Origin: a bacterium
Lineage (GTDB): Bacteria > Patescibacteriota > Minisyncoccia > Phycocordibacterales > Phycocordibacteraceae
Length of the DNA stretch: 35,656 bases
Direction of reading: 5' to 3'
Assembly (NCBI GenBank): GCA_021833245.1
Contig: JAKBGA010000003.1
Span: 1 to 35,656, forward strand
In this document: in pieces, positions 1-35,656 of the stretch
How the letters are laid out: each line of letters starts with the position of its first letter
How positions within the stretch are numbered: position 1 is the stretch's first letter
Translations under genes and position numbers: made by a program
Notes under the pieces: generated by a model
The model's input: the letters and a program-made list of their open reading frames with translations, nothing else
What the model was told of the DNA's origin: nothing
The model's database searches: none

Positions 1-2
1 TT

Positions 3-497
3 GTTGCTATTCACGACTCACTCACAGACGAATATTCTTCATACTCAAAAGAGGAACTCCCGAAACTTTGGCCAATTATTGAACGTGCCGATGTACTCAT
101 TGGTTTTAATTCAGATGCATTCGATATTCCACTTCTCAATCGTTATTACCCAGGCGACCTTTCACATATACGTTCTCTTGATCTTTTAAGTGAGATTCAG
201 AAAGTGCTCGGTCGACGTATTCGACTCCAATCTCTTGCGGAAGCTACACTCAATCGTGGTAAGAAGGGTGATGGACTCAAGGCGGGTGAGTGGTGGAGAG
301 AGGGGGAAACGGAAAAAGTTCGCAAATATTGCATTGAAGACGTCCGCCTCACACGAGAACTTTATAAGTATGCGCTCGAGCATGGTGTGGTTAAATATAA
401 AGATCTACGCGATATTCGTGATATCAAGCTTGACACGTCATCTTGGGTACGCGAAGTAGGAACGACACCTGCCATGACGTACGCTTTACCATTATGA
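3..497 (+). CDS. 5'-truncated DEDD-superfamily 3'-5' exonuclease (RNase H-like, YprB/RNase_H_2 type)
   Basis: Frame 3 is open from the window edge (VAIHDSLTDEY...LIGFNSDAFDIPLL...LDLL...LGRRIRLQSLA...YCIEDV). ExoII GFNxxxFD and ExoIII YCxxDV motifs are present. Stop overlaps the next ATG (ATGA). Confidence 0.8.
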   Translation, partial: VAIHDSLTDEYSSYSKEELPKLWPIIERADVLIGFNSDAFDIPLLNRYYPGDLSHIRSLDLLSEIQKVLGRRIRLQSLAEATLNRGKKGDGLKAGEWWREGETEKVRKYCIEDVRLTRELYKYALEHGVVKYKDLRDIRDIKLDTSSWVREVGTTPAMTYALPL

Positions 498-1171
498 AAT
501 CTTCATTTACGATTCCGGTTGCGATTATTCTTGGCGGCATCATTGTTGCGATCGCGATATATGTCTCAGTGCCAAAATACGTTTCAACAAGTTTAAGCGC
601 GGGGAACCCTGCGCTTGTGCGTCCTGTAACCAGTAATGACCACATACTCGGGAATCCTGCCGCGCAGGTGATGATTGTTGAATATGCTGATTTTGATTGC
701 GAATATTGCAAGAATTTCAATGAGACACTCCGCCAAATCATTGCCACCGAAGGAATCAGTGGGAAGGTTGCTCTTGTGTTTCGCGAATTTCCGCTCATCG
801 AAATTCACCCGAATGCGCTTCCTCTGGCGCGAGCTGCAGAATGCGTCGCCAAGACTGCTGGAAATGACGCATTCTGGAAATTCACAAACTTGCTTTTTGT
901 AAATCAACCAGTTGATCCAACAAACCTTGGGGTACTTGCAGCAACTGTGGGTGTCTCGGGAAACACGTTCGCTACTTGTTATGCTAATGCGACAAAAACT
1001 GTCGATGCGCGCATTATGTCGGATCGTCAGAACGCAATTACTATTGGTGCGCACGGTACACCGTATTCGGTCATTCTCACCGCAAACGCAGCACCAGTCA
1101 TCATGAGCGGCGCCTATTCCTATGATGCGGTAAAACAACTCGTCGACCAGGCGCTAAGCAAGGTCCCGTAA
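494..1171 (+). CDS. Membrane-anchored DsbA/thioredoxin-like disulfide oxidoreductase
   Basis: N-terminal TM helix; DHILGNPAA..IVEYADFDCEYC (CxxC); FREFPL..IHP; cis-Pro GTP motif. Start placed at ATG 494, overlapping the upstream stop. Confidence 0.88.
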   Translation: MKSSFTIPVAIILGGIIVAIAIYVSVPKYVSTSLSAGNPALVRPVTSNDHILGNPAAQVMIVEYADFDCEYCKNFNETLRQIIATEGISGKVALVFREFPLIEIHPNALPLARAAECVAKTAGNDAFWKFTNLLFVNQPVDPTNLGVLAATVGVSGNTFATCYANATKTVDARIMSDRQNAITIGAHGTPYSVILTANAAPVIMSGAYSYDAVKQLVDQALSKVP

Positions 1172-1173
1172 AA

Positions 1174-2007
1174 TCACCCGCCCATTAACCCGAGCCGATA
1201 AATATCAAACGAGTTTTCTCCTTCAAACATATCAGACGGGTTTGGGAGATAGACACGCCGCCGAGAAATCTCCGCTGTTGCATCATTGATGAGGTGGTGG
1301 AAAACAAGAAAATCTTCGCTGCATTTACGAAAGTCTATTTCATACCGTCGCATTTGTGCACTCCCGTCAACATTTTTTGTTTTTTTGCATTCATATACGA
1401 TAAAACGTCGCACTGGTGCTGCAAAGAGTTCTTCGACGGTATAATAGTTAAAAATCGCCTGAATAATAAAAAGTGTTTTTGTGGCGCCTTTTTTGCTAAA
1501 GGCCGTAACAAACTTATGATCCACAATATCGACTGCACCCGATTCAACACGCGAGGCTACAACTAAATCCGAAACAGCCTTAACAGGCAAGGTAAGCCCT
1601 TCCACCTTCGTAACACCCTTAACTTCGACACCAAGGACTTTATGTCTAGGTGGTCGTTTCAGATAATATGAGATGGCTCTCAAATACTCCTGCTCCATGG
1701 CTTTCCGTTTCTCTTTTTTTGCATGACGCGTTTTTGCTCGACCGAAATCAATTTCAAAATCCGCAACCATACGCAAAGACTCAAGCCCTTTTTGTATGGC
1801 ATCTTCTTTGCGAACGCCACTATAGAAATATTGCAATGCTAAGTGTCCTGCCCGACCAACAACGGAGGCAGGCGTTGAAGGGGTGTCGTATATCTTTTCG
1901 ACGTACCGTTTATACCATGCAAGCGGATTACGCAAGTACGCCATTAATGAGGAATGACTCCAATGCTTGATAGGCAGTTTCTCCTGCCCTTTCTTTCGTC
2001 TCTTCAT
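1174..2007 (-). CDS. PD-(D/E)XK nuclease family protein (RecB/AddB/Cas4-like nuclease domain)
   Basis: SHSSL..YLRNP..WY..Y, GxxxHxxL, SDLVV, IVDHK and QxxxY-like (QAIFNYY) motifs. TATACT 7 nt upstream of ATG 2007 supports this start. Confidence 0.75.
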   Translation of the reverse strand: MKRRKKGQEKLPIKHWSHSSLMAYLRNPLAWYKRYVEKIYDTPSTPASVVGRAGHLALQYFYSGVRKEDAIQKGLESLRMVADFEIDFGRAKTRHAKKEKRKAMEQEYLRAISYYLKRPPRHKVLGVEVKGVTKVEGLTLPVKAVSDLVVASRVESGAVDIVDHKFVTAFSKKGATKTLFIIQAIFNYYTVEELFAAPVRRFIVYECKKTKNVDGSAQMRRYEIDFRKCSEDFLVFHHLINDATAEISRRRVYLPNPSDMFEGENSFDIYRLGLMGG

Positions 2008-2014
2008 AGGGATC

Positions 2015-2020
2015 AGTATA
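2015..2020 (-). promoter_or_regulatory. -10 element (TATACT), leaderless-type, for the PD-(D/E)XK gene
   Basis: GCTATACT-gatccct-ATG on the minus strand. Confidence 0.55.
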
Positions 2021-2212
2021 GCGAAAAACAAGTGCCGTTGGTAACCATTGAGAAAGCAGGGGAAGATATCTCAATGAAGCGATTTCTAAAAAACCACTAT
2101 CTGTATATATCGATCATGATTGATCCTCTACATCAACGGTATCCTAATTCCAATATATCTAACGCAACCAATACACGTCAATCGATGTGATAATTAAAAA
2201 TGAAATTAGAAA

Positions 2213-3403
2213 CTAATACGATTTCAGATGTCGTGCCTTGTCATGGAAGCGAATTTTTTCAAGCGCCTTTGCTTCAATTTGACGAATACGTTCGCGCGTA
2301 ACTCCGAACTCCTTCCCGACTTCTTCAAGAGTGTGGTAAATACCATCCATGAGGCCATGACGCATTTCGAGAATCTTGCGCTCTTTCGGTGAGAGATCGT
2401 CTAAAATAGAACGTACTTGCTCTGTTAAAATACGTTCGGAAGATTCTTGCACAGGTGAAGGTATCTTGTCATCGGGAATAAAGTCACCGAGAGTCGACCT
2501 TTCATCATCATCGGAACCAACTGGATTTTCCAGAGAAAGCGTATCCTGATTTATTTTTTCTATCTGATACACCTTTTCTGGCTCGACGCCCATCTCAACC
2601 GCAATTTCTTCTGGTTGCGGATCACGTCCAAGCGCTTGCGCGAGACGTCGTGAGACTTGCTTATATTTAGCAATAGTTTCTACCATATGAACAGGAATGC
2701 GGATGGTACGTGACTGATCGGCAAGCGCTCGCGTAATCGCTTGACGAATCCACCAGGTCGCATAAGTCGAAAACTTATATCCCTTCTTCCAATCGAACTT
2801 ATCCACGGCACGAAAAAGTCCAAGATTTCCCTCCTGAATGAGATCTAGTAGCGTGAGGTCCGGACTTCGCCCAACGTATTTCTTTGCAATAGAAACAACG
2901 AGGCGTAGATTACTACGCGCAAGAATGTTTCTAGCCTCGGTGTCATTCTTCTCGATGCGTTTCGCTAGCTCGCGTTCCTCGGCTGCAGTCAGAAGTGGGT
3001 ACTGCCCGATTTCTCTAAGATAAATCTGGATGGAGTCGTATCCAGCCGAGTGTCGATCTTTGATATTACGTGTGGCAAGGTATTCATCGGCCGTATCCTC
3101 AAGGATACCGCCCTCAAGAACATCGACACCTGCGACCGCGAAACGCTCATACAGCGACTCTAGAAAATTAACGTCCTCTTCGATATGCGGGAACGATTTA
3201 AGAATTTCACTATAGGTAACGTAACCACGCTCCTTGCCTTTTTCAATAAGTGCATCAGCTGAAATAGACCTCTGTGAGTTTGCTTTTGCTTTTGTTCCGC
3301 GTGTAATCGCACGCACAATTTGTTTTTTTGTGCGCAATGCTTTCGCGTGAACAGACTTCTTCGTCCGGCGAGAAACCGTCTTTTTCTTTTTGGATTTTGC
3401 CAT
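2213..3403 (-). CDS. rpoD: RNA polymerase primary sigma-70 factor
   Basis: Region 1.1 ([16 protein letters not shown]), 1.2 ([11 protein letters not shown]), 2 ([28 protein letters not shown]), 3 (IRIPVHMVE) and 4 ([20 protein letters not shown]). Start at MAKSKKK. Confidence 0.96.
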
Positions 3404-3422
3404 ATAAAAAAATAAATCGAGG

Positions 3423-5120
3423 TCAATTACCGAGCATAGCGAGACGCGTGGAAAGTTTTGCGCACAAACTCTGTGCATTCGCTATCAGAACAGCATCTCC
3501 CGATATCTCAGCTCTACGTAAGTTCCCCACTGCTTCTTGATATGCCTTGCGGATAACCGCTTCTTCAAAGGCATGAAGAAGCTCGTCTGCAGAGTGCTCG
3601 TCAGGATCCTTCCCAAATGTCTGTTCCGCGTAGAACAGCGCAGATTCCGGAGGCATAACAAACGGCAGATTTTGAGCTCCAGTAATTCGACAATACTCTG
3701 ATTCTACGCGCTTCGCAAGGGGCGTATCGTGGTAAGAGTGGAAAACGGCTATGAGCTGCTCCGAACGCACTTCTGTCGGTGAACGAACAGGCAGTGGGGC
3801 CGATTTCTGTATACTCACGGTATCGCCAGCGATCTCAGAATATTTCGATAGCTGCTTAACCGATTCATGAATATCCTTGATAGGAACTTCCTGAAGATAC
3901 CTAGCGGTTTTCTCTATAAAATATCCGCGCTCTGTCAAATTCGATATAGAGGCCAGGAGCGGATAGACTATTTCTTGAACAAGACGTTGAAATCTGTGCT
4001 GATCACGTTCAAGTTCTGCGAGTTCTGCAAGAAAAAAATCGACAATTGGTTTCGCTGCGATAACACGGGTCGAAAACTCTTTTGGATCTTTGTTTATGAG
4101 GTCTGCCGGGTCTTCCCCTGAAGGCAACGAAGCCGCCTTTACCCTGAGACCTTGCCGAAGTGCTAATTTTGCCGAACGTGCCGTCGCCATAAGTCCAGCT
4201 GAATCCGCGTCAAGAACGAGCATTAGATTTTCGCTATAGCGCTTCATAAGCGAAATGTGATGCTCGGAAAGCGCGGTACCAGAGAGCGCTACGGTATTCT
4301 TGAAACCCGCTTGGTGTGCAAGAAGTACATCCATCTGCCCCTCGACGAGCATCGTAAAGTCACGCATGCGTATAGCGTCCTTCGCCATATCCATACCAAA
4401 AAGAATCTCGAACTTATGATAAAGATCAGTCTCTGGACTGTTGAGATATTTCGCTTGTTCATCAACCGCAAGCGTGCGACCAGTGAATGCGACAGTGCGA
4501 CCTGAACTATTGCGTATCGGGAATAAGAGCCGATTGCGAAAACGGTCATAATAGGTACCCGGTTTCCCGTCTGCCTCTTTAATAAGCCCCGCCACAACGA
4601 GTTCATCCGTCGTGAAACCCCTTGCAGTAAGTGCTTTGAGAAGAGTATGCCAGGCATCTGGTGCATAGCCAATCCGCCAGGTTACAATTGTTTCGTCAGT
4701 GAGACCACGTTTTTTTGCGTATGTCTCGGCGGGACTCCCGGGAAGTTCCCCGACATACCATTCGCTCGCTTGATTCATCAGAGTAAACAGACGTTCTTTC
4801 TTCGACGATATGTCTTTGTAATTCTCGTCGTGTGTATATTCGATAATAACACCAGCTTTCTCGGCGAGAATATTCAAAGCCCCTTTGAAATCGACACCCT
4901 CTATCTTTTCGATAAAAGAAAATATATCACCACCCAGCCCGCAGCCAAAACAGTGCCAGGTACCACGTTCAGGCGAAACATAGAACGATGGCGTCTTCTC
5001 TTTATGAAACGGGCAGAGACCCGCCATTGAACGCCCCGCGCGCTTCAGCTTCACGTACGGATTTACAACCTCGACAATGGAGAGACGGTCCTTGATCAAG
5101 GCGACCGTGTCCCGCGTCAT
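3423..5120 (-). CDS. dnaG: DNA primase
   Basis: [15 protein letters not shown] zinc-binding domain; [11 protein letters not shown]; KYLNSPET; TOPRIM VEGQMDV and DADSAG; EDPAD. Confidence 0.97.
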
Positions 5121-5122
5121 AC

Positions 5123-8100
5123 TTATAGTGCGCGAGTCGTACGCCCTGAAAAGTTTTGTCGTTCAACGTGTCGTGATGCAGGACGTGCATCCTGAAGCTT
5201 CGTAATGGTTGCATGTTTCCTGCTTCCAGGGAAACCGGTGCCCGCGGGAATGAGGCGGCCAAGAATAACGTTTTCCTTTAGCCCACGCAAACGATCAATA
5301 TTGCCACGAAGCGCTGCATTGATGAGGATTTTTGTCGTCTGTTCGAAAGAAGCTGCGGAAAGGAATGATTGACGTGAAAGTGCACTTTCCTTGATGCCGA
5401 GCACGATTTCAGACGCATGGGGCAGGAGTTTACCCGCTAACTCAATATTCGCTACCGCCCTTGCGAATTCCCAATCCTCAATAACGTCGCCAACTGAATA
5501 ATCGGTGTCACCTGCATCAGTTATCTTCACTCGTGAGAACATTTGCTTTACAACAACTTCAAGATGTTTACGTGATACCGATGCACCTTGCAGTTCGTAA
5601 ATCTTTGATGCTTCAGCAATGATGTATTCTTGCACCACGGCACGCCCTGCGTATTCGAAGAGCACGTCAATATCTGCAGAACCGTCTGTAAGAATCTGAC
5701 CCTTTGTGACGGTATCACCCTCCTTAACGAGGGGAACTCGCGGATACGGCGCGAGATATTCGTATGCCGAGCCATCCTTCTTCCCTTGCCCTGCAAGAGG
5801 TGCCACAACAATAATCTTTTCGCGACCTTCTTCTTTTATCTCTGCGACTAAACCATCGGATTTCGAAATGACAGCTGGGTTTTTCGGCGAACGCTTTTCA
5901 AAAACCTCCTCGACACGCGGGAGGCCGCTCGTGATGTCACCACCAACTGATGCAACGCCGCCGGCGTGGAAAGTACGCATTGTGAGTTGTGTACCCGGCT
6001 CACCGATAGCCTGTGCAGCAACTGTACCAACCGCCTCACCTAGATCCACTATTTCCTGGGTCGTGAGGTCCATTCCATAACATGTCTGACACACACCATA
6101 GCGCGTTTCGCATGACATCGGCGAGCGTGCAACGACTGTAGTGACTTGAGACGCAGCGAGTGCTTCCGCATCTTCTGCAGAGAGATAATGTTTTTTCTTG
6201 AAAAGAACAATTCCGTCGTGATCTTTCACGTCTTCAGCAAGCACACGTCCACGCAACGCTTCGGCATAATTGATCTGAATACCGGAAGCGCTCACGCGAT
6301 TGATCTTCACGCCCCGAACGGTACCGCAGTCCTTCTCGGTCACTATAGAATCCTGCGCCACGTCGAAGAGACGACGTGTGAGGTACCCCGCCTTTGCCGT
6401 ACCGAGTGCTGTATCGGTAAGACCCTTACGCGCACCGTGCGTGGACATGAAATATTCAATCGGATTTAGCCCCTCCACCATCGAGGAGATGATCGGAACC
6501 TCAATCGTTTCGCCTGCGGTGTTTTGAATAAGACCCTTCATACCCGCCATTTGCGTTAAGTTGCCGAGCGTACCGCGTGCGCCACTTTTTACCATATCAG
6601 CAACGGAACCCATTGGGTCGAGCTCTGCCGCCACCTGATCTTCAACTGACTGTTTTGCACCTTGCCACGTCTCAATGGCCATGCGACGCTTTTCCTCCTC
6701 AGCGAGGAGACCATTTTGATATGCTTCCTGGATTTTAACAATTTTTGCAGCTGCTTCGGCGACAATGCGTGGTTTCTCTTTCGGTACAGAAACATCGTCA
6801 ATAGCCCAAGAAATTCCTGATCGAGTCGCATAATCGAAACCAAAACGTTTCACTTTATTTACGATTTCTGGAACCGCATCGAGTCCGTAACGAGTAATAC
6901 AGTCGGTAACAATACGTGCAAGCACTTTTTTAGTGATAGTTTCATTAATGAACGGATAATCAGCTGGCAATACGGTGTTGAAAAGGAGTCGGCCAACGGT
7001 TGTCTCAAACGAGTGACCATCGAAAGCTGCGTACTTTTCTTTTCCAAGAACCGGTAACACATTAATTTTAGCGCGCAAATCAATTGCGCCATATTCAAAT
7101 GCGAGAATTGCCGCATTTGGTGAAGAAAAATGGTTGCCCTCGCCCTTCATTCCTTCAACTGTCTTGGTAAGCCAGTAAACACCGAGAATGATATCGAGTG
7201 GTTTACCCGTAAGAACGATCATATCGCCACTCCCTGGCTTGAGAATATTTTTGTTCGCACTCATGACGTTCGCTGCTTCCCATTGCGCTTCTTCCGAAAG
7301 AGGAACATGTACGGCCATTTGATCGCCATCAAAATCTGCGTTAAATGCGTTGCAGACGAGTGGGTGCAGTTGAATAGCATCGCCCTCGATGAGGCGAGGA
7401 CGAAATGCTTGAATGCCTTGGCGATGCAGAGTCGGCGCACGGTTCAACAGTACGTATTTTCCGGCGATAGCCTCCTCAAGAAGTTCCCATACTTCCGCGA
7501 CACCGTCTTCAATAAGACGGCCAGCTCCACGAATATTGAAGGCGAGTTCACGCTCGAGAAGTCCCGCGATTACAAACGGGCGGAAAAGCTCAAGTGCCAT
7601 GTGTTTTGGTAACCCGCACTCATCAAGTTCAAGATCGGGACCAACAACGATAACAGAGCGCCCTGAATAATCAACGCGCTTACCGAGTAGGTTCTGACGA
7701 AAGTAACCCTGTTTCCCTTTCAGATAGTCGGCAAGTGACTTGAGTGGTCGACGTTGTGCGAGTGTCATTGCACCAGCTGCGGCACCACTTTTGCGAATAG
7801 AGTTGTCAAGAAGCGCATCAACGGCCTCTTGAAGGATGCGCTTTTCATTACGCAGGATGACTTCCGGCGCGTGAATAGCAAGAAGTTTCTTGAGACGATT
7901 GTTGCGATTGATAACGCGGCGATAAAGATCATTCACATCTGAGGTCGCATGACGACCACCTTCGAGCGCGACCATGGGCCTAAGCGCCGGAGGAATGACA
8001 GGAATCCGCGTAAGGAAGAGCCATTCTGGGCGTACACCCGAAGCAATAAGCCCTGCGATAAGTGAGAGACGCTTCGCAAGTTTTTCACGTTCAGCAACAC

Positions 8101-8860
8101 CTGCGCGCTCATAACGCGTAACTAGTGTTTTCTCGAGTTCCTTAAGATCGAGTTTGCAAAAAATGTCATAAATAGCTTCGGCGCCAATACGCGCTTCAAA
8201 GAGACCGCCGTATTTCACAGAGAAACGATGGTACTCAAGCTCGTCAAGAACCTTGCCGACAACGATACTGTCGATCTCGGCTTTAGTGAATGTCATCTTT
8301 TCCTTGAGCGCATCACGATCTTTGTCGCTACCAAGCGACTTATATTTCGATTTGTACTCGCTTTCAAGTTCTGTGAGAAGACGTTTTTTTTCATCCTCCA
8401 TAACCTTGGTGACAATATAACCAGCGAAATAAACGACCTTTTCAATATCAGTAGCGGAAGCACCAAGAAGAAGAGCCATCCTTGATGGTACGCTGCGGAG
8501 AAACCAAATGTGCGCGACTGGCGTGCAAAGCTCAATGTGACCCATACGTTCTCGCCGCACAATCGAACGAGTGATTTCGACGCCACATTTATCGCAGACT
8601 ATACCTTTGTAGCGAATACCTTTATATTTGCCGCAATAACATTCATAATCCTTTTCAGGACCAAATATTTTCTCATCAAAAAGCCCATGCTTCTCGGAGC
8701 GCTGAGTACGGTAGTTGATAGTTTCTGGTTTGGTCACTTCTCCAGAAGACCATGCAAGAATGCGCTCTGGTGAAGCGAGCGTAAGTCGTAAACAATTCCA
8801 AGTATCCTGACGACTTGTTGGCAAACGCGAGGAAAAACTATTGCGAGGGGTAAGTGCCAT
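5123..8860 (-). CDS. rpoC: RNA polymerase beta' subunit
   Basis: KPETINYRT, Zn ribbon, catalytic NADFDGDQMAVH, HGARKGLTDTA, GEPGTQLTMRTFH, GRLIPAGTG. Confidence 0.99.
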   Translation of the reverse strand: MALTPRNSFSSRLPTSRQDTWNCLRLTLASPERILAWSSGEVTKPETINYRTQRSEKHGLFDEKIFGPEKDYECYCGKYKGIRYKGIVCDKCGVEITRSIVRRERMGHIELCTPVAHIWFLRSVPSRMALLLGASATDIEKVVYFAGYIVTKVMEDEKKRLLTELESEYKSKYKSLGSDKDRDALKEKMTFTKAEIDSIVVGKVLDELEYHRFSVKYGGLFEARIGAEAIYDIFCKLDLKELEKTLVTRYERAGVAEREKLAKRLSLIAGLIASGVRPEWLFLTRIPVIPPALRPMVALEGGRHATSDVNDLYRRVINRNNRLKKLLAIHAPEVILRNEKRILQEAVDALLDNSIRKSGAAAGAMTLAQRRPLKSLADYLKGKQGYFRQNLLGKRVDYSGRSVIVVGPDLELDECGLPKHMALELFRPFVIAGLLERELAFNIRGAGRLIEDGVAEVWELLEEAIAGKYVLLNRAPTLHRQGIQAFRPRLIEGDAIQLHPLVCNAFNADFDGDQMAVHVPLSEEAQWEAANVMSANKNILKPGSGDMIVLTGKPLDIILGVYWLTKTVEGMKGEGNHFSSPNAAILAFEYGAIDLRAKINVLPVLGKEKYAAFDGHSFETTVGRLLFNTVLPADYPFINETITKKVLARIVTDCITRYGLDAVPEIVNKVKRFGFDYATRSGISWAIDDVSVPKEKPRIVAEAAAKIVKIQEAYQNGLLAEEEKRRMAIETWQGAKQSVEDQVAAELDPMGSVADMVKSGARGTLGNLTQMAGMKGLIQNTAGETIEVPIISSMVEGLNPIEYFMSTHGARKGLTDTALGTAKAGYLTRRLFDVAQDSIVTEKDCGTVRGVKINRVSASGIQINYAEALRGRVLAEDVKDHDGIVLFKKKHYLSAEDAEALAASQVTTVVARSPMSCETRYGVCQTCYGMDLTTQEIVDLGEAVGTVAAQAIGEPGTQLTMRTFHAGGVASVGGDITSGLPRVEEVFEKRSPKNPAVISKSDGLVAEIKEEGREKIIVVAPLAGQGKKDGSAYEYLAPYPRVPLVKEGDTVTKGQILTDGSADIDVLFEYAGRAVVQEYIIAEASKIYELQGASVSRKHLEVVVKQMFSRVKITDAGDTDYSVGDVIEDWEFARAVANIELAGKLLPHASEIVLGIKESALSRQSFLSAASFEQTTKILINAALRGNIDRLRGLKENVILGRLIPAGTGFPGSRKHATITKLQDARPASRHVERQNFSGRTTRAL

Positions 8861-8898
8861 ATTAGTTTAATGATTGTTGATAATGGATATACTACGCC

Positions 8899-11800
8899 TT
8901 ACTCGGAGTCTGGAAGTGGGGGTAAGTTTAGAGGTTCAACATCGAGTGCTAAGCCACGAATTTGGTTGGTGAGTACTGCGAATGATGCGGGCGTACCAGT
9001 ATGACTAATCGGTTCACCTTTTACGATAGCATCAAATGCCGCGGAACGACCCTGAATGTCATCCGATTTTATGGTGAGCATTTCACGAAGCGTATAAGCA
9101 GCACCATATCCGAGTAGCGCCCAGACCTCCATTTCACCAAAACGTTGACCGCCATTCTGTGCCTTACCGCCTAAAGGTTGTTGCGTAATAAGGCTGTAGG
9201 GACCAATGGAACGCATATGAATTTTATCTTCAACCATGTGGTGAAGCTTTAGGATGTACATGTAGCCAACCGCGATTGTCTGCGCAAATGCCTCGCCCGT
9301 GTGACCATCATAAAGCTGCATTTTCCCAGTACGAGAAAAGTTAGCAGCCTCAAGTTCATCACGTATCTCATCTGGCGTTGCGCCGGCAAATGGAGGCACG
9401 ACTGCTTGATAACCGAGTGTATGCGCCGCGAGCCCTAGGTGCATCTCGAGAATCTGTCCGAGGTTCATACGAGAAGGAACACCGAGTGGCGTGAGAATAA
9501 GGTCAACTGGATTACCGTCTTTGTCGTATGGCATGTCGGCAATTGGTAACACACGGCTAATGACACCTTTATTACCGTGACGTCCCGCGAGCTTATCACC
9601 GACAGAAACATTCCGCACCTGGGCGATTGTAACAACAATCTTTTTTATGACGCCACTCTCCAACTGGTCTCCACGTTCACGCGAGAATACTTTGACACCA
9701 ATAATGCGACCACGTTTCCCACCCTCCATGCGGAGTGATGTATCCTTCACATCCTTTGCCTTATCACCAAAAATGCTGCGTAAGAGCCGTTCCTCTGGTG
9801 TAAGTTGCGTTTCACCTTTTGGTGTCACCTTACCTACAAGAATGTCACCTGGGCGTACCTCTGCACCAATGCGAATGACGCCTTCTTCGTCAAGATTTTT
9901 TAAACGTAGCTCACCAACATTTGGAATATCATGTGTTGTTGTCTCGGGACCAAGCTTCGTATCACGTACGACACATTCGAAGTCCTCAATATGTACGGTT
10001 GTAAACTTCGCCTCCTCAACGAGACGTTCGGAAATTATAATAGCGTCTTCATAATTTGCCCCATTCCAACTCATGAACGCAACACGTACATTTTGTCCAA
10101 GTGCGAGCTGTCCATGATCCGTCGATGAATTATCCGCAAGCACATCTCCTTTCTTAACTGTATCACCGAGCACAACTGAGGGGCGTTGCATGAATGCCGA
10201 ATTTTGATTTGTTTGTGTAAGTCCTTGAAGACGATATTCTTTTGACTTCCCTTCTCTATTTTTCACGATAACTTTACGTGCATCAACATGTGAAACTTCA
10301 CCTGCTTCCGTTGCCAACACAAGGCGACCGGTGCTACGCGCGGCGTGCGCCTCAATACCGGTCGCAACGAGCGGTGCCTCGGGGACAAGGACAGGAGTTG
10401 CCTGCTTCTGCATGTTCGAACCCATGAGAGCTCGGTTCGCGTCATCGTGGTCAACAAAGGGAATCATCGAGGTCGCGATGGAAAACATTTGATAAGTTGA
10501 GGCGTCCATGAATGTGATTGCTTCGCGCGGTGCGATAATTGGATCTCCTTTGTGACGTGCCTCAACAAAGTCGGGAACGATGCGGCCAGAACTATCGACC
10601 TCGGTCGCGCCGTGCGCAACCATTTCAAGTTCTTCATCAAGCGCGTTAAGGTAAATAATTTCATCCATTACTTTCCCGTTTTTCACACGCGCATATGGCG
10701 TCTCAATAACGCCGAAATCATTCGTACGCGCATGCGTTGCGAGACGTAGGATAAGGCCGATATTTTGTCCTTCTGGTGTATGTATAGGACAAAGACGCCC
10801 ATAATGAGAGGGGTGTACATCGCGCACCTCAAAACCTGCACGCTCACGCGTGAGCCCACCTGGACCAAGCGCCGAGAGCGTACGCATGTTCTCAAGCTCA
10901 GCGAGAATATTTTGTTGCTCCATAAACTGCGAAAGCTGATTAGCGGTAAAGAACTCGTGTACTGACGCGTGAAAAGGTCGTGGATTGACAAGCGCCATCG
11001 GCAGTGTGGTTTCTGTGGGAGTAGTCGACATACGATCTTGAATATTGCGCTTCATACGACTCATACCGACACGCATACGTGCCTGCAAGAGTTCGCCAAC
11101 GAAACGCACGCGTCGAAACCCGAGATGATCAATATCATCAGGACGTGCGTGCGGATCTGCATTTAACTTTGTGATTTCCGAAACAATGTGTACAAAATCC
11201 ACAAGCCCAAGTGTACGCCTTTCAAGCGCTTTCTCTGTGACAGGAAGACCAAATCGTGCATTAAGACGATGACGACCGACCTTACCTAGATCGTAGCGTT
11301 CAACTGAGAAGAGCGATTGCACGAAATTTTTCGCATTCTCGGGCGTTGCGAGATCTCCATCACGCATGCGTCGATGGATCTCAACATATGCCTCTTCGAC
11401 CGATTTCGCCTCATCATGTTCGAGCGTGGCCCTTATTGCGGCGAGCGCTAGTGGATCCTTCGTGAAATGTTTTGTAACAGCCTCACCTACTCCGCCACCA
11501 AAGACTGTCAGAAGCTCAGTGATGGGGAACTTACGTTTCCGGTCTATCTTCACAAAAATGGCACCATCCGCTTCAGAATCAAACTCAATCCACACGCCAC
11601 GAAGCGGAATTATTTTCGCACCAAAAAACGGTTTACCGCGCAGAAGTTCAGAAACGAAAAATGCGCCGAAACTACGCGCGAGTTGTGGAACAATGGCACG
11701 TTCGACCCCCGACACAATGAAAGAACCGTGCGGTGTCATGATAGGCATATCTGCGAGGAATATTTCCTGTGACTTCTCCGAACCGAATGTTTTATTAATG

Positions 11801-12078
11801 AGTTTGATCGTCGCCTTTATTGGCGCTTCGTACGTACGCATATTCTCGCGTGCGAAATCCTCGTCATATTTTGGTTCTCCAACCTCGAAACTCTCAAACT
11901 GAAGTTCAAATTTCTTACCAGAGTAATCGGTGATCGGTGAAAATTCTTTAAAAAGCTCGGTAAGGCCATCTTTAAGAAGCCAGTTAAACGAGCCACGTTG
12001 ATGCCCAACGAGATCCGGGAACGGAACGCGTGGCGCCCGAAACGCACCAAAGGTCTTTTGAACGAGATTCTTACGCAT
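8899..12078 (-). CDS. rpoB: RNA polymerase beta subunit
   Basis: [61 protein letters not shown]. Confidence 0.99.
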   Translation of the reverse strand: [1059 protein letters not shown]

Positions 12079-12223
12079 GTGATTGTCAGCGTGATAGTGA
12101 ATAAAAAATAAAAATATATAAACGCGAATGCACGAAGACTTATCCTCGCTTATGCGTTTTTACAATTCCCGTATGAATTTCTGTATTCCCGCCCTCCGCT
12201 ACTCACTCGTATCTTGTGTTTTC

Positions 12224-12252
12224 ACTGTATCAACCCTTTTCCATTTGTGCAA
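12224..12252 (-). promoter_or_regulatory. Putative sigma-70 promoter of rpoB operon (TTGCAC-N17-TACAGT, TG-extended)
   Basis: Minus strand TTGCAC (12252-12247), 17-nt spacer ending TGA, then TACAGT (12229-12224); implies a ~140-nt leader. Confidence 0.55.
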
Positions 12253-12396
12253 GTGATAATTTGAATTTGAGAACTAATTGATATCCTTTATCCAAAGGAA
12301 TATGGAAGGATACGGAGAAAATGAGTGTGGTTATTACTAACGGAATCAGCAGATTACTGGTCTAAAAATTCACCTTCACAGCGCGCCGCATAGTAT

Positions 12397-13041
12397 TTAC
12401 GTGTTTTTTCTCCATCTATCAATGTTTGCGTGATGACCAGTTTTGAGAACATTAGGAACGCGATATCTTTTCTTTTTATACGAAATGGTTTCTGGACGGG
12501 TATAGACCGCACTTGAAGCAATACGCCGCTCCTCGACTGATGCATCCTTGCCAAGAACGCCTGGTAGACGACGTGTGATTGCATCAACGATAGCGAGCGT
12601 TGGTACTTCCCCACCTGTATAGGTGGCCTCGCCAATCGCGAATTCTTTTATTGACGTAATTGTCTTCAAAATCTTTTTCGCACGTTCATCAATACCCTCA
12701 TAACGGCCACATATCAAAACGACATCTTGATATTTCGTGAGTATATCGGCGTCTTTATTTGTAAATTGCTTACCGCTCGGACTAAGCCAGATAATTATTT
12801 TCTTTTTTTTGCTCATTAGAGATCTTTTTACCGCTTTAATAACAGGCATCGCCTGCATAACCATTCCAGGGCCGCCACCATAAGGACGTCCGTCTACCTT
12901 CCCCCATTTGTTCTTAACAAAATCGCGCGGATTCTGATATTTGATTTCAAATTTCCCTTCCTTCCGCGCGCGACCAATGATCGACGTCGAGAGATATGCG
13001 TCGCACGCTTCTGGAAATAAGGTGACTATGTGGAACCTCAC
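12397..13041 (-). CDS. trmD: tRNA (guanine37-N1)-methyltransferase
   Basis: TLFPE, VDGRPYGGGPGMVM, LSPSGK, CGRYEGIDER, TGGEVP, YTRP; in an rpsP-khpA-trmD cluster. Confidence 0.96.
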   Translation of the reverse strand: MRFHIVTLFPEACDAYLSTSIIGRARKEGKFEIKYQNPRDFVKNKWGKVDGRPYGGGPGMVMQAMPVIKAVKRSLMSKKKKIIIWLSPSGKQFTNKDADILTKYQDVVLICGRYEGIDERAKKILKTITSIKEFAIGEATYTGGEVPTLAIVDAITRRLPGVLGKDASVEERRIASSAVYTRPETISYKKKRYRVPNVLKTGHHANIDRWRKNT

Positions 13042-13346
13042 ATCATTACAGCCCCCTCGCTGGTCTGGTCAATAATCTTTGTTTCCGATTCTCGTTTGCC
13101 GCCAACAGGTTCATTGATTTTTAAGTTCACCCGCGCATTACCCTTCATACCGATGACTCTAAGCAATATGCGCAATGCTTCAGCAGTCTTCCCGCTCTTA
13201 CCGATAATCTTCCCCATGTCTTCGGGGTGAACAATAAGCGTAAGTAGAACGCCCATTTGATCGATGGTACGCGTCGTTTCGACTGACTCTGGATGATCAA
13301 CGAGCGCTTTTACTACGTATTCAAGAAATGCTTGATCTGGTTCCAT
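13038..13346 (-). CDS. khpA: KH-domain RNA-binding protein KhpA/YlqC
   Basis: FLEYVVKALVDHPE..V..DMGKIIGKSGKTAEALR (GxxG loop); typical position after rpsP. Confidence 0.9.
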   Translation of the reverse strand: MEPDQAFLEYVVKALVDHPESVETTRTIDQMGVLLTLIVHPEDMGKIIGKSGKTAEALRILLRVIGMKGNARVNLKINEPVGGKRESETKIIDQTSEGAVMM

Positions 13347-13380
13347 AAAGTTATTTTAACACTTCCATTCAAAAACGAAG

Positions 13381-13716
13381 TTACGCGGCGAAGGTAGCTT
13401 CAGCTGGAGCTGGCGCGGTGGTTTCAATGACTTCTTTCCGCTGTGGTGTCTTTTTTGGAAGCACATTCACTTTCTTCCCCGTCACAACACCTTTTGTGAT
13501 GAGAAGATTTCGAATAGAATCAGTCGGTTGAGCGCCTTTGACTATCCACTCCTTCACACGCGCCTCATCAAGTGTAAGCGCCTTACTTCTCGGGTTGTAA
13601 GTGCCGAGTAATTCGACGATATTGCCAGCCTTTGCTGCGCGCTCTTTCTCCAAAAGCACAATACGAAACGCCGGATCATTGGTCCGGCCGATGCGTTGGA
13701 ATCGAATCATCAACAT
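13381..13716 (-). CDS. rpsP: 30S ribosomal protein S16
   Basis: MLMIRFQRIGR..PAFRIV..ELLGTYNP..WIVKGAQPTD. Confidence 0.96.
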   Translation of the reverse strand: MLMIRFQRIGRTNDPAFRIVLLEKERAAKAGNIVELLGTYNPRSKALTLDEARVKEWIVKGAQPTDSIRNLLITKGVVTGKKVNVLPKKTPQRKEVIETTAPAPAEATFAA

Positions 13717-13723
13717 GCAGACG

Positions 13724-13756
13724 ACTATAGCAGAAGCTTGCTAATATTGCTAGAGT
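13724..13756. promoter_or_regulatory. Divergent extended -10 promoters of rpsP (TGcTATAGT, minus) and rnr (TGcTAGAGT, plus)
   Basis: -10 hexamers at 13729-13724 (7 nt from rpsP ATG) and 13751-13756 (8 nt from rnr ATG). Confidence 0.55.
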
Positions 13757-13764
13757 ACGGAGTA

Positions 13765-15720
13765 ATGTCAGTTAATACTGTAACTGTATATGAGGGTCCT
13801 ATAACGATGACTCGGAAAGGTTTCGGCTTCTTCTTTATCGGAAGTGATAAAGAAGACTTATTCATTCCACCAGAATGGACCAATCACGCGCTCGCAGGCG
13901 ACACCGTAAGAATCACGCCAGTGGGCAACTACCACGATCCTTCGGGTAGGATGCCGCCGCGAGAGGCTGGAAAAGTCGTCGAGATTGTCGCGCGGGCGCG
14001 CGAGACTTTTGTTGGCTCGCTTATTGAAGAGCGTGGCACGACGCTCCTTGCTCCTGATTATAAAAAAATGTATGTGCCGATAGAAGTGCGTAATACGAAA
14101 GGCGCACGACTTGGTTACAAAGTGCTCGTCCGGATGAAAGGGTGGGAAAAGGGTGCCATGATTCCTTGGGGTGTCGTCGAGGAAATTATCGGCAAGGCTG
14201 GCGTGCACGAGACAGAAATGCGCGCACTGGCCTTGGGCCAAGGATTCTCAAGTGACTTCTCTCCCGGCGTTCAGGCCGAAGCGAAACATCTTGAAGAAGA
14301 AGGTCGTACACTGCTCGCGAAAGAAGCGACAAATAAGAAGCGGCGTGACTTCAGAAATGTTGCAACGTGCACTATCGATCCGTCTGACGCGAAAGATTTT
14401 GATGATGCCCTTTCGGTGCGCAAACTTGGGGACGGGAATATCGAAGTCGGTGTCCACATTGCCGATGTCTCTTTTTTTGTGAGGCCAGACAGTGAACTTG
14501 ACAAAGAGGCTATTGCGCGCGCAACAAGTGTGTATCTCGTCGATCGTACCATCCCGATGCTCCCTGAAATTCTTTCGAATGATCTCTGCTCGCTCAAACC
14601 GGATGAAGACCGACTCGCGGTTTCCGCGGTCTTCACACTCGATTGTGAGGCAAACATAAAGAGCACTTGGTTTGGCGAAACCGTCATACACTCTGATAAG
14701 CGCTTTACTTATGAAAATGCGCAGGAGGTACTTGATATGGGCACTGGCACACTGCACGCCGAACTCTCAATCCTTCTTGAGCTTTCAAAAAAGATTCGTG
14801 CACATCGCCAGGCGAAGGGCGCTATCGAATTCGATACTGCTGAAGTAAAGGTCGAACTCAATACTGAAGGCAAACCCACTGCCATCCGCCTAAAAGAACG
14901 TAGGGCGACCAATCTTCTCATCGAGGACTTTATGCTACTTGCGAATGAGGCTGTAGCGAAGCATCTCTCCGAACTAACCAAAAATGGCGGTCCACATTTT
15001 TATTCGCTCTATCGCATCCATGACGCCCCAGACGCCGACCGTATCGAAAACCTCGCAAATCTTCTACGCGCCATAGGCTACCACCTAAAAACTTCAGGTA
15101 AAGGCATAGTCACTGGCACGGAATTGAATAAACTACTCGAAGCGGTGAAAGGCAAACCCGAGGAATATCTTGTGAAAACCGCAACCCTACGCGCAATGAG
15201 CAAGGCAATCTATGCAACGCGCAATATCGGACATTTCGGCCTCGCCTTCGACTACTACACGCACTTCACCTCGCCAATTCGGCGTTATCCCGACCTCATC
15301 ATTCATCGGCTCGTGAAAGCGCACTCGGGTGGCAACCCGATTACCAAAAAAGAAATGCAGGAATTTGACAAACTTGCGCTGCACGCCTCTGAACGCGAGG
15401 TCGCGGCAGCCGATGCTGAGCGTGATTCGATCAAGATGAAGCAGGTGGAGTTTCTCTCTGGACGTATCGGTGAAACATTTGATGCACTCATTTCGGGCGT
15501 CACAGAGCGTGGTCTCTATGTTGAAGAACAAACAACACATGCCGATGGCATGATTCGTATCCGAGACGTGGGTGATGATTATTTCGAATATGATGAAAAG
15601 CACTACCGTCTCGTCGGCCGGCGTACCAACAAGATCTACCAACTCGGTGATCCAATCAAAGTTAAGCTGGCCGCCGCACGCATTCCAGAAAAAGAGTTGG
15701 ATTTTGTACCAATATTATAA
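13765..15720 (+). CDS. rnr: Ribonuclease R (RNB family), compact form
   Basis: Cold-shock domains (KGFGF, ALAGDTV), catalytic TIDPSDAKDFDDALS, YTHFTSPIRRYPDL, C-terminal S1 domain. Start moved to ATG 13765 to avoid overlap with rpsP. Confidence 0.93.
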   Translation: MSVNTVTVYEGPITMTRKGFGFFFIGSDKEDLFIPPEWTNHALAGDTVRITPVGNYHDPSGRMPPREAGKVVEIVARARETFVGSLIEERGTTLLAPDYKKMYVPIEVRNTKGARLGYKVLVRMKGWEKGAMIPWGVVEEIIGKAGVHETEMRALALGQGFSSDFSPGVQAEAKHLEEEGRTLLAKEATNKKRRDFRNVATCTIDPSDAKDFDDALSVRKLGDGNIEVGVHIADVSFFVRPDSELDKEAIARATSVYLVDRTIPMLPEILSNDLCSLKPDEDRLAVSAVFTLDCEANIKSTWFGETVIHSDKRFTYENAQEVLDMGTGTLHAELSILLELSKKIRAHRQAKGAIEFDTAEVKVELNTEGKPTAIRLKERRATNLLIEDFMLLANEAVAKHLSELTKNGGPHFYSLYRIHDAPDADRIENLANLLRAIGYHLKTSGKGIVTGTELNKLLEAVKGKPEEYLVKTATLRAMSKAIYATRNIGHFGLAFDYYTHFTSPIRRYPDLIIHRLVKAHSGGNPITKKEMQEFDKLALHASEREVAAADAERDSIKMKQVEFLSGRIGETFDALISGVTERGLYVEEQTTHADGMIRIRDVGDDYFEYDEKHYRLVGRRTNKIYQLGDPIKVKLAAARIPEKELDFVPIL

Positions 15721-15776
15721 TCGTCGGAGCTCCATACACATTGATATAGAACCATGTCGCTAAAATGGAGTGACGA

Positions 15777-17948
15777 TTATTTCGCTACCTGCACTGCCTC
15801 CTCAAACTTGACGGAAAGAAGCTTGGAGATGCCGTCGGCACCCATCGTAACGCCATAAAGAATATTCATACGGCTCATAGTCTCACGATTATGCGTTATG
15901 ACGATGAGTTGCGACTTCTTCGCAAGATTCTCAATCATGTCGCCATAACGGCGGCTGTTGGCCTCGTCAAGTGCAGCATCGGTCTCATCCAATATCAAAA
16001 ATGGCGGTGGATTCACAAGGCTCATTGCGAAAATAAGCGCGATACTTGTCAAGGCACGCTCACCACCCGATAGTTGCATTAACGAGCGCACCTTCTTTTT
16101 TGGTAGGTTAACGACGATTTCTATCCCCGGCTGTTCTTGCTCTTCTGAAGTTTCGTCGCTGGACCCCTCGAGCATGAGCTGTGCACTGCCACCGCCGAAC
16201 ATAAGAGCAAAATATTCGTTGAACGACGCGTTGACCTGCGCGAGCCCTTCGGAGAAATGTTTCGAGAGTTCAACATCCAGGTTGCGAATAAGTTCACCGA
16301 GACCTGCTGCTGACTTTGCAAGATCTTCAAGCTCAGTACCGAGAAACACCTCTCGCGCGGAGACCTCTTTATATTCGTGTCGAATATCTTCGCCCGTACC
16401 TCCTGCCTCTTCCAAACGGATCTTCATACGTTCAAGCGAATGGTGACGATCTTCTTGTACCTTGCGCTCTTCATCCGGCAACATGGAAAGTGGCGCGTAG
16501 GAAACTGCGGCCACACCAGCGAATGCGAGCACCTCACTCTTTTCACGTTCAAGTGTTTCAGAGAGAAGTATAATTCCACGTTCATGCGCTTCACATTGCG
16601 CAACCTTACCTTCCTCACGCGCCTTCGTCTGCGCTAGATCAAATACACGGCGATGCAATTCGCGACCCGTCTCTTCATGCGCGGTCAGCGCTTCACGATT
16701 TCGTGCGAGCGCAGACTTCGTACGCTCAAGCTCTTCGGAAAGCTTAGTTTCTTTTGCAAGGAGCTCTGTCCGCTCATTCTCAAGCGTGTAAACGGTGCGT
16801 TCCTCATCAGCGAGAAGATCATCCGTTGGCGCAACAAATCGATCCACGAATGATCTGATCGCTTTGTGTATCGCCGAAATCGCCGCAATAAGCGCATCTG
16901 CCGACGTATTTGTCTCTTCTTTCTGCCTATCAACTTCCTGCGCGAGTGCGATAATATCCTCCCGCGGCACCTTCGCATACGGTTCGCGTATGATTCGCTT
17001 GGAATGCTCCTTGGCAGCCGCAAGTGCACCTTCGACTCGGCCGATATCATGCGCGAGCGTTGCGCGTTCGGTATTGATACGTTCGATATCGTGTTCCATG
17101 GTTCGTACAAGCGCAAGATATTTTGCGCTTTCAAAGTCTACCGTTGCACGTTTCTCTATTTCTGAAAGTTCAGCGGTTGCAGAAGCAAGTCGCTCCGCCG
17201 CACCCTGTTTCTCCCTAGCGCGGATTAGCTTTTCCCGCGTCAAATACGCGTCCTCAACTGCAAAATAAGTCTGCGCAAGACTAATAAGCTCGATGCGTAG
17301 CAAATCGGCACGTTCAAGCTTTTTAACCTGATTTTCGAGAAACCGCAGGTGCGGTGTGAGCTCTCTTCGGAGAGAATTGACCTGTGCTATATTCTCCTCA
17401 GTTTTCGTCAACTTTTTCTGCGCCTCATTCTTCTTGAATTCATAAATCTTGAGCCCGAGCGCATCCTCGATCATGGAACGCCGCTCGCTCGGAGAGGTGA
17501 TCAATATCCTGTCTGCCTCCCCTTGTGAGATGATGTGATGACCCGTTTCACCAATATTCGCCCCAGCCAAAAGTTCCTCAATATCACGCAAACGCACACG
17601 CGAACCATTAACTGAATATTCACTTGTCCCATCACGGAAAACCGCACGTTCAATTACCACTTCATCGAAGTCAATCTTGAACGAACGATGAGAATTATCG
17701 AACACAATAGAAACCGCCGCACGGTTAGCGCGCGGCATTGAATGCGAACCTCCCCAAATAAGGTCCTCCGCGCGTTTGCCACGCATGCTCTTCATCGATT
17801 GTTCTCCGAGCGCAAAACGAAATGCTTCGGCAACATTACTTTTTCCTGAACCATTCGGGCCGACAATAGCAGTCGTCACACTTGCAAAATCCAAGACCGT
17901 CTTTTTGGCAAATGACTTAAATCCAACGATCTCCAGCCGCTTGAGCAT
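15777..17948 (-). CDS. smc: Short SMC-family ATPase (723 aa), no recognisable hinge
   Basis: GFKSFA, Walker A GPNGSGKSN, Q-loop ISQG, signature LSGGE, Walker B LDETDAALD, ITHN; coiled coils between the head halves; downstream of rnc. Confidence 0.85.
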   Translation of the reverse strand: MLKRLEIVGFKSFAKKTVLDFASVTTAIVGPNGSGKSNVAEAFRFALGEQSMKSMRGKRAEDLIWGGSHSMPRANRAAVSIVFDNSHRSFKIDFDEVVIERAVFRDGTSEYSVNGSRVRLRDIEELLAGANIGETGHHIISQGEADRILITSPSERRSMIEDALGLKIYEFKKNEAQKKLTKTEENIAQVNSLRRELTPHLRFLENQVKKLERADLLRIELISLAQTYFAVEDAYLTREKLIRAREKQGAAERLASATAELSEIEKRATVDFESAKYLALVRTMEHDIERINTERATLAHDIGRVEGALAAAKEHSKRIIREPYAKVPREDIIALAQEVDRQKEETNTSADALIAAISAIHKAIRSFVDRFVAPTDDLLADEERTVYTLENERTELLAKETKLSEELERTKSALARNREALTAHEETGRELHRRVFDLAQTKAREEGKVAQCEAHERGIILLSETLEREKSEVLAFAGVAAVSYAPLSMLPDEERKVQEDRHHSLERMKIRLEEAGGTGEDIRHEYKEVSAREVFLGTELEDLAKSAAGLGELIRNLDVELSKHFSEGLAQVNASFNEYFALMFGGGSAQLMLEGSSDETSEEQEQPGIEIVVNLPKKKVRSLMQLSGGERALTSIALIFAMSLVNPPPFLILDETDAALDEANSRRYGDMIENLAKKSQLIVITHNRETMSRMNILYGVTMGADGISKLLSVKFEEAVQVAK

Positions 17949-17978
17949 TACATACTATTGTACCAAAAGAAAAAATGG

Positions 17979-18671
17979 TCAGGACCACCGCAAGGTCATA
18001 AGTCCTGCCTCAGCAGCGGATTGTTCTGCCTCCTGTTTGCTCTTCCCTTCTCCTCGAGCTATTTCTTCTGTGCCAATGAAAACACCGACGGTAAATAGTT
18101 TTGCATGATCCGGACCTTCCTCGGAAAGCGTCTCGTATGATGGCGTAATTCCATGCTTTTCTTGTGCGATCTCTTGGAAACGACTCTTGGCGTCTTGGTA
18201 TGAGCGCTTCGCGATGACATCGTCAATCTTTCCGTAAAGATTCTTCGCAATAAATGCTTCGGCAGCTTCGAATCCTTGATCAAGATACACTGCACCTATA
18301 ATTGCTTCGTGAGCATCTGCAAGTATTACATCGCGCGCACGGCCTTTATCACGTGATTCGCCCTTAGAAAGTAAAAGAAATTCATTGACACCAAGTGCTT
18401 GCGCACTTTCGGCAAGCGATATGGTATTTACAAGTGCTGCACGATAGCTCGTAAGCTCACCTTCAGATCCTGAGGGAAATTTCTTAAACAAGAAGGCGGT
18501 CACTGCAAGTTCGAGGACTGCATCACCAAGAAACTCAAGTCTCTCGTTGTGATTTCCTGTATATTCACGATGTTCATTGAGATAGGAACGATGCGTCAAT
18601 GCCTCGATCAGAAGATCGTGGTTTTTAAACGAAAGATTGTGTCGTTTTGCAAAGGCAAGAAAATCAGGCAT
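17979..18671 (-). CDS. rnc: Ribonuclease III
   Basis: ALTHRSY..NERLEFLGDAVL signature; C-terminal dsRBD (DAKSRFQE..GKSKQEAEQSAA). Confidence 0.97.
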   Translation of the reverse strand: MPDFLAFAKRHNLSFKNHDLLIEALTHRSYLNEHREYTGNHNERLEFLGDAVLELAVTAFLFKKFPSGSEGELTSYRAALVNTISLAESAQALGVNEFLLLSKGESRDKGRARDVILADAHEAIIGAVYLDQGFEAAEAFIAKNLYGKIDDVIAKRSYQDAKSRFQEIAQEKHGITPSYETLSEEGPDHAKLFTVGVFIGTEEIARGEGKSKQEAEQSAAEAGLMTLRWS

Positions 18672-19587
18672 GTGTACTGATACTTTGGCTTTTCACACCA
18701 CTTGTGCGGTCGAGAAGATTTTGAACTGCCACCGTGACGATGGGGAGCATATCATCATAAAAATTTAGGTCAATGATGTCTTGAAGACGAAACCATTTCG
18801 CGTCATCCAGTCCGCCACTTTTCTTGAGTGTGAGCGGTTCAAAGTCGCAGAAGGCAAGAAAGAACCATACATGTTTACGTATCTTTCCTTTCTCTGGATG
18901 CGAGGCGATGTATTCATTCTCGCCGACCTGATTCTCTACCGTGGCAATCAAGCCGAGTTCTTCTTTAATGACACGTGCCACTCCTATCTGAGGGGTGGCG
19001 TCCTGCTCAATATGACCTTTCGAGAGGGTCCATCTGCCGAAAACATCATGCACGAGTGCAAGGTAGTATTGTCCATCATGTTTTGCATAAACGATTGCAC
19101 CGCCCATTTTCTCCATAGGAAGATCTTCTCGCTTCATTTTATTCCCCCCCTGTTCAGCCTTCCCAGGCTCACCAAGCTCTTTATATACGGCACCGAGAAC
19201 ACCATTGATAAAACGACCTGATGAGTCTCCGCCGAATGTTTTCGCAAGTTCTATGGCTTCATTTATGGCAACCTTCGCCGGTACTTGACTTCGATCGGCG
19301 AAAAGAAGTTCGTAAAGTCCGAGACGTAAAATGTTTCGATCAATTGGGGCAATACGTTCAAGAGGCCACTCGGGAGCAGCTTTTTCAATAACAAGATCAA
19401 TGTCTTCTTTCTTGGCAAGCACGCCCGCAAGGAGATGCTCCATAAATGACTGATCAATATCGCCGCTACCAAACTCTACGATATTGCGTGTAAGAATCGC
19501 AGCGGCATCCACATCATTCGCGTGAATTGTGTCCCATTCGAAAAGCGTCTGTAAAACAATGGAGCGTGCTAAATGTCGATTTGCCAT
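18664..19587 (-). CDS. nusB: Antitermination factor NusB fused to a C-terminal Nudix-fold domain
   Basis: RHLAR..LQTLFEWD, WPLERIAPIDRNILRLG, VAINEAIELAKTFG..FINGVLG, followed by a Nudix-like WTLSKGHIE..ARVIKEELGL..AKWF. Confidence 0.9.
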   Translation of the reverse strand: MANRHLARSIVLQTLFEWDTIHANDVDAAAILTRNIVEFGSGDIDQSFMEHLLAGVLAKKEDIDLVIEKAAPEWPLERIAPIDRNILRLGLYELLFADRSQVPAKVAINEAIELAKTFGGDSSGRFINGVLGAVYKELGEPGKAEQGGNKMKREDLPMEKMGGAIVYAKHDGQYYLALVHDVFGRWTLSKGHIEQDATPQIGVARVIKEELGLIATVENQVGENEYIASHPEKGKIRKHVWFFLAFCDFEPLTLKKSGGLDDAKWFRLQDIIDLNFYDDMLPIVTVAVQNLLDRTSGVKSQSISTHA

Positions 19588-19658
19588 GAAAAGATCTGTG
19601 CGTGCAGTATAACAAATCCCACGACCACACAACACGTTCCATGGGGGACAAAGACGTT

Positions 19659-20015
19659 CTACGCTCCGCCACCAAAACCACTGCGCGCCTTCGGTCGTCC
19701 ACCCGTCGCAACCTTGCCAGAAATTCCCCTTGAACTTTTCGCATCAGCGCTCGCATGTTCCGTATGCGCATGTTCATGCGTATGCTGTTCACCCGTGGGC
19801 TCTGTCGAAGGCCCTTTCACTTTCGTCGTATGTGTACGCATTACTTTTGCAGGTGCAATCTGTTTACCACGATACATACCGGTCACTTCATCAAGGTGAT
19901 GCGGGAGACGGAGATTCCCACTTTCTTTATCTTTTATTATTTTTGTCGCTGAGAGTGCGTGGTGTGACCGACGGTTACCCGTGTGACCTCTTGTATGGCG
20001 CATGCGAATTGACAT
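19659..20015 (-). CDS. rpmF: 50S ribosomal protein L32 (Cys-less) with long His-rich/basic C-terminal extension
   Basis: MRHTRGHTGNRRSHHAL..LPHHLDEVTGMYRGKQI. TGgTAGAAT 7 nt upstream supports ATG 20015. Confidence 0.85.
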   Translation of the reverse strand: MSIRMRHTRGHTGNRRSHHALSATKIIKDKESGNLRLPHHLDEVTGMYRGKQIAPAKVMRTHTTKVKGPSTEPTGEQHTHEHAHTEHASADAKSSRGISGKVATGGRPKARSGFGGGA

Positions 20016-20040
20016 ATGTTTCATTCTACCATGAAGCGAA

Positions 20041-20073
20041 TAAAATTAAAAGGGCCGCTTTTGTGAGCGGCCC
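20041..20073 (-). terminator. Intrinsic terminator downstream of ORF 20117-20371
   Basis: GGGCCGCT-cacaaa-AGCGGCCC followed by TTTTAATTTTA on the minus strand. Confidence 0.75.
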
Positions 20074-20116
20074 GTTGCGCCCATCCCTTATGGGGACTCG
20101 GCACAACTTATTAGAG

Positions 20117-20371
20117 TTAAGATTGAGGAATGGCGTCCTGTCCGCGAAGGAAGGATTCAACTTTTGAATCCTTCCCGCAGTACACATACCCACAATCTTT
20201 ATAGAAAGATTTATCGGCGTGAACTGATTTTTGTCTTAACCGACAATCCTTCTTTTCACAAAAAATACATAGTGAAACATCATAGAAACCATCATTACTT
20301 ATGATGCTCCACGCAGTCTCGGCACTACTCATTGGAGACTTCTTTATTAACTCAGCCCTTCCTGTTCCCAT
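20117..20371 (-). CDS. Small Cys-rich hypothetical protein (84 aa)
   Basis: AGAGGA SD-like site 6 nt before ATG; own terminator; CxxCxxxxC and CxxxxC motifs; no family recognised. Confidence 0.5.
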   Translation of the reverse strand: MGTGRAELIKKSPMSSAETAWSIISNDGFYDVSLCIFCEKKDCRLRQKSVHADKSFYKDCGYVYCGKDSKVESFLRGQDAIPQS

Positions 20372-20399
20372 TTTTTATCCTCTATCTATCATCTTTTTT

Positions 20400-20411
20400 T
20401 GTTAAAGAACA
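20400..20411 (-). promoter_or_regulatory. boxA-like Nus-factor binding element (TGTTCTTTAACA)
   Basis: 11/12 match to E. coli rrn boxA TGCTCTTTAACA; intergenic; preceded by a GTGTGTC/GACACAC hairpin (20421-20446). Confidence 0.5.
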
Positions 20412-20477
20412 AGCGATCTTGTGTGTCTTATAAGAACTCGACACACTTGAAAAGTGTACTCTTATATTTTCTTAAAA

Positions 20478-21059
20478 TCAAGACGTATGTATGAAAGAAC
20501 GCCGGTGGATAGCACAGGGTCCGTATTTTTTAAGCATTTCGTAATGCGCTTGAGTGCCATACCCCTTGTGTTTTTCGAATCCGTAAAACGGATACTGTGT
20601 TGCGAATCTGGCCATGAGACGATCACGTGTTACTTTCGCCGCGATCGAAGCAAGCGAGATGATTGGAATGAGCGCATCACCATGGATGACAGTTTCCTGC
20701 GTATATTCATGTGGAGCGCTTAATGCCCCATCAAGTTGTATTCGTACTGATGACGCATTCGGCGCGAGCATAGTCACACCACGCATAAGAGCGCGCTGCA
20801 CTGAACTCGTAATGCCTTCCTTGTCTATCATTTCTGCATCCTCGAATTCAACCACAAAACGCACGTCGCCGGCCCGAACACGTACCTCGAGTAACGTGAA
20901 AAATTCTTCACGCTTCTTTTCCGATAGTTTCTTCGAATCCGCAATGTCGGGAAATTCCTGCGCTACATCAAAACCTTCTGGTACAGCTACTACCCCGACC
21001 GCGACCGGCCCCGCTAACGGACCTCGCCCCGCTTCATCTACCCCAAGCAGAAATCTCAT
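20478..21059 (-). CDS. rnhB: Ribonuclease HII
   Basis: GVDEAGRGPLAGPV, DSKKL, DG, GD..ISLASIAAKVTRD, HKGYGT, HRRSF. Confidence 0.97.
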   Translation of the reverse strand: MRFLLGVDEAGRGPLAGPVAVGVVAVPEGFDVAQEFPDIADSKKLSEKKREEFFTLLEVRVRAGDVRFVVEFEDAEMIDKEGITSSVQRALMRGVTMLAPNASSVRIQLDGALSAPHEYTQETVIHGDALIPIISLASIAAKVTRDRLMARFATQYPFYGFEKHKGYGTQAHYEMLKKYGPCAIHRRSFIHTS

Positions 21060-21065
21060 GCAGAA

Positions 21066-21073
21066 AGTATACT
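21066..21073. promoter_or_regulatory. Palindromic bidirectional -10 element AGTATACT shared by rnhB and dnaE
   Basis: TATACT reads on both strands, each 6 nt from an ATG, in a 20-bp intergenic gap. Confidence 0.7.
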
Positions 21074-21079
21074 ATTCTC

Positions 21080-24000
21080 ATGACATCGCGATTCATTCAC
21101 CTCCACACACATAGTCACTATTCATTTCTTCAAGCATTACCAAAAGTGGATGAATTGGTTGACAAGGCAAAAAAAGAAGGGATGGATGCACTTGCGTTAA
21201 CTGATGCAGGCAATATGCATGGTGCTATTGAATTTTACAAAGCCGCAACCAAGGCAGGTATAAAACCAATTCTTGGCGTTGACGCCTACCTCGCCCCACG
21301 CTCGCGAAAAGATCGAGATCCAAATATAGATACAAAACGCTCGCGCATCGTCCTTCTTGCGGAAAACAACGAAGGCTATAAGAACCTTATGGCACTTGTC
21401 ACCTTATCCTGGACAGAGGGATTTTTCGAACGCCCGCGTATTGATAAAAAGTTATTGTGCGAGTACCACAAAGGGATTATCGCCCTTTTGCCATCCTTCG
21501 CAGGAGATATTGCGCAACTTTTACGTGCGGGTGATAAAGATGGTGCCACGGCTACGCTCGCCGAGTTTAGAGATATATTCGGTACCAAAAATGTTTTTCT
21601 TGAAATTACACATCACCCGCTTGTCAAAGGGCACGAGAAACTCATGGAGCAAATTATCGCATTCGGAAGAGCGAATGACGCTCCACTCGTCGGTCAACAT
21701 GATGTCTATTACCTTGAATCCGACGACCGCGAAGCAACTGAAATTATGCGACGTATTCAACAAGGTGGGCACGGTAGGAATGAAAGTGAGGACTTTTCCT
21801 TCATCGATGAAAAAATTGCAGAAAAACTCTTTAGGGAAACCCCCGAGGCATTGATAAATACACGGAATATCGCCGATCGTTGTACAGTTTCTTTTGAACT
21901 CGGCAAATGGACCTTCCCAGCGGTGCCAGTTTCCTCTGGATTTAAGAATCATGATGAGGAATTGAGAGCCAAGGCATATGCAGGTATTACATCACGCGGG
22001 CTTGAAGAGTCTAAAGAAATCATTGACCGCATCGAGTACGAATTGCGCATTATTATTGACAAGGGTTTCGCCGTGTACTACCTAATCGTTGCTGATCTCC
22101 TCGCATTTGCACGCCATGCTGGTATTCTCACCACCACGCGTGGTTCAGCGGCTGGAAGCCTCGTCGCCTATCTAGTTGGTATCACAAACGTCGATCCACT
22201 TTTTTATAAATTACCCTTTGAACGATTCCTTAATCCGGAACGCCCCAAAGCACCAGATATCGATATGGATATGGCTGATAATCGTCGCGACGAAATGATT
22301 GCGTACACGAAGCAGAAATATGGTGAAGATCATGTTGCTCAGATTGGCACTTTTGGCACCATGATGGCGCGTGCCGCGGTACGTGACGTAGCGCGTGCAC
22401 TCGGACATTCTTACACTACCGGCGACCGTATCGCAAAACTCATTCCCATGGGTTCTCAAGGATTCCCCATGACCATTAACCATGCCCTCGAGCTTGAACC
22501 GGATCTGAAAATGATTTACGACGAAGACGATGAGGCACATGAAATTCTTGATCTTGGGAAAAAAATCGAAGGTTGTGTACGACATGTCGGTGTCCACGCG
22601 GCTGGTGTCGTGGTTGCACCAACCCCACTTATTGAATGGACACCGATCCAACCAGACCCAAAGGGCACTGGTAAACTCATCACTCAATACGATATGTACT
22701 CAATTACCGACGAGTATGGTGGTGTCGGCCTTCTGAAATTCGATTTCCTCGGCATCAAGAACCTTGCTATTCTCGCTGACGCAGTCGCACGGGTAAGGGA
22801 AACGCTTAACATTGTCATTGACATCGAAAATATTCCTATTGACGATACGAAAACCTACCAAATGCTTGCGCGTGGCGAAACGGAAGGTACTTTCCAATTG
22901 AATGGTTCCGGTATGACTCGCTGGCTCAAGGAACTTAAGCCGTCGACCATTCATGACATAAACGCAATGGTCGCTCTCTATCGCCCGGGACCAATGGAGA
23001 CTATTCCCCAGTATATAGAACGAAAACATAATCCAAAGCTTATTCACTATCTTGATCCACGCATGAAGGAATATCTTGATTTCTCATACGGTCTCCTCGT
23101 GTACCAAGACGATGTCCTACTTACTGCCATTAAACTCGCCGGCTATTCATGGCTCGAAGCGGATGCACTTCGAAAAGCAATGGGTAAGAAAATCCCGGCC
23201 GTCATGCAAGCGGAGAAAGAAAAACTATTAACGGGTTTCGTCGAGTATGGGAAACTCTCCAGGAATACGGCGGAAAAGCTTTGGTCACTTATCGAACCAT
23301 TTGCCGCATATGGCTTCAACAAGGCCCACGCTGCAAGTTACGGTAAGGTTGCCTACCAGACTGCTTACATGAAAGCGAACTATCCTGTTGAATACCTCGC
23401 CACTGTCCTCACTGCCAGCGCTGGTGACACAGAGCAGATTTCCACCTTCGTCGCCGAAGCTAAGCGCATGGGTATCACCGTGCTTCCACCAGATGTGAAC
23501 GAGAGCGGAAGTGACTTCACAGTCACGGGGGGAGAAAGAAATTCCATTCGTTTTGGGCTTTCCTCGATTAAAAATTTTGGTGACGGTATCTCGGATACGA
23601 TTATTACTGAACGCGAGACACGCGGTCCTTTTCGAACACTCACCGATTTTCTTTCTCGTATCGGTTCAAGAAATCTAAATCGGAAATCACTTGAATCCCT
23701 CATAAAGTGTGGCGCTCTCGACTCTTTGGGTTCAGCGGCTGATAAGCGTGGAGTATTGCTTGAGAATGTGGAGACGCTCCTCTCCTTTCATCGAGAGACA
23801 ACCGCGACTGCACCGCAAAAATCACTATTTGGAACCTCTGTTCAACTTCCAGCATTCCAACTTTCAGAAAGCAGTAGACTGGTCTCGTTACTGGATAAAC
23901 TTGCGTGGGAAAAGGAATTACTCGGTATTTATGTGAGCGGCCACCCGCTCGATATATATGAATCTGTAGCAAGAAAAACAAAATTCACGATAGCAAGAAT

Positions 24001-24265
24001 CAAGGAAGATCCAAAACAAGGTATGCTCCTGATCCTGCCTGTGCTTGTCGTTCTGGTACGCGCTATCCTTACCAAAGGTGGCGAGAAGATGGCATTCATT
24101 ACAATGGAAGACACCACGGGTACGCTTGAAGCGGTCATTTTCCCAAAGCTTTTCAAACAATACACAACTGTGATTACCTCGGGTGCCTGTCTACTCGTGA
24201 GGGGCAAGGTTTCTGTAAGGAATGGAGAAACCTCGCTCATCATAGACGAATTGAGGCCACTGTAA
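21080..24265 (+). CDS. dnaE: DNA polymerase III alpha subunit
   Basis: PHP domain, RGSAAGSLVAY, FERFLNPER..PDIDMD, KFDFLG, YGFNKAHA, clamp motif QKSLF, C-terminal OB fold. Confidence 0.97.
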   Translation: MTSRFIHLHTHSHYSFLQALPKVDELVDKAKKEGMDALALTDAGNMHGAIEFYKAATKAGIKPILGVDAYLAPRSRKDRDPNIDTKRSRIVLLAENNEGYKNLMALVTLSWTEGFFERPRIDKKLLCEYHKGIIALLPSFAGDIAQLLRAGDKDGATATLAEFRDIFGTKNVFLEITHHPLVKGHEKLMEQIIAFGRANDAPLVGQHDVYYLESDDREATEIMRRIQQGGHGRNESEDFSFIDEKIAEKLFRETPEALINTRNIADRCTVSFELGKWTFPAVPVSSGFKNHDEELRAKAYAGITSRGLEESKEIIDRIEYELRIIIDKGFAVYYLIVADLLAFARHAGILTTTRGSAAGSLVAYLVGITNVDPLFYKLPFERFLNPERPKAPDIDMDMADNRRDEMIAYTKQKYGEDHVAQIGTFGTMMARAAVRDVARALGHSYTTGDRIAKLIPMGSQGFPMTINHALELEPDLKMIYDEDDEAHEILDLGKKIEGCVRHVGVHAAGVVVAPTPLIEWTPIQPDPKGTGKLITQYDMYSITDEYGGVGLLKFDFLGIKNLAILADAVARVRETLNIVIDIENIPIDDTKTYQMLARGETEGTFQLNGSGMTRWLKELKPSTIHDINAMVALYRPGPMETIPQYIERKHNPKLIHYLDPRMKEYLDFSYGLLVYQDDVLLTAIKLAGYSWLEADALRKAMGKKIPAVMQAEKEKLLTGFVEYGKLSRNTAEKLWSLIEPFAAYGFNKAHAASYGKVAYQTAYMKANYPVEYLATVLTASAGDTEQISTFVAEAKRMGITVLPPDVNESGSDFTVTGGERNSIRFGLSSIKNFGDGISDTIITERETRGPFRTLTDFLSRIGSRNLNRKSLESLIKCGALDSLGSAADKRGVLLENVETLLSFHRETTATAPQKSLFGTSVQLPAFQLSESSRLVSLLDKLAWEKELLGIYVSGHPLDIYESVARKTKFTIARIKEDPKQGMLLILPVLVVLVRAILTKGGEKMAFITMEDTTGTLEAVIFPKLFKQYTTVITSGACLLVRGKVSVRNGETSLIIDELRPL

Positions 24266-24344
24266 CCCTACAAATATTCAATGTATTGGGAAGCAAGACT
24301 TGGAGGTTTCTGATATTCAGAATAATTACGTATCAAATAAAACT

Positions 24345-26798
24345 TTATGCGCCAATTACGGCAAGTGCACGAGTTAATGCAAGCTTTGCGCCGGTTACAC
24401 CAGTTGTGTAACTCGCATCGATGGCTGTAGCAAGAGCGGCGACAAGTTTCTCGAGAGTCGTCGTTGAAAAACGTGCGGTCAGCCGCACAATATTGGAATC
24501 GCAGGCAGTTCCATCAATACGGGAGCGATACGCGTCATCGATGAGACAAACGACGGCAGAAAGAAGTTGCTCTGGAGAACCGGCGCCGCGAATATGCTGT
24601 CGCAACACGGAGAAAACGGCGGCGCGGTCACCTTCAATGAGCGCGGTTGCAAAACCACGAACGTCCGATGGCACCGCATCTCGTTCAGTAATAGTTTCGG
24701 TCGTAATTGGTTCAACGTTTTTAAAGATTGGTTCAATGTTTGGTTTCGATTCCACCTTTTGTTCGACAGGTTCGGTCGAACGTCTTCGCGAAAGACCCTT
24801 TACAATATCGTCAATCGAAAGTGCTTCATTATTTTGTGCGAGAGATTTGAAACCCTCATATGACGAATAACCGCGTGGCGCCTCAGGTAGCGTTGAATTG
24901 TGTAGCGCGAGAGGTGGTACTGGTTCGGTTGTTACCACAGATACGGGAGGCACCTCAGTTAGCATAGACTCACGTGCATTAAGCACTGACAATACTCGAA
25001 GACTAAAACCCTTAACATACCTATTTATGAGCGGTGCTATGCCAAAAAGAACTAGATATGCGAGAGCAAGTGCCCAACCGATGAGAATAATCCAGTAAAG
25101 TGCAGTACCGAGTGGGCCGAGGTCAAGGCCGGTGTATGGAATTTGAGATAGGTAGAGATATGCAAGTGGTTGCGCCCTTATATGAGGGAGCTCTGCGAGA
25201 GTAATGGTGGGCGGTAATGAACCGCCCCCCCCACCGCAATTACCCGTGCAGCCCCCACCACTTGACGTCACGGTAAGCGTGGCATTGCAAGTGAGTGTTT
25301 GACCGTTCTGTGCATGGAAAGTTCCTGTGTAAGTATGTGTACCTATAGTCGTCGGAGAAATCGTGATTGAACCAGGTGAGCTCGTTGCCGTTGCGATACC
25401 ATTATCAATATCAACATTTAATATCTCGTTACCACCCCAGGAAAGTACTGAGGAACCTCCAGTCGTATAGCTTGTTGGTGAAACTGCAAGAGAACAGGAC
25501 GGACCGCCACCGCTACCACCTTGGGTAGAGACTGCCGCGGAACAAGTTACTGATTGCCCGGATGAACTCACGGCCGTACCAATAAACGTTGTATTGGTTG
25601 TGATTGCCGGAGTAGTGGTTGACCCACTGACCACTGGGGTAGTTGTTCCAATTCCATTGTTAATTGTAAAAGAGGTGGCATTCGTCGTCGTCCATGAAAG
25701 CGTCGAGGAACTGCCGGTGGTGACGGAGGTAGGCGAAGCCGCGAGTGTACAGGTTGGAGCTGGAGGCGAGGGAGGCAAGTTAACACTTTGATTCTTGAAG
25801 ACGACGGTCGTACACATAGATCCACTTTGCACAGTCACATTTCCACCTGCGGGCGTTACTGACAGGGGCTTCCAGGAACTGCCTGGGTCTACCTCGGTTA
25901 CCTGATGTGCGCCTGGAGAAACTGATTGGAATTGCGCATTCCCATTTGCATCATTTTGTGTGGATGCACCACCATCGAGCACGAAAGTGAACTGTGCAAC
26001 AGGGGTAATCTTGTTTCCATTCGAATCAAATGTCTCCTTTAAGACGTCGATGCATCCAGTCGCGGGAGCGGGTGGAGGCTTCGTTATGGTGACTGTCGCT
26101 GTACAATGAACGGATCCACCAGGGCCGATAGCTATGCCTGTGTAGGTAGTGGTTGCAGTTAGAGAAACAAGATGTGTACCGGATGAGACGGGAGTAACGG
26201 AACCTATGCCTTGATCAATTGTAAAAGAGGTGGCATTCGTCGTCGTCCATGAAAGCGTCGAGGAACTGCCGGTGGTGACGGAGGTAGGCGAAGCCGCGAG
26301 TGTACAGGTTGGAGCTGGAGGTGGTGGTGCAACTGTTATCAATACATTACAAGTTGTCTCACCACCAAGACCCTTAACAGTCATAGTATAGCTTGTCGTT
26401 TTGCTAACAGAGACTGTTTGAGAGCCAGACATAACCGATGAGACTCCGCCAATACCATTATTAATGGTGGCACTTGTCGCGGCAGAAGTTGTCCACGAAA
26501 GTGTTGAGAACCCTCCATTAAAAGGGAGCGATGCTGAGTTCGCAGAAAGCGAACAGGTTGGAACCGAAAGTGGGATTACAGGGGCGGGTGGGGGTGGGGG
26601 TGGGGGTATTGGTGTAGGTATGGGCATGGACGGAAGTGAGCAACAAGGTGGGGCTACTTGTGCAAACACCTGCGCTGGAGTTATGGCACCGGTTACAAAT
26701 GCAATCATTATGCCTAAAAAAACTATTGCAGATACCGTAAACAATCCGATGAAAAGCGGATTTATTTTCTTATGTGAATTGGTTGTGTATTCATTCAT
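24345..26798 (-). CDS. Large cell-surface protein: signal/TM, Pro linker, Cys-paired Ig-like repeats, CnaB/SpaA-like domain, internal IPYTG sorting-like motif, TM helix, cytoplasmic domain
   Basis: Four PTCxLxxSP..SxLSW..I..GI..C repeats; IDVLK..VTE..FKN domain; YLSQIPYTG then hydrophobic ALYWIILIGWALALAYLVLFGI; ~225-aa C-terminal tail. Alternative GTG start at 26810. Confidence 0.8.
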   Translation of the reverse strand: MNEYTTNSHKKINPLFIGLFTVSAIVFLGIMIAFVTGAITPAQVFAQVAPPCCSLPSMPIPTPIPPPPPPPAPVIPLSVPTCSLSANSASLPFNGGFSTLSWTTSAATSATINNGIGGVSSVMSGSQTVSVSKTTSYTMTVKGLGGETTCNVLITVAPPPPAPTCTLAASPTSVTTGSSSTLSWTTTNATSFTIDQGIGSVTPVSSGTHLVSLTATTTYTGIAIGPGGSVHCTATVTITKPPPAPATGCIDVLKETFDSNGNKITPVAQFTFVLDGGASTQNDANGNAQFQSVSPGAHQVTEVDPGSSWKPLSVTPAGGNVTVQSGSMCTTVVFKNQSVNLPPSPPAPTCTLAASPTSVTTGSSSTLSWTTTNATSFTINNGIGTTTPVVSGSTTTPAITTNTTFIGTAVSSSGQSVTCSAAVSTQGGSGGGPSCSLAVSPTSYTTGGSSVLSWGGNEILNVDIDNGIATATSSPGSITISPTTIGTHTYTGTFHAQNGQTLTCNATLTVTSSGGGCTGNCGGGGGSLPPTITLAELPHIRAQPLAYLYLSQIPYTGLDLGPLGTALYWIILIGWALALAYLVLFGIAPLINRYVKGFSLRVLSVLNARESMLTEVPPVSVVTTEPVPPLALHNSTLPEAPRGYSSYEGFKSLAQNNEALSIDDIVKGLSRRRSTEPVEQKVESKPNIEPIFKNVEPITTETITERDAVPSDVRGFATALIEGDRAAVFSVLRQHIRGAGSPEQLLSAVVCLIDDAYRSRIDGTACDSNIVRLTARFSTTTLEKLVAALATAIDASYTTGVTGAKLALTRALAVIGA
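25662..25766. repeat. 105-bp exact direct repeat, copy 1
   Basis: Identical to 26217-26321; encodes PPAPTCTLAASPTSVTTGSSSTLSWTTTNATSFTI. Confidence 0.95.
26217..26321. repeat. 105-bp exact direct repeat, copy 2
   Basis: Identical to 25662-25766; offset 555 bp (185 codons, in frame). Confidence 0.95.
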
Positions 26799-26810
26799 GA
26801 GTGTTTGCAC

Positions 26811-26851
26811 AAAAAAGGGGGTAGTGGCAGTTTCACTGCTACTAGAGCCCC
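26811..26851 (-). terminator. Intrinsic terminator after ORF 26862-27998
   Basis: Minus strand GGGGctcTAGTAGCAG-tgaaa-CTGCCACTA-CCCCC-TTTTTT. Confidence 0.65.
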
Positions 26852-26861
26852 AGAAAACTTG

Positions 26862-27998
26862 TTACTGTCTAGGAAATTTTGACAGATCGATTGCACTCGG
26901 TCCCCATACCGGCCATTCCTGACCATCATAAGGAATATGAACCGTTGTCACCGTTCCTTTTTCCCACACGTTCGGTTGGACGATCCATGAGTCGGACTGG
27001 CCGACCTTCAAACGCGTATCGCAGAACGCCACATAGTTCTGTTCAACTTCCAATGGAAGACGAAGCGATTGATTGCTATGCCGAGCGACATACTTTCCGG
27101 TATAAAGTGGCTTGAAGCCGGCCGGTATAACCGACATTGGACCGATCCAGTCGCAAGTATCGCAAGGCGATGGAGGAGCCGCACAATCGTCACCATCACA
27201 GAGCTGCCAACAAGCTGACGCCGGAAGACGTTCCCGTGTAAGGATGGCAAAGCGGAATTCATCGCCCGGCTTGCCTACATATTTTATTGTCCTGCAAGCA
27301 AGTACCGAGGAGGGTCCAAATCGCCAGCCTTCGTTGAAACAGACGTACGGAATGAACCAGATATAGGTTTTCCCTTCGTATGTCCATTTCCATTCCCGCA
27401 CTCTTGCTGTTTCAGCAACTGAACCGGGAAGATAAAAACGTCCGTTGGGTGAACGTAACACTGGTAACTCCGCAACCGAGACATAGTTCATGACCCAATC
27501 AGTTGCATGATTGCGATCAGGCCCTGACATCATCTGTTCAAGCGACATGCCTGGTGTATACCATGCCCTTCTGCCACCCCTGCAACCAGTTTCAAACACT
27601 TTTTTGAAATGTTTTTTGACTAGCTGTGGTAGACGCGTGCCGTCGATTGCTTCGGGAGCCTTCCGGCATGCCTCAGCGAAGGAATGCGCATACGGCGCTG
27701 CCCCCCAACGGCTCCACTTCTCCTGCTGTGGTGATGCAGGTTTTGGTTTTTGCGTCTTTTTTTTAAGATTAAGGCTAGCGTGTGTCTTTTTTTGTGCTCT
27801 GGATGAGACCATTACGATCGGTTTCGATGAAACAGGTGCTTTTGTCTTCATCATTGATAACGGTTCTTCCGTATTATCAATTGTACGACCGTACCAGTGC
27901 CACAATAAAAGTCCGAGGCCAACTGCCATTACGAATGCAAGAAGCCAGACGAATTTCGGCTTCTCTTTTTTAATGATGAGGCCGCTGAAGAACTTCAT
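26862..27998 (-). CDS. Exported/membrane-anchored Cys-rich hypothetical protein (378 aa)
   Basis: Strong SD AAGGAG 6 nt before ATG; N-terminal TM helix; basic linker; 10 Cys including CWQLCDGDDC..CDTC. Confidence 0.75.
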   Translation of the reverse strand: MKFFSGLIIKKEKPKFVWLLAFVMAVGLGLLLWHWYGRTIDNTEEPLSMMKTKAPVSSKPIVMVSSRAQKKTHASLNLKKKTQKPKPASPQQEKWSRWGAAPYAHSFAEACRKAPEAIDGTRLPQLVKKHFKKVFETGCRGGRRAWYTPGMSLEQMMSGPDRNHATDWVMNYVSVAELPVLRSPNGRFYLPGSVAETARVREWKWTYEGKTYIWFIPYVCFNEGWRFGPSSVLACRTIKYVGKPGDEFRFAILTRERLPASACWQLCDGDDCAAPPSPCDTCDWIGPMSVIPAGFKPLYTGKYVARHSNQSLRLPLEVEQNYVAFCDTRLKVGQSDSWIVQPNVWEKGTVTTVHIPYDGQEWPVWGPSAIDLSKFPRQ

Positions 27999-28056
27999 CG
28001 TCTTCTCCTTGAGGCCGCACGAGGCGACGTTGATTAAGTTGGAAAGAACTATGTTT

Positions 28057-28112
28057 ACTCTCCTTGCGGAGAGTCATTCGATTTTCAGCTAACTGGAAAT
28101 CGAATGACTCTC
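28057..28112. repeat. 20-bp inverted repeat centred on the sortase stop codon, overlapping a 7-bp GCAA-tetraloop hairpin
   Basis: GAGAGTCATTCGATTTTCAG-ctaa-CTGGAAATCGAATGACTCTC (28069-28112, 19/20 complementary); ACTCTCC-GCAA-GGAGAGT on minus (28074-28057). Confidence 0.85.
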
Positions 28113-28769
28113 GACAAAGTCCGCGGTGACAATGAAACGGTCACTTTTAGTCGCGAACGAGTTACAGGTCACAAGCGTGAGCACTTGTCCAGGAACGGTA
28201 AGATCAATGCCTGAATTGTTCGCGATGTTTTCTTTTGTGACACTTCTCACTTGGTATATATACGCCTCATCAGAGGAATACACCGTAATAGCGTCACCTG
28301 CCACAAGCTTCTGAATACCATCGAAGGTCTTATATGCTTGGTCACCAACTATCGGTAAGTAGCTCGAGTGACCGAAAATAACAACATTACCAACTTCACC
28401 AAGCATAGCGGAAGTCGGGTATCGTACAGCTCCCTTAAGGAGCAGACCGTCGAGTGTACTGATGTTGGTCGTATCTGGATTTTCAATATTCACAGCGAGT
28501 TTTATCGCGGGAATTGCTATGCTTGTTGGAGATTCGACCTTGAGTGTTGGTGCCAACATGGCGGCACTCACGGTAACAGATGGTTCCTCCACAAACGTAA
28601 TGGCGGAATTATCCGGTGGCGGTACCCCTGGTAAAAGATTGAGGCGGGCAAGTATTGCTACAGTGCCAAGAAAAATTAAAGCGAAAACACATAGAAAGCT
28701 CCACTTTCTTGCGTAAGCTTGTTTGCCGGCCTGAATAAGCCGCGCGGTAAACCCGATAGCCCATGTCAT
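28089..28769 (-). CDS. Sortase (class D/E-like)
   Basis: N-terminal TM; IAIPAI; GNVVIFGHS (His); LTLVTC (Cys); DRFIV (Arg): complete catalytic triad. Confidence 0.92.
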   Translation of the reverse strand: MTWAIGFTARLIQAGKQAYARKWSFLCVFALIFLGTVAILARLNLLPGVPPPDNSAITFVEEPSVTVSAAMLAPTLKVESPTSIAIPAIKLAVNIENPDTTNISTLDGLLLKGAVRYPTSAMLGEVGNVVIFGHSSYLPIVGDQAYKTFDGIQKLVAGDAITVYSSDEAYIYQVRSVTKENIANNSGIDLTVPGQVLTLVTCNSFATKSDRFIVTADFVESHSISS

Positions 28770-28805
28770 ATGGTCTTATAAAGACATACAGCATTGTATC
28801 AATAT

Positions 28806-28819
28806 TGTCAAGCTTGACA
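28806..28819. promoter_or_regulatory. Perfect 14-bp palindrome TGTCAAGCTTGACA (back-to-back TTGACA) between sortase and CARDB genes
   Basis: Directly visible; consensus -35 on both strands of an 86-bp divergent intergenic region. Confidence 0.5.
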
Positions 28820-28855
28820 TAAAAAGCAAGTATGTGGTATATATCCACATACATT

Positions 28856-29635
28856 ATGAATACATATGCAACCACACCTACATCATTGCCACGTCAAACG
28901 GCCATTAAAATTCTAGCGGTAATCGGTTTCGTTGCACTTATTGGCACAGGTATGTGGCTTGCCGTTTATTCGACGCAATTTGTACCTTCAGTGATAAATC
29001 GAATTGGTGAAGCGACGGTTTACCTTGGCTCAGTCTTCACACCTCAACATACATCCAATAATCTATCGGTTATTCCGATGACGCCAACTGCATCAACTAC
29101 AATATCATTCGGTGAAGCGAGTTCCACGGGCTCAAAAATGCCAGTAAAACATCCGACAACTATGTATAGAACCAAGCGGATTACGACAACCGCTGGTACC
29201 AAGGAAGATACCGTCTACCAAATGAAAGGTTCCGTTGGCACGCCTTCACTTTACGGCCTTCCTGATTTTGTTACGACTATTGACGCGATTGGATATCTCG
29301 CAACGACCTCAGCGGATTCTTTTGTTGCAAGTTCAACGGTTCCAACAGGAAGTCGCCCTGCCGTAAGATTTACCATAAAGAATATCGGCACAAATGCGAC
29401 TGGCCCATGGCGTTTCAGCGCCCTTATTCCAACACAAACCGCGTATATTTACCAATCGCAACCGCAACAATCCTTAAACCCTGGCGATAGCATCGATTAC
29501 ACCCTCGGCTTTGACCAGGCAAATAAAGGTGCAAATGAAACCATTTCAATTACCGCAAACTTTGATCATGCGGTCGTTGAATCGAATACTAACAATGATA
29601 GTGCTTCTGCGCAAATAACTATTCTCGGAAATTAA
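28856..29635 (+). CDS. Membrane-anchored protein with Thr/Ser-rich linker and C-terminal CARDB (Ig-like) domain
   Basis: N-terminal TM; PDF..VRFTIKNIGTNATG..SLNPGDS..NFDHAVVESNTNND. Confidence 0.75.
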   Translation: MNTYATTPTSLPRQTAIKILAVIGFVALIGTGMWLAVYSTQFVPSVINRIGEATVYLGSVFTPQHTSNNLSVIPMTPTASTTISFGEASSTGSKMPVKHPTTMYRTKRITTTAGTKEDTVYQMKGSVGTPSLYGLPDFVTTIDAIGYLATTSADSFVASSTVPTGSRPAVRFTIKNIGTNATGPWRFSALIPTQTAYIYQSQPQQSLNPGDSIDYTLGFDQANKGANETISITANFDHAVVESNTNNDSASAQITILGN

Positions 29636-29636
29636 A

Positions 29637-31607
29637 CTAAATATCTAGATTCGCTAATTTCGCGTTTGATTGAATAAATGATTTTCGTGAAGCAACATCA
29701 GTACCCATGAGAATATCGAAAATTCTATCAGCTGCCTCGGCATCCTCGATATTAACGCGTTTCAGTACTCGTCGCTCTGGATCCATCGTAGTTTCCCAGA
29801 GCTCGCTCGGATTCATTTCGCCTAGACCTTTGTAGCGCTGTATATTTGCCTCACCAATTTCTTTTAATGCTTTTTCTTTCTCCTTATCTGAATAAGCATA
29901 TACGATGGTCTTCCCTTTTGATATTTTATACAGTGGAGGTTGGGCAATATAAACGAAACCACCTTCGATAATCGGTCGAAAATGACGATATAGAAGTGTG
30001 AGTAGAAGCGTACGAATATGAGCACCGTCAACATCGGCATCGGTCGCAATAATAATCTTATGATAGCGTAATTTTGAAATATCAAACACATCGCCAATAG
30101 CAGTACCCATGGCGATAACTAGTGCACGAATTTCAACCGATGCGAGCATACGATCGATGCGAGCACGTTCGACGTTAAGAATCTTTCCGCGCAAAGGCAG
30201 GATTGCCTGAGTGCGACGGTCTCTACCCTGCTTGCTTGAGCCACCGGCGGAATCGCCCTCCACAATAAAAAGCTCGCCTTCTTCGGCGCTCTTTGTTTGA
30301 CAATCAGCGAGCTTGCCAGGAAGGGTCATTCCTTCAAGTGCTCCCTTACGCAATACTGAATCCTTTGCAGCCTTTGCAGCCTTCCGCGCTTTAAGCGCGA
30401 GGATTACCTTGTTAATGATCGCACGTGCATCATCTGGATTTTCCTCAAGAAATGTGCCGAAAGCTTCTCCGAAAATGGTCGCAGTGGCCCCTTGTGCCTC
30501 AACCGAACCAAGTTTCGCTTTGGTCTGCCCCTCAAATTGAATTTCGGGAAGCTTCACTGATATGACAGCCGTAATTCCCTCTAAGACATCGTCGCCGGTG
30601 AAATTTTCATCCTTATCTTTAATAAGATTCGCGTTTCTGCCGTACGTATTGAGACTTCGCGTAAGCGCCATCTTGAAGCCCGTGACATGAGTGCCTCCTT
30701 CACTATTGTAAGTGTTATTTGCAAAGGCGGTGATACGCGATGTAATATCATCAACATACTGAAGTGCGACTTCAACCTCCACTTTGTCCTGTTCGCGGTC
30801 GATATAAAAAATTTTCTTGTGCACTGGTGTTTGGTGTTTGTTATAAAACGCAATAAGTGACTTAAGACCTCCCTCGAAGTAGAACGTCATCGACGGTACG
30901 TCGAGTGAATGGGCGCGCAAAAAAATGGTATCCGTCCCGAAGGCTTCTTGTAAACTGCGAGCATCAAACAGAGCAATGCGAACATCCTTCATCAAATACG
31001 CCTGTTGACGTAAATGTGTAAGTATCTTTTCCCAATTCCATTCAATACCTTCTTTAAAAATAGAAGCATCGGGTTTGAAGAGAACGATTGTGCCGTGCTC
31101 CTTTGAGGTGCCGATCTTCCTCACTTTAGTGAGTGGTTTACCAATGTGATATTCCTGTAGATGAATGCCCCCATCCTGGTGCACAACAACCTTCGTATGC
31201 TCGGAGAGCGCGTTCACCACTGACGCGCCAACGCCATGCAAACCACCAGAAACCTTATATGCATCATTATCAAATTTACCACCTGCATGGAGTGTCGTCA
31301 TGATGGTTTCGAGCGCGGAAACTTTTGTCTTCGGATGAATACCAACTGGAATACCATTCCCATTATCCGCTACACGCACATACCCATCTGGTAACAACGC
31401 AACTTCTATGTCATTACATCGACCAGCCATCGCTTCATCACGCGCATTGTCAAATATTTCCCAAATAAGGTGGTGAAGACCGTCGGGACCAGTAGTCCCG
31501 ATATACATGCCAGGACGTTTCCGCACAGGCTCAAGGCCTTCAAGGACGGTAATGGAAGAAGCGTCATATGCCCTTTTCTTGTCCTCTTTTTTGACGATTG
31601 TAGCCAT
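29637..31607 (-). CDS. gyrB: DNA gyrase subunit B (type IIA topoisomerase B subunit)
   Basis: LEPVRKRPGMYIG, GLHGVGASVVNALS, VEGDSAGG, PLRGK, DADVDG, QRYKGLGEMN, C-terminal NLDI. Start MATIVKK. Confidence 0.9.
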   Translation of the reverse strand: MATIVKKEDKKRAYDASSITVLEGLEPVRKRPGMYIGTTGPDGLHHLIWEIFDNARDEAMAGRCNDIEVALLPDGYVRVADNGNGIPVGIHPKTKVSALETIMTTLHAGGKFDNDAYKVSGGLHGVGASVVNALSEHTKVVVHQDGGIHLQEYHIGKPLTKVRKIGTSKEHGTIVLFKPDASIFKEGIEWNWEKILTHLRQQAYLMKDVRIALFDARSLQEAFGTDTIFLRAHSLDVPSMTFYFEGGLKSLIAFYNKHQTPVHKKIFYIDREQDKVEVEVALQYVDDITSRITAFANNTYNSEGGTHVTGFKMALTRSLNTYGRNANLIKDKDENFTGDDVLEGITAVISVKLPEIQFEGQTKAKLGSVEAQGATATIFGEAFGTFLEENPDDARAIINKVILALKARKAAKAAKDSVLRKGALEGMTLPGKLADCQTKSAEEGELFIVEGDSAGGSSKQGRDRRTQAILPLRGKILNVERARIDRMLASVEIRALVIAMGTAIGDVFDISKLRYHKIIIATDADVDGAHIRTLLLTLLYRHFRPIIEGGFVYIAQPPLYKISKGKTIVYAYSDKEKEKALKEIGEANIQRYKGLGEMNPSELWETTMDPERRVLKRVNIEDAEAADRIFDILMGTDVASRKSFIQSNAKLANLDI

Positions 31608-31633
31608 AAAATGTATGATTCTGAATTTTTTAC

Positions 31634-31782
31634 AGTATAGCACAAATTAGTCATTGTTTCTTCTTTGAATCAGTGGTTTTGTGATCAAAAAAAGAGAGTA
31701 TCATCCTCAATCTCAGGTCGGGTAGGGTCTACCAGACGTGAACTCATTTCTAAAAATAGAATGTGACAGACTGTGCTATACT
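31634..31782. promoter_or_regulatory. Divergent extended -10 promoters (TGTGCTATACT on each strand) for gyrB and the GT2 gene
   Basis: Identical 11-mer: -10 at 31639-31634 (minus) and 31777-31782 (plus). Confidence 0.6.
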
Positions 31783-31795
31783 GGCGTTAATTATT

Positions 31796-33055
31796 ATGAG
31801 TCCTGAATTGCTCGCGTATCCGTTCCTATTTATCGCGATATTTTTCGAATCGTTCGTTCTTGTAACGCTTCTCTCAAAACCAGCGCGGGAGGCACGAAAA
31901 CGTACCGCCATCACCACCAATGATACGTCGATAACGACGCTTCCATCGGTCGCGGTTATCGTGCCATGCTGGAATGAAGCGGCAACAATCAGTGGTACTT
32001 GTGACTCGCTACTTGCACTCAGCTACCCGAAAGAAAAACTGGAGATCATTTTAGTTAATGACGGTTCGACTGACGATACGCGAAATGTCGTAGCACGCTT
32101 TGCGGAACATCCACAGATACACATTATCCATAAAGAAAACGGTGGGAAACATACGGCACTAAACGCGGGCATTGCTGTTACACAGGCAGAATTCATTGGT
32201 TGTCTTGATGCCGACTCATTTGTTGAGCCAGACGCATTACGCGAGATCGTTCCCTGCTTCAGTGAGGCAAAGGTTGCGGCAGTAACTGCCGCAATGTCAG
32301 TACATCACCCAAAGAATCTCCTCCAACATATGCAACATGTTGAATACGTACTTGGTATAGCACTTCGACACGCGATCGCCTCCGTTAACGGGCTCTACGT
32401 AACCCCAGGACCATTTTCCTTCTATCGACAGAGTGTCATAAAAGAGCTTGGTGGATTTCGTTACGGTCATCAGACCGAAGATATGGAAATGGCGCTCCGA
32501 ATTCAGCGTGCTGGATATAGTATTGAGAACGCGCCACGCGCACGTGTTTATACCAAGTCCCCGAACACCCTAATGAAACTTGTGAAGCAACGCACACGCT
32601 GGACAACCGGTTTTCTCCGCAATGTTACGGGTGAGTATCGCAGCCTTATTGGTAATCGCCAGTACGGTGCGCTTGGTATGCTCATGCTACCGACCGGACT
32701 GCTCGCTATCGGAAGCAGTATCTTGCTCTTTTTTCTCGTACTATTTGAATTTGTACTCCATATTATAAACGCCCTCGCAATTCGTACGGGTATTCCGCTC
32801 TCTTATGCGCTCGTGCCACACGGTTCGTTTGATTGGTTTTATCTCCCCACAAATTATTACCTATTACTCAGCATCGCCACGGTCGGTATGCTGCTCTCTT
32901 TGATAGTAATCGGCAAACGTATATCAAAAACACCAATGAGTCTTAAGATCGGCCTCATTTCATATGTACTCTTGTACGGTTTCATCGTACCGTTATGGCT
33001 TATGCGCGCAACAGCCGATGTTGCGTTTGGAAAACGTCGCGGTTGGCGGTGGTAA
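31796..33055 (+). CDS. Processive GT2 glycosyltransferase (PgaC/IcaA/cellulose-synthase-like)
   Basis: VPCWNE, VNDGSTD, ENGGK..ALN, LDADS, TED, QRTRW (D,D,D,QxxRW); N- and C-terminal TM helices. Confidence 0.9.
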   Translation: MSPELLAYPFLFIAIFFESFVLVTLLSKPAREARKRTAITTNDTSITTLPSVAVIVPCWNEAATISGTCDSLLALSYPKEKLEIILVNDGSTDDTRNVVARFAEHPQIHIIHKENGGKHTALNAGIAVTQAEFIGCLDADSFVEPDALREIVPCFSEAKVAAVTAAMSVHHPKNLLQHMQHVEYVLGIALRHAIASVNGLYVTPGPFSFYRQSVIKELGGFRYGHQTEDMEMALRIQRAGYSIENAPRARVYTKSPNTLMKLVKQRTRWTTGFLRNVTGEYRSLIGNRQYGALGMLMLPTGLLAIGSSILLFFLVLFEFVLHIINALAIRTGIPLSYALVPHGSFDWFYLPTNYYLLLSIATVGMLLSLIVIGKRISKTPMSLKIGLISYVLLYGFIVPLWLMRATADVAFGKRRGWRW

Positions 33056-33065
33056 TTCGTAACCC

Positions 33066-33740
33066 ATGTCACTGGTAACCCGAAATGCGCTCATAGCCCT
33101 CGGTATTACAATCGCGCTTGCAGGTACGGTTGCCTATGCCGTTAATTACCTTAACCGTGCGCGCGTCAGCGAACTCTCGACTATAGAGGACCAGATTTCA
33201 ATTGACACGCTTTCCCTTGAGACACAGTTCTCTCTACTCGAAGAAGCACCTTGTGACAGCGCTGCGTCTTCAACCACGCTGACCGGGGAACTTGCTGATC
33301 TCGGTAGTCGCCTTTCCTACGCCGAGGGTCAACTCGGGAGCGAAAATTCGCAGGTAATACGATTGAAGGAACAGTATTCCCTGCTCGAAATACGCGACTA
33401 CCTTATTACCAAACAACTCGCTGCTGCCTGCGGAACGAAACCTGTGACAGTTTTGTATTTCTATAGCAATGCCGGTGATTGCAGCTCCTGCGATAAGGCG
33501 GGTTACGCTTTATCCTATTTACGAAACACCTATCCGGCACTCCGTGTGTATTCATTCGACTATAACCTCAACCTTGGTGCACTGAAGACCCTCATCACAA
33601 TCCTGAGAGTCCGGGACTCGCTCCCCGCGTTCGTCGTGAACGGGAAACAATCTTATGGTTTTACATCTCTTAGTGATTTGGAGAAAAAATTTCCCAAAGG
33701 GGCACTTGCCTCAACAACTGCGATAAATCAGAATTCTTGA
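33066..33740 (+). CDS. Membrane-anchored hypothetical protein with helical region and C-terminal thioredoxin-like CxxC domain
   Basis: N-terminal TM; VLYFYSNAGDCSSC; LRVYSFD; LPAFVVNG; 10 bp after the GT2 gene. Confidence 0.7.
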   Translation: MSLVTRNALIALGITIALAGTVAYAVNYLNRARVSELSTIEDQISIDTLSLETQFSLLEEAPCDSAASSTTLTGELADLGSRLSYAEGQLGSENSQVIRLKEQYSLLEIRDYLITKQLAAACGTKPVTVLYFYSNAGDCSSCDKAGYALSYLRNTYPALRVYSFDYNLNLGALKTLITILRVRDSLPAFVVNGKQSYGFTSLSDLEKKFPKGALASTTAINQNS

Positions 33741-33791
33741 ACGAAACGCAAGCTGCGCCAAAATTTAGGAAAATGGGAACCTGTTTGATTC

Positions 33792-33867
33792 TGGAGCCGG
33801 AGGTCGGAATCGAACCGACGACCTGCTCATTACAAGTGAGCTGCTCTGCCAACTGAGCTACTCCGGC
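33792..33867 (-). tRNA. tRNA-Thr (UGU)
   Basis: GCCGGAG/CTCCGGC acceptor stem, D arm, GCTCA-CTTGTAA-TGAGC anticodon arm, TTCGA T loop, encoded CCA; 76 nt. Confidence 0.97.
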
Positions 33868-33877
33868 GTATCCTCCC

Positions 33878-34282
33878 TTACCGTACATCCACATCAGGAT
33901 GTACTGTTTTGAGGCTATTTTTGAAATCAGAAAGCGTCTTTACAAATGCACGCGCATTCACGCGCGGCGTAACGTCAAGCGATTGACGCATACGAAAACG
34001 CCGAACAAAACGTGTGAGAAAACGCTCGATAGCGCGCACCACCTGAAGCGAGAAGTGCGCGCTATCATGCGCAATGCGATGAGCGAAATGACGTAATGTC
34101 TCCCGCAGAAATGCACTTAGATCAATATGCGCCAAGATAAACTCAACACGTCCAACCTGCCGATCGAAATGTGCGCGCAATACCTCCAGAAAACGCGTGC
34201 CGCGTTTTGTTTCATACCACGTAAGCACCGAGAAACTAAGAAAAATAACGAGTGCTGCGAGAATAGTGATAAGGTATATCAT
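33878..34282 (-). CDS. Hypothetical membrane-anchored basic protein
   Basis: N-terminal hydrophobic helix; fills the gap between tsf and the tRNA on the same strand. Confidence 0.65.
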   Translation of the reverse strand: MIYLITILAALVIFLSFSVLTWYETKRGTRFLEVLRAHFDRQVGRVEFILAHIDLSAFLRETLRHFAHRIAHDSAHFSLQVVRAIERFLTRFVRRFRMRQSLDVTPRVNARAFVKTLSDFKNSLKTVHPDVDVR

Positions 34283-34287
34283 GGCAA

Positions 34288-34869
34288 TTAACGGGCAGAG
34301 AGACGTGCGAAACGACTAATCTCAACACGTTCGCCAAATTTTTGCGTTGCTTCGTTAAGAAGGTCGCGCACGGTTCTGTGTTCATCCTTGATAAACGGCT
34401 GTTCGAGAAGTACCTGATCACGAAAATAACTCGCCAGTTTACCTTCCAAAATCTGTGCTTGCATGGCCTTTGGCTTTTGAGCAATTTCTTTTTCGAATAC
34501 TGCAGTCGCGGTACTCCTTGTTTCGTTCGGAATCTCCGCAACCGTACCATACTTAGGATCAGTCGCCGCAACCTGCATTGCGATTTCCCGAGCAAGGGCA
34601 ACAAAATCAGGATTTTTAGCAACGAAATCTGTTTCGCAGGAAAGGAGAACCATCGCACCGATATTTCCATCGTGGACGTAGCTCCCTATTGCTCCAGCGG
34701 CGAGTGTACGATTTGCCGATTTTTCAGCCGATGTCGCTGAATGTTTTTTGAGAATGACGGCGGCAGCAGCAATATCGCCATCCGCCTCTTCAAGCGCCTT
34801 CTTACACTGCATGACCGATACTCCGGTCAGCTCGCGCAACTCTTTTATTATTTCAGTCGTAATTTCCAT
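34288..34869 (-). CDS. tsf: Elongation factor Ts (short form)
   Basis: IKELRELTGVSVMQCKKAL; CETDFVAKN; AMQVAA; LLEQPFIKD; downstream of rpsB. Confidence 0.96.
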   Translation of the reverse strand: MEITTEIIKELRELTGVSVMQCKKALEEADGDIAAAAVILKKHSATSAEKSANRTLAAGAIGSYVHDGNIGAMVLLSCETDFVAKNPDFVALAREIAMQVAATDPKYGTVAEIPNETRSTATAVFEKEIAQKPKAMQAQILEGKLASYFRDQVLLEQPFIKDEHRTVRDLLNEATQKFGERVEISRFARLSAR

Positions 34870-34913
34870 GATAAAAAGATGATAACATGCTCAGCGCTGC
34901 CGCCTGTGCCGGG

Positions 34914-35612
34914 TTACGCAACCTGCCCTTTTTTGAAGGCTTCAATGAGTTCGGCGAGAATGAGCCGGACAGTTTCGCGTGACGTATCATTTGCGACAAT
35001 CGGATAAGTAATCTCCCGCAGGTCACAGTCCGAACTCATGATGGCGATAATGGGGATGCCCGCCTCATTTGCCTCTTTGACCGCATGTTTCTCGTGTTTA
35101 GGGTCGACGACAAGAAGCGCGTCCGGACGCTTCGCGAGCTCGGTAATACCATCAAGGCGACCCGTGAGGCGCTTTCTTTCCCTTTCGATTTTCACAAGTT
35201 CTAGCTTCGTGTGCTGTTTCGCAAGCGTGCCCGCCTCCCCTTTTTCCAAGAGCTCTGCGAGCCGATCGATGCGCTTCTTTATTTCGCTCCAATTGGAGAT
35301 AGTACCTCCGAGCCACCGTGCTGCGACGTAAGGAGCGCCAATATCTTGTGCCGCTTTCTTTACAAGAGCGGCTACCTCGACTTTCCCGCCAACAAGAAGA
35401 ACTGTCTTTCCTTCTTTTGCGAGCGCGGCCATAATACCTTTCGCAACCTCAAGCTGTCCAACCGTCTTCGTAAGATCGAAGATCTCCTGTCTTCCTTTCG
35501 TACCGACAAGGAAAGGTTTCATTGAGGGGTGCCGACGACTTTTTACCTGCGCAAAATGCGCCCCCGCATCGAAGAGGCGCCTGAGTTCCGTCGTATCTTT
35601 TACCGCCGTCAT
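34914..35612 (-). CDS. rpsB: 30S ribosomal protein S2
   Basis: LFDAGAHF..HPSMKPF..IFDL; RWLGGTISNW; AVKEA..GIPIIA..YPIVAND. Confidence 0.96.
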   Translation of the reverse strand: MTAVKDTTELRRLFDAGAHFAQVKSRRHPSMKPFLVGTKGRQEIFDLTKTVGQLEVAKGIMAALAKEGKTVLLVGGKVEVAALVKKAAQDIGAPYVAARWLGGTISNWSEIKKRIDRLAELLEKGEAGTLAKQHTKLELVKIERERKRLTGRLDGITELAKRPDALLVVDPKHEKHAVKEANEAGIPIIAIMSSDCDLREITYPIVANDTSRETVRLILAELIEAFKKGQVA

Positions 35613-35656
35613 TTCATAATACCTTACTCGAATTTCATCCCTTGCGCAAGCGCCTC

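Follow-up and report, generated by a model that had tools for sequence, protein, structure and literature searches.

A putative sortase substrate from Patescibacteria with a predicted cytoplasmic tail resembling the DnaX clamp-loader collar

Organization of the surface-protein locus

The window, by which we mean the whole 35,656-nucleotide stretch of DNA analyzed here, derives from a tiny, groundwater-type bacterium. The features of its surface-protein locus are listed in Table 1. The stop codon of the surface-protein gene occupies positions 24345 to 24347, and the gene converges with dnaE across a gap of 79 nt, in agreement with an earlier sequence-only reading of this DNA; no terminator-like site was found in these 79 nt. 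The residues in which that reading had seen a DnaX-like pattern are indeed the C terminus of this ORF. The hydrophobic segment near the N terminus is predicted to be a signal peptide or signal anchor. The Ig-like repeats of the ectodomain begin at aa 84, 167, 352, and 437, and aa 270 to 312 form a weak SpaA/prealbumin-like stretch (SpaA E 0.14, under the cut-off). Both the length and the sequence of the ectodomain differ among relatives. The putative sortase-site stretch of the surface protein reads LSQIPYTGLDLG.

Table 1. Features of the surface-protein locus and its neighbors (coordinates in the window)
Feature	Position	Strand	Description
dnaE (Pol III alpha)	21080..24265	+	Convergent neighbor; context
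Whole ORF	24345..26810	-	821 aa; putative surface-protein precursor with DnaX-like, predicted cytoplasmic tail
C-terminal six-helix domain	24348..24665	-	aa 716-821; clamp-loader collar (DnaX domain III) fold
Conserved linear motif PRGYSSYEGFKSLAQNNEALSIDDIVKGLSRR	24783..24878	-	aa 645-676; within otherwise disordered linker
Transmembrane helix	25026..25112	-	aa 567-595
IPYTG sortase-type pentapeptide	25128..25142	-	aa 557-561; conserved context LSQIPYTGLDLGP.GT..YW
Ectodomain	25266..26561	-	Four Cys-bounded S/T-rich Ig-like repeats
N-terminal hydrophobic segment	26682..26765	-	aa 16-43, preceded by basic HKK; from hydropathy
ORF start	26810 (GTG); 26798 (ATG)		ATG five codons in is the likelier start
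Cys-rich protein	26862..27998	-	378 aa; one N-terminal TM segment; between sortase and substrate
Sortase	28089..28769	-	226 aa; PF04203 E 7e-20; two genes upstream, same strand

Past the membrane, the transmembrane helix extends up to about aa 617 as a basic juxtamembrane segment (helix 19-70 of a 274-aa construct in the AF2 model). The basic residues after the transmembrane helix read NRYVKGFSLRV; 226 residues lie beyond this helix and about 220 beyond the basic stretch, and they include a folded domain. Given one N-terminal hydrophobic segment, a single transmembrane helix, and then basic residues, the tail is predicted, from sequence only, to be cytoplasmic, which agrees with the intracellular placement proposed earlier. 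The Cys-rich protein encoded between the sortase and its putative substrate had no family match and, among the compared loci, occurred only in the same-genus relative; it is a candidate member of the sortase system.

The C-terminal domain has the fold of the clamp-loader collar

The AF2 model of the tail, built on a 50-sequence alignment, showed a six-helix domain (pLDDT 91.6, pTM 0.84) that superposed on the helical collar of clamp-loader gamma, domain III, over 111 to 114 residues at 2.7 to 3.8 Å, with 15 to 18% identity in the structural alignments. When the model was compared with the PDB using Foldseek, ranks 1 to 33 were all taken by entries of the E. coli clamp loader, for the most part its chains B-D; the best match was 8vat_B (E 1.8e-3, TMq 0.73, 114 columns, 18% identity), so that no row reached E<=0.001, and the top gamma rows had TMq values of 0.73 to 0.78 over 109 to 117 columns. 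With VIA-align, run against 48,161 chains, the 13 best rows, with Z from 13.8 to 7.4, belonged without exception to C-terminal domains of clamp-loader proteins or of MgsA, and the first unrelated row followed directly below at Z 6.2. The best of these, 8gj0_B residues 207-360, gave 111 aligned residues at rmsd 3.8. By subunit, the Z-scores were 13.8 and 13.4 for gamma, 12.1 for B. subtilis delta, 10.7 and 10.0 for RFC, and 10.0 for delta', to be read with the caveat that arrangement alone can take helical bundles to Z of about 13 to 14 without kinship. The sequence-only reading had proposed DnaX domain III from a helical pattern seen by eye, and gamma domain III was the best match in both structural comparisons.

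The support from sequence for kinship with DnaX was weaker but consistent. In hhalign, the tail profile aligned with a 30-sequence DnaX profile with a score of 37.8 (P 3e-5, Prob 73%), placing tail residues 9-85 on DnaX 232-319, while the reversed profile scored 14.9 and 20 column shuffles at most 19.4. Across three runs, scores ranged from 35.4 to 37.8, above all 21 controls. An in-house profile comparison of the two gave a Prob of 33.5% (P 4.4e-4), and the hhalign probability for this pair depends on the settings, varying between 33 and 73%. The opening pattern AL..GD......L......G..PE.(F/L)L is in register with DnaX 232-287. The tail of this ORF had no Pfam or NCBIfam match at E<=10, a PDB sequence search with it recovered no clamp loader, and BLASTP against the genome's own DnaX returned E 34. 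The Pfam collar model DNA_pol3_gamma3 (PF12169) did match two orthologues, L025 (16.8 bits, E 0.0061) and L033 (15.2 bits, E 0.018), over model positions 17/19-129 of 143; both scores lie under the Pfam gathering score of 24.4 bits, and besides Ig and low-complexity families no other family was matched in these two proteins. The nearest language-model neighbors of the tail were also PF12169 clusters (top score 0.90, 171 shared features). The predicted fold, the top ranks in Foldseek and VIA-align, and the hhalign score above every control together confirm that the resemblance of the tail to DnaX domain III exceeds chance, and the structure and the remote sequence signals support its assignment as a collar-like module.

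A lid-like module precedes the collar in divergent orthologues

Some orthologues that have diverged from the protein encoded here carry, directly upstream of the collar, a module resembling the DnaX lid (domain II). A 13-sequence alignment of this module matched DnaX in hhalign (residues 6-82 to DnaX 164-231, Prob 92.9%, P 3.6e-7). The lid match stops at DnaX 231 and the collar match starts at 232, thus giving a DnaX-like order. The protein encoded here has, ahead of its collar, only the 32-aa motif PRGYSSYEGFKSLAQNNEALSIDDIVKGLSRR, in which the residues G, F, L, D, V, G, L, and R hardly vary. In the AF2 model, the motif forms a short helix (pLDDT about 63 to 68) that is not docked onto the collar. 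The motif may be a relic of the end of the lid-like module, and in one MAFFT alignment it was aligned with ..YEQEDGW.HLTKDRVVLL of P0149. An hhalign comparison of the lid alignment with the alignment of window-type tails (A2) gave only 1.8%, and a greedy run of A2 against DnaX placed the motif near DnaX 142-170, not at the end of the lid.

Pfam searches of 16 tails from relatives, both long and short, found neither lid nor collar families, and the sole related signal among them was a weak AAA_assoc_2 match in the L051 tail (E 0.026). The 821-aa protein had no AAA+ family match in Pfam or NCBIfam; where DnaX has its N-terminal AAA+ domain I, this protein has the ectodomain, the IPYTG pentapeptide, and the transmembrane helix. 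The genuine dnaX is encoded separately, on another contig.

A sortase-type motif precedes the transmembrane helix

The sequence-only reading overlooked both the conserved IPYTG before the transmembrane helix and the sortase gene two genes upstream. Among 151 family proteins, 108 have an [LIVMF]PxTG-like motif together with a transmembrane helix, the motif lying 214 to 379 aa from the C terminus and reading IPYTG in 77 of them. The other 43 proteins are all <=376 aa long and mostly fragments. Only one sortase and one tail-bearing protein were found in the genome. This sortase is nearest to class E and class C models, under their cut-offs, and is the probable processing enzyme of the surface protein. 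Related loci carried a sortase within <=20 kb of the locus retrieved in 18 of 20 cases, and a sortase was present in 28/29 tail-bearing genomes compared to 63/172 genomes without the tail, counts that come from related and hence not independent genomes. Relatives at the same locus have SQ[IV]P[YA]TG, a transmembrane helix, and short tails, and other sortase loci have classical LPNTG or LPKSG signals. Curated anchor models (PF00746 and the NCBIfam LPXTG anchor) did not match the 821-aa protein; a short-tailed relative in L173 had a weak PF00746 match (16.6 bits, E 0.0078; cut-off 20).

[quoted passage not shown] The protein studied here has an (I/L/V)PxTG-type pentapeptide, a hydrophobic helix, and a sortase gene nearby, but it does not end in a short basic tail. 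From the [ILVM]PYTG motif, the transmembrane helix, the sole sortase nearby, and the co-occurrence in tail-bearing genomes, we infer that motif, helix, and tail together form an enlarged sortase sorting signal, whose cytoplasmic module is DnaX-like but has no ATPase. If IPYTG is cleaved, the mature surface protein would be cut off from the collar, and the adhesin with an intracellular collar described in the sequence-only reading would exist only as a precursor.

Distribution of the tail and the clamp-loader genes of the genome

A phmmer search with the 116-aa tail against 1.84e9 representatives returned 257 matches at E<=1e-3, 137 of which reached E<=1e-10. The matching proteins are 55 to 1378 aa long, and in almost all of them the match lies at the C-terminal end. 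The family comprises 257 representative clusters, and 127 of its loci are in genomes that represent species, most of which bear the title Candidatus Kaiserbacteria or Paceibacterota. Its distribution is patchy within one Patescibacteria order, where it was found in 29 of the 201 genomes sampled. The tail is conserved and the ectodomain is not: compared with the same-genus orthologue, whose open frame is 478 aa versus 838 aa here, only residues 534-821 align. Invariant or near-invariant charged residues of the tail are R32, D53, D54, R57, E82, D93, K104, and R109.

DnaX, a HolB-like protein of 236 aa, and a HolA-like protein are encoded in the genome, and each of them, as judged by eye, ends in a helical part of its own. 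A PF06144 search of the genome found no HolA; TIGR01128 picked up a HolA-like ORF of 233 aa, under its cut-off. We considered whether the tail substitutes for a missing HolA or HolB collar and rejected this, as the genome's own ORFs keep their helical C-terminal parts. DnaX of this lineage is gamma-length, with open frames mostly of about 340 to 420 aa, which are too short to include the tau C-terminal domains. A complex prediction of the genome's DnaX residues 228-347 with the tail, run with both partners given as alignments and without controls, scored 0.00, which speaks neither for nor against contact.

Discussion

The tail shares the six-helix collar fold with domains II-III of DnaX (PF12169; E. 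coli gamma 1jr3, 3glf, and 8gj0). Unlike DnaX, it lacks an AAA+ ATPase domain and is tethered to a transmembrane helix behind a predicted secreted ectodomain; it is far more conserved within its own family than DnaX domain III, and it carries a signature of its own, LDDAYRARIDGT ... TGAKLALTRAL, absent from the DnaX consensus. The C-terminal domains of MgsA/WRNIP-type proteins, delta, delta', and RFC (3bge, 3pvs, 3zh9, 1iqp), which have a role in oligomer assembly, belong to the same structural class (VIA Z 7.4 to 12.1), but they score under gamma and belong to soluble proteins, in which they invariably come after an ATPase or ATPase-like domain. With sortase substrates, the protein shares an (I/L/V)PxTG pentapeptide, one hydrophobic helix, basic residues, an adjoining sortase gene, an N-terminal signal-like segment, and Ig-like repeats. 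It differs from them in the roughly 220 residues past the basic stretch, including a folded, highly conserved domain, in a motif context conserved over about 30 residues, and in a fixed chromosomal position with a single substrate for each sortase.

To our knowledge, clamp-loader collar and lid domains occur only within soluble AAA+ replication proteins, and we know of no sortase sorting signals that finish in anything other than a few basic residues. The union of the two is not described in Pfam, NCBIfam, or the literature searched (on sortases in Patescibacteria, CPR, or Kaiserbacteria, on IPYTG, and on membrane clamp-loader collars), which bears out the earlier remark that no protein of this architecture had been described. 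The system in the CPR pilus preprint PMC13278184 is, as presented there, chaperone-usher-like and different from a collar-tailed sortase substrate.

The reading we favor, and to which we give about an even chance of being correct, is that the protein is a sortase-type precursor with a cytoplasmic extension derived from DnaX domains II and III. The precursor would be secreted, with [ILVM]PYTG and the one transmembrane helix acting as a C-terminal sorting signal, and a cytoplasmic extension of about 220 aa would stand where a few basic residues are usual. This extension would have its origin in a DnaX-like clamp-loader subunit, of which it represents the C-terminal half, with domain II shrunk to one conserved motif, domain III intact, and the ATPase domain gone. 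The clamp-loader collar keeps subunits together, and assembly of the tails by their collars, on the cytoplasmic side of the membrane, is therefore the most likely mechanism. Assembled collars could hold and cluster precursors beside the dedicated sortase, and a cut at IPYT|G would leave a membrane-anchored stub of transmembrane helix, linker, and collar. Collar-driven assembly of precursors or of such stubs is, by analogy, the most likely function.

A different possibility is that IPYTG is an unprocessed juxtamembrane motif of a type-I membrane protein whose collar multimerizes it from the inside, an option already raised in the sequence-only reading. Conservation reaching well past the pentapeptide (LSQIPYTGLDLGP.GT..YW), a tail far longer than any classical sorting signal, and a sortase that falls in no curated class above the cut-off would all fit this, but the sortase is adjacent in nearly all related loci and present in all but one tail-bearing genome, and the tails of homologous substrates at this locus are of the ordinary short kind, one of these substrates giving the weak LPXTG-anchor match mentioned above; we regard an uncleaved protein as unlikely. 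As for the collar itself, an unrelated helical bundle could resemble it by accident, given that no match passed a curated threshold, that identity to gamma is low, and that helical arrangement alone gives high Z. Against this stand the single structural class of the 13 best VIA-align rows and the drop in Z that follows them, hhalign scores about twice the best control, independent PF12169 matches in two orthologues (model positions 17-129), the adjacent module matching the DnaX lid in DnaX order, and concurring language-model neighbors. We consider the absence of common descent the least probable of the readings weighed here.

The sequence-only reading had also suggested that the tail tethers the replisome. 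In this scenario, the membrane-bound collar would bind the collars of DnaX, HolA, or HolB, anchoring or sequestering the clamp loader and tying replication to display at the surface or to attachment to a host. In favor are the homology of the module to the portion of DnaX through which subunits assemble, charged tail residues that suggest a specific partner, a lineage DnaX too short for tau C-terminal domains, and convergence of the gene with dnaE, seen in 17 of the 20 related loci. However, the order gyrB-CARDB-sortase-substrate-dnaE-rnhB is also found where the substrate has a 63-aa or 161-aa post-motif tail with no detected collar. The adjacency to dnaE thus reflects lineage synteny and is not specific to the collar, and it leaves the tether unsupported. 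In addition, the family is patchy in an order where short DnaX is general, and no clamp-loader subunit of the genome apparently misses a collar. Tethering is accordingly quite improbable in our judgment. More improbable still is a version in which the ATPase-less lid and collar on a sortase-processed protein engage a miniaturized clamp loader and report display or loss to the replication machinery. The clamp loader in that version would consist of gamma-length DnaX with HolA-like and HolB-like proteins of about 235 aa, and the organism would be an ultra-small, probably host-dependent bacterium.

Sortase-type precursors with collar tails would be a clear instance in which a module of a replication protein has been put to new use in a cell envelope pathway of Patescibacteria. 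They also offer a new, easily recognized C-terminal signature, composed of LSQIPYTG, a transmembrane helix, the GFKSFA..LSIDDIVKGLSR motif, and the collar, and raise the testable question of what role the cytoplasmic remnant of a sortase substrate plays. The growth of such organisms is thought to depend on host attachment, and if the collar did contact the clamp loader, this would be a direct link from the envelope to the replisome.

Architecture of the surface protein and its locus

Reading of the 821-codon ORF gave the architecture listed in the table, in which a weak SpaA-like stretch (Pfam, below the cut-off) lies among the Ig-like repeats. Because the protein has one signal-like segment and one transmembrane (TM) helix, its tail should be cytoplasmic. 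AlphaFold2 (AF2), given the last 274 residues and an alignment of 50 rows, predicted one long helix comprising the TM and juxtamembrane parts, a disordered stretch in which only the conserved motif ..GFKSLA..ALSIDDIVKGLSR forms a short helix, and a compact terminal domain (pLDDT >95).

The source genome (586 kb in 52 contigs) carries the gene among the housekeeping genes rpoB/C, dnaG, rpoD, RNase R, SMC-like, rnc, nusB, rnhB, and gyrB, and the window also encodes a sortase, a CARDB-domain protein, and a GT2 glycosyltransferase. The Cys-rich protein encoded between sortase and substrate had no Pfam or NCBIfam match and, among 20 related loci, was present only in the same-genus relative. Canonical SMC proteins exceed 1100 aa; since the head-domain match covers residues 1 to 708 of the SMC_N-type protein, its coiled coil is much shorter. 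The L32 ORF runs on for about 65 aa C-terminal to the L32p match.

Features of the locus, the surface protein, and the clamp-loader genes
Feature	Position	Strand	Basis or context
SMC_N-type protein, 723 aa	15777..17948	-	Pfam head-domain match, residues 1-708
NusB-NUDIX protein, one 323-aa ORF	18664..19635	-	NusB aa 23-152; NUDIX aa 192-290
Ribosomal protein L32, 121 aa	19659..20024	-	L32p match aa 9-56 only
dnaE	21080..24265	+	convergent with surface-protein ORF
Surface-protein ORF, 821 codons	24345..26810	-	ORF reading
Hydrophobic N-terminal segment	aa 16-43	-	sequence
Proline-rich spacer	after aa 16-43 segment	-	sequence
Four Cys-bounded S/T-rich Ig-like repeats	after proline-rich spacer	-	sequence
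Glycine-rich spacer	between Ig-like repeats and IPYTG	-	sequence
IPYTG	aa 557-561	-	sequence
TM helix, then basic residues	aa 567-595	-	sequence
Linker, then terminal domain	C-terminal to basic residues	-	sequence
Terminal domain, last 106 aa (aa 716-821)	24348..24665	-	3' end of the 821-codon ORF
Cys-rich protein, 378 aa	26862..27998	-	one N-terminal TM segment
Sortase	28089..28769	-	two genes upstream of surface-protein ORF, same strand
CARDB-domain protein	28832..29635	+	divergent from sortase
DnaX, 347 aa (G000:C47, source genome)	L001:150-1193	-	gamma-length
HolB-like ORF, 236 aa	L003:1177-1887	-
HolA-like ORF, 233 aa	L088:1498-2199	+

The tail is conserved

With the 116-aa tail as query, phmmer matched 257 of 1.84 billion representatives at E≤1e-3, of which 137 reached E≤1e-10 and 40 reached E≤1e-30; the matched proteins are 55 to 1378 aa long, and nearly all match at their C-terminus. 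These sequences show the tail to be a genuine conserved domain. Relatives among species-representative genomes are titled mostly Candidatus Kaiserbacteria or Paceibacterota. Among the window protein and the 150 matches listed of the 257 (n = 151), an [LIVMF]PxTG-like motif was found in 108, lying 214 to 379 aa (median 282) from the C-terminus (77 IPYTG, 14 VPYTG, 9 LPYTG, 3 MPYTG, and 5 others) in the conserved context ..qpla.vyLSqiPYTGldLGP.GT..YW, while the 43 without it were every one ≤376 aa and mostly fragments. Ectodomains vary freely: in the same-genus orthologue the open frame is 478 aa long, versus 838 aa here, and only residues 534 to 821 are alignable. Eight charged residues of the tail are strongly conserved (R32, D53, D54, R57, E82, D93, K104, and R109 in the 116-aa numbering), which points to a specific interface, be it between copies of the tail or with a partner.

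The tail resembles the clamp-loader collar

The C-terminal domains of clamp loaders form a collar joining five subunits, and the sequence-only reading had likened the tail by eye to this domain of DnaX (domain III). That likeness was borne out by the predicted fold, the top-ranking structures, and hhalign scores above controls. Modeled alone, the terminal domain formed six helices (AF2; pLDDT 91.6, pTM 0.84). A Foldseek search of PDB returned no row at E≤0.001 (best E 1.8e-3); ranks 1 to 33 were exclusively E. coli clamp-loader entries, mostly chains B to D (TMq 0.69 to 0.78, 109 to 117 columns, identity 15 to 18%), followed by B. subtilis delta, an MgsA C-terminal fragment, and RFC/CTF18. Among 48,161 representative chains, VIA-align scored gamma highest, with Z scores of 13.8 and 13.4 (111 to 113 residues aligned, chain residues 206/207 to 360), values that helical bundles can reach (about 13 to 14) without kinship. 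Next came B. subtilis delta (12.1), RFC subunits (10.7 and 10.0), delta' (10.0), E. coli delta (9.6), MgsA-type C-terminal domains (8.1 to 7.4), and the T4 loader (7.7), with the top unrelated row at 6.2. This result is persuasive because the separation is clean and the top 13 rows belong to a single structural class.

At the sequence level, the window tail had no match at E≤10 in Pfam or NCBIfam, a profile search of PDB sequences found no clamp loader, and BLASTP against the genome's own DnaX gave E 34. Across the source genome, the collar model PF12169 had a single match, to the true dnaX on a different contig, and did not detect the tail. Profile-profile alignment (hhalign) of the tail alignment with 30 Patescibacteria DnaX sequences paired tail 10-64 with DnaX 233-287 (score 35.4, Prob 60.6%, P 8.3e-5), tail 9-85 with 232-319 when the tail alignment was larger (37.8, 73.4%, 3e-5), and tail 8-92 with 230-323 in an in-house tool with longer profiles (37.5, 33.5%, 4.4e-4). 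All three runs thus kept the register read by eye; reversed columns scored 14.9 and 20 column shuffles ≤19.4. The tails of two same-order orthologues matched PF12169 at E 2.1e-4 and 3.8e-4 in whole-genome searches, and against all Pfam the same proteins gave E 0.0061 and 0.018 (16.8 and 15.2 bits, below the 24.4-bit cut-off) over model positions 17/19 to 129 of 143. In a language-model neighbor search, the best matches were PF12169-bearing clusters (0.90 with 171 shared features, then 0.88 and 0.88); the ten best family-bearing matches all fell in one family/clan, as they did for one-third of shuffled proteins. ESM Atlas lists PF12169-bearing clusters of 111- to 153-aa proteins for Minisyncoccota and viruses (Uroviricota), which may be fragments of the tail family or free-standing collar proteins.

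A second DnaX-like module was seen in divergent orthologues, whose cytoplasmic part is 290 to 460 aa, upstream of the collar (..vLvS.eG..li......a..L..vi..Ak..YPREDGWl.Ln.eRv..ll). A 13-sequence alignment of it matched DnaX 164-231, the AAA+ lid or domain II (hhalign Prob 92.9%, P 3.6e-7), and this match stops exactly where that of the collar starts, so that the tail follows the order of DnaX domains II and III, without domain I. Two relatives (loci L173 and L179) have the lid-like module and lack the collar. In the window subfamily, all that is left is the motif YSSYEGFKSLAQNNEALSIDDIVKGLSR, which MAFFT aligns with YEQEDGW.HLTKDRVVLL of the intermediate family member P0149. This motif is only weakly linked to the lid: when the lid alignment was compared with the window-type alignment, hhalign gave 1.8%, and a greedy alignment put YSSYEGFKSLAQNNEALSIDDIVKGLSR elsewhere in DnaX.

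Sortase and clamp-loader genes in the lineage

The source genome has one sortase and one tail-family protein, and a simple scan of its other ORFs turned up no sorting signal that was convincing at the C-terminus. Of 201 genomes sampled across the order, 29 matched the family profile, 26 of them over the collar; in G406 the collar was detected by PF12169 instead, and in G467 and G372 the match was limited to the TM/linker part. A sortase was present in 28 of the 29 (all except G468), versus 63 of the 172 genomes without the family, a comparison among kin and not a statistical test. Phylum-wide, only 2 of 301 sampled genomes matched, both from the window's own family.

Around the tail gene, 20 related loci had a sortase in 18, a CARDB protein in 17, dnaE in 17, and gyrB in 15. 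The CARDB protein adjoins the sortase in 17 of the 20, is found as well at loci whose substrate has no collar, and may be a further component of this surface system. The sequence-only reading had noted that the gene abuts dnaE convergently; the two are indeed 79 nt apart, but the adjacency belongs to the locus and not to the collar, as collar-less relatives share it.

Collar-less, sortase-positive genomes showed two patterns. In one, the sortase locus encodes a classical signal, in which LPNTG or LPKSG precedes a TM helix and a tail that is short and basic. Such signals, with hydrophobic stretch and basic tail (..QKTQKR, ..RKKQVI), stand beside other sortase genes at loci L172, L174, L176, and L177, so this order does have canonical sortase substrates. 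The second pattern occurs at the same gyrB-CARDB-sortase-X-dnaE-rnhB locus and has SQ[IV]P[YA]TG and a TM helix, the motif being followed by 63 to 161 aa. The collar tail is therefore a more elaborate form of the ordinary sorting signal, at a locus that stays the same.

DnaX open frames are mostly about 340 to 420 aa across the order and about 490 to 590 aa in most other Patescibacteria sampled; the tau C-terminal domains appear to have been lost order-wide, with or without the tail family. For the HolB- and HolA-like ORFs, delta' and delta models matched best, far below cut-offs, and PF06144 found no HolA. The clamp-loader partners look miniaturized.

Possible function of the tail

Sortases cut LPXTG-type motifs between T and G, the precursor being held in the membrane by its hydrophobic segment and charged tail. 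[quoted passage not shown] The window protein is probably a sortase substrate. Its TM helix would hold the precursor, with a DnaX-derived assembly module at the cytoplasmic end; collars would associate, clustering precursors for the dedicated sortase, and cleavage would leave a TM-linker-collar stub. This reading, the best supported, rests on sortases acting on membrane-held precursors and on collars joining clamp-loader subunits, and collar-mediated self-assembly is, by this analogy, a tentative suggestion, somewhat short of even.

An uncleaved type-I protein, multimerized from inside, would suit the long tail; the sortase so regularly found with the family speaks for cleavage, and we consider this reading unlikely. 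Contact of the tail with the clamp loader would suit a partner-directed interface and the neighboring dnaE, a neighbor that collar-less loci also have, and is more doubtful still. Mere convergence on the collar fold, to which the sub-threshold sequence matches and the behavior of helical bundles would lend themselves, has the shared register and the colinear lid on the other side and seems very improbable. That the tail is a DnaX-derived module is, to our judgment, highly likely, and the case for its structure and ancestry is solid.

The window protein is not a DnaX member, having no ATPase domain and staying under the Pfam threshold; compared with sorting signals, it lacks the textbook short tail. 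It works fully like neither. The sequence-only reading knew of no protein with this architecture, and Pfam, NCBIfam, and the searched literature likewise held no description of a clamp-loader lid or collar fused to a membrane or sortase-sorted protein. A surface protein with a collar tail is a new combination of known kinds, of real, though not decisive, interest.
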